Assembly (NCBI GenBank): GCA_011364965.1
Contig: RDOB01000003.1
Coordinates: forward strand, 496,939-560,938
Length of the DNA stretch: 64,000 nt
Reading direction: 5' to 3'
Origin: Candidatus Heimdallarchaeota archaeon
GTDB lineage: Archaea > Asgardarchaeota > Heimdallarchaeia > Hodarchaeales > Hodarchaeaceae
Below are positions 1-64,000 of this stretch, piece after piece. Below the pieces are notes generated by a model, which searched no databases, was not told the origin of the DNA, and worked only from the letters and a program-made list of their open reading frames with translations. Numbering within the stretch: the stretch's first letter is position 1; the number at the start of each line of letters is the position of its first letter. The translations under genes were made by a program, and so were the position numbers.

Positions 1-800
1 ATAATAACACCTCCCAAACCTGAAATCTGTTCAAGGTCTTGAATTGCCTTGAATGCAGCACTTGATAAAGATTCTTCTCTTTTCGCGTATTCTACTGCTT
101 TTTTTGTCAATAAAACCTTGATAATATCCTCTCCATAGCCCGTTGCGACCGCTCCGATATGAGCATCAATATATGCTCCAGCTCCCCAAATTGGTGTATC
201 CCCAACTCTTCCCACTCGCTTATAAGGAGTACCCCCTGTGGAAACGCCCGCAGCAATTTTTCCAGTAAGATCAATACACAAAGCTCCCACAGTTCCCATG
301 CCATTTGGTTTTCGATGAAATGTATCTTTAGGATGAAAATCCTTCTTCCCTTTAATCTGATAATATCGCTCTAATTCACGACCTATTAAAAGTGATTCAG
401 GAGATACTTCTTTGAAACCATGTTCTAAAGCAAATAAGTTAGCTCCCCTCCCCACTAAGATATGATGGTTAGTTTTTTCCATAACTAACCTGGCAAGCTG
501 AATCGGATTAGCAATGTTGGTAACTGCACAGACAGAGCCAAAATGAAAATCCTCAGTTGCAATAATTGCATCCATTTCTACTTCACCGATTTGGTTGACA
601 AATGATCCACGCCCCGCGTCAAACGTAGGATTATGTTCCATTAGACTAATTGCTGCTTCAACTGCATCTAAAGAAGATTTACCTTCCCTTAAGCTTTTAG
701 AAGCTGTATCACACGCTTCTTGAACGCCTTGAAGGTGATCTAGGACAGCATCATCAGGAATATCCCACGCTCCGCCATGAATAATGACACCATACTTCAA
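1..800 (-). CDS. Isoaspartyl peptidase / L-asparaginase (Ntn-hydrolase, asparaginase type 2), 3' end outside window
   Basis: Absent from the ORF track because it runs off the edge. Manual translation from TTG at 800: MKYGVIIHGGAWDIP...DAVEAAISLMEHNPTFDAGRGS...EVEMDA...GMGTVGA (Thr nucleophile)...STGG...GRVGDTPIWGAG...ATGYGE. Confidence 0.92.
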   Translation of the reverse strand, partial: MKYGVIIHGGAWDIPDDAVLDHLQGVQEACDTASKSLREGKSSLDAVEAAISLMEHNPTFDAGRGSFVNQIGEVEMDAIIATEDFHFGSVCAVTNIANPIQLARLVMEKTNHHILVGRGANLFALEHGFKEVSPESLLIGRELERYYQIKGKKDFHPKDTFHRKPNGMGTVGALCIDLTGKIAAGVSTGGTPYKRVGRVGDTPIWGAGAYIDAHIGAVATGYGEDIIKVLLTKKAVEYAKREESLSSAAFKAIQDLEQISGLGGVI

Positions 801-883
801 ATGATAGACCTCGGTTACGAAGATAAGATGAACTGGATTAATAAATAATTTGAACTCGTTTCAAAGTATTAAGCGAATTAATG

Positions 884-2065
884 CTACTTACTCAATACAT
901 TCAGCGACTTCTTTAAGGCCTGAGCTCCCTGTAATAGTGCATCATAAGATTCTAAGGTCACAAAACGCAGGTGATTTCTTGCGGGGGAAAAACCATAAGC
1001 TGAACCAGGGGTCACATAAATATGGTGAGTTTTCAACAAATATTTCGCAAGTATTTCATCATCAATATCATAAATAATTCTAGGGAACACGTATGTCCCT
1101 CCTTGAGCTGGAACCACTGAAATACCATCGATTGACTCGAGATGTTCTGTTAGAAATATCTGTTTTTTGTGTATGCTCTGGGTAAAATCTAATGTTGCCT
1201 CTTTCGATTCTCGTAATGCTAGTTTGGCGATTTCTTGGGCAATAGAAGTAACTCCAAGACGACCTTTACACAAGTGTTCCAATTGGAACCATATTTCAGG
1301 GTATTTTTCCAACGGATCATGCCATCCAAGATAACCCAAACGAAATCCTGGTAAACGATATACCTTACTAAAACCATTTAGATAAATCACAGGATTATCA
1401 TAAGCAAACTCTAGAGGGGACACAAATTTACCAAATGTCAAAGAATCGTATATTTCATCTGTGATAATAATCAGATTATGTTGGCCTGCGATATTAATTA
1501 GTTCTTTAAGTGTCTTTTCTGAATATACTGCACCAGTAGGACTATTTGGAGTGATAATTACTATAGCTTTTGTATCAGGATGCTTTTCAAGTGAAGTTAC
1601 TAATTGATCCATGTCAGGATTCCAATTTAACTGTTCATCACAGTCATAAAACCAGATCTTTGAGAATCTTCGAGCTTGAACAATTAAGGGTATATATGAA
1701 GGATCAGGAATGGCCAAGCTACCAGGATTCTTATAGAAAAGAGCATCGAATGTTAAAGGAAAACCTTCGGATACACCATAAGTCATAACTAATCTATTTG
1801 GAGGTATTTCAACATTAGAGATTCCCTGAATCCGTTGACTTAGTGCATGCCTTAATTCATCGTCTCCATTCCAGCTAGGATACCCTGAAAAATTGGAAAT
1901 TTGCAATTGATTAATTTGTTTTTGGATAGCTGCCTCTAATACATACCCATAGACGGGAGGGTCACAATTTGATAGGTGTAAAAAATTTGGAATCGATTGA
2001 GCAATTTTGTTTAGATCTGAAATAATACCCATGTAACTGAATCTTGAGAGGTCCTCATTTTTCAT
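884..2065 (-). CDS. PLP-dependent aminotransferase class I/II
   Basis: IITPNSPTGAVY, ITDEIYD, NGFSKVYRLPGFRLGY (PLP lysine), VTPGSAYG, LRF motifs. Confidence 0.92.
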   Translation of the reverse strand: MKNEDLSRFSYMGIISDLNKIAQSIPNFLHLSNCDPPVYGYVLEAAIQKQINQLQISNFSGYPSWNGDDELRHALSQRIQGISNVEIPPNRLVMTYGVSEGFPLTFDALFYKNPGSLAIPDPSYIPLIVQARRFSKIWFYDCDEQLNWNPDMDQLVTSLEKHPDTKAIVIITPNSPTGAVYSEKTLKELINIAGQHNLIIITDEIYDSLTFGKFVSPLEFAYDNPVIYLNGFSKVYRLPGFRLGYLGWHDPLEKYPEIWFQLEHLCKGRLGVTSIAQEIAKLALRESKEATLDFTQSIHKKQIFLTEHLESIDGISVVPAQGGTYVFPRIIYDIDDEILAKYLLKTHHIYVTPGSAYGFSPARNHLRFVTLESYDALLQGAQALKKSLNVLSK

Positions 2066-2187
2066 ATTTAATTGATAAGTTGAATTCAGATTAAGCGCCT
2101 CCTAAATATGATTTCTGGATATATATTTATTTTTAGAATTTTCGTCTCAGTCAATTAATCCGATTACATCAAATTCCCTGATTTATG

Positions 2188-3597
2188 CTATTCTTTGAGT
2201 AAAAAATGAATCACTTTTTCTTCTATTTTCTCTATGGTATTAAAATCAATATTTTTTTCGATATATTCTACCAATAGGCTAAGTTTTCCAGCACAGGTTA
2301 CCGCTCCTACAACTAAATTAACCATTACTAAAGGAAACATACCACCAGGATTCATGATCAAACGATCTAACTCTAATGTTCCATATTTTCGTGGAAAATC
2401 TAAGCGCGTGAGATTTGTCAGTGCTATTCCTAAAAAGGTCTTATCTAACGAACTCATTTTTTCTCTTTTAAGAATAGATGACACCATATCATCTTGGTTG
2501 CTGAATGTAGAGAATTTCTTATACCGTGGAGAGTTTGATGGGACAAATTTCCCTAATAGCTTATAACAAAGCGATTCTATAATACCTGGCTCAAGGTAAC
2601 TCCATGTTTCTAGCTCATTGAATAGATTCTTGTTATTATAAAGAGAATTCACCTTTTGATGAAGTTTTCGAGCATTATCCCAGAAATTCATTTTATTATT
2701 ATACTTTAACTTCACCTTAACCCCGCCAGCAAAATAACCCATAGCTTCCCCTGCTGGCTTTAGAATGCGATCTCTCACACTAGCAGCAATTACTACATAT
2801 GGATTAACAGTATTGCCTTCAAGATTATATTGAGCACCTAAAAATGCGGCAATTAAGGCTGAATTTACTGTTACGCGTTCCTTTCTACAACGCTCAACCA
2901 AAACGGAAGTTTGAGCTTCAGTTAGTTCTATAGAGAGAATTTGATGTTTATAGGTGTTCCAATATGCTTCACTCAGAATCATATAATCTTCCTGATCAAA
3001 GAATATAGGGGATTTTAACCAGTTTTTATTAAATCGGTTAATAAAATATTTACTAATAGGATTAACAGAAACTTCTTTCGGTATAGTATCCTTATCAATT
3101 GGGATTGGGTCAGGTAATACCTCTACTTCTCGTGTAGGATCTCCCAGATGAGTTATTAGATCTCTTGCAAGATAAGCTAGCGACATCCCATCACATATAA
3201 TATGATGGCATAAAATAATTAATTCAGATACTTCTGGAGAATAGATTAATATAAAACGAATAGCAGGACGCTCTTCAAAGTCAAAAGGAATTTTGCAGAC
3301 ATCATGAACTTTCTTCCTCCAATGTGCATCCGATTCGCGTCTTACGATTTCTATTGGAATTTCTTTAACTCCTTCTGATGTAAACCATAGGTTATGATCA
3401 TTATCCTCACAAATTCGAACCCTGAGGTTCAGGTGTCTCTGTTGGACTTTATTAATAGCTTCTCTGAACAAATTCTCGGAAATTACGCCTTTAATTCTAG
3501 CAACCATTGTGACAATAGCAAAAGGGGATCGATTAAACACACGTTCTAGAGGAGTTATTCTACGTTCGTATTTCTTAACTTTTAAAGTATCCTTCAT
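2188..3597 (-). CDS. Stand-alone condensation-domain / CoA-dependent acyltransferase (PapA5/alcohol acetyltransferase-like)
   Basis: HHIICDGMS matches the HHxxxDG catalytic motif; RHLNLRVRI, CRKERVTVNSAL and LTNLTRL segments are typical of this fold. Confidence 0.85.
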   Translation of the reverse strand: MKDTLKVKKYERRITPLERVFNRSPFAIVTMVARIKGVISENLFREAINKVQQRHLNLRVRICEDNDHNLWFTSEGVKEIPIEIVRRESDAHWRKKVHDVCKIPFDFEERPAIRFILIYSPEVSELIILCHHIICDGMSLAYLARDLITHLGDPTREVEVLPDPIPIDKDTIPKEVSVNPISKYFINRFNKNWLKSPIFFDQEDYMILSEAYWNTYKHQILSIELTEAQTSVLVERCRKERVTVNSALIAAFLGAQYNLEGNTVNPYVVIAASVRDRILKPAGEAMGYFAGGVKVKLKYNNKMNFWDNARKLHQKVNSLYNNKNLFNELETWSYLEPGIIESLCYKLLGKFVPSNSPRYKKFSTFSNQDDMVSSILKREKMSSLDKTFLGIALTNLTRLDFPRKYGTLELDRLIMNPGGMFPLVMVNLVVGAVTCAGKLSLLVEYIEKNIDFNTIEKIEEKVIHFLLKE

Positions 3598-3905
3598 TGG
3601 TTTTAAGACCTCTTTAAAGGTTGCATATGAAATGATAAAATAATCTGTAAAATTTGAAAGTCAATTTATATAAAGGAAAATAATATATAAATATTTTCAT
3701 AAAAAACCAAAAATTCAGAAAAACATTTAAACTTTTCATTTAAAGTATAATAATGAGATTTGCCACAATCAGAAATTAAACACAAGAATATGTAAAAATC
3801 AATTAGAATTTTGGAATCAATCAACACCACAGAAAATCTAAGGTTCAAGGATAAATACTATTCAAATCCAATTGAAGATTTCACAAATGGGGAAATAATT
3901 AGAAA

Positions 3906-5060
3906 ATGAAACCTGATCCTATTAAAAAGAATTTTATTAAATTAATGGATGAAATCCATACAGGATTATTATTTCCAAAGAATTATTTTGGTTGTATGAT
4001 GGCTGTATTCATTGAGCAAGAACCTACAACTCAAGATCGCATTAAAGAGTTAACAGGATATTCTAAAACAACAATTTCTCAAATGCTAAAACTAATACAG
4101 GTAAATTTCCCTCTAAAACAAATTAAAAAGATTGGAACAAGGAAAAAGTTCTATAAAATTGATATCAGTACCGAAGATTTTATGATTGTTTTTCTTACAA
4201 TGATTATTGATACATATAAGGATAAAATAGATTTTCTCATTCCATTGATAAAAGAAATAGACCCCTACACACACAACCACCCAAGATTTAACAATTTAAA
4301 GCAATTTTTAGAAGCATATTACAGATTTTCAACTCTTTTCATCAATCTTCTGGTTGATACAGCTGATGAATTTGGAGATATGATTAAAACAGGAAAAATT
4401 AAATCAACAGATCTCTCCAATATAGATATTCTAAATTCCCAAGAAGCTTTGAACTACATTCAAAATCTTTTAAATCCCCCAATACCACCTCAACACTTTT
4501 CGGAAAGGCCAATTATGGATAAAAAATTAGCTGAATTATATTCACAGTTCAAAAATAAATTCTTTCAGAAATTCCGAGAAAATTTAACAATAGCTAGGTC
4601 TCAAACGGAAGTCGCGAGAGTAATAATTGGAACAGAGATGCTCTTAGAGAAACGGCCTATTTCACAAGAAGAGATTAGAAAAGCTACTAATTTCCAAAGA
4701 AGTACCATATCCAATGCTTTGAAAATATTGTTAGAAAGGAAAATGATACTACTAATTAAACAGCCCCACATTAGAAAAAAGTACTATTTAATGGTTCAAT
4801 CATGGGACACTAGGACTATTAATAGATTTAAAATCAATATTAATTATGCTAATGAAATGAAAGAAAAAATTAGAAGTCTAATTGAAAATATTGAACCTGA
4901 AGATACAAATAGTGAGAAAGAAGTATTGAAGGAATTCCTAGAGCAGATTCATTATTCCTACGACCAGTTTGAACAATATTTCAAGCTTCTTGAAGTAAAA
5001 TATCTTAATAGTAGAGTTAAAGAATACATGGAGATGAATAAACTTAATTCTTCAAAGTAG
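3906..5060 (+). CDS. Tandem GbsR/MarR-like winged-helix transcriptional regulator
   Basis: Two HTH-wing repeats: EPTTQDRIKELTGYSKTTISQMLK...GTRKKFY and RPISQEEIRKATNFQRSTISNALK...HIRKKYY; divergent from the acyltransferase. Confidence 0.75.
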   Translation: MKPDPIKKNFIKLMDEIHTGLLFPKNYFGCMMAVFIEQEPTTQDRIKELTGYSKTTISQMLKLIQVNFPLKQIKKIGTRKKFYKIDISTEDFMIVFLTMIIDTYKDKIDFLIPLIKEIDPYTHNHPRFNNLKQFLEAYYRFSTLFINLLVDTADEFGDMIKTGKIKSTDLSNIDILNSQEALNYIQNLLNPPIPPQHFSERPIMDKKLAELYSQFKNKFFQKFRENLTIARSQTEVARVIIGTEMLLEKRPISQEEIRKATNFQRSTISNALKILLERKMILLIKQPHIRKKYYLMVQSWDTRTINRFKININYANEMKEKIRSLIENIEPEDTNSEKEVLKEFLEQIHYSYDQFEQYFKLLEVKYLNSRVKEYMEMNKLNSSK

Positions 5061-5374
5061 ATTTTTAGAACTTAGCATTACTTATAAGGAAAATGTAATC
5101 AAACTGAAATCAACACCCTTGTGTTAAAATCTATAAATAGAAGGGATTTTTCTAATAACCTTCTTTAAACACGAAATTAGAGTTCAGAAGTAGATACTTT
5201 GCTGTTAGAGGATATTACCTTGACTGCCTCGAAAAGTACTCGAAACGTTGGATTTCCAATAAGATATATTATATAAATTGATATTCTAAAAGTATAGGCG
5301 ATATTAAGATCATTTTATTGTAAACTTGCAATAGAAACGAGAAAACCTGATTTGAAGTTAAATTGTGAACTTTA

Positions 5375-6685
5375 ATGAATTCAACAAACCAAAGCGATGA
5401 TATAACAAATTACAAAATTCAACTAGAAACAATTTCATCTTTCAGCACACCAATAGAATGCTATGCATTAACGATCGGAAAAATCACCAAAGATATTCCT
5501 CAACTAGTATTGAGCTGTTATAAAGATAATTTGCTTGTAATGAACCCAGATGGGAATCTAGCGACGGAATTAGAATGGTCAACAAATTTTACATGTGTAA
5601 CAATTGGTAAACTAGCGAGTTCAAAGAATATCATCTCTGGAAGTCTCGATGGCACCGTTAGAGTTATGAATTCGCGGGGAGCTCTCATCTGGACGAAAGA
5701 TCTAGGTCTGAACGCTCCAATCAAAAATATAACAATAGGAAATATGAATGGGACTGAAAGTTCACAATTGCTAGTTGCAACTGGGGAAATCAACGTTGCT
5801 ATACTGCTAGATAAATCTGGAGAAATACTTTGGAAAAAACAAATGGAAAATCGTATTGTTGGGTCAGATATTGGAGTTATTCTCCCAAATGGAAACCCAA
5901 TGGCTTTAATTTTCGAAGCAAATGGCACTTTAAATTTAATTAATCTTGAGGGTGAAATTGTAGAGAGGTATAATTTCAATAATAAAGTTGCAAATGGTTT
6001 ACTAATGTCCTATGGGAATTTGAAATTTATAATTACTACCGAAAAGGAAAATATTTCATTCTGGAAAATAACAGATAAACTTAACCTACTCTTTTCTACT
6101 AAATGGAAGGGAAGGATTAGGAAAATCTATGCAAGCAAAATTTTTGATTCGGAAAATGATTGTTTAGCAATTATGACCAAGAATGGAGAAATTTCTATTT
6201 CAAGAGTCATAGTAACTCGTTATGACGAAGATAGGAAGGCTTTTAATGCAATTCAATACTTTGATCCTGGCGTAAGTCTAGAAAAATTACGATCAATCAT
6301 ATTAGACCTATTAAAGAGTTTTGGAGTGGCCGGTATCCCGATTAATAGAATTCATCAGTCCTATATTGAGAGAACGAAAAGTTTAGTAAGTTATCAGGAG
6401 TTCTACAAAGATCTACTTGCCATACAATCCAGTGGAAAACTTGGCGGACGTATTGACACTTCAGGAACCCCAGATACTGAATCTGATGATATATTGATAA
6501 TTAATACTGATAAGTTCTTTTGTATGGCCTGCAATGGTCAATATTCAGTGTTATCTCGTCACTCTCAATGCGACCAATGCTTAAGATTCCTCTGTGAAGA
6601 ATGCTACTCCGCTCGTGAGGCTGTTGGGTTTATCGAATGTCCTTATTGTCAAGCTTCAGCTTCTCACTTTCGTAAAATCACTTAA
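5375..6685 (+). CDS. Beta-propeller (WD40/FG-GAP-like) + winged helix + 8-Cys FYVE/RING-like zinc finger protein
   Basis: Propeller blades (IISGSLDGTVRVMNSRGALIW; LLDKSGEILW), a helical wHTH-like segment ending SGKLGGRID, and C-terminal CMAC-x12-CDQC-x4-CEEC-x11-CPYC. Confidence 0.7.
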   Translation: MNSTNQSDDITNYKIQLETISSFSTPIECYALTIGKITKDIPQLVLSCYKDNLLVMNPDGNLATELEWSTNFTCVTIGKLASSKNIISGSLDGTVRVMNSRGALIWTKDLGLNAPIKNITIGNMNGTESSQLLVATGEINVAILLDKSGEILWKKQMENRIVGSDIGVILPNGNPMALIFEANGTLNLINLEGEIVERYNFNNKVANGLLMSYGNLKFIITTEKENISFWKITDKLNLLFSTKWKGRIRKIYASKIFDSENDCLAIMTKNGEISISRVIVTRYDEDRKAFNAIQYFDPGVSLEKLRSIILDLLKSFGVAGIPINRIHQSYIERTKSLVSYQEFYKDLLAIQSSGKLGGRIDTSGTPDTESDDILIINTDKFFCMACNGQYSVLSRHSQCDQCLRFLCEECYSAREAVGFIECPYCQASASHFRKIT

Positions 6686-6734
6686 GGTTTAAATGGGGAA
6701 TTGGTCTCTAATTATTTAGAGACCTACCCTTAAT

Positions 6735-8222
6735 TTAATCTTCCCAGAATGAATCATCTAACTTTGAAGATTCTTTCTTGGCATCTTCCTGAAGAACATT
6801 CAACATACTCTTAAAGGCACGTGTTAAATCTCCCACTTCATCATCCTTATTTTCAAGTTCACTGTCGATTTGTAAATCTAAATCGGATAAGAGATCTTCC
6901 CGTATTGTATCGGTCGCCATTTTAGAAGCTATTGTAGTTAAGTGGTTGATAGGTTCAATAATCCTAGCAGACAACCATGTACCAATACTGAGTGAAAGAA
7001 AGGCAGCAAAACCTATAGTTATAATTACTTGAATTATAGTAGTCAAGGTTGCAGCCTGAATTCGGCTTTGAAGAGGAGAAACTGAAGCTAGAGCTTCTTC
7101 CTCTGGTACAATTATCAAACAAATGTAATCCCCTTTTCCAACTGAATTGAAGGCGAGATAAAATGTTTTCCCATTTCGAGTGTATTCTATGACTCCCGAG
7201 GAATCTCCAGAGGTTATTACGGTAATTTGATATTCTGTAATTGCTGGTTGACCGTTAATATTGACTTCAACCTCATCAAGAGTTGGTAAATCATCGTTAG
7301 GATTTACCGCGGTCCATTCTGGATGCGCGATAACCGTTCCAGATTGTTGAATTAACACAGCATATCCTGTATCTAGTATCTGAATGTTAATGATCTTTTC
7401 CTTGATACTTTCAATTGTGATATCTGCAAAGATACATCCCAACAAGACACTAGTAGATGGATGGTATATGGCCTTTCCTATAGTAATTAGTAATGCTCCA
7501 TCTATAGGATCGAAATAAGGTGCAGTAAAGACGATATCTCCATTTCCTTGTCTTACTTCTGAATACCAATCCTCTTGAGTAGCGTAAAAAGGGTCTGATA
7601 CTCGTTCCTGATCAGTTCCTCCTACCACACTCCCAGGATAATTTATAAAGAGATCAGATGTCTCAAAAGCGATGTATAGCCAACGGATTTCTGGAGCATT
7701 CAAATGGATGCTCTGAAAGATGTAATCCATATGAGCCATTCGTTGGATTGTATCATTTAAACTGGGATCAGCCTCAAGGAGAGTAAGATAGTTGGAAGAA
7801 TCAGATCCTGGAAAATAATAACTAGCGTAACTCCAAGAAAGATACACATCATAAAGTGAGTCCAAATAGGTGTCATTAGGATAGAGTTCTAATCCTCGAT
7901 CATATTCAAAGAAATAGTCGTAAAATACGGTTCTGTTTGTGTACCGAGAATCCAGGTGGAATAGATTCTCACATTCTTCAGCCATAGCGTTAACATAAGC
8001 CTCTGCACTACTTAATTTTTGGTTTACAATGAGAGAATTTTGGATTGCTGTTTGTTCAATATTCTCTTGAATTTGGGTACTCAATGCATCAGTGCTCATA
8101 GAGGTTGTTGTTTGGCCTACAAATCCTACAAATAAGGTACTGATTGAACCAATCAATATTAAAGAAACGAGACTGAAAATAACAAAACTAATGATTATAT
8201 TTTGTTTTATACTTCTTGCCAT
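6735..8222 (-). CDS. Membrane sensor TM-dCache_1-TM-HAMP with no output domain
   Basis: N-terminal TM, Cache motifs (EDWY, FTAPYFD, ADIT, GYAVLIQQSGTVIAHP), second TM, HAMP (IIEPINHLT...DEVGDLTRAFKSML), then about 20 residues and a stop. GGAGG RBS. Confidence 0.88.
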   Translation of the reverse strand: MARSIKQNIIISFVIFSLVSLILIGSISTLFVGFVGQTTTSMSTDALSTQIQENIEQTAIQNSLIVNQKLSSAEAYVNAMAEECENLFHLDSRYTNRTVFYDYFFEYDRGLELYPNDTYLDSLYDVYLSWSYASYYFPGSDSSNYLTLLEADPSLNDTIQRMAHMDYIFQSIHLNAPEIRWLYIAFETSDLFINYPGSVVGGTDQERVSDPFYATQEDWYSEVRQGNGDIVFTAPYFDPIDGALLITIGKAIYHPSTSVLLGCIFADITIESIKEKIINIQILDTGYAVLIQQSGTVIAHPEWTAVNPNDDLPTLDEVEVNINGQPAITEYQITVITSGDSSGVIEYTRNGKTFYLAFNSVGKGDYICLIIVPEEEALASVSPLQSRIQAATLTTIIQVIITIGFAAFLSLSIGTWLSARIIEPINHLTTIASKMATDTIREDLLSDLDLQIDSELENKDDEVGDLTRAFKSMLNVLQEDAKKESSKLDDSFWED

Positions 8223-8233
8223 CTTAATTCCTC

Positions 8234-10984
8234 CTATACATCCAATACATCAAACCCTTCGACATCGACTTCTCCCATAACTTCTCTTATTTCTTTGAAA
8301 GCATTATCTATTGCCGTACTAATAGAAATACTAGGATCAGAAACGTCTATATACCGGCCACGAGGGGTCATGTCGCAGAGCTCACGAAGTTTAGGTGCTA
8401 GTGCCTTCACTTCTGATCCCACACCTACAATGACTATATTAATAGTCAAAAGATTCTCGTCAATAAAATCAGGTATTGATTGTGCCATTATTCTAGTGAA
8501 GATATCAGGTATAAGACTAGACCGTCTTTTTCGCTCAAGTGAAAATCTATGACTTTTATTATCTTCGCCATCAGTTAATGCTATGAGCCACTTCTGTTCG
8601 TTGCCTTTTTCGTTATTTAAAAAGATTAACGCGTCTCCCAACGCATCATAAAATGCAGTCATACCATCAGGATATTTTAAACTTGAAATTGTTTTGAGAA
8701 TTGTGCTTTCTCGGTTACGTACATCCCCTAGTGGCAACAATGTTTTAGATTCTGAGGAAAAAATAACAAGGCCAACTTTATCTTGAGGATTAATTTGATC
8801 TTGGAACAATTTTCTGGTTCCTTTTACAACAGATCTAATCTTAGAACCATCCATCGAACCAGAATAATCTAAAACAAATAAAGCCATTTTTGGCATAATC
8901 AACTTTTTCCTAATATTCGCTGCAGAAACTTTTGCTCGGTGACTCTCTGTAGAACGATCTAATTCATCATACGTTGAGGCCATACGATCAAGGCATTTTA
9001 AAGCAATATTTACATCATCCACTGATTTAGCTAAGTCAAATGATTTTTGAAGAAGTTTTAATCCTTCTTCGTGTTTGGCCTGTACAATATGGAAAATTGC
9101 ATATTTCAAATAACTGTGAGCAAGTCCACGTGTTTCATTATTCTTTTCCGCAAGATGAATAGCCTCTTTATATTCCCTCTCTGCTTTATCAAAGTCCCCT
9201 AAACGTTCATGGATTATCCCAAGGTTACCAATTCGAGTGATTAAACCTTTAGTATTATTGATTTCCTCATCATAAGCTTTTGCTCTTTCCAAAAGCTGCA
9301 AACTCATTTGATAAGCTTCACGGTCGAGATACAATAGGCCAAGATTATTAAGGCGAGAAGCTAAGCCTTTCTTGTCTCCTTGTTTCTCACCAATATCAAT
9401 AGCTTCCTGATAATGTTCCCGAGCCCTGTTAAAATCATTCCAAGCTCGATAGATGTTGCCAAGGTTATTTTTCGCTATGGCTATTCCTCGTTCGTTTTTC
9501 GTGGTTGTAAAGAGGGTGAGGGCTTTTTGGTAGTTTTGGTATGCGCGTTTAAGATCACCTCTATAATAGTCTGTATTTCCAAAACGTAGAGATGTTAATA
9601 GATTATCAAATGCTGAATGCAATGTTGCTACTTCCTTCCCCATACTTCGTGGATTCCCACGTAAATCTCTTGATAAATCGCCTTCTGCTATAAAATTTAC
9701 CATGCTAGTAAGTTCTTTAACAGGTTGTACAATTTTATTTGACATATATGAACCTGCTACAACGACTCCTATGATTACTACCGATAAAGCTAAGATAAAT
9801 ACCATCGTTTGTTGAATAGCTAGATTATTAATCGTATTTCTAATAGCTATGGCTGATGCAATTATATCTTGTTCTGGTACGACAATACCCAAAGAATATC
9901 CAGTTGTATTAATTGGAATGTAGGAAATATACCATGTTTTGCCCATCTTAGCGTAAGGTTCCGTCACAATTTGACCAGAAATCATTTTTGGTAAAATATT
10001 GGATTCAAAGGAAGTTTTTTCGGTAACTGATTGGCCAAATTCCAACTCTCCGAGAGTTGGGACTTCTTCAGCTTCGGGATCGGCTTCAGGGTGGGAAATA
10101 ACATTTCCCTGTGAATCAATCATAAAAGCATACCCATTATCCAGAACTTCCACTCCTAAAATAGCATCATTAATAACATCAATTGTAATATCTGCACTCA
10201 CAACTCCAATCAAAGATCCGTTGGAAAAGTGGGAAGGCCGGCCTATTGACATCAATAATCCTGCAGGATCCCAATAAGGGGAAGTAAATGCTGTAGAATC
10301 ATCATCCAAGCTTGCTGCGTTCGTATACCATTCTTCTGCATGAGGATCGTAATCAAATCCCGTTGTTTCATAAAAATCTATACACCATGACATACTATCA
10401 TAAGGATAGTTCTTAAATAAGTGCCCATCTCCTTCAAAACCGGCATAAAGCCATACATAATTGCGATTTGCTTTGTGCAAAGATCTAAACATATTATCCA
10501 TATTTGATGCGCTGTTTAGTATTTCCTGCATTTGAGAACTAAGATCGAAGGGATCATTCCCTCTCATATGCTCCTTGGGGAGATAATAACAGCTAACATC
10601 AAATGAGATGTAAGATTCATAATCCGAATCATAAGCTAGTCCAGGAACGTTATATCCTGTTTCTGCAAATTCTAAAGCAGAATCCCAATAATAAGAATGA
10701 CCAGGAGTGATATTCACTTCCCCATTAAAGAGCGATTCAGTATATCGATCCAGCATTTTGATTTCTGATTCATACTGTTTGAATGTTTCATCAATGAAAA
10801 GAGCTTCATCTGATGCAATACGCTCAAGATTTGCAATGGAATCAGCTCTAAGGGCATCACTTGAATCTTGAGAATTTTCCTGTGATAATAATAAAATCTG
10901 AGTACCGCTAAGTAATGCCAGAAAAATTACGGGAACAACTAATAATGTCATAAATACAACTAAAATTTTTCTCTGAAGGTTCAA
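8234..10984 (-). CDS. Membrane receptor TM-dCache_1-TM-HAMP-TPR(x~6)-vWA
   Basis: Cache (EEWY, FTSPYWD, SADIT, GYAFMIDSQGNVISHP), HAMP (IVQPVKELT...IAEGDLS...EVATLHSAFDNL), TPRs (NNLGNIY, NNLGLLY, GNLGIIH), vWA MIDAS (DYSGS...T...LTDGED). Confidence 0.9.
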   Translation of the reverse strand: MNLQRKILVVFMTLLVVPVIFLALLSGTQILLLSQENSQDSSDALRADSIANLERIASDEALFIDETFKQYESEIKMLDRYTESLFNGEVNITPGHSYYWDSALEFAETGYNVPGLAYDSDYESYISFDVSCYYLPKEHMRGNDPFDLSSQMQEILNSASNMDNMFRSLHKANRNYVWLYAGFEGDGHLFKNYPYDSMSWCIDFYETTGFDYDPHAEEWYTNAASLDDDSTAFTSPYWDPAGLLMSIGRPSHFSNGSLIGVVSADITIDVINDAILGVEVLDNGYAFMIDSQGNVISHPEADPEAEEVPTLGELEFGQSVTEKTSFESNILPKMISGQIVTEPYAKMGKTWYISYIPINTTGYSLGIVVPEQDIIASAIAIRNTINNLAIQQTMVFILALSVVIIGVVVAGSYMSNKIVQPVKELTSMVNFIAEGDLSRDLRGNPRSMGKEVATLHSAFDNLLTSLRFGNTDYYRGDLKRAYQNYQKALTLFTTTKNERGIAIAKNNLGNIYRAWNDFNRAREHYQEAIDIGEKQGDKKGLASRLNNLGLLYLDREAYQMSLQLLERAKAYDEEINNTKGLITRIGNLGIIHERLGDFDKAEREYKEAIHLAEKNNETRGLAHSYLKYAIFHIVQAKHEEGLKLLQKSFDLAKSVDDVNIALKCLDRMASTYDELDRSTESHRAKVSAANIRKKLIMPKMALFVLDYSGSMDGSKIRSVVKGTRKLFQDQINPQDKVGLVIFSSESKTLLPLGDVRNRESTILKTISSLKYPDGMTAFYDALGDALIFLNNEKGNEQKWLIALTDGEDNKSHRFSLERKRRSSLIPDIFTRIMAQSIPDFIDENLLTINIVIVGVGSEVKALAPKLRELCDMTPRGRYIDVSDPSISISTAIDNAFKEIREVMGEVDVEGFDVLDV

Positions 10985-11154
10985 ATTTGTATCAACCTCT
11001 CGTAGACCAAAAACTATTGGTGAAATTCAGCTCAAACCAGAAGTAGTTTATCTTTTAAATGCTCCTAATGACGAACCTGTAGAGAACTTCTACAATGTTA
11101 CAGCTTATATATTATGCAAATATAAGGTAAGAAAAAGAAGAGGCAATCCCTTCA

Positions 11155-13062
11155 ATGAAATCTACCGAATGGACTATTAATGACTCTCAGAACGTCTATG
11201 GAATAGGAAAAACTTTTCGGGAGTTTAATTTCCTAGAAATTAATTCCCAGGGAGAATTATGCTTGAGAATTAAAGACGAAATAATTTCATTCAAAGAAAT
11301 TCTATCCCGTCTTCATAAACAAATCACATGGACGGATATTGATCAATGTCCTTCATTAACCCTACGGATACCACAGCTGGTTGAATATCAAATTGCCAAA
11401 CTAAACCAATCTTTTTCAAAAGCACTCAATGAGTATAATTATAAAGGAGAGTTCACTGCTGTTTATCCTATTAAAGTAAATCAGCAGAAACATGCCATTA
11501 ATTCGGTATTAAAAAGCAAATTTATAAAATATGGACTTGAAGTGGGAACAAAAGCTGAATTTCTTATAACCCTAAGAGCCCTTAAAGACCATACTGATAG
11601 ATATTTAGTTTGCAATGGGGTAAAGGATTTAGAATATTTAGGATTAGCTATTAAAAAGCTTCAGGAAGGGTGGAATGTCCTCATATCGGTTGAAACCTTT
11701 AGAGAATTGAAAACTCTTCTCAATTTAACTACAGATCCATCAATCTTGAAATTGAGCTTGCGATTAAAACCCTATTTTTCTGTGAGTGGACACTGGGCGC
11801 ACTCATCAGGAAGGGACTCGAAATTTGGATTGTCTATCGGTGAATTAACAGAAGTTTTAACTTACCTAGAGGAAACTAATAATAAAAATATCGTTGTGGC
11901 TCTTCATGCTCATATTGGGTCTCAGATTACATCTCTTGAAGACTTCAAATTTTTAGCCCAATATCTCACTATATTGTATAAGGAATTTAGAAATAAAGGG
12001 TTACATAATCTTCACATATTAGACTTTGGTGGAGGGCTTTCAATAGATTATGAAGGAAGAATTACCGACAAAAATCCAGACACCTTTGATACTTATGCGA
12101 AGCATATAGTTGAAGGGATTGTAACAACAATAGATGATTTTGATCACCCTGATATCATGATTGAAACAGGTAGGGCTATTACTGCTCTTTCATCCATTGT
12201 ACTTGCTCAAATTCTTGAAATAAAAGATATTTTCCCAGAAGGAAAGATTAAGGATGAGGAAAAGGCTTTTGTTGAAGAATGGAAAAAGAGAATTCAAAAA
12301 ATTACTACAGTAGATGAATTCCGAACCACGTGGTTTGAGTTATTAGGTTATGATGCTAAAAAGAATTCATCTTTAAGAACTACTTCCGAGTTATTTCATC
12401 ATGAAATCCTAGTGAGCAAAATTCGTAGGCTATTTCGAAAAGAATTGGGAAAGGAGTTCTATCTGAAGACCCTACAACAATTCATAAGCGACCCAAGCCT
12501 TAATCTGCTTTTTACTCAAGCAGAGAAATATGCTCTTTGTAATTTCTCTGTCTTTAATAGCGCTTGTGATCATATTCTAGTTAAGCAATATTTTCCTATT
12601 TTTCCAATAGAATTTCTTGATAAACAACCAGAAACTATAGTTAGAATTGTAGATATTACTTGTGACTCTGATGGCGAGATATCCCAATTTATCACCAAAA
12701 GAACAGATACTCACCCTAAATTTACCCTTGATCATTACCCGCTCCAAATTCCAGTCCCTGTAACACTGAAAGGAATCCCCGTTCCCAATTGTGATGGTTT
12801 GAATGAATCTTATTTTGCAATTGGACTTTTAGGAGCTTATCAGGATATTATAGAATTCGATCATAATCTTCTAGGTGATCTTCCAGACGCATTAATTCAG
12901 TTAGATGGAGATGATTGGAAAATTGAATGGTCTTCAGACCCTGAAAGTCCACAAAAATTAATTACAAAAATGGGATACAAAGGAGATGAAATTTTCCCAA
13001 ATATGGGAAAAATGTCTTATGCAAAGGACTCGTGGAACAGAAAGGAGAATAATACTGATTAA
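11155..13062 (+). CDS. speA: Biosynthetic arginine decarboxylase (PLP fold III)
   Basis: VYPIKVNQ (PLP lysine), GLEVGTKAE, CNGVKD, SKFGL, HAHIGSQI, DFGGGL, ETGRA, NFSVFNS, DITCDSDG, GAYQ and HNL motifs. Confidence 0.93.
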   Translation: MKSTEWTINDSQNVYGIGKTFREFNFLEINSQGELCLRIKDEIISFKEILSRLHKQITWTDIDQCPSLTLRIPQLVEYQIAKLNQSFSKALNEYNYKGEFTAVYPIKVNQQKHAINSVLKSKFIKYGLEVGTKAEFLITLRALKDHTDRYLVCNGVKDLEYLGLAIKKLQEGWNVLISVETFRELKTLLNLTTDPSILKLSLRLKPYFSVSGHWAHSSGRDSKFGLSIGELTEVLTYLEETNNKNIVVALHAHIGSQITSLEDFKFLAQYLTILYKEFRNKGLHNLHILDFGGGLSIDYEGRITDKNPDTFDTYAKHIVEGIVTTIDDFDHPDIMIETGRAITALSSIVLAQILEIKDIFPEGKIKDEEKAFVEEWKKRIQKITTVDEFRTTWFELLGYDAKKNSSLRTTSELFHHEILVSKIRRLFRKELGKEFYLKTLQQFISDPSLNLLFTQAEKYALCNFSVFNSACDHILVKQYFPIFPIEFLDKQPETIVRIVDITCDSDGEISQFITKRTDTHPKFTLDHYPLQIPVPVTLKGIPVPNCDGLNESYFAIGLLGAYQDIIEFDHNLLGDLPDALIQLDGDDWKIEWSSDPESPQKLITKMGYKGDEIFPNMGKMSYAKDSWNRKENNTD

Positions 13063-13515
13063 TCATCATGTGAACTCCTTATTGTCTCATTTCCTACTAG
13101 TTCGACAGTAGTTCAAGCTTCTTCGATAAAAATGGACAGAAAAGAACTTAATACATCAAAATAGGTCCATGGAAAAAACATTTAAGAAAACTATATCTCA
13201 TTAGCGGAAGTTATCCAAGATTTCATATCAAATCTGTTTTCTGTTTTTCTTCATCAGATCATATCAATAATCTTTGTATGTAATTAATTAGGCATTATAT
13301 ATCCCTCTAGCAGTTCCTGAACTTCCTCAATGGAATATCTACGATCAAGTTCACCACACGATTAATGTGGAAGCTATAATTTTAAGTAATCGGGTTTGTT
13401 TCGATATAAACAAAAGGAAGACCATCCGCAAAAATGCTCCGTTTCCAATCTACCTCTTGTTTTATGGTTTCTAGCTCTATCTAGAGCAATTTATATTGCC
13501 ATCGTGCATGAAATT

Positions 13516-14091
13516 CTAAATCTTTTTTGTAGCTTTGATGAAAAACCACTTTTTATGGTTATCTGCAATTTTAAGGTGAAATTTGGTTTCATTAAGTATC
13601 TGTTTTACTACCATTAAATTACGATTCCTTTGTTTTGTACCATAACCAGTATTTATCTTCTTTCCACTAGGTAAGGTAATTTGTAGCCTTAAAATAAATA
13701 AATCATTCTGATTTGATATTGTTGCATCCCAAATCCAAAATTCCCCATTATTTTTTAAAACGCGATATGTTTCCTTGCACATTGCTCTAAATGTCTCCAA
13801 GGACATATACATTCCACTAAAGAATAATGTAGCATTGTCAAAATACTCATTAGTATAAGGAAGATCGGTTGCATCAGCTAGAATCCAATTAGCATTCAGA
13901 GCATGTGGTTTTGCCTCATCAATTTCGCTTTGAAGTTTATCTATGGCTGTAATTCGTTCTTTTCCAATTTGAGCTATGACCCCTTCTCCACCTCCTCCAA
14001 TATCAATAACTGAACCATCAGGTATTGATTCAATAATAATTTTTGTCATTGGAGTAAAAAGCATTTGAATAAATGGTTTTAATCTTCTCAT
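13516..14091 (-). CDS. Class I SAM-dependent methyltransferase
   Basis: VIDIGGGGEG, ADATDLPYTNEYFD, YRVLKNNG. Confidence 0.88.
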   Translation of the reverse strand: MRRLKPFIQMLFTPMTKIIIESIPDGSVIDIGGGGEGVIAQIGKERITAIDKLQSEIDEAKPHALNANWILADATDLPYTNEYFDNATLFFSGMYMSLETFRAMCKETYRVLKNNGEFWIWDATISNQNDLFILRLQITLPSGKKINTGYGTKQRNRNLMVVKQILNETKFHLKIADNHKKWFFIKATKKI

Positions 14092-14163
14092 TCTTTTTCA
14101 CTTTGCCTTAGAGAGAGTTTAATCAAAAATAAATAATCCAGAAAAGTAAATTTCTGATGACCA

Positions 14164-15156
14164 TCATGCAAGAGAATCCAAAACTGATTGTGGTAAATAA
14201 AAAGCAAACTTGCAGTTCTCATCTCCGTTAAGAACTGATGACAATAACTGCACTTTAACAGGTTGATCTAATACGGCTTCCCAATAGTTTTTGAAGTAAC
14301 CTGCGCTACAATTACAGAAAATTGGAGGAATTTGTTGATCTTCCATCAAAAAAGCTTCACGTATCCAAGGACAATGACAGTAATAATATCGTTTCTTTTG
14401 TTCATTGGGCTCATTAAGATACTGTTTAATCATATAAGGGGTTTTTTTTATCAAAACCTGGTTTCCTTCGCGTATTCCTGTTTCAATTGATTGATCATTT
14501 TTAACAAAATCGATAACTTGTTGATCAACTTCTTGTGTATAAAAAAGAGTCCCCTCTTCATGATGTTTCTCGAGAGTCTTTACATAGTTTTGATGTTTGA
14601 GTCGTAAAAATTCATCAATATCCTTACTTTTAAGGAATTCTTCCCGTGGTTTTTTATAAGCCTCTCTATACTTATCACGTAATCCATCTGCAAGGAATTC
14701 AACGCATTTTTTTCTGTCAACTTGAGCAAGGAATCGTTCTATCAATTTTTTGGTGATTTCAGGCTTCTTTTGCGGATTTGTACCAAGAGGGGGAAATGCG
14801 ATGTCTTTAAAGATAATATTTCTTATTTCATCCCCAAATTCTTTAGTTAAACGTTCCGAAAAGTTGACCAATACCTCCTTGCCATCAATAATTTCAATTG
14901 AAGCAATCAATAATTGATGATTCTTAATATAATGACCAAAACGCACAAGAGCAAGGTAATTATCAAATGAGTTCTTATTTTTTTCAATTAAATGAGTTGA
15001 GTAATTATAAACATCCTCATATGTTGCATAAATGATTGATTTATCCTTTTCAGATAGAAATTGATTAAAATCGTTAATAGTATCCACAGTATCAGTAATC
15101 TTTTCCAAGTCTATTTTTCTTTCCATCAAGAAGTCTGTAAATCCATCTACATCCAT
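14164..15156 (-). CDS. DUF6144-like / V4R-clan Cys-containing protein
   Basis: YYCHCPWIR...FCNCSAGY...PVKVQLLSSVLNGDENCKFAF. Start moved to ATG 15156, which follows a GGTGA RBS. Confidence 0.7.
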   Translation of the reverse strand: MDVDGFTDFLMERKIDLEKITDTVDTINDFNQFLSEKDKSIIYATYEDVYNYSTHLIEKNKNSFDNYLALVRFGHYIKNHQLLIASIEIIDGKEVLVNFSERLTKEFGDEIRNIIFKDIAFPPLGTNPQKKPEITKKLIERFLAQVDRKKCVEFLADGLRDKYREAYKKPREEFLKSKDIDEFLRLKHQNYVKTLEKHHEEGTLFYTQEVDQQVIDFVKNDQSIETGIREGNQVLIKKTPYMIKQYLNEPNEQKKRYYYCHCPWIREAFLMEDQQIPPIFCNCSAGYFKNYWEAVLDQPVKVQLLSSVLNGDENCKFAFYLPQSVLDSLA

Positions 15157-15462
15157 GTAATCACCCAAGATTTGAAAAATTACTAATCTAAATGACAATT
15201 AATGACAATAATTGGCATAATTTATTAGCACTATTGTGTTGGCAATTTTCTCTTTCATTATATTTTTTTTGAAAATTAATTTGAATCTAATGCGTTGGAT
15301 GGAAGAACTAATAATCTAAACCAGAAGAATTATTAAGGTTTCCTTTTAACTCACTAATTGACAAATTTATCAACACAAAGTTCAAAAAAAGTATTCTTTC
15401 AATTATCCAAACTCCAATCAAAAGAAAGATTAAGAATGATTTTTCGAATTTGGTGACTTTTT

Positions 15463-16155
15463 CTAATAGATCTTAGGTACGAGACGAAATTTGACTCGGT
15501 TCATGTATTCCTTATATCCTGGGAGGTGATTTACTAGCATATTTTCTTCTATTCGGATTCTATAAAGAAGCAAGAGAATAAATAATAAAGATCCTAATAA
15601 ACCGACCAACGATCCCAATGCAAGCGGAATGCAGATACAGAAAATTACTACTGTAAAATACATTGGATGTCTTATATAGCGATATGGACCAGTAGTTATC
15701 AGTTCATGGTCTTTGTGAATAACCAATCCTTTGGAAGCATATCTATTAACCTTATTAACATAGGTCATGGCAATTAACCCAAATATCAAGCCCATAAATC
15801 CAAGGATCTCAATATACCAAGGAAGGGGAGAGATCCTTAAAGCGTGATCAATACCAGGAAAAATCATGAGAAACACAAACACTGGTACAGCGAGAATCAT
15901 GAAAGTTTTATCAGGGAAAATTTTGGTATCTGGATCATCGGTAGTATATTTGCTTCGTTTCATTAATATCGCTGGATCTTTGATTAGAGAATAGAGTAAA
16001 TATAAGAATATATATACGAAAAAAATGATGATAAACAACCAACCTTCTAACCAAGAAAAATCATTAGCTGGAAGGAGGATAAGCGCTCCAAAGATAATAA
16101 ACGTTATTGGAGTGTAGAAAATCATGATTAATAAGATTTTAAGGCGGTCATTCAT
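15463..16155 (-). CDS. Isoprenylcysteine carboxyl methyltransferase (ICMT/PEMT) family membrane protein
   Basis: Multi-TM; HELITTGPYRYIRHPMY, RIRIEENML, GYKEY...RLVPKIY. Confidence 0.9.
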   Translation of the reverse strand: MNDRLKILLIMIFYTPITFIIFGALILLPANDFSWLEGWLFIIIFFVYIFLYLLYSLIKDPAILMKRSKYTTDDPDTKIFPDKTFMILAVPVFVFLMIFPGIDHALRISPLPWYIEILGFMGLIFGLIAMTYVNKVNRYASKGLVIHKDHELITTGPYRYIRHPMYFTVVIFCICIPLALGSLVGLLGSLLFILLLLYRIRIEENMLVNHLPGYKEYMNRVKFRLVPKIY

Positions 16156-16514
16156 ATATTTCCCTCGAAAGACAGATTTAAATTAGTTCTACAAGAAGAT
16201 TCACATAGTTAGGAAAAAATTACTAATATCTAGTTTTTAAGCAATTTTATTAACGCAAATTTCAATAATTGGTGCTTATTTAGTGGTATTAGAAAATTCG
16301 TGCTCAATTGCTTTTACAAATGCATTAAATTTGCTTTTCTCTTCCATAAATTCACCAGATAAACTTTCATTAATATTAGGATTCAAATAATTATTTATTC
16401 CTAAAATGGATATATTCAACATCACATATCAAAACGATTGCGCTAATCAAAAGGATTTTATAACAACAGACACTAGATTATATGAACCTTTTTTAAGCTA
16501 ACAAACAATGACTA

Positions 16515-16973
16515 ATGGAGATCGCCAATTTGATATCAAAAAGCATATTATTTCCCCTCATTACATTATTTACCATAATCATTGGATTAACAATTGCTTA
16601 TTTCATATCACAAGAATCAATTGCTGTGAATTTAGCGGAGATTGATACTGAATTTTCACTTCACATCGGGGAGTCAGCTATCATAAAAGATCAGGGGATC
16701 AAAATTAAATTTATTGATGTATTAGAAGATTCTAGATGTCCGAGTGATGTACAATGTATATGGGAGGGAACAGTCTCCTTAATGATAAATATAAAATATA
16801 ACGAACAGGATCTAGGGAATTTTGTTCTAAATTCAACTAATTTACATAAAGCATCCTTCATGGAGTATTATGTTCAATTCAAGGAGCTAAATCCATATCC
16901 GGTTTCAACCCAGATTATTCCAAAGACAGCGTATCAAGCCACTTTTAGAGTTGCTCAATATGGACTTGATTGA
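16515..16973 (+). CDS. Membrane-anchored secreted protein with DSRCP...CIWEG domain
   Basis: N-terminal TM; conserved-looking EDSRCPSDVQCIWEG and LNPYP motifs. Confidence 0.65.
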   Translation: MEIANLISKSILFPLITLFTIIIGLTIAYFISQESIAVNLAEIDTEFSLHIGESAIIKDQGIKIKFIDVLEDSRCPSDVQCIWEGTVSLMINIKYNEQDLGNFVLNSTNLHKASFMEYYVQFKELNPYPVSTQIIPKTAYQATFRVAQYGLD

Positions 16974-17405
16974 GATTTTTGATATTACATGTGATATATG
17001 ACATACTTGTAGAGGCAAATTAATAGCGAATTTTCAAGCTATTTTACAAATAGTGATCGCAATCTTCATCATATTCTGTTTTTGCCCTGGAATTGCAATC
17101 TTATTAGCTATCAACTTTTCTTTTATAATTATTGTAACTTATGAACACTAATATTTCAAATTTAATTGATTTAAATAAATAAAATGGATATATTGAAGTT
17201 TGTGAAAGAATTATCCCTGCTTTCAACCTTTACTCAAGCTATTGCTTTAAAGAGGCTTCCAAGAAACATGAGTTTGTCATAAGATTGAAATAAACATCTA
17301 AAGAAGGATTATTTTATCATACCAAGTTTCTTTCCTTCTTTATAACATAATTCCTGAATTTAAAAGCATTTTCGAAAAGTCCCTAAGGGGGATAAATGTT
17401 CAATT

Positions 17406-17795
17406 TCAAGTAGAGGCCTTAATACCAAAATCAATTCTGGAGGGAATTAGGATCCCATAGATTTTCTTGGTCAATTTATGGAATTGAATTTGTAATTGCT
17501 TATCTTGATCACCATGACTAGCAATATAATCCCAAGCATCTCGGGTAAGGCCATAATGCTGCAATCTGTCATTTATTATTTGTTCAAATGAATAAATTCC
17601 GTCTTGATATGAAATCGCCTTACTTAGTATCAAATCGAATTCAATAGCTAATTGTAAGTAAATCTTTTGCTCAGTTGAGGTTAGTTTGGATGAGGCAAGG
17701 GATTTGGGAAAAATAAAATCCAATGGTAAATGATAACTAAGCTTGATTGTGTTCAAGTCTTCTTCAGTTTCTTTATCTTCTATCATAACTTTCAT
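17406..17795 (-). CDS. Hypothetical protein
   Basis: 129-aa ATG ORF not overlapping other genes; no motif recognised. Confidence 0.5.
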   Translation of the reverse strand: MKVMIEDKETEEDLNTIKLSYHLPLDFIFPKSLASSKLTSTEQKIYLQLAIEFDLILSKAISYQDGIYSFEQIINDRLQHYGLTRDAWDYIASHGDQDKQLQIQFHKLTKKIYGILIPSRIDFGIKAST

Positions 17796-18398
17796 TTCCT
17801 TGTGTTTTGTCTAGTAAAGGAGATTTTCTCTGGATATTTCAATGAAATAGATAGAAAAATAGTTTGAGTTACACACATGTGTAAATAAGTCATCTCCATA
17901 AAAATTCAATTCACGAAAAAATGACCTAAATTACTCTTTAATGGACAGAAAGCATATATCTGGTTTTTTTTAATATTTAAGTAAAGAAACGTCTATTTGC
18001 TCACAATGGGAATATATACTTACTTTTTATCTTCTAAAAAGTATTTCAGAATTGTCAAAATCTGAATTAGGTTTAATCCTGATCCTGTTTCTACATCATA
18101 GAAATTATTGAGCTTTTGAAAAGCAAAATTTTAGAAAAAAAATTAATTTTCATCTATTAAATTAAAAATAACATTGATGGACTAATTTACTTGATTTAAG
18201 AGAAGATTTAGTGTTCCATTCCTTTATTAGATAAACTAATACCGTGAACCAATTTCCCAAAGGATTACCAAGAACTTCTGAAGGTAAATTACTAGTATCT
18301 ATATTTAGATTTTAATAAAGAACATATTTCACAGTATTTTACCAACGTATAGATTACCAAAATCTGAGTATTTAAAAGGTGAAAAACATCCTGATTAA

Positions 18399-19325
18399 GT
18401 GGAAAATTTCCGAGGAATGATGATGCCAAATATTGAAATTAGAGGATTTAATCCAGATCGATTAGAAGAATTAGCAAAAGAGCAAACACAAATATATAAT
18501 GAAGCAACCTCTAAATTACCTGAATATGCACCAGCTAAGGTTGAAGATACCATTACGAGGTTCAAAAGGGAAACTTTTGATCAAAGTCGAATGTTCTATG
18601 CATATGAAGGAGAGAAATTGTTGGGATATTCGGGTTTGACTGGACGAAACGAGCAGGAAAACCGACGAGGAGTGGGATATCCTTGGTTAAGAGAAGGAAC
18701 TCCAGATATTGTTAGAGATCAATTATATGAGGCAATGGAAACAAAATGTAGACAAGAGGGAACAGCTTTACTAAGAGTTTATGGTTCTCCGCGTTACCCT
18801 GAACAATTGAACTTCTTTAAATCGAAAAAATTCAAAATAGAAGTCGAATTCTTAGTACATCATAAAGATTTAAAGACCAATGAGTTTAAAATTCCAAATA
18901 AATACATTTTCCGGGAGTTAAAGAAAGAGGATTTACCTGTATTAGAAAAAGTATCGCAAAATGACCCTAAAATGAAATCCCCATTTATTGCGTCTGATTT
19001 TGAGCAGTACATGAATTCAACAGATTATGATGCAGAAAGTATAGTTATTGCAGAAAAAAATGGATCTGTAGTTGGATTCTATGGGATGTTTATCCCCCCA
19101 GATCCAGATAATGAAAAAGTATATTTTGGGGGAGTAGCAATTCATGGAGATTATCAAGAAATAGAACCATACCTCCTCATGGAACTAGAAAACAGAGCAA
19201 TCAAACGAGGAAAAAAGAAATTTGAGATAACATTCTTTCCTGATTCTCCCCGCTTACCATTTGCAAAAGAACGAGGTTACATCTTAACAGAACATAGTTA
19301 CCAACTAGATAAAAGACTTGATTAA
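18399..19325 (+). CDS. Tandem GNAT-family N-acetyltransferase
   Basis: Two GNAT-like halves (FYAYEGEKLLGY...FFKSKKF; IAEKNGSVVGF...AIHGDYQ...ERGY). True start probably ATG near 18417-18423, after GAGG. Confidence 0.75.
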   Translation: MENFRGMMMPNIEIRGFNPDRLEELAKEQTQIYNEATSKLPEYAPAKVEDTITRFKRETFDQSRMFYAYEGEKLLGYSGLTGRNEQENRRGVGYPWLREGTPDIVRDQLYEAMETKCRQEGTALLRVYGSPRYPEQLNFFKSKKFKIEVEFLVHHKDLKTNEFKIPNKYIFRELKKEDLPVLEKVSQNDPKMKSPFIASDFEQYMNSTDYDAESIVIAEKNGSVVGFYGMFIPPDPDNEKVYFGGVAIHGDYQEIEPYLLMELENRAIKRGKKKFEITFFPDSPRLPFAKERGYILTEHSYQLDKRLD

Positions 19326-19751
19326 TCAATCACCTCTGTGAAAACTTGAATCGATTTATATTTTCAAATTCATGGTGTTTCAACCAATTTCATTCGATTC
19401 TGGGCATTTAAAAAGTAACAGCTGAGTACCCAACAAGTAGAATTCCAGTGAAACGTAAAATGCACATCCAATTAGAAGCTTTCAAAATACCCAATCAGAA
19501 TGCGATCACAAGAATATTATATACAAAATAAAGCAGAATAACGATTGAACTTGAAAGAGTACGAATGGTGCTTATTTAACTAATATATTGAGATGTAAAA
19601 TCATAATTCCCCTATAACAAACCTCCGAGTATACCAGTACCACTATAAAGTAGTGAAGAGAAGATATCACAGATGAAGAAGAATTTTCTTGGTTACCGTG
19701 GAGTTTCAACCATTTTAAACCCCATCAGTAAATAATATTGGATTGCTTTCC

Positions 19752-20948
19752 TTAGTCGCGGTAAGGATCTCTTATACCAATTGAACGGTACATTGCTGTA
19801 CGTAGAGCGAAGTCTCTTGGATCTATAAGAGCCATACCCATCCCGTTGGGGACATAAGCATATCCAATCTTGGCTTGTGGGTTAGCAAATCCAAATGAAC
19901 CTCCTGTTCCGGGCATCCCAAATGAGCTGGGAGCTCCAAAGGGATTCTTCGGAGAGGGTCTCATGAAACCAAGCGAGAATGGTGTCTCCTGTTTAAAGGC
20001 CAAGTCTCGGAATCCTTGTTGTGGTGCCACTGGTAGCGCCATCAGTTGTTGTAATGTTTCCTCTCGTATTCCAAGCTCCTTTCCACCTGTCGCAAAGACA
20101 CTGTATGCATGAGCAATCGCACGAGCTGTTCCCACTCCTCCTCCTGAAGGAACCTCGAAACTTCTGGTGTATATGCACTCTTTGTCTAATGAAATGTCAG
20201 TTCCTAACAATGATCTGCGGAATACTGAGCGTGGATTCATCGATGCCAGAATCAACGATAATGGCATTCCTCGCATTGATAAAAGGCTGATTTTGGCTTG
20301 TCGGAGGGTAGCTAGCCTGTTATCTGGAATTTCTTCTGGAAGACTGATGTAGAAGTCAAGGCCAAGCGGAGTTGCAATTTCATCCTGAAAGTACTGCCCT
20401 ATACTGCGACCTTTGGGATCAACTCGGCGCAAAAGCTCGCTTTGGTAGTATCCAAGGGTAATAGCATGGTAACCTTGCCTTGTTCCTGGTTCCCAAGCCG
20501 GTTTTTGTTGCGCCAGGATTACTGCTAAGCGATTAAGGTTTGCTATAAGATCCTTATTATTTTGTCCCTCGAATTCAAAAAGACCAGCTTGATGTGCCAG
20601 TAATTGCCTGATAGTGATTTTTTCCTTGCCTTGTTGAGCAAATTCAGGCCAATACCTTGAGATAGGCTCGTCATAGTCAAAAAATCCCTGTGAATTAGCA
20701 AGTGCCATAGCTAGACCAGCTAATCCCTTTGTAGTCGACCAAACGATCACCATTGTGTCTTCTTCCCAAGGTTCTCTTGTAGTTTCATTCCTGATGCCAC
20801 CCCATAGGTCTACTACTTTTTCTCCCTGATAATAAATGCAACAGGCAGCCCCAAGCTCATTACGCCTCTCGAAGTTTTCAGCGAAGGCTTCGCGCACAGC
20901 TTCAAATCCGGGTTTAACAAAACCTGATACCGCACTTTTTTTGCCCAC
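19752..20948 (-). CDS. Serine hydrolase, beta-lactamase class C / EstA esterase family
   Basis: WSTTKG (SxxK), LLAHQAGL, WEPGTRQGYHA, FGMPGTGGS. Confidence 0.92.
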   Translation of the reverse strand: MGKKSAVSGFVKPGFEAVREAFAENFERRNELGAACCIYYQGEKVVDLWGGIRNETTREPWEEDTMVIVWSTTKGLAGLAMALANSQGFFDYDEPISRYWPEFAQQGKEKITIRQLLAHQAGLFEFEGQNNKDLIANLNRLAVILAQQKPAWEPGTRQGYHAITLGYYQSELLRRVDPKGRSIGQYFQDEIATPLGLDFYISLPEEIPDNRLATLRQAKISLLSMRGMPLSLILASMNPRSVFRRSLLGTDISLDKECIYTRSFEVPSGGGVGTARAIAHAYSVFATGGKELGIREETLQQLMALPVAPQQGFRDLAFKQETPFSLGFMRPSPKNPFGAPSSFGMPGTGGSFGFANPQAKIGYAYVPNGMGMALIDPRDFALRTAMYRSIGIRDPYRD

Positions 20949-21080
20949 TTCGATTCACCGTGTTGTTTATAAAGAAAATGATTAACAAAAATTTATTAAA
21001 TATTTATATATAGTGTGGAGATACATAAAAGGTACAAAGTGCTTAGGCATTTCAGTTCTCACGCTTGGAAATGAGGTTTT

Positions 21081-21920
21081 TTGTTTATGACTACAGGAAA
21101 GCAAGACTCAGAGGTGAAACCTGAAGATTCAGGAGGTAATATTCCTTTCAGGGAAATAACCCGCAGATCCACTGGGCCCATAGACCTTCTTAACAACATT
21201 GCACCGAAAAATCGAATCTACGGACTGGTTGAAATCGATGTCACCAAAGCACGTAAGTTTATCTCGGAGAATGAAGCGAAAACTGGGGAGAAACTGTCCT
21301 TCACAGCTTGGGTGATAAAGTGCATTGCTCAAGCCATAAGCGAACATAGAGAAATCCAAGCCTTCAAGAAAGGGAAGATGAAGCTCATTGTTTTCGATGA
21401 TGTCGACGTTGGCATGATTATCGAACGACAGGTAAAATCAGAAAGGTTCCCAACCCAATATATCGTTAGAAAGGCAAATGAAAAGAGTTTCAGGCAGATT
21501 CATGATGAAATTCGCCGAGCTCAGAAACCAAACACTAGTGAATCTATCGTTACTGGTGAAGGAATTCCTAATTCAGTTAGTATCTTTCTTCGCCTGCCAG
21601 GCCCTTTAAAAAAGCCTTTTTGGTGGAAAATTAGGTCGGATCCTTTTCTGAGGAAGCGTCTCATGGGTACTGTTGGCGTCACAGCACTAGGCATGTTCGG
21701 GAAGGGGGGTGGATGGGCCATTCCAATCGGTTTGCACTCTGTGGTCTTCGCATTGGGAGGAATCAGCAGAAAACCAAGAGATCTGGCTAATCCAGTTGAT
21801 ATTGTTGAATACCTCTGCACAACTGTTATGTTCGATGAGGAAGTGTCATTTGGAGCCCCCGCAACCCGGTTCCTTGCTAAACTTTCAGAACTCATGCAGA
21901 CGGGGTTTGGTCTCGAATGA
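21081..21920 (+). CDS. Stand-alone 2-oxoacid dehydrogenase E2 acyltransferase catalytic-domain homologue with an altered active site
   Basis: EIDVT, LSFTAWVIKCIAQA, IVRKANEKS, GTVGVTALGMFG; the C-terminal DHxxxDG position reads DEEVSFG. Confidence 0.85.
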   Translation: MFMTTGKQDSEVKPEDSGGNIPFREITRRSTGPIDLLNNIAPKNRIYGLVEIDVTKARKFISENEAKTGEKLSFTAWVIKCIAQAISEHREIQAFKKGKMKLIVFDDVDVGMIIERQVKSERFPTQYIVRKANEKSFRQIHDEIRRAQKPNTSESIVTGEGIPNSVSIFLRLPGPLKKPFWWKIRSDPFLRKRLMGTVGVTALGMFGKGGGWAIPIGLHSVVFALGGISRKPRDLANPVDIVEYLCTTVMFDEEVSFGAPATRFLAKLSELMQTGFGLE

Positions 21921-22086
21921 TTGATAGTGTGGGGATATTTGAGATTGAGGTATTCATCCAATAGAATAGTACCCTCATATTCCATCCTCAACGATTCATT
22001 CACAAGAGTGTAATACCAATTCAATGATTTAGCAGAAGTACTAAAAGAAAAAGATAGATTAGACATTTTATAGCGGAGATGATGCA

Positions 22087-22551
22087 GTGAAAATTCTTGT
22101 AGCATTTGATTCAAAATATGGAAACACAAAAACTGTAGCAGAAACTATTGTAGATGGTATGGAAGCAATTGGGGACATTAATGTTACACTCATCAATATG
22201 AAAAAAGTTGATTTCAAGAAGCTAGATGAATATGATGCAATCGTAATGGGTTGTCCTACTCATTTTGGGAAGGCAACTAGAACAGCTATGAAATTCATTG
22301 AGAGACTTGGAAAAACTAGTGAAACAGGAAAGCCAATAGCCACCTTTGATACGTACTTTAAAACTGATTTCGAAAAAGCAGTAAAGAAGATGGAGAAAAA
22401 AATAAGAGAGGAAATATCTGGATCTCAACTGTTACTTCCAAGCTTATCTATAGAAGTTGAGGATATGAAGGGACCCATCTTGGAGAAAGAATTACCTAAA
22501 TGTAGAGAATTCGGAAAACGGATTGTTTCTCAACTTAAATCTGAATTTTAG
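22087..22551 (+). CDS. Flavodoxin-like protein
   Basis: DSKYGNTKTVAETI FMN loop, GCPTH, ATFDT, CREFGKRI. Confidence 0.9.
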   Translation: MKILVAFDSKYGNTKTVAETIVDGMEAIGDINVTLINMKKVDFKKLDEYDAIVMGCPTHFGKATRTAMKFIERLGKTSETGKPIATFDTYFKTDFEKAVKKMEKKIREEISGSQLLLPSLSIEVEDMKGPILEKELPKCREFGKRIVSQLKSEF

Positions 22552-22648
22552 ATGGAATCTTTGATAATTCAAAATTGAAAATGACTCGACAAAGGAAATA
22601 AACTGGCTTTGTTGCACAATTCAGAGCTTTTTCTATAATTCCATTTTG

Positions 22649-23050
22649 CTATGGGCAGAATTTAACTTCTCGTTGAGAAGCAAGCCAGAGATCAACTCCA
22701 AGTTCCCTCATCTTTTTCATATTATCAATAGTCTTCGCGTGGTTTAGAGCTTGTTTTCCAAATTCAATTAACTTTTCGCAAACAAAATCCTTACATTCAA
22801 AGCAGTAGGTTAATCCTTGGTTAATAGCACAAGATCGAAACGGACAATCAGAAGTCCAGCACCTATCGGCTATACCTCTACACTTTTCACAAGATACAGA
22901 AATGATGCTTGCATCAATATTTTCCTTGAAGAATTTAAGTAATCTATCATGCAGTTCAGGTTCACCATGTGACGCACGATAAATATCACAAACAGCACAA
23001 TTTAGTCCGCAAAAACTGAGATCCCATTCTTTTTTTATATCGTTTTTCAA
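22649..23050 (-). CDS. DUF3795 Cys-rich protein
   Basis: CGLNCAVC...CEKCRG...CPFRSCA...YCFECKDFVCEKL. Confidence 0.8.
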   Translation of the reverse strand: MKNDIKKEWDLSFCGLNCAVCDIYRASHGEPELHDRLLKFFKENIDASIISVSCEKCRGIADRCWTSDCPFRSCAINQGLTYCFECKDFVCEKLIEFGKQALNHAKTIDNMKKMRELGVDLWLASQREVKFCP

Positions 23051-23648
23051 TGTAATTCTCCGTAGTTTGAAAATACTATGGACATGAGTTTAACGATTTT
23101 TATAATAAAAATATTATTTAATCATAAATTCTAGCTGCTTTTCGAAATAAAGTTGGTTATCTATTAATTTACCTAAAAAAGGTTATCAAATAGATTTATT
23201 GTTATTCAAAAGCTTTCAAATTTCCGATGATTATTTTTAATGAAAGTCTTAAAAAAGAACTAATACACTACAATTGGAACTTAATTTATACATTATATAT
23301 TTTTGTGCTTCAGGTACGTCCTAAACAGAATGAACGACATTATTCTACCCGTTCAGCAGATCCTACTAAGTATTAGTAAAATAATAAATTGCTATTATTT
23401 TAGTTTTAATGAAGAATCTCCCATAATCGCAAAAGGAGATCATGAAGCCACGATCACTTTAACTTTACCTTAAAGGTTAATTAGGTTACTATTTAGGTTC
23501 ATCAGAGCTAGGAAGAGATACTTTCCAAAACGAAAATAGTGTCTTTCCATTTAAATATGTCTTCTCTTCATTGAATTGGCTCAATCCGTAGCAAAATCAA
23601 GAAATTTGATCCTAGAGTATTTGGAAAATGAACGATAACCATTGAGGA

Positions 23649-25307
23649 ATGAAATTGAATAATAAAATGAAATTATTAACAGTAACCACAATTAGTATTC
23701 TGCTATTAAGCATAAGCATTGTTAGTTGTGGATCTATCCTTGATTCAGGTCAAAATTTGCAACTGCAAGTTAATATTGCAGATTTTACGTATTCTACCTA
23801 TCTAGGAGGAGATAATTCGGTTCTTTCAGAAGTTAATATTGAAGATCAGATCAGAGATGTGACCATTGATTCGCAAGAAAACATTATTGTCACGGGAAAC
23901 ACTTTATGTGCCAATTTTCCTATTAGAAATGCTTTTCAGGATACTTTTGCTGGTGGCGGGAATGATATTCATGGTGTTGGCGGGGATGCCTTCTTGACGA
24001 AGTTTGATAAAGAGGGACAGCTTGTGTGGTCTACATTTTTAGGTGGAAGTGGCTTAGATGGAGGGAAATTTGTTAAAGTAATAGAAAACGATAAGATAAT
24101 TGTACTAGGGATTACTAAATCAAGTGATTTTCCTACCACTGATGGCGCTTATCAGAAAAACTACTGTAATAACTATGATATGTTTATAACAATGTTTTCT
24201 TCAAATGGATCAATGATCTATTCAAGTTTTCTAGGTGAGAGTGGAAACGAAGATATATCTGATTTTGAACTTGACTCAGCTGGCAATCTAATTATCTCAG
24301 GTCTTACTACATCTATTAATTATCCAGTGACGGCAAATGCAGCTCAACCAACTATTGGGGGTGAAACAGACGGTTTTCTCATGCGTTTATCTCCAAATTG
24401 CTCTTCGATCCTATACTCAACTTATTTAGGGGGGATTAATAATGACACGATTAACGAAATTAGTTTAGATGGCCAAAGTAATATTGTTGTTACAGGATAC
24501 ACTCTGAGCTCAAATTTTCCAGTTACACCCAATGCTTTTCAAAGTTCCATGAATAGCACCCTTAGTGACACCTTTATGGCAATATATAACTCTTCTGGCC
24601 AGAAAACCTATGCTACTTACTTTGGAGGTTCAGAATCGGATTATAGCTCAGGAATTGCAATTGATTCAGGAGGAAATATCATTGTGGGGGGTAGAACCTA
24701 TTCTACCGATTTTCCTACAATAAATGCCTGGCATGCAAATTATAGTAGTATTATGGTTGATGGATTTGTCACAAAATTCAGTGCAGATGGCCAAGAACTA
24801 ATTTTTTCGGGTAATTATGGAGCATCTAGTTGGGATATAATCCATGGTGTATCAATTGATTCTAATGACAATATTATTGTAAGTGGATATGCAGACATTG
24901 ATCCAAATGGTTTTCCTATTTTAAATGCATTTCAAGAAGACATCTACGGCCGGTGTGATATTGTCATAATGATGCTTTCTCCAGCAGGTCAACCATTATT
25001 TGGAACTTATTTAGGAGGTAATGAAATAGATCATCCGTGGAATCAATATCTTACTAGTAATAATCTCTATATTGTGGGATTCACGAAATCCGCTAATTTC
25101 TTTACAACTAGCAATGGTTACCAGCAAACGCTCAGAGGAAATCATGATGGATTCCTCTTTAGGTTCGATATAGAAGGATATTTAAATGCATTAACAGAAT
25201 TGGATCCTAGTGCTAGTTTTGATCCATTTTTTCTAGTTATTGTTGGTTTATTCTCCATTTTGGGAATTGGAGTAATTTTTTATAGAATTTTACGCCGTAC
25301 GAGTTAG
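23649..25307 (+). CDS. Secreted SBBP-repeat beta-propeller surface protein with C-terminal TM anchor
   Basis: Signal peptide, repeated YSTYLGG...D..GNIIVTG.T.S.NFP...AFQ...D.F.K units, terminal TM followed by RILRR. Confidence 0.88.
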   Translation: MKLNNKMKLLTVTTISILLLSISIVSCGSILDSGQNLQLQVNIADFTYSTYLGGDNSVLSEVNIEDQIRDVTIDSQENIIVTGNTLCANFPIRNAFQDTFAGGGNDIHGVGGDAFLTKFDKEGQLVWSTFLGGSGLDGGKFVKVIENDKIIVLGITKSSDFPTTDGAYQKNYCNNYDMFITMFSSNGSMIYSSFLGESGNEDISDFELDSAGNLIISGLTTSINYPVTANAAQPTIGGETDGFLMRLSPNCSSILYSTYLGGINNDTINEISLDGQSNIVVTGYTLSSNFPVTPNAFQSSMNSTLSDTFMAIYNSSGQKTYATYFGGSESDYSSGIAIDSGGNIIVGGRTYSTDFPTINAWHANYSSIMVDGFVTKFSADGQELIFSGNYGASSWDIIHGVSIDSNDNIIVSGYADIDPNGFPILNAFQEDIYGRCDIVIMMLSPAGQPLFGTYLGGNEIDHPWNQYLTSNNLYIVGFTKSANFFTTSNGYQQTLRGNHDGFLFRFDIEGYLNALTELDPSASFDPFFLVIVGLFSILGIGVIFYRILRRTS

Positions 25308-25471
25308 TTAAAATCAGTAAAAATCTACGATTTGATAATCAACCCCTCCTGTTCTAAAAGGGAAGCAGCAGAGTATATAAGGTTTCTTTTTGGTGAAACA
25401 TTAAACAACCTACAAACACTACATATAACTAAAATATGGATTTGCATACTCCAATATCAAAAAATTAGTAT

Positions 25472-26437
25472 TTATGGAACAACTCCAAATCCTAAAACTA
25501 CGCCATTAAATTCAGTAACTGAAACATCCTTAAGTCCCACTGTGGTTAGGTCATGAAAAATCTCATCTTTTGATATATTTGCTATTAACGGGTTTGAAGC
25601 AACCAATTCAATAAATGAATCAATAATGAAATGATTAACTTTTGGGGGGATGGAAAATGAGGCAACTATTACTAATCCTGCTGATTTAGTAACCCGAACA
25701 GCTTCTTTAAGAAGCTCTGTGGAACTCAAATTAAAAAATTCCTTTCTTTTTTGGTAGGATGTTAAATAACAGGCATCAAAGTCCTTATCTGGCTCTCTAA
25801 CTTTTCCACTGAGAATCTTTGTTTGATGTATTTCAGATGAATACGGTAGAACATATTTCTGAAAAGAATCATTCGCTGCAACAACATGGATGTGTTTTGC
25901 ATAACGTTCAATAATCGGATACGCATGTACGTCCAAAGAAGCTTCCTGGCTAATAACAAGGATAGAATCAACCTCTTGAGTCACTCCAAGCTGATTAATA
26001 ATAAAAGAAGCAATTTCAGGGAAAAATGAACGAAAATTAAAACCAGTAAAAGAAAATAAGGAGCCAATCTGTTTAAAAGCATTATCTGATTTTGGAGTCA
26101 GATGAACAAGTGATATATTTCCCATAGAGTCAGCAGAGAATTCAAGGAATCCCTTTCTTTCAAGCTTGTTTAAGCTGTTGTAAAAACTAGAAGCTGAGAT
26201 TCTTTTCTGGGGAGAAAGGTATGAATTTATACTTTGTAGAACAGTATAACGTACAGTTCCTTCAGGAAAGGCCGATATCATGAGTAATATAAAAACTTGA
26301 GATATAGATAAATCAATCACATCATCAAAGCCTGTAAAAGTATCAATTGATGAACTATTATTAGAATTTCCCGTGTTTTGGTTTCGTTTGTCTGAGAACA
26401 AATAATTTCTTCTCCATAATTGAATCAGTTGAATCAC
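25472..26437 (-). CDS. PadR-like winged-helix regulator fused to a degenerate methyltransferase-like domain
   Basis: ISASSFYNSLNKLERKGFL (PadR helix); C-terminal half has REPDKDFDAC and LLKEAVRVTKSAGLVIV but no GxG SAM motif. Start possibly TTG near 26401. Confidence 0.7.
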   Translation of the reverse strand: MIQLIQLWRRNYLFSDKRNQNTGNSNNSSSIDTFTGFDDVIDLSISQVFILLMISAFPEGTVRYTVLQSINSYLSPQKRISASSFYNSLNKLERKGFLEFSADSMGNISLVHLTPKSDNAFKQIGSLFSFTGFNFRSFFPEIASFIINQLGVTQEVDSILVISQEASLDVHAYPIIERYAKHIHVVAANDSFQKYVLPYSSEIHQTKILSGKVREPDKDFDACYLTSYQKRKEFFNLSSTELLKEAVRVTKSAGLVIVASFSIPPKVNHFIIDSFIELVASNPLIANISKDEIFHDLTTVGLKDVSVTEFNGVVLGFGVVP

Positions 26438-26494
26438 GATTCATTTACTTATAGTCTAATAATGTATGGTCAATAGTTTATCTTTTTTATAGAT

Positions 26495-26593
26495 TTCCAA
26501 TTCTGGAAAATATAATTTTAAATTAAATTTTATTTATTTTAGAATTCCTTTATTTAAATTCCAAATTTAGAATCATTAATTCCATAATTGGAA
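26495..26593. promoter_or_regulatory. Three TTCC-N6-(G/A)GAA palindromes, putative operators
   Basis: TTCCaattctGGAA 26495-26508, TTCCaaatttAGAA 26559-26572 and TTCCataattGGAA 26580-26593, in the divergent promoter next to the PadR-like gene. Confidence 0.6.
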
Positions 26594-26707
26594 AACCTTT
26601 TTAAGGATTTATTATCTTCTCTCAAAATCGCTGATAGCAATTCATGAATCATGATCTTGATCATTTATAATGAAATCAGTCTTTTAAAACACAAGATGTG
26701 ATGAATT

Positions 26708-27412
26708 ATGATAAAAACAATATTTAAAAAATTTATTCGGAAAAAAGCATGGGGAACTCACAAAAAAGCCATAACTCAGGTATTAATACCGAGATGCAGA
26801 CGGGATGGAGTACCAGAGTACGGTCGTTTCACTTACAAAGATATAGAACGGATAATATTCCAAACAGAATCGAATATTAGAGAGTTAATGTCTTATTTCA
26901 AAAACCTTGATAATATTGGTAATTATATGATGCAATATGCTGGATTAATATATTTAGCTATATATAGAGCTCTAAAAGATGAGAACATAGATTCTACTTA
27001 TGCTATGAATCTAATTGGGGATATTCAATGGCAATATCGTATGAATAGTAATGGTTTATTTCCTATACTTGATCCGTTAAGACTGAAATTAGCCAAATTT
27101 AGAGCAAAAAGCCCAATAGATTTTCTGGGAAAACGTCTTGAAGACGCGTTGAAATACCCATATACCGAACCAGGCTATAAAGCAAAACTTTACAAAGATA
27201 AGGATGTATATTGTATGAATCTCTATTCATGTACGGTTTTTGATTTCTATAAACAATTCGGACAGGAAGAGATAACCTTGTTCAGAAGAACTTGGTGTAC
27301 CTATGATTTTGCAGTTGCAGAATATCTTGTTGAGGGTGGAAAATATGAAAGAGAACATACACTCTCCGATGGGGATGAGGTATGTGATATGAAATTTTTT
27401 ATTGGAAAGTAA
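26708..27412 (+). CDS. ATC-hydrolase-like (V4R clan) protein, paralog of 51001-51723
   Basis: YSC.V.DFY...WCTYD...REHTLSDGDEVCD three-Cys pattern. Confidence 0.78.
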   Translation: MIKTIFKKFIRKKAWGTHKKAITQVLIPRCRRDGVPEYGRFTYKDIERIIFQTESNIRELMSYFKNLDNIGNYMMQYAGLIYLAIYRALKDENIDSTYAMNLIGDIQWQYRMNSNGLFPILDPLRLKLAKFRAKSPIDFLGKRLEDALKYPYTEPGYKAKLYKDKDVYCMNLYSCTVFDFYKQFGQEEITLFRRTWCTYDFAVAEYLVEGGKYEREHTLSDGDEVCDMKFFIGK

Positions 27413-27506
27413 ATCCATTTTCGCTCCAATTAAGTAAATAGTATGTCTAAAAGCTCTAAAATCAAAGGAAAATATAATTAATTATAGATTCAGTAATTCA
27501 CCTGAC

Positions 27507-30500
27507 TCAAGTGTCAACTGTTTTTCTATTCTTTTCGGCCTCAGCATAAAAGAATGGATCAGAAGCTGTGTGAGGATCAAGCGCTGACTTAATGCGGGAC
27601 AACCAAATGTGGTAATTCCCACATGCAGGACCGAACTTTTGATTTGCTTCTACACCAAATGCTGCAATGGGAACACCCAAAGCTTTATCAATTGTATCGG
27701 AAATTCCTCTTTCTACCAATTCACGTGTTGCTATTGATGATTCAGGATTTCCAGGATTATACAAAATGATTCCTTCAAGATAACCTAAATGACCGCTTTC
27801 AAATGTTCCCCCTGAGCCCAAATCACCTCCATCATCAAGAATTAACCCTTGTTTAATATAGGGCTGCTTAATTTTAGCTACATACTCTGCTTGAGCATGA
27901 GCTAGATCCCAAGTATCGAATGCACCAAGCATAGTTGCCATGCCCTGAGATGGACGAAACGCAGCTTGAGTATTGTTTGCATTGCGGAATAACAACCAGA
28001 AAAGTGTTGATTGCTTTTCACGTCTAAGTTTCTGCCAAAGCGGGAAATGTGGAATCCAATCCTGTAAGGGGCGAAATATGCGTAAGGGAAACAGTGGATC
28101 GGGAATAGGTTTGGTTAATAACCCCGTAAGTTTTAAAAACCATGGACGAAGAGGTAAGTTCATTGGAACGACAACTCCACCTGTTTCACGCCGAATTTGC
28201 TTTAACGCCTTCATTTTCCAGGCAAATTCCCCGTCTGAAGCCGAGAAAATGGCTGTACTGATAATATTGTTAGCAATTTTTTGGAAGATTCCACTCTCTA
28301 ATGCAGTTTTTAATTCCTCATTCGTATCTGTCAATCCTAAGGCAGTAAAAAACATCGCTGTACGGAATTCACCAAAATTGAGTTCCGCTTCACCCATTTT
28401 GTAACCAGCATCTTTTTCAGCTTCTCGTGATGGGAATGCAATTGCATTCATGGCGCAGCGTGGTGGTACTTTCTTTAAAACGTATTTAGGAGATTTTCCT
28501 TCTACCTCCCACTCTCGCGGGCCATCCCACTTATACAGCTTGATGGCACAGCGTGTAAACACACCTAATCCTCCTAATGTTCCCTGAAATCCACGAACAA
28601 TTCCACGCATTGATGGTCCAGGTCCATCAGCTGAAAACCAACCACATCCTGCTCCTGCACTCCCAAGGATGATAACTTCTCCCGTTGGCAAGACCCACTC
28701 CAATCCTAGCAGATTTCGACCAGAGAAACTTGTAGCTGCGCCTGAAACTCCGTAACCCCAAGAAGCTGCGTGTGATGCTAGTAAAGAATGATTTGCACCT
28801 GAGGAAACAATATGACACGTTAATCCGTCCTTTATAATATTTGTCTGCAAGTCAGTAGCTCGGACATATGGTTCTATGACTGCAATTTGGTTCTGGATAT
28901 CAATCTCGATAGTTTGATTCATACGTTTTAAATCGAGAATAATTACGTTTTCATTCGATGCAGCCGCGGCAGCGTGAAACCCAGTTGAGATTGGTTTTGC
29001 CATGAAGCGGCTGTTAGAGCAAAATTTCATGATTTCCTGAACTTCAGAAGTAGTTTTGGGCATAACCACAGCTGCTGGACGTGGAAGCCACAAGGATCCA
29101 TCCTTATTAATAGTTTCGGGATTCATATAGTAAGCATAAGTATCAAGAACGCAAGGAGCAGTAGATACCCATTTTTTTCCAACAATTTCCTCTAGTTCTG
29201 AAATATCTCTCTCTTTGTGTATAGATACGGGTGTTTTTCGCCTTTCTGGTATATTAAACCACTTTCCTCGCTGTAATACATTTTTTGGATCGAAAATGGC
29301 CTTGATGGTTTCAACTAGTCGTGTATTGCTGGGATTTTGGTCCCAGACTAATTCTGAAGCAGAACCATAAGGTCTACTAAAGAATGCGCCAGCTGCCATT
29401 AACTGCCTCGTAGCATTTTTTTCGAGTTTCTGCAGCTGCTTTACATGTTGGGAGGAGGTTGGATCATAAGGAATGAGTAATTCAATATGACATGCGTGGT
29501 TCTGAACCATTGGTTGAATATAAATGCCAATTTCTGAATTACTGATACCTAGCTCACTTGCTAGTTCCGCAAAGACTGTTAAAAACCCAGGTACACGATT
29601 TAGTGTCGATTGGAAGATAATAGACAGGCAACCACCACGCAAAGTGTCACGCCAATCCTTAACACCACAAGTTTGAGTAGCTTTTTCAAATAACTTTACT
29701 GCAGAGAGATCTCCAATGCAAGGTTCGAGCTGTAAGTTATTCGGATAAGCAATTTGTTCAATATCGTGTTTATGGTAAACTAGCCGTTCTTGAGGTAACC
29801 TCTCGAATCCAGCTATACTTTGAAGACATATAAACTCAGGTAGAGAACTCCTAAAGTCATTGAATTCTTGGATGCTCTCAGCTGACATTAAAAGTGAGGC
29901 AGCTGTACGATTCAGAATAAATGATTGCTCTCCGAGTAACCCTCGTTGCACAGCATAAACATAATCAAATAAATCTGTTAATTGTTCAGCTCCAACTAAA
30001 TAATGTTCCTGTATAGTGGGGAGGATCTCAGTTCGAAGTGTTATCCAGGTAACAATGCCAAAGGTACCTTGAGATCCCATTACTACACGATGAAAATCGG
30101 TTTGTGATGGACCTGACGGATATTTCTGAGCACCTCCAGAATGGCGTTGCTGTTCGATACTTCCAGGCCCTCCTGCAGCTCCTGTTCGAAATCGTTCCCC
30201 ACTACCAAAAAAGAACTCAGTACTCCCGACAGGATCCCCACTATCCCATTGTTTATTTGCCCAAGTGCTCGGTTCTCTGTCCATTACTGCAGCTAGTACG
30301 CTTTTTCCATCTCGAGGTGCTAGAGGCATAGGAATGGTCATTCCATGGGACAGCAGTGTATTCTTAAGTTGTTTATAGGTTACTCCAGGCTCCACACGAC
30401 AAACACGGTTACGGCGATCGATTAAATCTATCTTTTTCCAGTGAGACAAATCCACCTGAATATGGCGTTCTTGATTTATGATTCCTCCTTTGCGGTGTTT

Positions 30501-30722
30501 ACCTGTGGAGGATGTAACAGTCAAGTTAAGATCACGTTCGTTAGCAAAGTGGATAATATTACCTAGCTCATCAATATTCTCAGGTCGTACAATACAGATA
30601 GGAGAATAGCCCAGCTCTTGTAATCCGTACATGGTTGTACAGCATAAATCCTCTGGATTTGCGTTCAAGGTACCAGCAGGCATTATTTTTCTCAATTGTG
30701 TAATGAAATCAGATTGTTTCAT
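27507..30722 (-). CDS. Tandem (fused) FAD-binding oxidoreductase, VAO/PCMH-GlcD family
   Basis: Two FAD_binding_4 modules: VRPENIDE...VEPGVTY...GSQGTFGIVT...IFDPKNVL and VVMPKTTSEVQ...LDLKRMN...GGLGVFT...ALDP. Confidence 0.85.
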   Translation of the reverse strand: MKQSDFITQLRKIMPAGTLNANPEDLCCTTMYGLQELGYSPICIVRPENIDELGNIIHFANERDLNLTVTSSTGKHRKGGIINQERHIQVDLSHWKKIDLIDRRNRVCRVEPGVTYKQLKNTLLSHGMTIPMPLAPRDGKSVLAAVMDREPSTWANKQWDSGDPVGSTEFFFGSGERFRTGAAGGPGSIEQQRHSGGAQKYPSGPSQTDFHRVVMGSQGTFGIVTWITLRTEILPTIQEHYLVGAEQLTDLFDYVYAVQRGLLGEQSFILNRTAASLLMSAESIQEFNDFRSSLPEFICLQSIAGFERLPQERLVYHKHDIEQIAYPNNLQLEPCIGDLSAVKLFEKATQTCGVKDWRDTLRGGCLSIIFQSTLNRVPGFLTVFAELASELGISNSEIGIYIQPMVQNHACHIELLIPYDPTSSQHVKQLQKLEKNATRQLMAAGAFFSRPYGSASELVWDQNPSNTRLVETIKAIFDPKNVLQRGKWFNIPERRKTPVSIHKERDISELEEIVGKKWVSTAPCVLDTYAYYMNPETINKDGSLWLPRPAAVVMPKTTSEVQEIMKFCSNSRFMAKPISTGFHAAAAASNENVIILDLKRMNQTIEIDIQNQIAVIEPYVRATDLQTNIIKDGLTCHIVSSGANHSLLASHAASWGYGVSGAATSFSGRNLLGLEWVLPTGEVIILGSAGAGCGWFSADGPGPSMRGIVRGFQGTLGGLGVFTRCAIKLYKWDGPREWEVEGKSPKYVLKKVPPRCAMNAIAFPSREAEKDAGYKMGEAELNFGEFRTAMFFTALGLTDTNEELKTALESGIFQKIANNIISTAIFSASDGEFAWKMKALKQIRRETGGVVVPMNLPLRPWFLKLTGLLTKPIPDPLFPLRIFRPLQDWIPHFPLWQKLRREKQSTLFWLLFRNANNTQAAFRPSQGMATMLGAFDTWDLAHAQAEYVAKIKQPYIKQGLILDDGGDLGSGGTFESGHLGYLEGIILYNPGNPESSIATRELVERGISDTIDKALGVPIAAFGVEANQKFGPACGNYHIWLSRIKSALDPHTASDPFFYAEAEKNRKTVDT

Positions 30723-30726
30723 TGTA

Positions 30727-31971
30727 TTATTCCAGTCCTACGGCTTCATATACTAGATCTACTAGATCTACTACTGGTAGAGTTACTTCTTCCTGCCAGC
30801 GACTTAGGTTGTGTCTACAGTGCTGACAACAAGTAACTAACATTTCTGCATTCACATCACGAGCTTCATCGAGGCGATGGATGGCTGCCGATCGGGATAC
30901 ATTAGGGTGGGCATCTGGAACTCCCCCTCCTCCACCACAGCAGTATGAATGCTCTCGGATTCGGTACATCTCAACAAATTTTATTCCAGGAATCTTTCGT
31001 AAGACTTTCCTAGGTGCATCAAAAACACCATTCACCCCATAGTTTATTGATTTTGGCGGTTTAAAGTAACGCATTACTCCGTGAGTTTGGAGTTCTTCTC
31101 CATCCCATTTCTGAATTGGTTCACTTTGTCGTCCCAAATAACATGGATCATGATAAGTTATTTGTTGTTGGATGGGATAAGTTAATTGCAGCTTCCTTTT
31201 TTGGAGGAGTGTTAGGAGAAACTCGCTGACATGTAAAACCTTCGCTTTAATTAAAAAGCCGTAACGGGGATATTTGGAGCGAAACATGCCCAAATCTTCC
31301 CCGCACAAGGTGATTATGATCTCCACTGCAGTTTTATTAAGTTGATCGGTTACCTCTTGAGCTTGTTTGATAAATTCCTCTCTATGCCCTGTCCAATAGG
31401 CTTCAATCCCACTATCTGGTTCATTCCCCTCCAAAATACCGAAATCAACTTGAGAATGCTGAAGTAATAGAGCTAATTTTCGTGCGGAAGAAGCATGATG
31501 CAAATTATAGTTCGCATCGCTTCCCACATAGAGTAACACCTTGGATCTTTCTTTAGGGAGAATTTTAAGATTTAACCCCATCGCCCAATGAGAAATTGGG
31601 ATTTTTTCTGGTCTTTGTTCAAGATCTAGACCAGATTCAACTATATGTTCTTTTAGTGCCATGATGACTTCCTGTCGTTCAGCAGTCATTATAAATTTGC
31701 AAGAGACATCACATGCCCCACAGGTAGTACACGCGGAAAGGATTTGGGCTAGATCATTATCAACTTCGATCCGACCATCAAGTAATGCCAATGCCATGAC
31801 TTGGATCCCCCCTCCTGAATAAGCATGAAAATGATACTCATCAACTGGAGGACAAGCACTAATAAATTTTGTAGTTTTCTGAATAGTAGGCATAGGTACG
31901 AGTTTACATAAACTACAGCGCACACATTTTTTCATATCCTCTCGTAGGGTTTCCAATCGTTCCAAACTCAT
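30727..31971 (-). CDS. Fe-S oxidoreductase, GlcF/HdrD-like (2x[4Fe-4S] + CCG)
   Basis: CVRCSLC...CP, CTTCGACDVSC, YHDPCYLGR, YCCGGGGG, TCCQHC; the first CCG domain is degenerate. Confidence 0.9.
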   Translation of the reverse strand: MSLERLETLREDMKKCVRCSLCKLVPMPTIQKTTKFISACPPVDEYHFHAYSGGGIQVMALALLDGRIEVDNDLAQILSACTTCGACDVSCKFIMTAERQEVIMALKEHIVESGLDLEQRPEKIPISHWAMGLNLKILPKERSKVLLYVGSDANYNLHHASSARKLALLLQHSQVDFGILEGNEPDSGIEAYWTGHREEFIKQAQEVTDQLNKTAVEIIITLCGEDLGMFRSKYPRYGFLIKAKVLHVSEFLLTLLQKRKLQLTYPIQQQITYHDPCYLGRQSEPIQKWDGEELQTHGVMRYFKPPKSINYGVNGVFDAPRKVLRKIPGIKFVEMYRIREHSYCCGGGGGVPDAHPNVSRSAAIHRLDEARDVNAEMLVTCCQHCRHNLSRWQEEVTLPVVDLVDLVYEAVGLE

Positions 31972-31982
31972 ATTAGTTCCTC

Positions 31983-33062
31983 TTATAACGGTTTGAATAT
32001 AACAATTTCATGTAAAGTAGCTCCAGTTTCTTTTACGATTTTCCCAGCTCGAGTCACATCTAGCTCAAAATCAGATACAAGTCTGAAATATCCTGGTTGT
32101 ATTCTCATAAGATATTTTGCTAGTAAACGAAAAACTGGATTAAAATTAAGTAACATATCTTGAGCTTCTAGAATCTTTTTGACCTTGAGAACTACTTTCA
32201 TCGCATCAGCTGCATGGATAGTGATTTGTTCTGGAAACCGATGTTTTGCTTTTGTGTTGTAAGAAAACTCAGCTTGGAGAAAATCAAACTCCCCAGTACT
32301 GAGAATTACATCCTGTCCCTCAGCAAGCATCAGTACCTTAACTTGATGATTAGCTACCTTTTCATTACATTGAATAAAGGCATAGGAAACTGTAAAATTC
32401 TCGGAATATATTCGCCCCCACATCCAGTAATTAATAATGCTCTGAAAAGGAAAATTTAACCAGTTATGGTCATGGTAACCTATTCCTGTAACTTCAATTG
32501 TATTATTTCCCTCTGTAATCGTCCCTTCTACTTTTGCACGTGCAAAAGGAACAACCCAACCAAAATATCCCATATTTCCAAAATGACTAAGCCCCGAACC
32601 TGGTTTCCAGCCATTGACTTCAGCTTTATAAATGATATGACATGCAAGACCTTTCTCGTTAACATAGATTTCATAAACTGGTAATTCATTAGTTCCTTTT
32701 TCCACTCGGAGTTTATTCTTCCCTATCGTGACTTCAGGTTTATCCTGAGAAGCACTGAAATCCGATTTACTATAAGTTACGACTTTTTGAATTCGTTTTC
32801 CATCAGGTTTGATCAGAGTGATTTCAACACCGATTTTGCCTTGTAGCAGACCAGGATTGGGATATTTTGCATAGAAAAACACCACAAGAGTGTATCCGTT
32901 GTCTAGATGAGCATCAAAATACCACCATTCATACATACCCCTTTTATTCATATCTATATGCAAACTATCCTCTGATAACGGTAGAACTTTAATCCGTGTG
33001 TCATATTTTCCAGGGCCTGTCCAGCCTTCATTAACTTCAGTGTTTTTCGTCACTTTTAGCAC
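31983..33062 (-). CDS. CrtC/AttH-like lipocalin-fold protein (carotenoid 1,2-hydratase / tocopherol cyclase-like)
   Basis: YEWWYFDAHLDNG, GIGYHDHNW, WMWGR motifs. Confidence 0.78.
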   Translation of the reverse strand: MLKVTKNTEVNEGWTGPGKYDTRIKVLPLSEDSLHIDMNKRGMYEWWYFDAHLDNGYTLVVFFYAKYPNPGLLQGKIGVEITLIKPDGKRIQKVVTYSKSDFSASQDKPEVTIGKNKLRVEKGTNELPVYEIYVNEKGLACHIIYKAEVNGWKPGSGLSHFGNMGYFGWVVPFARAKVEGTITEGNNTIEVTGIGYHDHNWLNFPFQSIINYWMWGRIYSENFTVSYAFIQCNEKVANHQVKVLMLAEGQDVILSTGEFDFLQAEFSYNTKAKHRFPEQITIHAADAMKVVLKVKKILEAQDMLLNFNPVFRLLAKYLMRIQPGYFRLVSDFELDVTRAGKIVKETGATLHEIVIFKPL

Positions 33063-33521
33063 CTGAATTTCTTTTCAAAGTCTTAGAACGCGTGGAAAAT
33101 GATTCTTGATTTAATTCATTATATAGTTGTTGTGATTACATTCTAGCTTATATCTATAAAATACAATAATACTTTTCTAAGTCCCTTTTCAGGATTAATA
33201 CGTGATTTTCGGTTTCAATTATCTGCATTATTAGTGATTAACCGCACTATAAGGAGTAACATTTGAGTAGATAAGAAACGAGCACCAAAATCTGCATTAT
33301 GATGAAAATCTTCTCGTTGGTGGTTCAAATGATGAGTAATTCGTCAATATTCCTCGTAAATTCTCTTTAATAAAAAAGTTGAAACGGGAGGATTAGCTGG
33401 AAATGACTCATTTGTTGGGTGTTTTAACTCTCTTGGGAATTATAATTCTGAAATGCAAATCTTCAAGATTGATAGCTAATGATAATTTTATACCCAATAC
33501 TTTTATCTGTCGTGGATTGAA

Positions 33522-34685
33522 ATGCTTGAAGAGCTCTTAAAAAAACTTGACTTAAACTATACGTTGAAATTACTGAAAAATATAATCCAAATAAATTCTA
33601 CTGTCGGAAATGAGGGAGAATTGGTAGAATTTCTCAAAAATGAATTGGAATCCTTAGGTTTGAAATGCACACTCGACGAAGTAGAACCAAATAGGCCAAA
33701 TATTTATTCAAAGTTAATTGGTATAAATCCAGGAAAGAAAATTAACTATAACGGTCATACTGACACAATTCCTGTTGTTGATGGATGGGAAACAGATCCG
33801 TTTGAACCTATCATAAACAACGGAAAATTATATGGCTTAGGCGCTTGCGATATGAAAGCAGGTATTGCTTGTGCAATAAATATGTTACGAGCTTTCGTTG
33901 AATCAGATTATACATTCAATGGGGAACTTTCTTTTTCTGGAGTAATTGATGAAGAAGCTTTTGGAAAAGGAGCAAAAGCAATGCTTTCCCATTCTGAATT
34001 TAAAAATGTAGATGCAATAGTATTAGGTGAACCATATCCTGGGGATGAAATACAACCCATTCCTCTAGGCATTACTGGAAAAATATTGTATGATATCACA
34101 GTCAAAGGAAAAGCAGCACATGCATTTAGGCCATATTTAGGAATTAATGCAATTGAGGAGTTAGGAAAAATCATAACAAACCTTGATAAACTAAATTTCA
34201 AGAACCACCCCGATTTCGGTAAAGGGAATTACTCCACGTTGAAGATTGAGGGTGGATATGAAATTTATTCAGTTGTAGTACCTGCGTTTGCGCGTATGGA
34301 AGTAAATCGATTATTAGTCCCTGGCGAGACTGCTCAGTCTGCTATAGATGATATGAATAATTTAATAGAATCCATAAATCTTTCCTCTCAAGTAACAGTT
34401 GAAATTAAACCTCCTCTTTATCAAGCATATATTAGTGATAGAAATGATCTTATTTTCCGAGTGTTTGACAAGGTTTATCGTAGTGTTATGGGGAAAGCCC
34501 CATTCTATGAGTATACTTCTGGCATTACTGATGCTAATATCTTTGCTGGAGAAGGAAATATTCCATGTCTTCACTTAGGGCCGCACCAAGAGACAGCTCA
34601 CCAAAAAAACGAATATATTTCGTTAGATTGCTTGGAACCATTATCCAAAATGTATGCTTTAATTGCCATGAATTTTCTTGAATAA
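33522..34685 (+). CDS. M20 family metallopeptidase (ArgE/DapE-like)
   Basis: NGHTDTIP, LYGLGACDMKAG, DEEAFG, GEP, GKAAHA, GINAI, TDAN, AHQKNE. Confidence 0.93.
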   Translation: MLEELLKKLDLNYTLKLLKNIIQINSTVGNEGELVEFLKNELESLGLKCTLDEVEPNRPNIYSKLIGINPGKKINYNGHTDTIPVVDGWETDPFEPIINNGKLYGLGACDMKAGIACAINMLRAFVESDYTFNGELSFSGVIDEEAFGKGAKAMLSHSEFKNVDAIVLGEPYPGDEIQPIPLGITGKILYDITVKGKAAHAFRPYLGINAIEELGKIITNLDKLNFKNHPDFGKGNYSTLKIEGGYEIYSVVVPAFARMEVNRLLVPGETAQSAIDDMNNLIESINLSSQVTVEIKPPLYQAYISDRNDLIFRVFDKVYRSVMGKAPFYEYTSGITDANIFAGEGNIPCLHLGPHQETAHQKNEYISLDCLEPLSKMYALIAMNFLE

Positions 34686-34843
34686 TTCGCTTTTTCTCTT
34701 ATTAAATAAAATATGTATTCTGGTTAGTTAGAAGAAAACAAATCAAAATAATAAATAATCTATAGCGAGGGGAGATAACAAATCAACCTATATAGAGGAA
34801 GGTCAGGAAACATAAAAAGAGAAATCCTCATGATGGAAAAAAG

Positions 34844-35221
34844 GTGTTAAAAATGAACTATCTAGCTGGTTTAATGATATGTGAAATGGAATCAGAACAA
34901 AAAGCTCAAAAAAATGCAGAAAAAATGAAAAATTGTCCAAAATTACTAAGTTGTGGGATAACTGATACCACATATTATGGGTTTTATATTAGTCAAGCTG
35001 GAACAGAATGGTGGTTTGAAATCCCGGTAGAAAAACCAGATTTATTGGGAGCGAAAAAAATCCGCATCGAAATGATTCAAAAGCTCATAATACCAGATGA
35101 TTTTAGTTTCAAAAACAAAAATGAACTTATAGATAATGAAACTACTCCTTGTGGATCAAACTGCTCAAAATGCCAAGCTAAAGATCAGTACTATTGTACG
35201 GGGTGTCCTGCATTATATTAA
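34844..35221 (+). CDS. Small protein resembling an Lrp/AsnC effector domain with a C-terminal Cys cluster and no HTH
   Basis: KNCPKLL...; PCGSNCSKC...YCTGCPALY. Confidence 0.5.
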   Translation: MLKMNYLAGLMICEMESEQKAQKNAEKMKNCPKLLSCGITDTTYYGFYISQAGTEWWFEIPVEKPDLLGAKKIRIEMIQKLIIPDDFSFKNKNELIDNETTPCGSNCSKCQAKDQYYCTGCPALY

Positions 35222-35476
35222 GTGATTTACTTGTTTATTATCATTAAATGATGATTATTACACATTCGTTATACAATTCAAATGACTAAAGCCTTACTTG
35301 ATCCTCATTTCACATACAAAACTCTAATCATTAGTGAGACCTATTATATCATCCCATTAATTTCAAAAAGTCTCGTACTATTATTTGGAACGAATTTTTC
35401 AGTAAATTCCTCCTCTTGATCCATCTATAAGGATATCCAATTTTAAAAGGGTGATTTCCATAGGAAACATAGAAAG

Positions 35477-36229
35477 ATGAATATAGAAGAAAGAAAAAAT
35501 CAAGGTGCTGATATAGAATCATTTGATAATGTGACACTTACTAATAAAACTATAACACAAATATGTAAAGATGATCTCACGAATGAACCATTAAGAAAGT
35601 ACTATCGGTTTAGATATTCAAAGCAGTTTTATGGGGGAATAGTAACAGGAGATATCGTTGGATGTAATTTACGCTGCGCGTATTGTTGGTCCCAAAAAAC
35701 AGCATGGTATCCACAAAAAGGATCATGGCAGAGCGTAGATCAAGTAGTAAAAATATTATTAAATCTCGCTAACAACAATCATTGCGAAAAGATTAGACTA
35801 AGCGGAGGGGAACCCACTCTTTGTCGAAAACATTTGATAACCATCATTCAACAACTACCTGATCACTTTTCTTTCATTTTAGAAACAAATGGAATTCTGT
35901 TAACAAACAAAGAGTACATTCAGGAATTGGAAACTTTAACTAATCCCCCTTATGTGAGAATTAGCTTAAAAGCAGGACAAACACTTTATTCCAGAATCAC
36001 AGGGGCTTCACTTGAAGCATATAGAGCACAACTTCAAACAATTAAAATTCTAAAACACTCATCTTTACAGTTTAATGTGGCCATTATAGCTGAATTTTTC
36101 ACTTCTGAAGAAATACGGAAAATTGAACGATTGATAGCACCTAAAAGACTAGAAAGAGAGCAATTGATTGTCTATCCTTTTGTTAGAGAAACTCTGAGAA
36201 AGAGGGGATTAGAATCTTTAGGAATTTGA
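35477..36229 (+). CDS. Radical SAM protein (archaeal, activase-like)
   Basis: GCNLRCAYCW (CxxxCxxC), RLSGGEP, LETNG, VRISLK. Confidence 0.9.
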   Translation: MNIEERKNQGADIESFDNVTLTNKTITQICKDDLTNEPLRKYYRFRYSKQFYGGIVTGDIVGCNLRCAYCWSQKTAWYPQKGSWQSVDQVVKILLNLANNNHCEKIRLSGGEPTLCRKHLITIIQQLPDHFSFILETNGILLTNKEYIQELETLTNPPYVRISLKAGQTLYSRITGASLEAYRAQLQTIKILKHSSLQFNVAIIAEFFTSEEIRKIERLIAPKRLEREQLIVYPFVRETLRKRGLESLGI

Positions 36230-36386
36230 AGAGCTGAAGCTAAGCTGTATGGTAATCATTATCCAAGATGTTCAATACGAAGGATTACACTGGAGATTTA
36301 ATTGATTCATGGAATATAACCAAAGTATATCCGACTCCATTTGGGAAGAAAGTTGTGAATAACTTCATCTCTTTGGAATTTAAAAA

Positions 36387-37285
36387 TCAGACTCTCTTCT
36401 TGCGTTTGGTTTGAATTTTATCCCATACAAAACCCAATGCAATGTTTAGATTTCGAAGTACATGAATCATTAATGATATCTTCAAATAAATGATTCTAAG
36501 CCTTCGTATAATCCATGATTGGTTTTTTATAATAGCTATCTCATAAATTAAGTAAGTATCAGAGTTTTCGCTTCTCGCACAGATTCTTCCCAATGGATTA
36601 GAAATAGTAATGTGACCATTCCAAAATTGTTTTCCCTCTACTCCATAACGATTAGCACTGACAATCCAAGCGTTATAATTTTTAGCATTATAACCGACAC
36701 CGAAAGCCTTGGGATCTTTTTCGTCAGCAAGGCTGTGAAGTATTAAATCAAGTTGTTTTCTCTTTAGCTCCTTTGAAACACGATGATTTTGGATATCATA
36801 GCAGATTATAATGCCAGTTTTAATGCTTTTGATGTTAAGTATCGTGACAAGGGTAGATCCAGGAACAAAGGTTGATGACTTCAAATAATTTTTACGATGA
36901 ACGGCAAGAATGTCCCCAGTTCTATCAATAAACACCTGAGAATTATAGATTCTCCCATTCTCAGATTCGGTCATACCACACAAATCATTACCCCATATTT
37001 TCTGGCTAACTCTGCTACAAAATTCGTCTCCTTTCCTGGGATGGATTTGGAAATTCTTTGATGGTACCCCTTGTTATCTTCAGGATAATTATACCAACCC
37101 AAGATTGCCTCACCAAATAAAATTAATTCAACATCGGGTTCAACTGTTAGAATTTGTTTAATGTAATGTTTAATTGTTTGAAGATTTTTTTCTGGAGAAG
37201 GATCACATTTCATAGCAACAGTAGCAACTTTTAATGAAACATCAGCATTCTTTAAATTGTACAGAAAACGATCTAAAATAGACAT
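36387..37285 (-). pseudogene. Carbon-nitrogen hydrolase (nitrilase superfamily), split by a frameshift near 36980
   Basis: 5' ORF has LILFGE (catalytic Glu); 3' ORF has HRKNYL (Lys), IICYD (Cys) and SANRYG. Junction ATT TGT GT GGT ATG is one base short. Confidence 0.82.
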
Positions 37286-37875
37286 CTTGTTAGCAGCCAG
37301 AAAAAAGAGGTTTTATAATCACTAATTTCTATAGAGGTTTATGGAATCATCCCACTTAGTATATGATATAAAAATTTATTTCGATGCAAACGAAAAAAAT
37401 TGAAAATGGCTGATGGCGTTGGCTAGGTTAAGGTAAGTACAAACTAGGGTAAATATTGTCTTCTTAAACCGATGATCTCTTTACATTTACAATTGTTATA
37501 AATAAACTTGGATATCCTGCTATAAAATTCAATCGACTAGAGATACAATTTCCATTTAATCTGATCCTAATGAATAAATATCTCCTGAAATGAGAAGATT
37601 GCATAAAATCCAGATATTATTTGTGGGAACACTAGAGAAGAGACTAAGAATAGCTTTTTCTAGAAGGCACGGATGTGTATGATTGAGTTTATTACTTACG
37701 TCTGGTTATACGACGCTTAATTAAAGGAAAATACAACATTCATATCCTAAAAACTGCTAAGCATGGCGTATTCTTTTCAAACATAAAAAAATTCCATTTA
37801 GGATGTAAAATTTGCTCATAGAGTTGAAATGCTTAATTACCACAATGAAATCGTTTATAATGATAGGGAGAAAAT

Positions 37876-39228
37876 TTGGATTTAATCATGAACGAGACTG
37901 ATCCCCCGTCATACCTCCAGAATTTGAGAAAAGTTTTCCAGTCACGAAATTATGTGGTAATTCTTCTTACAAACTATACGGGATCACTTTTTCTTGCAGC
38001 ATGGATATATCTAAATTTATTTTTTAGAGACGTCGGAATAAGCTATCTAGAATTAGGAATAGCAAACGGATGGTCAATGCTTATTGGTTTATTTTTCACT
38101 ATGATTGGGGGATATTGGGCAGATAAATACATTCATCACAGACGTTATATGGCCACTTTTAATAAATTCTTTATCGCTATAGCGATGTTATTAATGCCTT
38201 TTGTCGACACATTCACTAGCTTAGTATTTGTATGGACTGTTTTCTCATTTGCACAATTCTGTCAAGCATCCATTGATCCTATCCTATTTGAATCTTTACC
38301 AAAGGAACAGATGGGAACTGGTACGAGTCTTTTTACATTAACAGGAGTTTTTGGAGTCCTAGGCCTTGTTCTAGTAGGATTTTTGATTACTGATGGGTTT
38401 GTTGAAGGTCTTCGGACATTTTTTTTCATGGCGGGGATTGCGAGTATGGTAGATTTCTTCATTCGATTACGCTTTTTGGAGCAAATAAAGATAGATAATC
38501 TAGGGAAAATGAATAAAAAAAATGGACTGGCTCAAGATTTAATAATGCAGTATTCTACTGGACTGAAAGTAATGTTAGCAGCGATTCCGCTTTTATTCGT
38601 AGTATTTCTTTTAGATGTAGCCAGTGATATTAATTATCAATTCGCTCAAAATTTTTTTCTTAATGAAGAGGTAGGAATGAACTATAACACACTAAATTAT
38701 ACGATGATAGGGTCAACAATCTTGGGGATTTTAGGTGGATTAGCTGCAGGAGGGCTTCTAGATCGAACAACCAACGACGCTAAAATCATGTTTTTAGCAT
38801 ACTTTTTTTTACCATTTTCTATATTTCTACTATTCAATTCTCCTATATTACCTACTTGGATTAATTTTCAATCTAGTGAACTTTTATTGGCACTCATTTC
38901 TAGTACAGCTTTTATTGCGGTGGTAATCAAAGCAGGTAATGATGTTATATGGAGGACAATAGCATGGGGAGCTGTTGGAAGAAAATTACCTCGAGAACAT
39001 ACAGGAAAGGTAATGGCAATATTGGGAATGGCTATACAAACACTAGGAGTAATACTAAGCCCAATAGCTGGATTCATTTATGAACAGGAAGGAGGAGGAC
39101 GGTTATTGATTATCGCAATGGGAATAAACACTATTATTCTTTTTCTGTTACTGATTAGCTGGATAAGGAGTCGAAGTGAGTCGTACAAGCAAAAACAAGC
39201 TGCTTTACCAGTCGTGGGAGAAATTTAA
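37876..39228 (+). CDS. MFS transporter
   Basis: About 12 TM; GGYWADKY, ESLPKEQMG, GGLLDRT, LPREHTGK. Likely start ATG 37888. Confidence 0.88.
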   Translation: MDLIMNETDPPSYLQNLRKVFQSRNYVVILLTNYTGSLFLAAWIYLNLFFRDVGISYLELGIANGWSMLIGLFFTMIGGYWADKYIHHRRYMATFNKFFIAIAMLLMPFVDTFTSLVFVWTVFSFAQFCQASIDPILFESLPKEQMGTGTSLFTLTGVFGVLGLVLVGFLITDGFVEGLRTFFFMAGIASMVDFFIRLRFLEQIKIDNLGKMNKKNGLAQDLIMQYSTGLKVMLAAIPLLFVVFLLDVASDINYQFAQNFFLNEEVGMNYNTLNYTMIGSTILGILGGLAAGGLLDRTTNDAKIMFLAYFFLPFSIFLLFNSPILPTWINFQSSELLLALISSTAFIAVVIKAGNDVIWRTIAWGAVGRKLPREHTGKVMAILGMAIQTLGVILSPIAGFIYEQEGGGRLLIIAMGINTIILFLLLISWIRSRSESYKQKQAALPVVGEI

Positions 39229-39499
39229 ATGGAACTAGAGCTGAGAATGCTGAATTCAATAAATAAAAAAAGAACTCAAAATTAATTCAGAATCGGGTAC
39301 TGCACCAAAAAAAGGCAAATGTAACATCCTACCCAATACAATAGGATCCTTGTATTCATCATAAATATTTTTACAGAATTTTAGTATATCTGTTATAACC
39401 AGATAATTTATAGTAATTTTAAAAGCATTAGATATATCATCAGTTTTAAAATATCCACTGACTTCTATAAAGTATTTCACAAAGGTTTTCCTTCTGTTT

Positions 39500-39883
39500 C
39501 TATTCTAACGGTTGAGAGAGTTTATGAACAATCCACCAGCGCTTATCGATTTTCATTAGATTAAAGTAATCTAAATACCCAAATCTTTGATTCTTGATGG
39601 TTAACTTGACTTGAGCATTATTCTTGAAAATGTCGACATAATGAAACTCAGTAATCCACTTAAGACTGGAATCAACAGTATTAGGATCATACCAGCTGTA
39701 ATATTCCGTTTTATCAACGATTTTGAGATTATTATTCTCATCAAACATGAAAAATTTCCATTCAGGATGGAGGATTTTTTCATAGAGGTCAGGGTCAGCT
39801 ACAACGTGGCCTTCATGGTAGAAATTCATAATAGCTTTTTTAATTGACGCAATTTCATTAGCACTTGAAGAATCAGCTTTCAC
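39500..39883 (-). CDS. NTF2-like / lumazine-binding family protein
   Basis: VDIFKNNAQVKL...YLDYFNLMKIDKRWWIVHK. Confidence 0.8.
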   Translation of the reverse strand: MKADSSSANEIASIKKAIMNFYHEGHVVADPDLYEKILHPEWKFFMFDENNNLKIVDKTEYYSWYDPNTVDSSLKWITEFHYVDIFKNNAQVKLTIKNQRFGYLDYFNLMKIDKRWWIVHKLSQPLE

Positions 39884-40116
39884 TTTTAATACACCTTGAG
39901 TAAAGTGATTTCCAAAAATAATCCTTTGAGTTGTATTAAAATGATACTGTTTCGGTAAACATTATCGTTTCCTAAATTTAAAGAGAAAAGAGCGACATAA
40001 GGATTTTCACTCAAGATTAATACACACTTCCTAAAGTTTAAAAAAAAGTCTATTCTCCTTCTCTATTCATTTTTCAAATAATTATTTATTGATAATAAAG
40101 GAATTGGGGAAAAAAA

Positions 40117-40893
40117 ATGACGGATTATTTATTTAGAATTATTATGATTAGTTATATAGCAGTTCTAGGGATTTTTTTATATTTTTTTGCTCAAAGTCCT
40201 GCTGAATTAGATAAAACGGATAACCCTCGGCAAGCGTTAACAATAATCTTTCTTTTGTTTGTCTGTCAATTTTTATACTTTGCATTAAGTATCTGGGTTT
40301 TAACCCCTATCTTCGAAAACTTAGGAATCGACTATTATTATATTTCGACTATATTTTCCACAATATTTTTTCTAATCCTCCCCATTATTATCCTGACTTC
40401 CAAATCTCATGATAATTTCTCTTTAAAAGAGATAGGCTTCTCAGTCCGTCATCTAAACAAAAATCAAATATACGTTATCCTAATTGCATTTGCAGGTTAT
40501 TTTGTTTATGGAATCTTGCGGGTTCTCTTGTTAGCACCATCGGAATCATTTTGGTGGGTAATAATAGTCTTAATGTTGTATTCCAACGCATTTGTAGAGG
40601 AGGTTTTTGGTAGAGGTTTCATTCAGTTGAAATTAGAAAGAGTATACGGGATCAATCGTGCCCTCATTTTACAGACGCTCTTGTTTGTTCTAATCCATAT
40701 TCCAAGTAATCTATACCGATATATCCAGTATCCTGATTTATTGAACCTAATTATTAATTTCTTATTTCAAGCGATCCATGGAGTCGTTTATGGATTGCTT
40801 TATTGGAAGACTCGAAGTATTTATCCATCAGTGATTGTCCATTATCTTACGAATTGGATGGGGCCAATCTATTTCCTGATCGTTAATAGTTGA
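40117..40893 (+). CDS. CPBP (Abi / CAAX type II) intramembrane metalloprotease
   Basis: EEVFGRG, LFVLIH, KTRSIYPSVIVHYLTN. Confidence 0.9.
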   Translation: MTDYLFRIIMISYIAVLGIFLYFFAQSPAELDKTDNPRQALTIIFLLFVCQFLYFALSIWVLTPIFENLGIDYYYISTIFSTIFFLILPIIILTSKSHDNFSLKEIGFSVRHLNKNQIYVILIAFAGYFVYGILRVLLLAPSESFWWVIIVLMLYSNAFVEEVFGRGFIQLKLERVYGINRALILQTLLFVLIHIPSNLYRYIQYPDLLNLIINFLFQAIHGVVYGLLYWKTRSIYPSVIVHYLTNWMGPIYFLIVNS

Positions 40894-41386
40894 TTATCAA
40901 GAATAAATGTTGAGTAAAATGCCAAGTTATGAAAAAATTGACATAAATTTACTTGTTGATTCTTACAACAGGTAACATCTTCTGAAATAGTTAAACTCCG
41001 GACGAAAAAATAAAGACTAATCCCTGAATAGACAAAATTTTTTTCCCAGCACACCTATAGTAAAGAAGTGTCTTTGAGTTCCTGATTATAATCCTAAAAC
41101 TGATCTTATTATTTCTATAACCTTTGCCCAAAAGAATATAGACATATTAATTCCCAATGGAATGCTTACAGCGATAATGAGGGGGAAAAAAGTCGTGGTT
41201 TGAAATGTTGGGAAAAAGTAAATACAATTAATAGATACCAACCAATAGAGGATGTTAATAATGATACATATAATATATATAATATGCTATAACCAAAAAT
41301 AACCAAAATTCTGATTTGATTATTAATAAATAATGAGTTTATAACTAGTTATTGAGAGTATTATTGCTCTAAAATGGTGATAAATC

Positions 41387-42430
41387 TTGAAAATAATTAG
41401 ATTAAATCACTCAAGAAGTCTGGTAATCCCTTTGATACCTATCTTACTTGTTCTTATTACTAATCTAAGTGGATGTTTACAGAATCCGAGTAACTTTAAT
41501 CCAGAATATGCAATATTCTATGATCCATTAGATAAAACTCAAGAACAGATACGAGTAATAAATATGAATTCCTCAAGTAATACCTTTTATCATCAAGACC
41601 AAATTCAAATCCTCGTAGGATTGAAGGATACCAGAGGGAATCTAGGAGTTAATTATACTCTCATAGTTGAAGTTGTATATCTTATTGGCTATTATAGAGA
41701 TGTCAAGAATTTAACAGAAAAACTCGGGATCCAGTTGATAACAAACAAATCTGGGATTGCACAATCTATATTTACTTACAATCAATATACCTGGCCAAGA
41801 GGAGTGAATACACAAGGATATTTTGAAGTTTCAAGTCCAGAGATAGCAAATACCACAGCACACTCCACTACAAGACTGTTTACTTTTAAATATACAGAAA
41901 TAAATCGAAATTCGACAATGGAAGGAGGAATAGATGTAATCTTAAATTTTGAGTCCAGAAATCTAATTGAGGAGGCGCAATCGGCAGATAATGAAACGAA
42001 TGATTTTATGGATATGATATATCAGGGTGTATTTGTAGGAAGTGAGGTGATCATCAATAAATCAACAATCGAAACTTACTCATCATTAACGGGAGCGCCA
42101 GAGAGAATATTCATTTATAGAGCATGGACATATTATTTCGATACTTATAATCTTTCCTGCGTACAAATTGTATCCTTGGGAATAGAAAAACTTAGAATAA
42201 GGTTTTTTGATATCGATATAGATGGATATGATGACTATAACTGGATTTCCACGTCTCCACAATTACCAGAGAATATTCCTAATGGATGGCTTATAATTCA
42301 ATATATGTCTAGTAGTTATCGAACGAACACGCTAAATGGGTATGGATTTGTCTGGAATCAAGTCGCAATTATAAATGGAGAGCTGCAACTTCAATGGTTA
42401 ATCTCAAGAAGGTATGCATGGGAAAGCTAA
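41387..42430 (+). CDS. Hypothetical lipoprotein / secreted protein
   Basis: Hydrophobic signal ending in LSGC lipobox; several N-x-S/T sequons; GGTGA RBS. Confidence 0.6.
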   Translation: MKIIRLNHSRSLVIPLIPILLVLITNLSGCLQNPSNFNPEYAIFYDPLDKTQEQIRVINMNSSSNTFYHQDQIQILVGLKDTRGNLGVNYTLIVEVVYLIGYYRDVKNLTEKLGIQLITNKSGIAQSIFTYNQYTWPRGVNTQGYFEVSSPEIANTTAHSTTRLFTFKYTEINRNSTMEGGIDVILNFESRNLIEEAQSADNETNDFMDMIYQGVFVGSEVIINKSTIETYSSLTGAPERIFIYRAWTYYFDTYNLSCVQIVSLGIEKLRIRFFDIDIDGYDDYNWISTSPQLPENIPNGWLIIQYMSSSYRTNTLNGYGFVWNQVAIINGELQLQWLISRRYAWES

Positions 42431-42486
42431 ACTGTTTAGAAAATCTTAATCGTATTTTAGGAGTTCTTGTTTCCAATTTACCCTAG

Positions 42487-42660
42487 TTAATAATCATTTA
42501 TCTTAATAATGCTCCAAGCTATCTCACAGGCTTCGGTAATATGATTCTTGTCCATTTTAATCACACCCTCAAAACGAAAGTTAAGTAAAGTAATGATTGG
42601 ATAGAAAGTGAAAGAAGTGAAAAGTGGAAGCGGAAGATCTTTTATAATATGTTCTTTTAT
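42487..42660 (-). pseudogene. 3'-terminal relic of a TetR regulator homologous to 58802-59380
   Basis: Translates IKEHIIKDLPLPLFTSFTFYPIITLLNFRFEGVIKMDKNHITEACEIAWSIIKINDY*; 38/57 residues identical to the intact TetR C-terminus by manual alignment. Confidence 0.9.
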
Positions 42661-42785
42661 GCAATCAAATCAATGTAAACAAAATTGATAATAATGACCT
42701 AGAATTAATTTTATCAGCATCTTCTCTCACAATGTAACCATTTTCAAAGTTTCCTGTTATTAAGACCTAGTGAGCTGCAGTAGTA

Positions 42786-43879
42786 CTATCTTTGAAGCTC
42801 CATTTTAAGGTCAGGGGGGAGAGATGGTAGGTAAGATCGAAACTGGGTTTTGTAATCATGTATAGGTGTCTGTTCTGCCTCTAGAGAACCTAGTTCTCCT
42901 CTTTGGATTCTTTGGTATAGATTTTTGACTCTAAAGATCTGAGCTCGTGTGATTAGTAATACTTCGGGAGCTCTTGCAAGTAATAAGACCAAACCAGCTA
43001 ATATTATAGCTTATCTGACTGAAAATAATTGATGCCATTCAAAATCTTTAGCTAGGGCAAGTAAATTTGTTACATCAAAAAGATAAACGATTTCTAAGAC
43101 TATACTGGAAAAACCAAAGACAATCCAGAAGATCCTTGAAATTTTTATCTTTTTTGTTTTGGCTTCTGGTTTTGTTACAATATAATTATAAACAAGGAAT
43201 AGAGGGATAGCATAGCTTAAAACTTTATATGGCTCATAAAATCCAGAAAAAGTTTCAGGTAATAAAATCAATAAATGATATGCTGGGGAAATTAAATTAA
43301 ATAAAAATTGCGGATCAAACCAATATTCAAAGGGAAGTAGATCCAACCAGAGTAAGGTTCTACCAACAGGCCACTTCAAAAAACCCTGACAAATTATCTC
43401 ATATAACATCCAGATGATCAAAATCTTTAAAAGTATATGATATTCCCTCCAAGGTCTTAATTTGATAGTATAGATAATAAGGGCAATCATTCCAAGATAG
43501 AAATTTACATGAGCTATCATAATTTCTGGTTCAAGAAAATCAGTCCAACCAAGACTATAGTTAATTCCGATAGGAGAAAAATATTCTCCCCATAATTGCC
43601 AAAAAAATATAGCATAGTAGCTGTGCCAAAAATATAAACAATCAGGAGAAGATATTGAATGGAATAAGTAAATCGATAATAAAGTATTAATCTATATATA
43701 CAAAATCCCCCTAAAACTATTGTAAGTATATATGTAATCATATATATATCAGGAGTCCTGAAAAATAAAGGATTGACAAGAGATTCGAAATTTCGGAGAA
43801 TATTGGAGAATAAAGCACCAAAAGAGACAAAACCATATATATAGAACCCATAAAGCAAAGCTTGTTCAAATTTATCCAT
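42786..43879 (-). pseudogene. Multi-pass membrane protein, probably one gene broken by a frameshift and a nonsense codon
   Basis: ORF 42786-42992 is in frame with 43011-43520 across a single TAA (43011-43013). The 43011-43520 frame stays open upstream to a T7 run (A7 at 43601-43607), where it can join 43517-43879. Confidence 0.6.
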
Positions 43880-44169
43880 AGAGAGGACCCCTTTTCACCC
43901 ACCTGCGTATTTTTGTTAGTGGTAAAATCAGGGAAATGATATTGTTATACCAGTCGTTATTTAAAAAAATATTTCTTGTATTCGTTTCTCCTGTAAAAAT
44001 TTCGCTTTGAAGAATATTGATGAAATTTCTATCATGATTTCTTTAATTCGATATTGAATGGTAAAAATATGGGTGTACGGGTTTTATAGTCTATCTAGTT
44101 TAGACCTAGTACGATTAGATAAAGATTCAAGGTTGAGAAATATCGCTAAACTCATAAAAGAGGTTTCGG

Positions 44170-44658
44170 ATGGAACTAGTAATGCAAGATGTCTGGGAAA
44201 AAATTCAATCGATTCGTCAGAGTCGGAAAGATCCTGAGAAGTTAAATTTGTTACTCAATGAATGGGAAAGAGAGTTTGGTGCTGAATATAATCAGATAGC
44301 AGAGGAGCTAGTAGCAGAACATACCCGTGCTGCTTTTTCGAAATTTTCTTCCGAAAAAGGGCTTTCATCCTTAAATGATTTGATCAGGATTCTTTGGGAA
44401 CAATGGACTGATGGAGAATTTACTATTGAGAGAACTGAAACAACAGTCCAAATTTATTGCACAAAATGTCCAATAGCAGATACTTACAGGTCGATTCACC
44501 AAGAACAGTATGGCTTGATATTTCATTGTAACGAAGATCCTTTTATCGTCGAAGGGTATAATCCAAAAATAAAATTCAAGCGCACAAAAACGCTAATGAA
44601 TGGGGATGAGTATTGTGACCACTTTTACTCTCTAGATTTGACAAAAAAGGATAAGTAA
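44170..44658 (+). CDS. ATC-hydrolase-like (V4R clan) protein
   Basis: CTKCPIAD...HCNEDP...GYNPKIKFKRTKTLMNGDEYCDHFY. Confidence 0.85.
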   Translation: MELVMQDVWEKIQSIRQSRKDPEKLNLLLNEWEREFGAEYNQIAEELVAEHTRAAFSKFSSEKGLSSLNDLIRILWEQWTDGEFTIERTETTVQIYCTKCPIADTYRSIHQEQYGLIFHCNEDPFIVEGYNPKIKFKRTKTLMNGDEYCDHFYSLDLTKKDK

Positions 44659-45189
44659 ACAGACCATATCAACCTTAACAGAGCTATGGTGAACACATTT
44701 TGGTAGGGGATTCTTCATAACAGGTAATTCTAAATCTGGTTCCCCGTGGATTAATCTTTTTCATTTAACTTTGTTAGTAGAATGGCACCAATTGGAATTG
44801 AGAGTAATTTCGGGAGTTAGAAGCAGTAGAACTACGAAAAAACATGATACATATACAATCTGAGAATATATTTTATTTTTGTTTAACATATCATGTATCA
44901 TATTAATTTCTCGAACACAAACAGAGAAAAGCATAAGGTAAACGAACTAAAAGCAATTAGCTGATTAATAATTGACAGCAAAAAGACTGATAGTAATCTG
45001 CATATTAAAAAATCTTTAGTATAAGAAAACTGCTCTGTTGATCGCTTATATGTCCTTGTTTATAATAATTAAGGGACAAGATAAATTGTTAAGGAAAGGA
45101 ATATCCGCGACCTCAATTAGGGAATATAAATAGGAAAATGCTGTTATTGGAAGAAAAAATTAGAAGGATGAAGCTGGATTGGAATAACT

Positions 45190-46977
45190 TCATAGTTTTC
45201 TATAACGGATTAATGCAACACCGAAAGTTCCAGATACAAGAACCATTGCAACAAGAATTCCTCCTAAGAGATGAACTGGAAATTCTTTTAGCGGATAATT
45301 CGTTAAACTAGGGATTACACTCGAGTACTTAGGATCATGTATGATTCCATAACCATCCCAGTTAATGTAACATACAGAGTAATAATAAGTCCCTCCAATA
45401 AATGAATCATCAAATCCAAAGTCATCTGCAACACCTGCTTGATGATAAATATCCCTACCAAAAGCCCACATAGGTACAATTGCAATACCTACCTCGTATT
45501 CATTGTTATCCTTAATCCAAGTATAGATATTTTCAATTTCTACAGCAACGGGGGTAAACTCAAATTTCTCACTCTCAGAGCTAATTTTAAATTCAAAAGT
45601 TTGATCCCAATCACTAGAATTGTATACAGCTTCATCCGAGGACATAATCTCACCAGATTCTGCATTAGCCAATGTTAAGTCATAGGATTGAGGATTATAC
45701 GAGAATACAGACGACCAGTAGTTAATAGCTAGACTTAATTCCTGAAATTCAGGAGAAATCTCCCCTGTGTCACTATCTAGAAAATCGCCAACGATTTGAT
45801 CTACTTTTAACAGAGCTAAATTATCAACAACACTGAAACGAAACTTGAACTCAATCTCAGGTATTAAGACCTCAATGATCACTGGTTCATATTCTACAGG
45901 TGATTCATTCAGAGGATCAATAGACTCAATCATCCAAATATTATTAGACCAAAGCTCCGCATAAATATTAGTGAGTTTAATCGCCCAAACAATCTGATTA
46001 CTATCAACATATGGCAATACAACTTCTGATAGTGTAGAATTAACCAACCAGACCTCAAATACTAGTTCAGAAATGTCTGCCCTATACACTCCAGCAGGAT
46101 CAGTTGACAACGCCGTCTCTGCTAGCTCTCCTAGAGCATAATAACTATCGTAGGAAATATCAATAATTCCATTCTTATTTGAGTCATTAAAGATTGAAAA
46201 ACCCTCAAAGAAATGCTGGATCTCAAACGGGAAGTAGGTGTCTCCACCAGTTAATCTCAACAAACTTATTTGATAAACTGAGAAGCCAAACATTGAATAA
46301 CAACCACGATCTTCATAAATAAAACTCTCATTGTACCATGAAGCCCATTCATATTCAGGTGCAAGAATAACATCCACTGAATTTACGGGTTCATCAAACT
46401 CATTAAACCAAGTATAATTCTCCTGAATATAGTACTCATAACCCCATTCAAAGGAATAAATTCTCGTAGAATAGTATACTTCATCACCTGTGTAACTAAT
46501 AGGATCTACTTCCCAGATGGAACTTGTAGAAGAGAGATTAGTAATGAGAGATTGATCAGGATCGACAATAGTCTCCACAACAAACTCGGTTGAATTCCAA
46601 GATCCAGTCCAGTCCCAACGTGAATCAATATGAATATTATAAGCGCTTCCGTTAACATCATAGACTATTATCTGGTAGGGATCCCGGATCGGGCCAGTAG
46701 TGGGGTCAGGTTCACTAGGATCGACAGAAATCGTAGCTGTACTTGCATTTTCATATTTCTCTATCCAATTTTCTTCATAGGTTTCACTTAAGTTGTACCA
46801 GGAATAACGGACAAAGATACCAGGAAGCATCTCTTCAAAATTGCTGTTAGAAATCGATAAATGAGAAGGATCTGTGAAATTTAACAAAAATCCATTACAA
46901 GTTGTTGTGGAAGCAAAAATAAATAACAGAATAAAACTCCCAACTGTCGATATTGACAAAATTTTTCTTCGTTCCAT
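45190..46977 (-). CDS. Acidic secreted/surface glycoprotein with C-terminal TM anchor
   Basis: Start ATG 46977 after GGTGA; signal peptide; DSNKNGIID Ca-binding-like loop; IIHDP motif; terminal TM followed by RYRKL. Confidence 0.75.
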   Translation of the reverse strand: MERRKILSISTVGSFILLFIFASTTTCNGFLLNFTDPSHLSISNSNFEEMLPGIFVRYSWYNLSETYEENWIEKYENASTATISVDPSEPDPTTGPIRDPYQIIVYDVNGSAYNIHIDSRWDWTGSWNSTEFVVETIVDPDQSLITNLSSTSSIWEVDPISYTGDEVYYSTRIYSFEWGYEYYIQENYTWFNEFDEPVNSVDVILAPEYEWASWYNESFIYEDRGCYSMFGFSVYQISLLRLTGGDTYFPFEIQHFFEGFSIFNDSNKNGIIDISYDSYYALGELAETALSTDPAGVYRADISELVFEVWLVNSTLSEVVLPYVDSNQIVWAIKLTNIYAELWSNNIWMIESIDPLNESPVEYEPVIIEVLIPEIEFKFRFSVVDNLALLKVDQIVGDFLDSDTGEISPEFQELSLAINYWSSVFSYNPQSYDLTLANAESGEIMSSDEAVYNSSDWDQTFEFKISSESEKFEFTPVAVEIENIYTWIKDNNEYEVGIAIVPMWAFGRDIYHQAGVADDFGFDDSFIGGTYYYSVCYINWDGYGIIHDPKYSSVIPSLTNYPLKEFPVHLLGGILVAMVLVSGTFGVALIRYRKL

Positions 46978-47206
46978 AGCTTTTTCACCACAGAATAGGA
47001 AGTAGTTCCTTATCCTCTTATCATACTTATTCTTAATATAACTACGCATCAAACTGCTTATTTTGTGTTCAGAACAATTTCTGATCATTTAAAGCGTGGG
47101 AGGTTAAATATGTTTTACTCTCCAAAGAACGTTTTGCATCGTTCATTAAACACTCAGACTTACATTTTATGCCAGTGCATAACACATCAAAGTTTAATTC
47201 TCTTAA

Positions 47207-47785
47207 TTAAGACTTCGGATCATTAATCAAAAAAACCACGTTTGTTTTACCTTTTTTCTGACGTTTAACTATACCTTTCTGTTCCAGTGAAGATAAATTT
47301 GAACTGATAGTTGATTTACTTAACGAACACCCCTCCACCAACTCATGTTGAGCTATTTCAGAAGAAAATTGTCGTAAATAATTAATAATTCTCCACTCTA
47401 TGGCTGATAAGGTCACAATAGTAATTCTATCAACAGGCATATTGGATATGCCCCCTGCAAGACTGTTGTTGGAAATTAAAATGGAATTAGAATTTTTCGC
47501 AAAATCTGAAACAGATGAAAGGTGAGTAGTGGATGGTTCGGTTAAGATTTGCACTTGATCCTTTTTCTCTAATTCTAATTTAAGTGATTTGATAATTAGA
47601 AGAAAATTTAGAATTAAAGTAGCAATAGCTGTTAAAAGCAGAATTGTAGCGATCATAAAAAGGAGAAACCATTCAGAAATGAATGCAAGATACCATAGAA
47701 CAACACTGAGAAGGAAGAGAATACCACTGATAACTACTAAAAGAAAATCAACAATCGAGGTATTAACACTAATATGTTTGGGCAT
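47207..47785 (-). CDS. Membrane-anchored winged-helix transcriptional regulator
   Basis: Two N-terminal TMs; LSAIEWRIINYL...IAQHELVEGCSLSKSTISSNLSSLEQKGIVKRQKKGKTNVV. Confidence 0.82.
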   Translation of the reverse strand: MPKHISVNTSIVDFLLVVISGILFLLSVVLWYLAFISEWFLLFMIATILLLTAIATLILNFLLIIKSLKLELEKKDQVQILTEPSTTHLSSVSDFAKNSNSILISNNSLAGGISNMPVDRITIVTLSAIEWRIINYLRQFSSEIAQHELVEGCSLSKSTISSNLSSLEQKGIVKRQKKGKTNVVFLINDPKS

Positions 47786-47899
47786 GTATTCACCGAGTTA
47801 CGGTTAAATTTAATATTAAATAATGATCATTTAAACTATCTTTCTGAAATTTAAGTTCATTGAAAAGAAAAATTAATATGAAAGCAAAGCAATCTTCTT

Positions 47900-48007
47900 C
47901 CATCGAGTAGCTGCCAAACAACAACAGATCAAACAACCGCTTTTAGCAACATGATGATATTATTAGTAACCGTAATTGGATTAACACTCCTTCGGAAAAA
48001 GATCTGA
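47900..48007 (+). pseudogene. Relic C-terminal surface-anchor segment (Thr-rich linker, TM, basic tail)
   Basis: PSSSCQTTTDQTTAFSNMMILLVTVIGLTLLRKKI* with no upstream gene body. Confidence 0.55.
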
Positions 48008-48265
48008 ACCACCTGCTCCATAAGCTGATGTATCACCAATAATTAAATACCCTCCATCCGCTGTTTGAAAAATTGAGTTCCTTGATTTATAAGAATTGCC
48101 TTCAAAGGTTTTATTACACTCAAGATTGCTATTTAAATCATTTTTCAACAGTAGTACATCCTAGATTGGACTTATTGTAGAATATACCCCTGAAATAGCA
48201 AATCCACCATCATTTGACCTTACAATATCATAACCTTGATCAACTCCTTTCCCTCCAAAAGTATA
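48002..48265 (-). pseudogene. Internal relic of a secreted beta-propeller repeat protein
   Basis: YTFGGKGVDQGYDIVRSNDGGFAISG...*DVLLLKND...SIFQTADGGYLIIGDTSAYGAGGSD, with an internal TAG at 48161-48163. Confidence 0.75.
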
Positions 48266-48458
48266 TCCTATGACTTTAAATTCCACCCTCTTGATAATAA
48301 TTTACGTCTATAACCGTATTTACTAAAGAATTTGAACTTAGAATTATAATTAATGCCCATATACACTAAACTTACTTTTCAAACTTATCAAGAAAAAAAA
48401 TTTATTTTTAAAGCTCATTTGAAATCAGATTGAAAAAATCAAACGAAGTTGATACATT

Positions 48459-49406
48459 TTGAAACCACTTGTTATTGATTTTCACGCAGATACGTTATTC
48501 AAACGGCATTACGCGCAAACATTGAAGCTTCTCACAGCAAAAATTCCAATTTTTCATGTAACCAAGGATAAACTTCTTGCAGGAGGAGTCGATGTTCAAA
48601 CTATGGCCCTTTTTACTCCGTCAACAGTCATAAATCTCAGTATCGAGTTAACCCTCCAGTTGATATCGTATGCATACGAAATGAGGGATAAAGAAGGATA
48701 TATTCTTATAAAAACAAAAACTGATTTTACCAAAGTGATACCTAGAGAAGTACCTGGAATCATTCTCAGTATCGAAGGAGCCAAACTATTGGAAAACAAT
48801 CTTGATCTTTTACCAGTATTTTATGAATTGGGAGTCCGAGCTATTGGATTGGTATGGTCAAGAAAGAATTATTTCGGACAAGGCGTCCCCGCAGAAAATG
48901 AGGGGATATCTGAAGAGGGAAAAGATCTCATATCACGAATGGAGGATCTGGGGATGATTGTCGATGTCTCTCACTTGAATGAAAAGGGTTTCGCAGATGT
49001 TGTGAAATATACCAATAATCCATTCATTGCATCGCATTCAAATAGTCAAACTCTATGTTCTTCAAAAAGGAACTTAACTGATAGTCAATTAATGGAATTA
49101 AAAAGTGTAGATGGGATTATTGGCATCAATTTCTGTCCTGCATTTCTCAACAATGACGCAACAAAAGCTTCAATCACAGATATATTCAAACACATAGATT
49201 ATATTAGCAATCTGATAGGAGTAGATCATATAGGGTTGGGTTCAGATTTTGACGGAATTACTCAGGTTCCAAAGGGAATGGAGGATGTTAGTAAGATTAA
49301 AGAAATACCCACTTTACTATTGGAGAGCTCCTATAGTAAGAAGGATGTTGAGAAGATAATGGGAGGAAATTTCTCTCGGATCATTTCTAAAGTATGGAAA
49401 AAATAG
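48459..49406 (+). CDS. Membrane dipeptidase (peptidase M19)
   Basis: IDFHADT, LSIEG, IVDVSH, ASHSN, RNLTD, HIGLGSDFDG, GGNF. Confidence 0.94.
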   Translation: MKPLVIDFHADTLFKRHYAQTLKLLTAKIPIFHVTKDKLLAGGVDVQTMALFTPSTVINLSIELTLQLISYAYEMRDKEGYILIKTKTDFTKVIPREVPGIILSIEGAKLLENNLDLLPVFYELGVRAIGLVWSRKNYFGQGVPAENEGISEEGKDLISRMEDLGMIVDVSHLNEKGFADVVKYTNNPFIASHSNSQTLCSSKRNLTDSQLMELKSVDGIIGINFCPAFLNNDATKASITDIFKHIDYISNLIGVDHIGLGSDFDGITQVPKGMEDVSKIKEIPTLLLESSYSKKDVEKIMGGNFSRIISKVWKK

Positions 49407-49582
49407 TTAATCGCATTATTTTGTGAAGGATAAATTGAGAACGAGAGGGGTAGAGGGTTCTCATTACCAGCTAATGAAGCAACTTCATTAGAAGCTGAAA
49501 TATGCTATAAAAAATGGTTGTTTGCGGTAAAGAGTGAATTTTACAAAAATGAACAGGAAAGAAGTATAAAAAAAGAACATTA

Positions 49583-50770
49583 TTATGCAATTCGAGATGG
49601 AAGAGATTTGTCTCGAATCCATCGATGTGCACGAAATACTTCTTTTCCATATTTTTCAGCCAAGTTATCAAGGAATACCGTCAAATCATCTAAATCCATT
49701 TGCTCTACTAATTCAAATGGTCCCCATGGATTATGATAAAAATGTTTCATTCCTATATTAATATCAGCTACAGTAGCAATACCCTCTTCTAGAACTTTAA
49801 CTGCTTCATTAATTTGTACCCGCATTAAGTCGATTGGATCAAAATCTGCGGGATCTGACAGGTCAATAAACGGCCTCCTACCTCCGGAACGCCATTTATG
49901 AATTCCTTCCCCAGTTTTTCTACCTAGTTTATTTTCCTTCACTAACCTTGATATTGTGTCCGTTGGGGTATAATCTGGGGAAAGATGTTCCGCAAAATAT
50001 TGTGAGCTATCATATACAATATCTAGGCCCATATAATCAAGAAGCTCATAAGGCCCCATTACCATATTCATGTTCAAAGCTGCAGCATCAACCTTTGATG
50101 GGGAATATTCACCTCTATCAAGAAATAGTTGAATTAAAAGCAGTGATGGAGCCATGATGCGATTACATATGAAACCAGGACTATCTTTAGCAATAATGCA
50201 AGTTTTGCCCACCCTATGAGTAAAATCGATCACGAACTTAATTGTACTTTTCGCTGTTTTCTCTCCTCTAACGACTTCAATTACTTCAGCTAGAACAGGA
50301 GGAGGTGGAAAATGTAATCCAACAACTTTCTCAGGTCGTTGAGTTGCATGAGCAATTTCACTTATCCTGATTGTTGAAGTATTTGATGCTAATATTGTAT
50401 GATCAGGAGAAAACTTATCTAACTTGCTAAAGATCTCCTTTTTAAGCTCTAACTGCTCAGGGACTGCTTCAATACAAAGATCTGCATTTTTAACGGCTTC
50501 TCTCAGATTTGTGGTTGTCTCAAGATTCGTAAGCAGCTGCTTATATCTTCTTTCAGTTAGTTTGGCCTTTTGTACAAATTTTTTCAGGGACCAATCTATC
50601 AATGATACTCCTTCTGCAAGAATATCCCTGTTTAAATCAACAAGAGAAACATAGTAATCAGATAAAAGAGCAACTTCTGCAATACCATGACCCATGTGGC
50701 CTGCTCCCAGAACTACAACCTTATTACAGGTTTTAGCTTTGATATTAGAATTTACGTTCATATTGATCAC
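49583..50770 (-). CDS. 3-hydroxyacyl-CoA dehydrogenase
   Basis: VLGAGHMGHGIA, IEAVPEQLELK, LASNTST, GLHF...E, DSPGFICNR, duplicated C-terminal domain (MGPYEL / WGPFEL). Confidence 0.92.
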   Translation of the reverse strand: MINMNVNSNIKAKTCNKVVVLGAGHMGHGIAEVALLSDYYVSLVDLNRDILAEGVSLIDWSLKKFVQKAKLTERRYKQLLTNLETTTNLREAVKNADLCIEAVPEQLELKKEIFSKLDKFSPDHTILASNTSTIRISEIAHATQRPEKVVGLHFPPPPVLAEVIEVVRGEKTAKSTIKFVIDFTHRVGKTCIIAKDSPGFICNRIMAPSLLLIQLFLDRGEYSPSKVDAAALNMNMVMGPYELLDYMGLDIVYDSSQYFAEHLSPDYTPTDTISRLVKENKLGRKTGEGIHKWRSGGRRPFIDLSDPADFDPIDLMRVQINEAVKVLEEGIATVADINIGMKHFYHNPWGPFELVEQMDLDDLTVFLDNLAEKYGKEVFRAHRWIRDKSLPSRIA

Positions 50771-51000
50771 ATTTCTAAAGGGATTAATCTTTATTTAACT
50801 TCACTTGCTTGGATACACGGTGAAGTATCTAATATCAGGTGAAATATCTAATATTGAATGTCATTCCTCAAGTTTAATCCGAGCTAAAAAACTTCACTTT
50901 TATAATTAGACTTGGCGATTATAATTCAGATAGGACGAAAATAATTAGATTAATTATCGAGGAAAAGATTTTCTGAATTAAATTTTATTTTAGAAAGCAA

Positions 51001-51723
51001 TTAATTTCTTTTACTAATGAAATACCTCTGGTCACACACTTCATCACCATCAGATAGCGTGTGTTCTCTCTGATATTTACCACCTTCAACAAGATGTTCA
51101 GCGACGGAATAATCATAAGTACACCAACTTCTTCTGAAAAAAGTCATCTCTTCTTGCCCAAATTGCGTATAAAAATCATGAACAGCACATGAATAGATAT
51201 CCATATGATAAACGTCTCCCTCTTTATACAATTTTATTTTATAGCCTGGTTCACTGTATGGAAATTTCAAGGCATCTTCAAGGCGCTTTCCCAGAAAATC
51301 AGTCGGATTTTTCGCCCTAAATCTAGCTAATTTTAGTCTTAATGGGTCAAGTATTGGTATCACGCCCTTCATGTTCACACGAAGTTGCCATATCAAGTCT
51401 GCAACCAAGTTCGTGGCGTAAGCGGGATCTATTTTTTCTTTTACCATAGCTCTGTATAAAGCTAAGTGTATCAATCCACCATATTCATTCATGTAATTAC
51501 CAAGATTATCGTAGTCTTTGAAATAAGGCATTAATTCTTTAATATTCGATTTTGTTTGAAATATTATCCGTTCTATATCTTTGTATGTAAAACGACCTTG
51601 TTCAGGTACTCCATCCTGCCTGCATCTTGGAGTCAATATCTGGACTATTGCTTTTTTGTGAACTCCCCATGCCTTTCTACGGATTATTTTTTTGCCTAGT
51701 GGTTTGAAAATGGGTATTCTCAT
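51001..51723 (-). CDS. ATC-hydrolase-like (V4R clan) protein, paralog of 26708-27412
   Basis: Roughly 70% identical by eye to 26708-27412, e.g. GRFTYKDIERIIFQT, PILDPLRLKLA, REHTLSDGDEVCD. Confidence 0.8.
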   Translation of the reverse strand: MRIPIFKPLGKKIIRRKAWGVHKKAIVQILTPRCRQDGVPEQGRFTYKDIERIIFQTKSNIKELMPYFKDYDNLGNYMNEYGGLIHLALYRAMVKEKIDPAYATNLVADLIWQLRVNMKGVIPILDPLRLKLARFRAKNPTDFLGKRLEDALKFPYSEPGYKIKLYKEGDVYHMDIYSCAVHDFYTQFGQEEMTFFRRSWCTYDYSVAEHLVEGGKYQREHTLSDGDEVCDQRYFISKRN

Positions 51724-52228
51724 TTCATGTTCCTCTTAGCATATTGGTTACCTACCTGTTAAAAAGTATGTTCAAGTAAGCAATTTTACGAACTGTTCAC
51801 ATATGTGATTTAAAAAATGTTCTCAGAGGTAAACTTTTGAGAAATGTGGAACCATGGTTTGCAGATGAAAAGGATTTTACAGAAAAGGAGAGAAGTTTTA
51901 AAATGAAAAGAATGGACTGCAAAAGGTTCAGGCACAATCGATACCGTTATTTAATAACTCATCCTCAACATCGAGCAGAGGAACTTTAATTGTATCATTT
52001 CCTTGTGCAAACCCTGGTTTCATTGTTACATCTAGTAAATGTCCTCTTACTGATTCGAAGTGTTATTGGTCCGATAATAATTCTATAAAGGATTATTATG
52101 AGTTTTTTACATTTTTATATAGCCATTGCACATCTGCTATATAAGAGAAAAAGGAATAAGGAAAAGAAAAAGAGGATTTTAAGGAAAAACGAAGTTGAAT
52201 TAAAAATCTAGAATAGAAAACTAAAGCA

Positions 52229-53194
52229 TTGAGTTCGGTAGAGATTTTTATGATAAAAATTATTGAATCTGAGGATAAAAACATACTGTTGGATGAACGT
52301 GTAGCTTTAACTCATCAATATTGGAAAAGATATGGCTTAGTACCTTCAAATATATCTTTAAATGGGATTAAAGATAGGTTAATCAATTCCAGTGAAAATT
52401 TTCCTCCTAAAAAAATCTGGGTAGCCAAGGAAGAGGAAGAGGTACTAGGATGGTTATCAATTTCTCAGGAGGATAAACAAACCTTAGAATTAGGGAGATG
52501 GGAACCTGTTGTCAAAAACATTGCACAAGAAAATGTCGCAACTGGTTTACTAAAAAAATGTGTGGAATATGCATCAAACATACAAAATATACTTTCCTGT
52601 AGCTATTCCTGTGATAAAAACAGCAACAAAGTTTTCTTAAGATATTATCAGAACCTCTTCATAAGATGGGGTTTTAAGGTGACAGATGAAATCTCATTTA
52701 TGGTCTTAGATAAATGGATTTCTGGTGTAAACAAAAATTTTTCATCTGATTACAAAATTGTTAATATAAATGACATCGAAACTTCCAAAATCTCCGAATT
52801 ATCGTATAATATTTTTAAAAATGGAAAAGATAGACACATGAGACTTTCTAAGGAGAAAATGGACTTAGAAATAGAGAAAAAGCTCTCAGAGAATGTAATT
52901 GCAGACCTATCAGTTGCAATTAAAAAAAATGAGGAAGTTGTTGGTTTTTCTATTGTAAAAGATCGGGGATTTGATTACCATATTGATTTGATTGGAATAA
53001 AAGGACAATTTCAAGGCTTAGGCTTAGGAACTTATTTAATCAATCTTGCTGTAGAAAAATTGTCAACCAAGGACAGAAGGATAACACTTGGGGCTGATAA
53101 ATTAAATAGAGAAGCAAAGAAGTTCTATAGAAAATTAGGATTTGCAGAAAGACACATAATTGTTACTTTAGAAAGAAATACTTCTTTGGTATGA
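52229..53194 (+). CDS. Tandem GNAT-family N-acetyltransferase
   Basis: IGIKGQFQGLGLGTYL acetyl-CoA motif, NREAKKFYRKLGF; the N-terminal half is a second GNAT. Confidence 0.88.
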   Translation: MSSVEIFMIKIIESEDKNILLDERVALTHQYWKRYGLVPSNISLNGIKDRLINSSENFPPKKIWVAKEEEEVLGWLSISQEDKQTLELGRWEPVVKNIAQENVATGLLKKCVEYASNIQNILSCSYSCDKNSNKVFLRYYQNLFIRWGFKVTDEISFMVLDKWISGVNKNFSSDYKIVNINDIETSKISELSYNIFKNGKDRHMRLSKEKMDLEIEKKLSENVIADLSVAIKKNEEVVGFSIVKDRGFDYHIDLIGIKGQFQGLGLGTYLINLAVEKLSTKDRRITLGADKLNREAKKFYRKLGFAERHIIVTLERNTSLV

Positions 53195-53533
53195 ACTAAT
53201 CTTTCATTTAACCTTTAAACGAGAACAACGAGCGATTCCGTAGGATTTAGGACTCATTTCACAAAAGATATCCTAGTTTGAATCACTTAAAAAGTATTTT
53301 CTTTAAGAAATCAACTGGGGAAGCATACTAAAGGATATGAATTATATGATTCATACATAAATCAGTTTTCATTCATAATTTATTATCTATTTATAAATGC
53401 AAGATTATGCCGGTATTTAAATTTTTTAAAAGAATATTTCCATTTTGATATTCTTCTTATTTCAAGAAGGGAAGAGCATTTCGTAGTACTTTGAAGAAAT
53501 CCTGAGAGAAACTCTTGACTCAAAATAAGATGA

Positions 53534-55282
53534 TCAAGATTTTGAGGATTCCGTAATTCGAATTACAGCAAGAGATATTTGAAGAAAGGAAAGTAAACGA
53601 CCTTTATAAACCAAGTAGCGATCTTCCCAAGCAGGATTGAATTTTTGCTTAAAAAATTGTAATCCTTTAAAAGAAAAAATATTTTCTAAATAAGCGATTA
53701 ATTCTCGAAGGATTTTTCTAGTTAAATTTGAATCTTCTTCTTCGGATAGGCCTGCGAATGGTGCTAATCCCATGCTAAATTGTTTATATCCCTTTTCTTT
53801 CAGTTGTAAAATGTAAGACGCAAAAAGGAAATCCATAGCTCCATTGGGTATTACTTTCCTATGACGCATCAAATCTATTGTAACAGCATTCTTTTGATAT
53901 GAACGAATTTGATTAAGAAATGCAATAATTCTTCCTTGTGGATTTTCAAGAGTAATTACTGGTGTTTCCTGTAAGTAGCTTTCCTTAAATCTTCCAAGAG
54001 TAAAGGAACGTTCACGACGTCCTGATAAAAGCCATTCATCTGAAATTGATTTAATTTCTTGCATTATTTCAGGAGGATGTGGAGGAGTGTGAATAGTTAC
54101 TTTATATCCTGCCTTTGTTAACTTCTTCATTGTGCGACTAAATTTATATTCTTTAATTACGACACTAGAAAAATCATTAATATCTAATGAAGCTTCTTCT
54201 CCGATCTTAAAGACATTAAAACCTAGCTTCCTATAAAGAGGGATAAAATTAGGTAATGAATGATGAAAGGCTAATTGCCAGCCATTTTTAGTACAGTATT
54301 GTAGAAAATCTTTTATCAATACTTCGAGTTCTTCAAAAGGCCCTGATGGATCACCCAAACTTAGAGCAACCCCGTATTTTACCCGATAAGCAATAAATGA
54401 CTTTCTTGATTTTGAAAAATAGTAAGTTTTATCGGGCCATAATTTAAAGAAATCTATGCTAGAATTACCATATTTATCCAAAATTGCATCAGCTTCTTGT
54501 TGTTCAATTGGTAAGAGTTGGTATTGGTAAAAAATAGGTCTAAAAAGACTGATTATTGAAAGAAAAATAGTGATTGCAGTTAGGATATGTAGGGAGCTAA
54601 GAAACCAATGCCCTAATAAGGTTATAGCGAGTGTGTCTTCATGCTCTAGGAAAAAGATTATTTTTAAATTTGCTATAAAAGCTGTTGAAAGAGTATAGGT
54701 TGAATTTAAGTCTGATTTTTGTAACAAAAGAAAACCAATAGTTCCATAAGTCACTAGCACAACTAGCATTACCGAGCAAAGGATAAATCCATCTTTTATT
54801 CGGCTAATTTCACTTCTAACATGAAATTTACCTCGCAATAGGATTAAGAAGCTAATTTCAGCTATTGAGAATAAAATTAAGTATGAGGACTGTAATTGAA
54901 CAATATCAATAATACATGAGAGCATTAGAAGAGCAAGCGTAAGAACCCAAGCAATAAACTTTCTGTTTAATAGTTCAAAAGTAAGATAAATTAAAAACGT
55001 ACCTAAAAATATCCTTAGAGTGCTATTGACAAATCCAAGGTCTATTAAAAGAAAATCAGAAAGAAATAATGATTCATACGGAAATTTAATCAGAAGTGCA
55101 AAATAAAGATTTAATACTCCAAGAATAAATATTAAGGCACATAAAGTCCAAACTAGGATATTAGCTTTTAAATAATCATTAGAAAGAATAATTCGCAGCA
55201 AATGAACTGGATTAATCTTATGAATTGAAGAAATAGACTTAGTCCATGAATGAACGTCTTCTGGTTCTTCAGGAATCTGCAT
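53534..55282 (-). CDS. Aminoacyl-phosphatidylglycerol synthase-like protein (MprF/LysX TM + DUF2156 domain), no flippase domain
   Basis: About 6 TM, then ALSLGDPSG, KIGEEA, ERSFTLG, IDLMRH...PNGAMDFL, SMGLAPFAG, FKGLQFFKQKFNPAWEDRYL. Confidence 0.88.
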   Translation of the reverse strand: MQIPEEPEDVHSWTKSISSIHKINPVHLLRIILSNDYLKANILVWTLCALIFILGVLNLYFALLIKFPYESLFLSDFLLIDLGFVNSTLRIFLGTFLIYLTFELLNRKFIAWVLTLALLMLSCIIDIVQLQSSYLILFSIAEISFLILLRGKFHVRSEISRIKDGFILCSVMLVVLVTYGTIGFLLLQKSDLNSTYTLSTAFIANLKIIFFLEHEDTLAITLLGHWFLSSLHILTAITIFLSIISLFRPIFYQYQLLPIEQQEADAILDKYGNSSIDFFKLWPDKTYYFSKSRKSFIAYRVKYGVALSLGDPSGPFEELEVLIKDFLQYCTKNGWQLAFHHSLPNFIPLYRKLGFNVFKIGEEASLDINDFSSVVIKEYKFSRTMKKLTKAGYKVTIHTPPHPPEIMQEIKSISDEWLLSGRRERSFTLGRFKESYLQETPVITLENPQGRIIAFLNQIRSYQKNAVTIDLMRHRKVIPNGAMDFLFASYILQLKEKGYKQFSMGLAPFAGLSEEEDSNLTRKILRELIAYLENIFSFKGLQFFKQKFNPAWEDRYLVYKGRLLSFLQISLAVIRITESSKS

Positions 55283-55689
55283 TAAATTTCACCATTTTTC
55301 TGGTTATAGCTCATTTCCTTTTACTAGAATATGAAATGGTAAAAAAGTTCTTATTTCAGCTAAAGTCTTACCATCATAAATGTTACTGGAATCTGTATTT
55401 TTTATGATATTTTTATTATTCCACCTTTTTTGAAAAAGACTATATATGACTAAACAAGAGCATGCATTTTTGTTTAGCCAAAAATAGATGATTCTAATAG
55501 TAATATTATGTAAAGCTCCTACAAAGCTTTTCTTGAGTTAAACGTTGGTTAAATTCAAAGATAACTTAATGAAGACTAAATAATATTATGAAATATTAGA
55601 GAATAGAAGTAAATTTATACCGAAAGGCAGTTTTTACAAAAAAGGACTAAAAATAAACATCATGAAGTATTAGAGGAGATAGATATGGT

Positions 55690-56124
55690 ATGACACCTAA
55701 GGATAAAAAAATTATAGTACCAGACCTACCTAGTTTTACAGATAGAATAGATTGGTTGTTTAAGCAGGATAAAAATATAAATTTCGTTGTTTTAACCAAT
55801 ATACCGCTCAAATTTAAGGAAAAAGAGCTGCCAGTAGTAAGAGGACTTGTACGCTTCAGCGAAGTTCAAGGAGACGATGGTGGTATACATCCTATTTCGA
55901 TACCATGTGATTCGGTCGAAGAATTATTAATGTTTCTAAAAACCGAGAATAAAGATTTTAAATTGAAACCCGTAAAGGAAGTTCACTCCTCAGAGACACA
56001 AGAGGTTTTTGTTTCAGGCAGAGTTCAATTAAAATTATCTAATGCACATTATCAGGTTTTGTATGCAATCGATGAAGCAAGAGAAGAAGAACACAGAGCG
56101 ATGTTAAGGACCTTTAGAGGATAA
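55690..56124 (+). CDS. Hypothetical protein
   Basis: 144-aa ORF with GAGGAG RBS; no motif recognised. Confidence 0.6.
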   Translation: MTPKDKKIIVPDLPSFTDRIDWLFKQDKNINFVVLTNIPLKFKEKELPVVRGLVRFSEVQGDDGGIHPISIPCDSVEELLMFLKTENKDFKLKPVKEVHSSETQEVFVSGRVQLKLSNAHYQVLYAIDEAREEEHRAMLRTFRG

Positions 56125-56423
56125 GAGGATAGGTAACTGGTCAAAAATGTGAGTTACTAAAATTCGATTAAAATTACACATGGGAAATACAGAGAAGCAT
56201 ATTGGAAAAAACTTCCATAACATATACTGTGTTCTATTTTAATTACCTAGCTAGGACTCTTTTTATAAAAATACGTAAAAATTATTGTTAACTGTTGGTT
56301 ATACGATATATACACAACTTAAAATTGTTACCAAAACTTCGTTTAATCGGAATAAATAGTTGGTTCGATTATGAAAAGCATATCTTAAGGTATATACCAA
56401 ATTCACTTCTATTTAGTATTTTT

Positions 56424-57174
56424 CTATTCAATGGTTAGTAATAAATCAACTAATTCGTTTGAACGATTGATATGATAATCACAGGACGACTCCTCACATT
56501 TAGAGTCATTTAAAACATGAACAGTTAAAAAACCCACTTTTTTAGCAAAAGATAGATGCATAGAAGAGTCATCAACTACAATTCCATCGCTCGGAGAAAT
56601 ATTCATATCGTTGATAATTTCTTGATAATATTTTTTGCTCCATTTCGCGGTATTAACGAGATCAGGATCGTACAAGTGAGTAAAACAGTCAATAACTCCC
56701 ATCCCAGTTAAATAACCTCGCAAAGTCCAAGAAGTCTCACCTGATGCAGTACATAGAGTGTATCCTCTACTCTTCAGCTCAAAAATTAGGTCAATAATTC
56801 CTAGATATACGGATTTAATACGAGGTGTTATCCATTTCTCTGCCTCTTGACATAACTGAAATCGCTCAGATTGAGGAGGTGGATTAATTTCAACCACCCT
56901 TGAACATATCAGTTAACCACCTATCCATCATAGTTCCTAAAAAAGGATTAAAATCAATCAACGGGTTCTCCCTTATTGATCGTTCATACTTCTCCATAAA
57001 TCTAGTTAATGCGTATCTATTGGCAGATTTCCATCCCTCAATTGACCCCCCGAACCTAGGGAGAAAATATTGCGCTATTAGTTCTTGCCATTGAGGTTCC
57101 CGTACCAAATTATTATTCATTACTCCTCCATCGTCTAAAAAAATAACCTTTACCATTGATTGGCTCACCCACAC
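56424..57174 (-). pseudogene. HAD-superfamily hydrolase split by a frameshift near 56895
   Basis: 5' ORF has VKVIFLDDGGV (motif I); 3' ORF has LCTASG (II), K (III) and IVVDDS (IV). Junction TTC AAG G GTG GTT GAA has one extra base. Confidence 0.82.
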
Positions 57175-57427
57175 ACATTTTTTTGTAGAGGAGTTTGGTA
57201 AATCGAATAAATCATCATTTTTATAATAATTTAAGTAAATTCTAATATTGGTAATCGAAAAAGCTAAAATTCCTATTATTCTTCATTTATTTTGTTTAAT
57301 GAAAGAAGTGACAATGTTATTGGAAAAGCCCAATAAATACACAATTTCTTAAAAAGGATGGAATCGTATTTTATAAAATTATTCTTTATCAGAAGCTAAT
57401 CCTTTTGAACAATGTTAGGTGAAATAA

Positions 57428-57694
57428 TTGATTATAGTTGAAGGTTTTCTAGACATAGGTTTCATTATTATTGGATTAAGCTTTGGTGTATTTCTAGGGA
57501 GTTTCGTAAAGCATTTTATTGACCTTAGGAATTTAATATACAGACTATTTGATGAATATAAACAAGATGAGCTATCAGAAAATTTAACTAAACTTGATAA
57601 GAGTCTTATGAGGAGCGCTTACAGAATCTTTTTCTCTGGTTTTTTCTTTATTATTGGATTACTTATAATTTTTCTCGAACTGGTAAATAATTAG
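57428..57694 (+). CDS. Small two-TM membrane protein
   Basis: Two hydrophobic helices; GGTGA RBS before TTG. Confidence 0.55.
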   Translation: MIIVEGFLDIGFIIIGLSFGVFLGSFVKHFIDLRNLIYRLFDEYKQDELSENLTKLDKSLMRSAYRIFFSGFFFIIGLLIIFLELVNN

Positions 57695-57792
57695 TAGGAT
57701 AATGAAGAAATTGGATATATTTAGACCAGTGTGTTTATCCAATCACTAATTCGAAATTTAAATTTCTTGTGCCAAGTAAAATCCCACCAATC

Positions 57793-58620
57793 TTATTTTT
57801 CAAACTTTCCATGAATAAAATATTCTAATTTCTTCACTGTTGGAATTACCCATACCAATTTCATCCACCCTCTTTTCGCGTCTGGATCGTCTGAAAGATA
57901 CCATTCTGATAATACCTTAAAATTGATCCCCCATTCCTCTATCAGCGTTCCAGAATTTAGTGCGCTCTTTATTTTCACATTCTCATCTTTAAACATTATT
58001 TTTCTCTCAGCCATTTTTTTGGCTCTCTCGCTAAACACGTCAAAAAATATTTCTGCATGCGGAAAAACCTGTCCTATATTTTTTAATAATTCCTGCATCT
58101 CTGGTCTCTCTAAATATACCATAACTCCTTCTGCAATGAAAAAAACAGGTGCCTGATTTTCTGTACTGAGACGCAGAATTTCTTTAATCCAAGAATAATC
58201 CAAAATTGATTGTCCAATCAATACATTCCGCGTTGATGTTGGAATGATTAACTTTCTGAATTCCAATACTTCGGGAAAATCCAAATCGACAAAGTAACAT
58301 TGATTATTATCGATTCGCCCAAAACGGTAATCTATTCCGGATCCTAAACTCACAATTATTCCATTGGGATGTTGTTCTAAAAATTGCCTACACATTTCGT
58401 CAAACTTTCTCACCCGTATTCCCATTAATATCGGATCAAAGCTTCGTACTGTTTTTTTTACGATGTTCCAATCAAAATCAATCTGGTTATATAGATCATA
58501 AGAGAATTTATCTTTTAATATTGAATTTTTTGCTCGATAATCAAGTGCTTTGCAATACAGTGGCACTAACGCCGTTTTTGAAACTGCGGGGAATTCCGAG
58601 ATTTGAATTTTTCGTTCCAT
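57793..58620 (-). CDS. SAM-dependent methyltransferase, LCM/TcmP-like family
   Basis: TALVPLYCKA, VSLGSGIDYR, DLDFPEV, FIAEGVMVYL. Confidence 0.9.
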   Translation of the reverse strand: MERKIQISEFPAVSKTALVPLYCKALDYRAKNSILKDKFSYDLYNQIDFDWNIVKKTVRSFDPILMGIRVRKFDEMCRQFLEQHPNGIIVSLGSGIDYRFGRIDNNQCYFVDLDFPEVLEFRKLIIPTSTRNVLIGQSILDYSWIKEILRLSTENQAPVFFIAEGVMVYLERPEMQELLKNIGQVFPHAEIFFDVFSERAKKMAERKIMFKDENVKIKSALNSGTLIEEWGINFKVLSEWYLSDDPDAKRGWMKLVWVIPTVKKLEYFIHGKFEK

Positions 58621-58801
58621 AAATGCAGAGGAGTTGACTCGTCTTATAAGGTTTTTTTATATATACACTAAATGTTGATATTACACACGAACCTCCTAAT
58701 ATTTTGAAGACATTGCCAAAAATTATTTTCTAAATTTCTATTGGGAAGCTTCCCTGGATCACTACAGAAACTTGTGAACGTTAATACTCATTATGTCCTA
58801 G

Positions 58802-59380
58802 TTAAAAATTACTTAACTTAATAGTATTCCATGCCATTTCACAGGCTTGAGTAATATAATTCTCATCCATGTTAATCACCCCATTAAAGTGATAGTTTAA
58901 CAAAGTGATGATGGGAACAAAAGCAAAGGAAGTTAGAAGGGGAAGAGGGAGATCCTTGATATGATGTTCTTCTATACCTCGTTGAAATAGGTTATTGATA
59001 TAATTATACAATTCAAAATCTTCAGGTTTGATATTTTCCATCATTGAGGTCTGTTCAAATTTCTCACGGTAAATGAGATAATCAAGGTGGTTAAGATTAT
59101 ATGAAAAGGCATTAATCCAGATAGATTTGAATATATGTTCAATGTCCATTTCTTCACGAATGCCTTCTAATGCGCCTCTACTCATATCTGTTCTGATTTT
59201 TGTGTATAACTTGGTGAAAAGGTCTTCCTTGTTTTTGAAATGGATATAAATTGTAGCTGGAGAGATATTAGCTTGTTTAGCTATCTTAGAGATTGAAATA
59301 CCTGTAAATCCTAGCTCTTTCACCAATTCAAGTGAAGTATTGATAATAGCATTGTATTTGGTTTGATCCTTGGGCCTCAT
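58802..59380 (-). CDS. TetR/AcrR family transcriptional regulator
   Basis: GFTGISISKIAKQANISPATIYIHFKNKEDL; start ATG 59380 after AGGAG. Confidence 0.93.
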   Translation of the reverse strand: MRPKDQTKYNAIINTSLELVKELGFTGISISKIAKQANISPATIYIHFKNKEDLFTKLYTKIRTDMSRGALEGIREEMDIEHIFKSIWINAFSYNLNHLDYLIYREKFEQTSMMENIKPEDFELYNYINNLFQRGIEEHHIKDLPLPLLTSFAFVPIITLLNYHFNGVINMDENYITQACEMAWNTIKLSNF

Positions 59381-59441
59381 TTGATGCAAAAAACTCCTTG
59401 AAGTTGAATTCACGATGATTAATCCACAATAGAAACATATA

Positions 59442-59503
59442 TAAGTGAACGTTCATTCACTTAAAAATGAATCTATTTAGTGAATGAATGTTCATTCACT
59501 TAA
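59442..59503. promoter_or_regulatory. Two palindromic TetR-type operators
   Basis: AGTGAATGAA-tg-TTCATTCACT (59479-59500, perfect 10-bp arms) and TAAGTGAACGTTCATTCACTTA (59442-59463); both contain GTTCATTCACTTAA. Confidence 0.8.
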
Positions 59504-59516
59504 GATGGTGAGAAAA

Positions 59517-60125
59517 ATGAACTGGAATAAATCTGAAAAAATCAATAATGAGAATTTAAACGACGTAAGAAAACGATTAATGAAACGTATGATACAAATC
59601 AGCCTACCAATAATATTGATCACAGCTACTCTCGTGATACTCGTATTGGAACTATCAGGATATCCTGGTACATTGGATGACACTCAGCTAGGATTTAGTG
59701 CTGAAATAATTAGAACACATTTTGCCATGATGACTTCTGAAGGTATGACACTCTTCATTCTAGGAAATCTCTTAGATTATGTATTCATAATCTCTTATGG
59801 TTGTTTTTTCTATAGTAGTGCCAGATATCTTTCGTGGAACTATCAAAAGGGAAGTATATCTCAAAAAATGGGCAAGTTGATCGCCTGGATTGGAGTTTTA
59901 AGTGCCCTCAGTGATAGTATAGAAAATATATTCCTCCTTTCGATGACTGCTAATCCAGTAGGATTTCCAAACTGGTTGGCTATAGCACATTCGACATTTG
60001 CACTTCTCAAATTCATTCTTATGTATCTAACTATAGGTGGATTAGTCTTCTCCTTAGTGTTAAACAAAATTCCTTTGACCTCTAAGCGAATAAATAATAA
60101 AATTCCGACTGATTTCGTAAAATAA
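59517..60125 (+). CDS. Four-TM membrane protein
   Basis: LDYVFIISY and SDSIEN motifs; start ATG 59517 after GGTGA (the ORF-track start lies inside the operator). Confidence 0.7.
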   Translation: MNWNKSEKINNENLNDVRKRLMKRMIQISLPIILITATLVILVLELSGYPGTLDDTQLGFSAEIIRTHFAMMTSEGMTLFILGNLLDYVFIISYGCFFYSSARYLSWNYQKGSISQKMGKLIAWIGVLSALSDSIENIFLLSMTANPVGFPNWLAIAHSTFALLKFILMYLTIGGLVFSLVLNKIPLTSKRINNKIPTDFVK

Positions 60126-60141
60126 GCAGTATTGGGTAAGA

Positions 60142-60834
60142 ATGATGAATGAAACTACTATAGGTTCGATTAAAACCATTACATTTCGAGGGGTTAATTG
60201 TTACCTTATAAAAACCAATGAGGATTATATCTTAGTCGATAGTGGGTATTCTAATCAGCGTATTAATATTGAAAATGCCCTAGAAAGCGCTGATGTTCAA
60301 CTCGGGAACCTCAAGTTAATCTTGTTGACTCACGGGGATTTTGACCATTCAGGTAATTGTGCATATCTCCGAGAGAAATATCAAAGTAAAATAGCTATGA
60401 ATAAAGATGATTTAGGAATGGTTGAACAAGGGGATCTGTTCTATTCCAGAGAAAGTCGGAATATAATCATTAGAGCACTTGTTAAAATCATGCTGCCATT
60501 ATTAAGGATGAGTTTGAAGAAAAATGATCGATTTACCCCAGATATTTATCTCGAGGAAGGGGATGATCTTTCTGAATATGGATTTAACGCAAAAGTTGTT
60601 CATCTCCCTGGACACTCCAAGGGGTCTATTGGATTTCATACAGCAGAGGGAAATCTCTTCATTGGCGACATACTCGAAAACAATGAAAAACAAGGACCAG
60701 CAAGGGGCTCTCTGATCGATAATTCCGTAGATTTTGATGCAAGTATCGCTAAACTGAGAACAATATCATTAAAAATTGTATATCCTGGACATGGCAATCC
60801 ATTCCCGATGGAAAACTACCTAAAAAACTACTGA
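60142..60834 (+). CDS. MBL-fold metallo-hydrolase
   Basis: LVDSG, THGDFDHSG, LPGHSKGS, IGD, YPGHG. Confidence 0.92.
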   Translation: MMNETTIGSIKTITFRGVNCYLIKTNEDYILVDSGYSNQRINIENALESADVQLGNLKLILLTHGDFDHSGNCAYLREKYQSKIAMNKDDLGMVEQGDLFYSRESRNIIIRALVKIMLPLLRMSLKKNDRFTPDIYLEEGDDLSEYGFNAKVVHLPGHSKGSIGFHTAEGNLFIGDILENNEKQGPARGSLIDNSVDFDASIAKLRTISLKIVYPGHGNPFPMENYLKNY

Positions 60835-60838
60835 TAAT

Positions 60839-60990
60839 GTGAAAAATTTGGAAAAAAAGGAGAAATAGGGGAATCTTTGGATCCTGCTGTTTCTTCCAAG
60901 CTCATCTACAGACATTTAGGATATAAAGGGATCCATCTTAGAAATAAATGTAGAGAGATTGGAAAGACGATTGCTACTCAACTTGAATAG
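60839..60990 (+). pseudogene. Decayed 3' copy of the flavodoxin gene at 22087-22551
   Basis: Shared blocks include cttccaagct, ggatat.aaggga.ccatctt, taaatgtagaga and ctcaactt.aat; contains indels. Confidence 0.8.
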
Positions 60991-61111
60991 ACCCAATAAA
61001 AAATACGTGTATTAGGAGAAGTATTATACATTGGCCGTTGAAGAAAGTTCTGTAATCCTACAAGTTATAAAGAGGATTATATGTACTCTGCATGATTAGA
61101 ATACAAATGAA

Positions 61112-62431
61112 GTGATGAAGCTGGCTAATGGCGCTGTAATGGTATTACTATTACCTTCTGTTTTCATTTCTTTTATCCTAATAATCATATTGATCTATTA
61201 TAGTACAGCAAAAGAAAAGGAGTTTACAGAATCAGCAAAACTGCTAATCGAAAATCATTTCCCTCAATTAAGTACAACCATAATTTCAGAGGGGGGATTT
61301 TTCTCAAATCCTGAAATCCAAGCTTCCCCAAGTAATACGACTCATCCTATACGTGACCTAGACCTAAAATACAAGGTTTATGGGAGTGGAAAACACCAAC
61401 ACCAGGATCTACTTCTTTCAGCGGTCATTTCAGCTGAAAAAAGCGTAAATAACGAATTCTCAGCTATTATTAAGAAAGAGGGAGTCATAGGCCGAATTTT
61501 TGGCGGGGAGAATGTACAACTAGGACATCAAATTTTAGATGATCGGTTACTTATCCGGGGTTCTAATCCAGGTTTAGTTCAGTCATATTTAATTAAAGAT
61601 AATTTCCAGATCGCATCGAAAATTGCTAATATTTCTGATTTGAAAGAGTGTAAATTGGAACATTGTCAAGACACTATTAATGTTGTTATTCGATCAGACC
61701 ACACTGATATTCGATATGTAAGCGCACTTCTAAACCTTATTTCTGCTATCGCAAATATAGATGCATTATACCCTAAATCCCAAGAAAAGCGTGTCTTTGG
61801 AACAATAACTCGAAAAGCGACTGCAAAAATCCCGCATAGAAGGCAACGATTCAAGAATGTTCCAGCAAGCGACTCGTATGAAGGGTTATTAAATGCACCT
61901 TCACCAATTTCCATGAAAGAGAATAATCAATCCAATGCGATATCAGCTGACGGTCTATTTGAGCAAATCAAAGAAAGCCTCTTTGATATAAGCTATATTG
62001 CATCTAAGCATAAAATCTCAGATACCTCAGCAGAACTTATTTTCAATATCGGATTTTTTCAGAAGATAAATTTTACATGGGATACGCAAACAATTCAGGT
62101 ATCAGGAACCAAGAAAGAATCATTGATCCCTTTCTGGATTGAAATGACAGTCCAGTCAATAAAAAAGGAAGAAATGAGGTTTTATGATCCCTTTGAGGAT
62201 ATTGAAGTAAGAACAGACCCCAAAGAATTAGCAGATACGGTTAAAAAAAGGTTTGAGCTAGCTCAAATTCTGAATAAAATGACGGGGGATTTTCCCACAA
62301 CTATAGAAATTACTTCTGATCAACATACCATTAGGTTTTCAATAATGGCTCCTACTCATCCAGATAATATTGATCCCCTTTGTGAGTTGAGTCAGAGCAT
62401 TGGTTGGTTTCTTGAATTCTCTTTTCTCTAA
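61112..62431 (+). CDS. Hypothetical membrane-anchored protein (DUF3137-like segment)
   Basis: N-terminal TM; GENVQLGHQILDDRLLIRGSNP. Confidence 0.6.
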   Translation: MMKLANGAVMVLLLPSVFISFILIIILIYYSTAKEKEFTESAKLLIENHFPQLSTTIISEGGFFSNPEIQASPSNTTHPIRDLDLKYKVYGSGKHQHQDLLLSAVISAEKSVNNEFSAIIKKEGVIGRIFGGENVQLGHQILDDRLLIRGSNPGLVQSYLIKDNFQIASKIANISDLKECKLEHCQDTINVVIRSDHTDIRYVSALLNLISAIANIDALYPKSQEKRVFGTITRKATAKIPHRRQRFKNVPASDSYEGLLNAPSPISMKENNQSNAISADGLFEQIKESLFDISYIASKHKISDTSAELIFNIGFFQKINFTWDTQTIQVSGTKKESLIPFWIEMTVQSIKKEEMRFYDPFEDIEVRTDPKELADTVKKRFELAQILNKMTGDFPTTIEITSDQHTIRFSIMAPTHPDNIDPLCELSQSIGWFLEFSFL

Positions 62432-62457
62432 TGGAGGATAAGATTATTTCCTAGAGG

Positions 62458-63648
62458 ATGATCCAACTAGGGACAACGAACTTTCAAGAAATAACAGTTA
62501 AAAAAGAAACATCCAATAATACCAATATTATGGTAAATCTACGAGACTTAGGTTGGTCATGTGGCAGGTATGTACCAGGTGAAGCTAATGCTATAACTGA
62601 TGTCCCCGGGGTTTCTGTTGGTCATAAAACTCTCATTAAAGGAAATGGCGAACTAGTTCCTGGAAAAGGACCTATTCGTACAGGTGTAACCATGATTCTT
62701 CCTCATGGCAGAAACATTTTCAGAGAAAAAGTACCTGCAGGGATTTTTGTTGCTAATGGTTTTGGAAAAACCACTGGTATTGCCCAAATCCTGGAAACAA
62801 GATATCTCGAAACTCCAATAGCCTTGACTAACACATTAAATGTAGGCTTGGTTTTTGATGCTTTAGTTAGCTATGCGATAAGAAATAGTCCAGAAATTGG
62901 AATAAAAACAGGATCAGTAAATCCCGTTGTTACAGAGTGCTTTGATGGGTATTTAAATGATATTCAAGGCCGACATGTAAAAGAAGCGCACGTTGTAGAG
63001 GCAATAACCCAAGCTAAACCCGGTAGAGTACCACAGGGAAATGTAGGGGCAGGAACAGGTATGCAAGTTTTCGGATTAAAGAGTGGGATAGGTACTGCTT
63101 CGAGGATAGTACTAGGGGAAAAAATTGACAATGATAAGCCCTATTATATAGGTGCACTTGTATTACCGAATTTTGGCGAATTTAAAGATTTTAACTTCTA
63201 TGGAATCGAAATGGCATCAATTCTTGATCGTGAAAAGTATTTCCCTAAGATGGACGATAAGTGGCTAAACACAGCGGGAGGTGGATCAATCATTGTTGTA
63301 ATTGCCACAAATTTGCCTCTCAATGGACATCAGCTAAGTCGATTAGCTTACAGGGGAGCATTTGGCGTTGCAAGAACTGGATCAATATTAAGTCATACAA
63401 GTGGAGATTTTGTGATAGCATTCTCAACACAAAATACCCTAGTTCACGGTACCAAAGACCCTCTCCTCAAAGAAATATTAATTAATGATACCAGCCCATT
63501 AGTTTCAGATATCTTCAGAGCTACGATTGATTCAGTTCAAGAAGCAATTTATAATGCTATTTTAGCTGCTGAAACCTTAGTAGGACGAGATAATCACATT
63601 CGCGTTTCTTTAGACCTCGAGGATCTTCCTAAATCGCCAGAGAGTTAA
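62458..63648 (+). CDS. dmpA: D-aminopeptidase DmpA / peptidase S58
   Basis: NAITDVPGVSVGH, RTGVT, NGFGK, ECFDGYLND, GNVGAGTGM, GGGSIIVVIATN (Gly-Ser autocleavage), SGDFVIAFST. Start likely ATG 62530. Confidence 0.9.
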   Translation: MIQLGTTNFQEITVKKETSNNTNIMVNLRDLGWSCGRYVPGEANAITDVPGVSVGHKTLIKGNGELVPGKGPIRTGVTMILPHGRNIFREKVPAGIFVANGFGKTTGIAQILETRYLETPIALTNTLNVGLVFDALVSYAIRNSPEIGIKTGSVNPVVTECFDGYLNDIQGRHVKEAHVVEAITQAKPGRVPQGNVGAGTGMQVFGLKSGIGTASRIVLGEKIDNDKPYYIGALVLPNFGEFKDFNFYGIEMASILDREKYFPKMDDKWLNTAGGGSIIVVIATNLPLNGHQLSRLAYRGAFGVARTGSILSHTSGDFVIAFSTQNTLVHGTKDPLLKEILINDTSPLVSDIFRATIDSVQEAIYNAILAAETLVGRDNHIRVSLDLEDLPKSPES

Positions 63649-63661
63649 ATATAAGAATCTT

Positions 63662-63760
63662 TCTAAGTTTTCTATAACGGTTAATGCTGCACCGAAAGTT
63701 CTAAGTACAAGAACTATTGTACCAACAATACATCCTAATAGAAGAACTGATTCTTTCAGG
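63662..63760 (-). pseudogene. Decayed 3' copy (TM anchor) of the surface protein gene at 45190-46977
   Basis: agttttctataacgg-ttaatgc..caccgaaagttc...tacaagaac.attg is shared with 45190-45290; contains indels. Confidence 0.8.
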
Positions 63761-63797
63761 TGGCCGCTTTAAATTCTTTATATAAGAAGGGGGCCTT

Positions 63798-64000
63798 TCA
63801 GTATCCCATAACTTTCATGAATCTTTTGGTAGGTATGATTGCATTCTGCTGGAAATCATTCAGATTCTTCAGAAGAAGGTGGGAACCTGACCCTCCAAGA
63901 ACATGATACCTCTCTAAAGTTAAGATTTGGCCAATATATACGATGAAATTATTCATAACTGCTGTAACATCCAGAGAAATGTCAGAACTGGTGTTTCTTT
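63798..64000 (-). CDS. 3' end of an unidentified CDS entering from beyond the window
   Basis: Open frame RNTSSDISLD...IIPTKRFMKVMGY* from the window edge to TGA at 63798-63800. Confidence 0.4.
   Translation of the reverse strand, partial: RNTSSDISLDVTAVMNNFIVYIGQILTLERYHVLGGSGSHLLLKNLNDFQQNAIIPTKRFMKVMGY

Follow-up and report, generated by a model that had tools for sequence, protein, structure and literature searches.

Two neighbouring genes in an Asgard archaeon of the Hodarchaeales type encode a pair of membrane sensors, A and B, for which only protein-docking domains are found inside the cell, and which look like an undescribed way of signalling across a membrane. The pair is kept together in several Asgard classes and in giant viruses, is fused into one protein in some protists, and appears to dock a beta-propeller protein encoded next door. 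The pair lies in a 64,000-nucleotide stretch of contig RDOB01000003.1 (positions 496,939 to 560,938; hereafter the window), in which the relevant features are as follows.

8234..10984 (-): gene A, 916 aa (TTG start), TM1-dCache_1-TM2-HAMP-TPR-vWA and a short tail; the output-bearing subunit
9830..10879 (-): dCache sensor of A, residues 36-385, with pocket residues Y212, E217 (Arg126 of PctA replaced by Glu), W219, Y220, Y237, D239 and D265 (motif from PMC8915833)
9584..9742 (-): HAMP of A, residues 415-467, running straight into TPR1 through the junction R467-F-G469-N470 (R, G and N invariant in 75 archaeal homologues)
8900..9583 (-): TPR arm of A, residues 468-695, LGN/Pins-like 40-residue repeats with an Asn ladder (N507, N547)
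8918..8968 (-): last TPR loop and capping helix, residues 673-689 including H682; predicted docking site of the propeller
8273..8896 (-): vWA domain of A, residues 697-904, MIDAS D706-x-S708-x-S710, T776, D805
8237..8272 (-): conserved C-terminal tail of A (hydrophobic-x-V-E pattern, E909), poorly modelled
6735..8222 (-): gene B, 495 aa, TM1-dCache_1-TM2-HAMP and a short tail, no output domain; presumed second subunit of a heterodimer, its pocket also Arg-to-Glu
5375..6685 (+): soluble beta-propeller (weak BBS2/7/9 and FG-GAP likeness in orthologues) with a helical part and a FYVE-type zinc finger; convergent with B, 49 bp between stops; single copy; predicted partner of A
11155..13062 (+): PLP-dependent biosynthetic arginine decarboxylase SpeA (PRK05354, 385 bits over a cut-off of 369), divergent from A, 170 bp between starts; the only arginine decarboxylase detected in the genome

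A first-pass annotation, made from the sequence alone, had described two co-oriented genes 11 bp apart, both TM-dCache-TM-HAMP, the first continuing into about six TPRs and a vWA domain with an intact MIDAS, and this observation is confirmed. The two genes are 11 bp apart and a GGAGG-like element overlaps the stop codon of A. Profile searches found dCache_1 (E 8e-17), TPR_12 (E 4e-25) and VWA (E 2e-13) in A, and dCache_1 (E 7e-20) and HAMP (E 4e-06) in B. Although the HAMP of A falls below the Pfam threshold, it aligns with that of B (26% identity over residues 2-467, E 7e-45), hits NCBIfam HAMP regions and models as helix-connector-helix. Each protein has two strong TM segments. The TPR part comprises 11 helices at 20-residue spacing, i.e. 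five 40-residue repeats plus a capping helix, so that a count of about six is fair. The MIDAS residues are present in 75/75 archaeal and 51-52/53 eukaryote or virus homologues. In agreement with the annotation, no HATPase_c, response regulator, protein kinase, cyclase or MCP match lies in the window, in a search that did not include phosphatases, although the genome has histidine kinases, regulators and MCPs elsewhere.

The first-pass annotation had named three findings that would count against it, and none of them was borne out. The fusion is not an assembly chimera, as contigs of other runs are at least 99% identical with no joints and 80 other genomes carry the same fusion. The vWA is not outside the cell: mean K+R is 2.7 before and 0.2 after TM1, and 0.8 before and 2.1 after TM2, and N-glycosylation sequons are twice as dense in the Cache part, placing dCache outside and vWA inside. 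Finally, literature searches, which did not extend to subscription papers, found no description of the architecture.

To determine whether A and B are conserved as a unit, we examined their homologues and neighbourhoods. The A family occurs in 118/379 Asgard genomes, and homologues occur in jakobids, a metamonad, stramenopiles and chytrids; a profile search for more eukaryotic members returned only three family proteins. B directly follows A in 76/76 archaeal loci with room, mostly 7-14 bp apart, and the two are adjacent in 6/6 giant-virus or virus-like loci. B and A are fused in that order in Mallomonas and in other proteins of ~1600 aa, in which 9/9 first halves score better on the archaeal B profile and 10/11 second halves score better on the A profile. 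In a Lokiarchaeia clade both genes have lost dCache, leaving A at 575 aa, yet B stays as a 150-aa TM-TM-HAMP stub (6/6 loci). Taken together, these findings make an A:B heterodimer likely. We note that related genomes are not independent, so these counts and those that follow stand for a handful of events. The HAMP-TPR-vWA arm also occurs in one protein behind a different multi-TM input, as a portable output module would.

The beta-propeller gene, which the first-pass annotation had missed, is adjacent in 53/81 loci in three different arrangements. It occurs in 96 Asgard genomes, 92 of which have A; in the window's genus the same 5 of 22 genomes have both, and in one family (f19) 15 of 129 genomes have both, with 18 having A and 17 the propeller. 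Modelling of the complex predicted that the propeller binds the last TPR helix of A, with a score of 0.78 against 0.00 for the best control; the mark was reached by 58/80 solved and 2/110 mismatched pairs, runs agreed in at least 90% of contacts, and the partner pLDDT was at least 86. The interface residue H682 is kept in 54/54 propeller-bearing sequences against 0/20 propeller-less archaea and 0/53 eukaryote or virus sequences, none of which were in the model's alignment, and its contact Y30 is invariant in 51/51 propellers. However, the propeller was not detected in several A-bearing families, nor in the viral loci, so it cannot be the universal output.

Also missed was SpeA, which is in the locus in 49 of 81 cases, always beside an A with a non-Arg, mostly acidic pocket, whereas none of 7 Arg-type loci has it. 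Of 101 genomes with SpeA, 86 have A. In one clade a non-homologous pyruvoyl arginine decarboxylase takes its place, lying head-to-head with A in two loci (L077 and L094), of which L077 has an acidic pocket. SpeA is absent from Lokiarchaeia. The carboxyl-binding Arg of the dCache_1AA amino-acid sensor motif (YxxxxRxWY...Y...D) is replaced by Glu (E217) in both A and B of the window, and is present in 7/75 archaeal and 51/53 eukaryote or virus A sequences. These findings suggest agmatine or a polyamine as ligand, but no polyamine-binding dCache motif has been defined (PMC10589655), so this suggestion rests on charge and neighbourhood. A sigma-70 promoter scan was uninformative for an archaeon.

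The eukaryote and virus homologues, likewise missed before, led us to ask how they relate to the archaeal ones. FastTree split archaeal from eukaryote and virus sequences at 98, without a root. In two quick trees the eukaryotic copies were nested with Heimdallarchaeia (SH-aLRT 96-98), but an AU test did not reject Asgard monophyly (p-AU 0.099). The 80 best GTDB loci are all archaeal, and a small, probably non-Asgard archaeal clade exists. A Bathyarchaeia-labelled copy is 74% identical to a Heimdallarchaeota copy, and a Zixibacteria-labelled one sits inside that clade, so both are probably misbinned or recent transfers.

We favour the following explanation, to which we assign a probability of roughly 0.6. 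A and B would form a heterodimeric transmembrane receptor, each giving one dCache sensor outside, two TM helices and half of one HAMP bundle, with only A continuing into the cytoplasm. Binding of a small amine (in this lineage most likely agmatine or a polyamine; in lineages that keep the Arg motif, an amino acid) would shift the HAMP, which is rigidly joined to TPR1, and change what the TPR-vWA arm binds, such that the output is protein docking and not chemistry. In this view the capping helix of the TPR arm holds the propeller as an adaptor, and the metal site of the vWA engages a further, as yet unidentified acidic partner. In Hodarchaeales, Thorarchaeia and related groups the circuit would be tied to arginine decarboxylase and so probably tunes agmatine or polyamine synthesis to outside supply. 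Our analysis establishes the architecture, topology, gene linkage, fusion, co-occurrence and residue patterns, whereas the contact between A and the propeller is predicted by modelling and the remainder, signalling included, is inferred without experimental or expression data: the heterodimer is likely, the propeller is probably a physical partner, ligand-controlled docking as the signal is somewhat more likely than not, an amine ligand is about as likely as not, and control of SpeA is tentative.

The interpretation offered by the first-pass annotation, that ligand binding is converted into protein recruitment by an integrin-like switch in a cytoplasmic vWA, is partly supported. A real, conserved, undescribed receptor pair with a non-enzymatic cytoplasmic output is supported, but the best-evidenced partner is predicted to dock on the last TPR helix rather than on the MIDAS, and the integrin-like switch remains an analogy. 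The annotation had pointed to MoxR AAA+ or small-GTPase partners; neither recurs beside the pair in 81 neighbourhoods, and the MoxR genes of the genome lie elsewhere, two of them beside their own vWA genes, although action in trans is not excluded.

We considered other explanations. The pair may be a membrane scaffold, or cargo for a primitive coat-like adaptor, rather than a switch, with the propeller binding constitutively, as BBS1/9 bind TPR subunits, and linking the receptor to membrane sorting, clustering or turnover. In support of this possibility, the Lokiarchaeia orthologue of the propeller is predicted to fold as propeller, beta-sandwich, platform and zinc ribbon, its nine best Foldseek hits are BBS9, BBS2, BBS7 and BBS1, the window's copy has the FYVE-type finger, and the sensor can be lost while B and the propeller stay. 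However, the appendage domains occur in one clade only, with other lineages carrying other C-terminal domains; the propeller alone matches many WD40 proteins equally (a VIA alignment of the propeller model covered only the propeller and ranked beta'-COP, NHL and WDR5 propellers equally); and ligand pockets and HAMP are conserved. We regard this reading as unlikely, although it is compatible with signalling. It is also possible, but doubtful, that the vWA is the real output and the propeller accessory, the vWA being either an integrin-like switch pulled by the conserved tail that recruits an AAA+ ATPase or SpeA itself, or a metal-dependent enzyme. The MIDAS, D735, W799, D808 and the tail are conserved in all lineages, including those without the propeller, and we infer that the TPR Asn ladder could hold the acidic tail as LGN and kinesin-light-chain TPRs hold peptides. 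Yet no MoxR or other AAA+ recurs in the 81 neighbourhoods, the tail is unmodelled (pLDDT below 50), its Glu is replaced in Thorarchaeia, and we know of no precedent for an enzymatic vWA.

That A and B are independent homodimeric sensors for different ligands that merely share an operon appears improbable. They are paralogues, each with a full sensor and HAMP, and most known dCache-HAMP receptors are homodimers, but B has no output, persists without its sensor, is fused to A in eukaryotes and is never missing beside A in the loci with room. Least likely is that the pair is an archaeal alpha2delta/CACHD1, an auxiliary subunit of a channel. The domain set is the same (two dCache and one vWA across the pair), CACHD1 is the top PDB hit of the B profile, and some B proteins hit Pfam VWA_N, but in alpha2delta the vWA is inserted in the extracellular dCache (PMC8915833), whereas here it lies across the membrane, after TM2, HAMP and TPR, the family vWA profile scores alpha2delta at 37 bits against 73 for ITIH4, and no channel gene recurs nearby. 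The topology contradicts this reading, while a shared origin of the Cache domains remains possible; direct descent of alpha2delta from this family is not favoured by the vWA, and the Cache part ranks CACHD1 high only by summing two stretches.

Receptor classes in prokaryotes are defined by their output, and none described has a TPR-vWA arm or an obligatory output-less partner; the input half of the present system is conventional, whereas the output and the pairing are not. The family gives a concrete candidate for a plasma-membrane receptor passed from Asgard archaea to eukaryotes, whereas eukaryotic dCache domains have been attributed to bacterial transfer (PMC8915833). It is directly testable, as the soluble domains can be expressed, the cultured Ca. 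Lokiarchaeum ossiferum carries A, B and the propeller, with a dCache domain of the Arg type, and a single residue, H682, is named for the predicted adaptor contact.

Among known systems, dCache_1-HAMP chemoreceptors (PctA/B/C, Mlp24/37, and the polyamine sensors McpU and TlpQ) and Cache histidine kinases (Methanosarcina mmHK1S-Z2/Z3) share the TM-dCache-TM-HAMP input and most pocket residues, and the pair belongs with dCache_1-HAMP transmembrane receptors. It differs in having no MCP, kinase, cyclase or phosphatase domain, in its two different subunits, one without output, in the direct joining of HAMP to TPR, and in the replacement of Arg126 by Glu in both subunits. LGN/Pins (GPSM2) and kinesin-light-chain TPR domains are the best natural sequence and fold matches of the TPR arm and share its Asn ladder, but the arm is membrane-anchored behind HAMP, has only five and a half repeats and lacks GoLoco or kinesin parts. 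With the BBSome (BBS1/2/7/9 propeller-GAE-platform with BBS4/8 TPR; PMC7018512), the Lokiarchaeia orthologue of the propeller shares domain order and ranks BBS subunits first, and the propeller centre is predicted to bind a TPR end; however, identity is 9-12%, the window's copy lacks the appendage domains, the predicted contact is the C-terminal capping helix and not the N-terminus, and the TPR belongs to the receptor itself. Integrin I domains and MoxR-vWA pairs share the intact MIDAS, but here the vWA is cytoplasmic, with no integrin beta chain and no linked AAA+ ATPase. Alpha2delta subunits and CACHD1 likewise combine dCache with a MIDAS vWA, and eukaryotic members of the present family keep the YxxxxRxWY motif (51/53 eukaryote or virus sequences have the Arg), but in the present family the vWA is cytoplasmic and not inserted in dCache, and HAMP and TPR are present. 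As the vWA was found inserted in all eukaryotic dCache_1 proteins (PMC8915833), this family is an exception.

We first asked whether the paired receptor genes in the window are as the first-pass annotation described them. The two open reading frames were found where it had placed them, on the minus strand and 11 bp apart:

8234-10984, minus strand: gene A, 916 aa
6735-8222, minus strand: gene B, 495 aa

Pfam searches gave dCache_1, TPR and VWA for A, and dCache_1 and HAMP for B, and the two proteins are paralogues over TM-dCache-TM-HAMP (26% identity). The AlphaFold model (mean pLDDT 85) shows HAMP helix 2 ending at residue 467 and eleven TPR helices starting at once, followed by a vWA fold, the MIDAS of which is intact and nearly invariant. 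Charge bias and sequon density place dCache outside the cell and TPR-vWA inside, and other sequencing runs together with 80 other genomes exclude the possibility that the fusion is a chimera. No kinase, regulator, cyclase or MCP lies in the window. The observation made in the first-pass annotation is therefore confirmed. Elsewhere in the window we note two similar ORFs of about 235 aa on opposite strands, which are apparently paralogues (26708-27412 and 51001-51723), and a stand-alone condensation/acyltransferase-domain gene divergent from a tandem MarR-type regulator (2188-3597 and 3906-5060).

To determine how widely the system is distributed, we searched for A in other genomes. The closest named relatives are from Ca. 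Hodarchaeum and other Hodarchaeales. A is found in 118 of 379 Asgard genomes and in 34 of 83 genera, but patchily, being present in 5 of 22 genomes of the window's genus and in 67 of 80 genomes of one family that corresponds to the Thorarchaeia; it has one copy in this genome. The same architecture, with the same HAMP-TPR junction, occurs in Stygiella, Andalucia, Trimastix, Platysulcus, Mallomonas and Phlyctochytrium, without the dCache part in the Chytriomyces gene model, and in giant-virus contigs. It also occurs in a small group of probably non-Asgard archaea (loci L072, L077, L078 and L094, of which L077 is labelled Methanobacteriota). The 80 best loci of a GTDB scan, which rank ahead of 22 weaker ones, were all archaeal.

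Several findings indicate that A and B are one unit. B directly follows A in all 76 archaeal loci with room for it, and lies beside A in six viral or virus-like contigs. Several eukaryotic and viral proteins of about 1600 residues are B+A fusions, as judged by assigning their halves with archaeal profiles. In one Lokiarchaeia clade both genes have lost dCache, a multi-TM gene sits upstream or is fused, and B is kept as a 150-residue TM-TM-HAMP stub. The multi-TM protein (loci L085-L090, for example L088:6302-7027) is 241-251 aa long, has 4-6 TM helices and no Pfam family, and is fused to the sensor-less A in the protein P0158; it is probably a replacement input domain. Since HAMP is a two-chain bundle, and since B usually ends 15-30 residues after its EIGxL motif, the simplest reading, inferred here from sequence and gene linkage, is a heterodimer in which only one chain carries the bulky arm.

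A third component is encoded by the gene that converges on B:

5375-6685, convergent gene: beta-propeller with a zinc finger

Orthologues of this gene are adjacent in 53 of 81 loci, lying upstream in Thorarchaeia, downstream in Lokiarchaeia and in convergent orientation in Hodarchaeales. Genome-wide, 92 of 96 genomes with the propeller have A. To ask whether the propeller might contact A, we modelled A(462-916) together with it, and obtained a score of 0.78 against 0.00 for the best of three controls. That mark was reached by 58 of 80 solved and 2 of 110 mismatched pairs (a calibration that fits this case only roughly), the runs agree in at least 90% of contacts, and partner pLDDT is at least 86. 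The predicted interface places A residues 673-689 in the propeller's face. H682, within this stretch, is present in 54 of 54 propeller-bearing sequences and absent from 20 propeller-less archaea and 53 eukaryote or virus sequences, which the model never saw. The Lokiarchaeia orthologue is predicted to fold as propeller, beta-sandwich, platform and zinc ribbon and ranks BBS9, 2, 7 and 1 first, although the propeller alone is generic. This order of domains, which is that of BBS2/7/9, is seen in the orthologues at L088:9409-11238 and L069:9559-11433, and the Atlas shows further ~555-aa BBS2/7-like clusters in Promethearchaeota. Propeller-TPR contacts are solved in the BBSome, so some memory effect in the prediction is possible, but there it is the TPR N-terminus that binds (PMC7018512).

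The sensor pockets and the neighbouring genes bear on the identity of the ligand. Both pockets keep the amino-group side of the dCache_1AA motif (PMC8915833) but replace the carboxyl-binding Arg by Glu. The arginine decarboxylase SpeA is in the locus in 49 cases, always with a non-Arg pocket, and never in the 7 Arg-type loci; 86 of 101 SpeA genomes have A. In two loci of the probably non-Asgard clade, an unrelated pyruvoyl-dependent arginine decarboxylase sits head-to-head with A (L094:493-1053 and L077:7143-7700). These patterns rest on few independent events, but they point to agmatine or a polyamine as the ligand here, and to amino acids in the Arg-type lineages, which include nearly all eukaryotic and viral copies. 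One Hodarchaeales genome (bin272) has two copies of the pair, at loci L006 and L066, one Glu-type with SpeA and propeller and one Arg-type without. In 30 Thorarchaeia loci (L032:446-1525 and 29 others) a histone-deacetylase-family gene is divergent from the operon; this family includes acetylpolyamine amidohydrolases. In one Heimdallarchaeia family an AbrB-like gene overlaps the start of A and a second PLP decarboxylase follows SpeA (L010:7561-8004 and 14130-15512), and at L095:4406-7878 a Band_7 plus zinc-ribbon gene and a faint DO-GTPase2 gene lie upstream of A.

Whereas the architecture, the linkage of the genes and the residue patterns are read directly from sequence, the mechanism is inferred. 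Most likely an amine binds the heterodimer, the HAMP shifts, and the attached TPR-vWA arm changes its protein contacts; in this view the propeller would be an adaptor on the arm and the MIDAS would bind an as yet unidentified target. Because the propeller and SpeA each drop out in some lineages while the MIDAS, the Asn ladder and the tail stay, the ancestral output probably lies in the arm itself. The interpretation offered in the first-pass annotation, that ligand binding is converted into a protein-recruitment signal, is supported in part. Alternatively, the pair may serve as a constitutive coat-like scaffold, its vWA may be the centre of a switch or an enzyme, A and B may be independent homodimers, or the system may have an alpha2delta-like role.

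In trees of the sensor-HAMP part rooted on the paralogue, eukaryote and virus A sequences fall among Heimdallarchaeia copies (SH-aLRT 96-98), and their B sequences fall among Asgard B. The AU test does not reject Asgard monophyly (p 0.099), so inheritance is plausible rather than shown. Of the two copies in bin272, the Arg-type lies nearest the eukaryotic copies in the trees. In L072 and L077 the A and B sensors group with each other rather than with their orthologues, as after gene conversion or re-duplication.

No paper that we found describes this architecture. Gumerov et al. (PMC8915833) state that all eukaryotic dCache_1 proteins they found carry an inserted vWA, which the family described here does not.

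What the first reader, a model, noticed from the sequence alone, without database searches (positions are those of the whole stretch)
7563..13062. Both dCache pockets have an Arg-to-Glu charge swap and sit divergent from arginine decarboxylase: predicted agmatine/polyamine sensing
Known: the amino-acid-binding dCache_1 motif is YxxxxRxWY...YxD...D, where Arg binds the carboxylate and the later Tyr/Asp residues bind the amine. Seen: YDPHAEEWY...PYWD...SADIT (near 10325-10351) and FYATQEDWY...PYFD...FADIT (near 7563-7589). The amine-binding residues are kept and Arg is Glu in both proteins. speA begins 170 bp away on the opposite strand. Inference: the ligand carries a second cation in place of the carboxylate, i.e. 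a decarboxylated amino acid such as agmatine or putrescine. That could make a synthase-plus-receptor (autoinducer-like) module.
Basis: partly seen in the sequence, partly recalled or inferred. Interest (0 to 1): 0.74.

Follow-up and report, generated by a model that had tools for sequence, protein, structure and literature searches.

The report
Acid-pocket sensor pair beside arginine decarboxylase
Two neighbouring membrane sensors of an Asgard archaeon keep the amine-gripping half of the universal amino-acid pocket but carry glutamate where the carboxylate-gripping arginine should be; across Asgard genomes this pocket type stays next to the arginine decarboxylase gene, so they are good but untested candidates for archaeal agmatine or polyamine receptors.

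Summary
Window 6735-8222(-) and 8234-10984(-) encode paralogous dCache_1-TM-HAMP receptors. The long one adds TPR and VWA domains. In both, Glu217 aligns with the carboxylate-binding Arg of PctB/Mlp24, and the next residue is also acidic. The amine-binding Tyr/Asp/Asp residues are kept. speA starts 170 bp away on the other strand.

The refutation test failed: speA adjacency is not unique to this genome. In a sample of 201 Asgard genomes the pair lies directly beside speA in 37. Most other cases are contig breaks. Three gene orders occur. Among distinct sequences, 0 of 62 speA-adjacent receptors have Arg at that position and 51 have Glu or Asp. In loci without speA, 14 of 21 have Arg. An Arg/Arg pair without speA branches between speA-linked clades.

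My best reading (about 0.55) is a pocket derived from the amino-acid sensor that now binds agmatine or a related di/polyamine, coupled to SpeA as supply or feedback control. No ligand was tested and the output route is unknown. Nothing specifically supports the autoinducer idea. Exceptions exist: acidic short receptors without speA.

This scan has already reported the same module in Thorarchaeota genomes (AI notes). I found no paper describing it.

The parts
8234..10984 (-). Long receptor (916 aa): TM1, extracellular dCache_1, TM2, HAMP-like linker, TPR repeats, VWA with an intact DxSxS MIDAS (DYSGS, 8852-8869)
   Evidence: Translation; Pfam dCache_1, TPR_12 and VWA; orthologues 60-65% identical in three related genomes
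10325..10351 (-). Long receptor pocket segment Y212-D-P-H-A-E217-E218-W219-Y220; E217 sits at the carboxylate-binding Arg position
   Evidence: Alignment to PctB YDPRRRPWY; invariant in A2
10184..10279 (-). Long receptor amine-contact residues Y237, D239 (PYWD) and D265 (SADIT)
   Evidence: D239 and D265 invariant in all speA-linked sequences
6735..8222 (-). Short receptor (495 aa): TM1, dCache_1, TM2, HAMP, short acidic tail, no output domain; paralogue of the long one (27-29% identity)
   Evidence: 11-bp gap to the long gene; the pair is conserved
7563..7589 (-). Short receptor pocket segment F212-Y-A-T-Q-E217-D218-W219-Y220
   Evidence: Alignment to Mlp24/Mlp37 RPWY
7416..7520 (-). Short receptor amine-contact residues Y236, D238 (PYFD) and D267 (FADIT)
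10985..11154 (.). 170-bp divergent intergenic region between the long receptor and speA; A/T-rich with TATA-like TTTAAAAG; only weakly conserved among relatives
11155..13062 (+). speA, biosynthetic PLP-dependent arginine decarboxylase (635 aa)
   Evidence: NF003763 385 bits (cut-off 369), Pfam Orn_Arg_deC_N; PIKVN Lys, GGGL and CDSDG present
5375..6685 (+). Convergent beta-propeller protein with a C-terminal RING-like zinc finger; recurrent neighbour of these receptor pairs and a possible output partner
   Evidence: Pfam Beta-prop_ACSF4; conserved next to the pair; its zinc finger is homologous to a C-terminal extension fused to the short receptor in L004 (phmmer 6e-13)

Best explanation
The two genes encode a pair of membrane receptors that have co-evolved and are probably hetero-oligomeric. 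[quoted passage not shown] The half of the pocket that holds the ligand's amino group (Tyr237, Asp239, Asp265) is kept. The half that holds the carboxylate is reversed in charge: Arg becomes Glu217, and the next residue is Asp or Glu. Such a pocket should reject alpha-amino acids and favour a primary amine that carries a second cationic group. Given the conserved linkage to arginine decarboxylase, agmatine is the first candidate, followed by putrescine, cadaverine and spermidine. The receptors would report external agmatine/polyamine to the cell and so tune SpeA-dependent synthesis, by analogy with cadaverine feedback on CadC. The cytoplasmic route is unknown. It runs through protein-docking domains (HAMP, TPR, VWA) and possibly a RING-like zinc-finger partner, not through a kinase or a DNA-binding domain. 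Shown: pocket residues, their conservation, fold, gene linkage, and co-variation of pocket type with speA. Inferred: ligand identity, direction of control, heteromer formation, output.
For: (1) Glu217 aligns with the carboxylate-binding Arg of PctB and Mlp24/37, and Tyr/Asp/Asp are kept. The fold is closest to amino-acid dCache domains. (2) In the library of 1.8 billion representatives, the nearest relatives carry E/D at this position, while 85 more distant ones carry the canonical YRxWY...YxD...D. The clade is therefore an offshoot of amino-acid sensors. Position W-1 also switches, from G/P to D/E. (3) speA lies directly beside the pair in 37 of 201 sampled Asgard genomes. Most other cases are contig breaks. 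Three gene orders occur: divergent (this window, G042), long-short-speA (f4, f5, f11, L043, L052), and speA-long-short (L051). (4) Among distinct sequences, Arg occurs in 0 of 62 speA-adjacent receptors (E/D in 51) against 14 of 21 in loci without speA. (5) In the IQ-TREE tree, the Arg/Arg pair L042, which has no speA, is sister to one speA-linked clade (UFBoot 98 and 100). A second speA-linked clade groups elsewhere (UFBoot 92 for the short paralogue, only 54 for the long one). Pocket state and linkage therefore changed together more than once. (6) Precedents: McpU and TlpQ bind agmatine and polyamines through the same Tyr/Asp/Asp triad plus an extra Glu in a strongly negative pocket (PMC6234866). 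Cadaverine binds the periplasmic domain of CadC to feed back on the decarboxylase operon (PMC11484849).
Against: The long receptor is not always acidic at the Arg position: Q, Y, F, W or S in 9 of 30. Two short receptors have Q there. Acidic short receptors exist without speA, in L004, L037-41 and in f14 genomes where no speA was found. The residue alone therefore does not predict the linkage. About ten sampled genomes have speA without the pair. dCache_1AM amine sensors tested by others did not bind putrescine or agmatine (PMC10589655), so loss of the Arg does not by itself predict polyamine binding. Kin are not independent: most linked loci fall in a few clades, and deep nodes of the larger tree are weakly supported.
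Confidence: 0.55

Rival explanations
1. Producer-plus-receptor signalling. SpeA-made agmatine, or a polyamine derived from it, is released and sensed by the same population as an autoinducer-like cue.
For: The synthase gene and the receptor genes are kept adjacent and are often co-transcribed, as in many autoinducer systems. The module is patchy within the window's own genus (5 of 22 genomes), which suggests an accessory trait.
Against: No exporter or antiporter gene is seen in the locus. In families f1 and f4 no pyruvoyl ADC was found, so SpeA may be the ordinary biosynthetic ADC rather than a dedicated signal synthase. Agmatine is a primary metabolite made by many community members, which makes it a poor private signal. 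Acidic short receptors also occur in genomes without speA.
Confidence: 0.12
2. Substrate sensing. The pair detects external arginine, or another basic amino acid, and switches on its decarboxylation. The acidic residues would grip the guanidinium or side-chain amine.
For: Linkage to speA fits substrate as well as product. PctB and Mlp24 bind arginine in homologous pockets.
Against: Known arginine-binding dCache domains keep the motif Arg for the alpha-carboxylate (PMC8915833). Here it is lost in all 62 linked sequences and replaced by two acidic residues that would repel a carboxylate.
Confidence: 0.12
3. Inorganic cation or pH sensing. The cluster of carboxylates (E217, D/E218, D239, D265) binds a metal ion or titrates with pH, and proton-consuming arginine decarboxylation is the response.
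For: There are four or five acidic side chains in one pocket. Decarboxylase systems such as Cad are pH-controlled (PMC11484849).
Against: SpeA belongs to the biosynthetic fold-III family, not the acid-inducible AdiA/CadA type. No antiporter is linked. Strict retention of the Tyr/Asp/Asp amine triad is what an organic-amine ligand would require.
Confidence: 0.08
4. Linkage without ligand logic. speA and the pair travel together as a mobile or co-inherited block, and the pocket change reflects a different, unrelated ligand or a ligand-free co-receptor.
For: Most linked loci belong to a few clades. Exceptions exist in both directions.
Against: Adjacency survives three different gene orders and SpeA divergence down to about 40% identity. 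Pocket residues are under strong conservation. An Arg/Arg pair nested between linked clades lacks speA.
Confidence: 0.1

Closest known systems
dCache_1AA universal amino-acid sensors (PctA/PctB/PctC, Mlp24, Mlp37, Tlp3, alpha2delta; Gumerov et al. 2022, PMC8915833)
   Same: Same fold and the closest solved relatives by sequence and structure. Same W-Y, Tyr and Asp positions. More distant relatives of the family still carry the full motif.
   Different: The defining Arg (R126) is Glu, and the next residue is acidic instead of Gly/Pro. The outputs are TPR-VWA or nothing, rather than an MCP, kinase or cyclase domain.
McpU (P. putida) and TlpQ (P. aeruginosa) polyamine/agmatine/histamine chemoreceptors (PMC6234866)
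   Same: dCache_1 domains with a strongly negative pocket. The primary amine is held by a Tyr/Asp/Asp triad, and an extra Glu contacts the second nitrogen. Agmatine binds at 0.15-0.5 uM.
   Different: There is no detectable sequence relation: the A3 profile does not hit 6FU4 or 6F9G even at E<=10. Whether TlpQ Glu170 occupies the Arg position was not established here. They are chemoreceptors and are not linked to speA.
dCache_1AM amine sensors (PctD, PacA, McpX, M. mazei 3LIB; Cerna-Vargas et al. 2023, PMC10589655)
   Same: They also evolved from amino-acid sensors by losing the Arg. They keep the aromatic pair and the final Asp. The M. mazei domains are among the best PDB sequence hits.
   Different: The AM motif relies on cation-pi aromatics and a helical insertion (R103/D133). 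In the alignment to 3LIB, the Asp after Tyr (D239 here) is not conserved. The AM domains tested bound small or quaternary amines, not putrescine or agmatine. Among archaea the family was reported only in Halobacteriota.
CadC-cadaverine feedback in the E. coli Cad system (PMC11484849)
   Same: An extracytoplasmic sensor domain binds the amine product of an amino-acid decarboxylase encoded next to it and adjusts that pathway.
   Different: The sensor fold is unrelated. CadC is a ToxR-like DNA-binding one-component protein. It is a biodegradative, acid-stress system with an antiporter.

Membership tests
dCache_1 (PF02743) | Score above the Pfam gathering cut-off; double PAS-like extracellular module between two TM helices | tested here: met
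   72.1 and 62.1 bits against a cut-off of 45. The AF2 model matches dCache structures. Hydrophobic segments flank the domain.
dCache_1AA (amino-acid sensor) | Arg at the R126 position contacting the ligand carboxylate | tested here: not met
   Glu217 in both proteins. Arg occurs in 0 of 62 speA-adjacent relatives.
dCache_1AA (amino-acid sensor) | Y121 and W128 (carboxylate side); Y144 and D173 (amine side) | tested here: met
   The long protein has Y212, W219, Y237 and D265. The short protein has W219, Y236 and D267, but Phe at the Y121 position.
dCache_1AM (amine sensor) | AM_motif including the helical insertion with the R103-D133 pair and the cation-pi aromatic W155 | tested here: inconclusive
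   The aromatic pair and the final Asp are shared. The insertion residues could not be mapped because the upstream region aligns poorly to 3LIB. The model has low confidence at residues 61-76 and 163-175.
McpU/TlpQ-type polyamine receptors | Homology to the McpU/TlpQ clade (cluster L4 of PMC6974571) | tested here: not met
   6FU4 and 6F9G are absent from profile and single-sequence PDB searches at E<=1-10.
McpU/TlpQ-type polyamine receptors | Binding of agmatine, putrescine or spermidine | not testable with these tools
   Needs DSF/ITC. No docking tool or agmatine ligand is offered.
SpeA, biosynthetic arginine decarboxylase | Score above the NCBIfam equivalog cut-off; PLP-Lys and substrate-loop motifs | tested here: met
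   NF003763 scores 385.5 against 369. TIGR01273 scores 354, below its cut-off of 624. PIKVN, GGGL and CDSDG are present.
Autoinducer synthase-receptor module | Synthase adjacent to a receptor that binds its exported product; density-dependent response | tested here: inconclusive
   Adjacency is met. No exporter is seen in the locus. Binding and density dependence are not testable here.

The most novel reading that the evidence does not exclude
Asgard archaea use agmatine or a polyamine as an extracellular signal. It is read by a kinase-free receptor pair whose TPR-VWA and RING-like zinc-finger partners act directly on proteins, for example on SpeA stability or activity. That would be polyamine feedback through protein-docking or ubiquitin-like machinery rather than transcription, reminiscent of eukaryotic polyamine homeostasis.
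Probability: 0.1. Interest if true: 0.85.

Novelty: new variant of a known kind. Interest (0 to 1): 0.6.

Why it matters
Ligands are unknown for almost all archaeal receptors and for essentially all Asgard ones. Here a simple, conserved residue switch plus gene linkage gives a specific, cheap-to-test ligand prediction (agmatine or polyamines) for a receptor family present in roughly a quarter of sampled Asgard genomes. [quoted passage not shown] It would give a sequence rule for finding polyamine sensors. It would also open a kinase-free signalling route (HAMP-TPR-VWA with a RING-like partner) in the closest archaeal relatives of eukaryotes. Agmatine is needed by archaea for tRNA-Ile agmatidine and for polyamines (my own knowledge, not checked here), so control of its supply is physiologically central.

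Tried and rejected
(1) Complex prediction of SpeA with the VWA domain of the long receptor, each chain given as an alignment, returned no verdict (score 0.00). It says nothing either way.

(2) I looked for a conserved operator in the divergent intergenic region. The alignment of four relatives shows only A/T-rich, TATA-like stretches and no clear shared palindrome.

(3) I tried to place TlpQ Glu170 relative to the Arg position. TlpQ and McpU are too distant for HMMER, and the tools give no residue-level structural alignment, so this stays open.

(4) I considered that the short protein's FWED tail docks in the long protein's TPR domain. The tail is conserved only in the window's own family, so it is not a general mechanism, and I did not pursue it.

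(5) The SpeA tree was meant to decide between one capture and several. Its deep nodes are unresolved.

(6) The second decarboxylase-like gene after speA in family f4 is LysA-like and below all cut-offs. It is not evidence for a polyamine pathway.

(7) I considered membership in dCache_1AM. It is not supported, but not cleanly excluded either.

(8) The model's coordinates are not exposed, so pocket distances could not be measured.
Full report
WHAT IS THERE. The window comes from an Asgard archaeon. The closest public loci are titled Promethearchaeota, Candidatus Hodarchaeum mangrovi and Heimdallarchaeota.

- ORF 8234-10984(-) encodes a 916-aa protein: an N-terminal TM helix, an extracellular dCache_1 domain, a second TM helix, a HAMP-like linker, TPR repeats and a VWA domain with an intact DxSxS MIDAS.
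- ORF 6735-8222(-) starts 11 bp downstream. It encodes a 495-aa paralogue (27-29% identical) that stops shortly after HAMP.
- ORF 11155-13062(+) lies 170 bp away on the other strand and is speA. NF003763 scores 385 bits against a cut-off of 369, and the PLP-Lys motif PIKVN, GGGL and CDSDG are present.
- The other neighbours are a convergent beta-propeller protein, methyltransferases and an ICMT-like protein. None is an obvious polyamine enzyme or transporter.

THE OBSERVATION. HMMER alignments to solved, ligand-bound amino-acid sensors give the register.
- The long protein's 'YDPHAEEWY ... SPYWDP ... SADIT' pairs with PctB 'YDPRRRPWY ... EPYMEP ... GGDLS'.
- The short protein's 'EDWY' pairs with Mlp24/Mlp37 'RPWY'.

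Glu217 therefore sits at the Arg that contacts the ligand carboxylate (R126 of PctA). Tyr, Asp and Asp at the amine-contact positions are kept. The published motif is Y121/R126/W128 for the carboxylate and Y144/D173 for the amine (PMC8915833). The residue after Glu217 is also acidic: Glu in the long protein, Asp in the short one. An AF2 model of the long ectodomain (mean pLDDT 73) is most similar to amino-acid dCache domains, namely Mlp24, Mlp37, PctA and alpha2delta. In the short protein the first aromatic of the motif is Phe rather than Tyr.

WHERE THE POCKET COMES FROM. I searched a profile of eight ectodomains against 1.8 billion representative proteins. It found 1,889 relatives at E<=1e-10. 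Among the best 150, the closest carry E or D at the Arg position. In the same set, 85 more distant domains carry the full canonical YRxWY...YxD...D. Compared with those, the linked clade differs mainly at three places:
- Arg becomes E/D.
- The following Gly/Pro becomes D/E.
- The upstream Arg of the DPR box is lost.

This clade is therefore an offshoot of amino-acid sensors with a charge-reversed carboxylate site. It is not related in sequence to the known polyamine receptors McpU and TlpQ, which the profile does not find even at E<=10.

THE LINKAGE TEST. It is not unique.

Among 61 relatives of the same class, the pair (E<1e-60) was found in 19 genomes. It lies next to speA in 17 of them. The other two are cut by contig ends.

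In an even sample of 201 genomes of the phylum, the pair was found in 51 and speA in 56. They are immediately adjacent in 37. In one genome speA is 6 kb away. The rest are contig breaks or genomes where speA was not found.

Three gene orders occur:
- divergent speA<->long->short, in this window, its family and G042;
- long->short->speA with gaps of 0-40 bp or overlapping stop/start, in families f4, f5 and f11 and in metagenome contigs L043 and L052;
- speA->long->short, in L051.

SpeA identity across these loci falls to about 40%, so the association is old and has survived rearrangement.

CO-VARIATION WITH THE POCKET. The long+short receptor pair is a wider Asgard family. Pairs with Arg in both pockets have no speA beside them: L042, L048/49, the P0025 contigs, L071/72 and the related L025-28.

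Counting distinct sequences:

| Group | n | Residue at the Arg position |
|---|---|---|
| speA-adjacent, long | 30 | E20, D1, Q4, Y2, W1, F1, S1; no Arg |
| speA-adjacent, short | 32 | E20, D10, Q2; no Arg |
| no speA in locus, long | 9 | Arg in 7 |
| no speA in locus, short | 12 | Arg in 7 |

In an IQ-TREE analysis (LG+G4, 1000 UFBoot, 55 sequences), the long and short trees mirror each other, so the two paralogues co-evolve as a pair. The Arg/Arg pair L042 is sister to the large speA-linked clade that contains this window (support 98 and 100). A second speA-linked clade (family f5, L043, L047) groups with non-linked pairs instead (92 for the short tree, but only 54 for the long tree). Whichever state is ancestral, pocket type and speA linkage changed together more than once.

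There are limits. Relatives are not independent, and deep nodes in the larger FastTree are weak. There are also exceptions. Pairs whose short member is acidic but which lack speA occur in L004, L037-41, and L069/L070 of a family where speA was not found at all. About ten sampled genomes have speA without the pair.

HOW IT PROBABLY WORKS. The kept Tyr/Asp/Asp triad binds a primary amine in every characterised relative. The same triad holds histamine and putrescine in TlpQ and McpU, where an additional Glu contacts the second nitrogen and the pocket is strongly negative. McpU and TlpQ bind agmatine at 0.48 and 0.15 uM (PMC6234866).

Replacing the carboxylate-binding Arg by two acidic residues should exclude alpha-amino acids and favour a second cationic group. 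With speA as the constant neighbour, agmatine or a downstream di/polyamine is the most economical ligand. I put this at about 0.55.

The likely logic is supply or feedback control of SpeA-dependent synthesis. An analogue is cadaverine binding to the periplasmic domain of CadC (PMC11484849). Pyruvoyl-type ADC (PF01862) was not found in this window's family or in f4, where speA is nearly universal. It is found in families that mostly lack speA. SpeA may therefore be the main ADC in these lineages. The genome also has arginase-family and AdoMet_dc-family genes. No spermidine synthase was found, at 87% completeness.

The autoinducer reading is possible, but nothing specific supports it.

OUTPUT. 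Neither receptor has a kinase, cyclase, MCP or DNA-binding domain. The recurrent partners are a beta-propeller protein and a RING-like zinc finger.
- In this window the finger is the C-terminus of the propeller protein (5375-6685).
- In L004 and L050 a homologous finger is fused to the short receptor itself (phmmer 6e-13 and 1e-7).
- Elsewhere a small RING-like ORF flanks the pair or speA: L020, L021, L037-41, L073 and L012.

This fusion pattern suggests that the finger protein is part of the output, but I did not test it. A co-fold of SpeA with the VWA domain gave no verdict.

COMPARISON AND NOVELTY. That dCache_1 amino-acid sensors can evolve into amine sensors is known (dCache_1AM, PMC10589655; McpU/TlpQ). 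What is new here is a separate, Asgard-wide lineage with an Arg-to-Glu/Asp reversal, its conserved coupling to speA, and its kinase-free architecture. I found no paper on it. Earlier AI notes of this scan describe the same module in Thorarchaeota genomes and reached a similar reading. They are leads, not evidence, although my phylum-wide search agrees with them. I class the finding as a new variant of a known kind, with interest 0.6. It is a sharp and cheaply testable ligand prediction for an unstudied receptor family, but it is still only a prediction.

Noticed in passing
window 5375-6685 (+); L004:3063-4697; L050:286-1755; L037:4352-4657; L039:7540-7824: The beta-propeller neighbour ends in a RING-like zinc finger. 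The finger is homologous to a C-terminal extension fused to the short receptor in a second pair of a related genome. Small RING-like ORFs flank other pairs. This fusion pattern hints that a RING-like protein is the missing output.
   Followed up: partly
window 8234-10984; PDB 9vlg, 8if3, 8s7c: The ectodomain profile's best PDB hits include human alpha2delta-1 and CACHD1 (E about 2e-16), in the same range as Mlp24/37. The long receptor has the same domain set (dCache_1 + VWA), but here the VWA is cytoplasmic and C-terminal rather than extracellular and inserted.
   Followed up: no
L009:9585-11027, L014:7161-8606 and equivalents in family f4: A second, about 480-aa fold-III PLP decarboxylase-like gene follows speA in family f4 loci. 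It is LysA-like and below all curated cut-offs.
   Followed up: partly
L030 (G028:C1:1149642-1154401): Two tandem speA copies, one in an 886-aa open frame, in a genome where the receptor pair was not found.
   Followed up: no
L002:5927-7660 / G006:C139:9224-11098: In the Ca. Hodarchaeum mangrovi locus the speA match contains three in-frame stops near its start, and the ORF is only 577 aa. It may be a truncated or decaying copy, or a sequencing error.
   Followed up: no
window 6735-6800 and 8234-8330; The long receptors of all classes end in a conserved acidic tail (..V[DE]VEGF..D.). The short receptors of this family end in DDSFW[DE]x. Both could be docking peptides.
   Followed up: no
G000:C11:205302-205982 (L029:2484-4361): A third dCache_1 protein of this genome (625 aa) keeps the canonical FRPWY...YxD...D amino-acid motif and is not near speA.
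   Followed up: partly
L066-L068 (family f17): In this family the short receptor is longer (583-665 aa) and has Gln at the Arg position, and the long one has Trp or Phe. In G161 speA is 6 kb upstream rather than adjacent.
   Followed up: no
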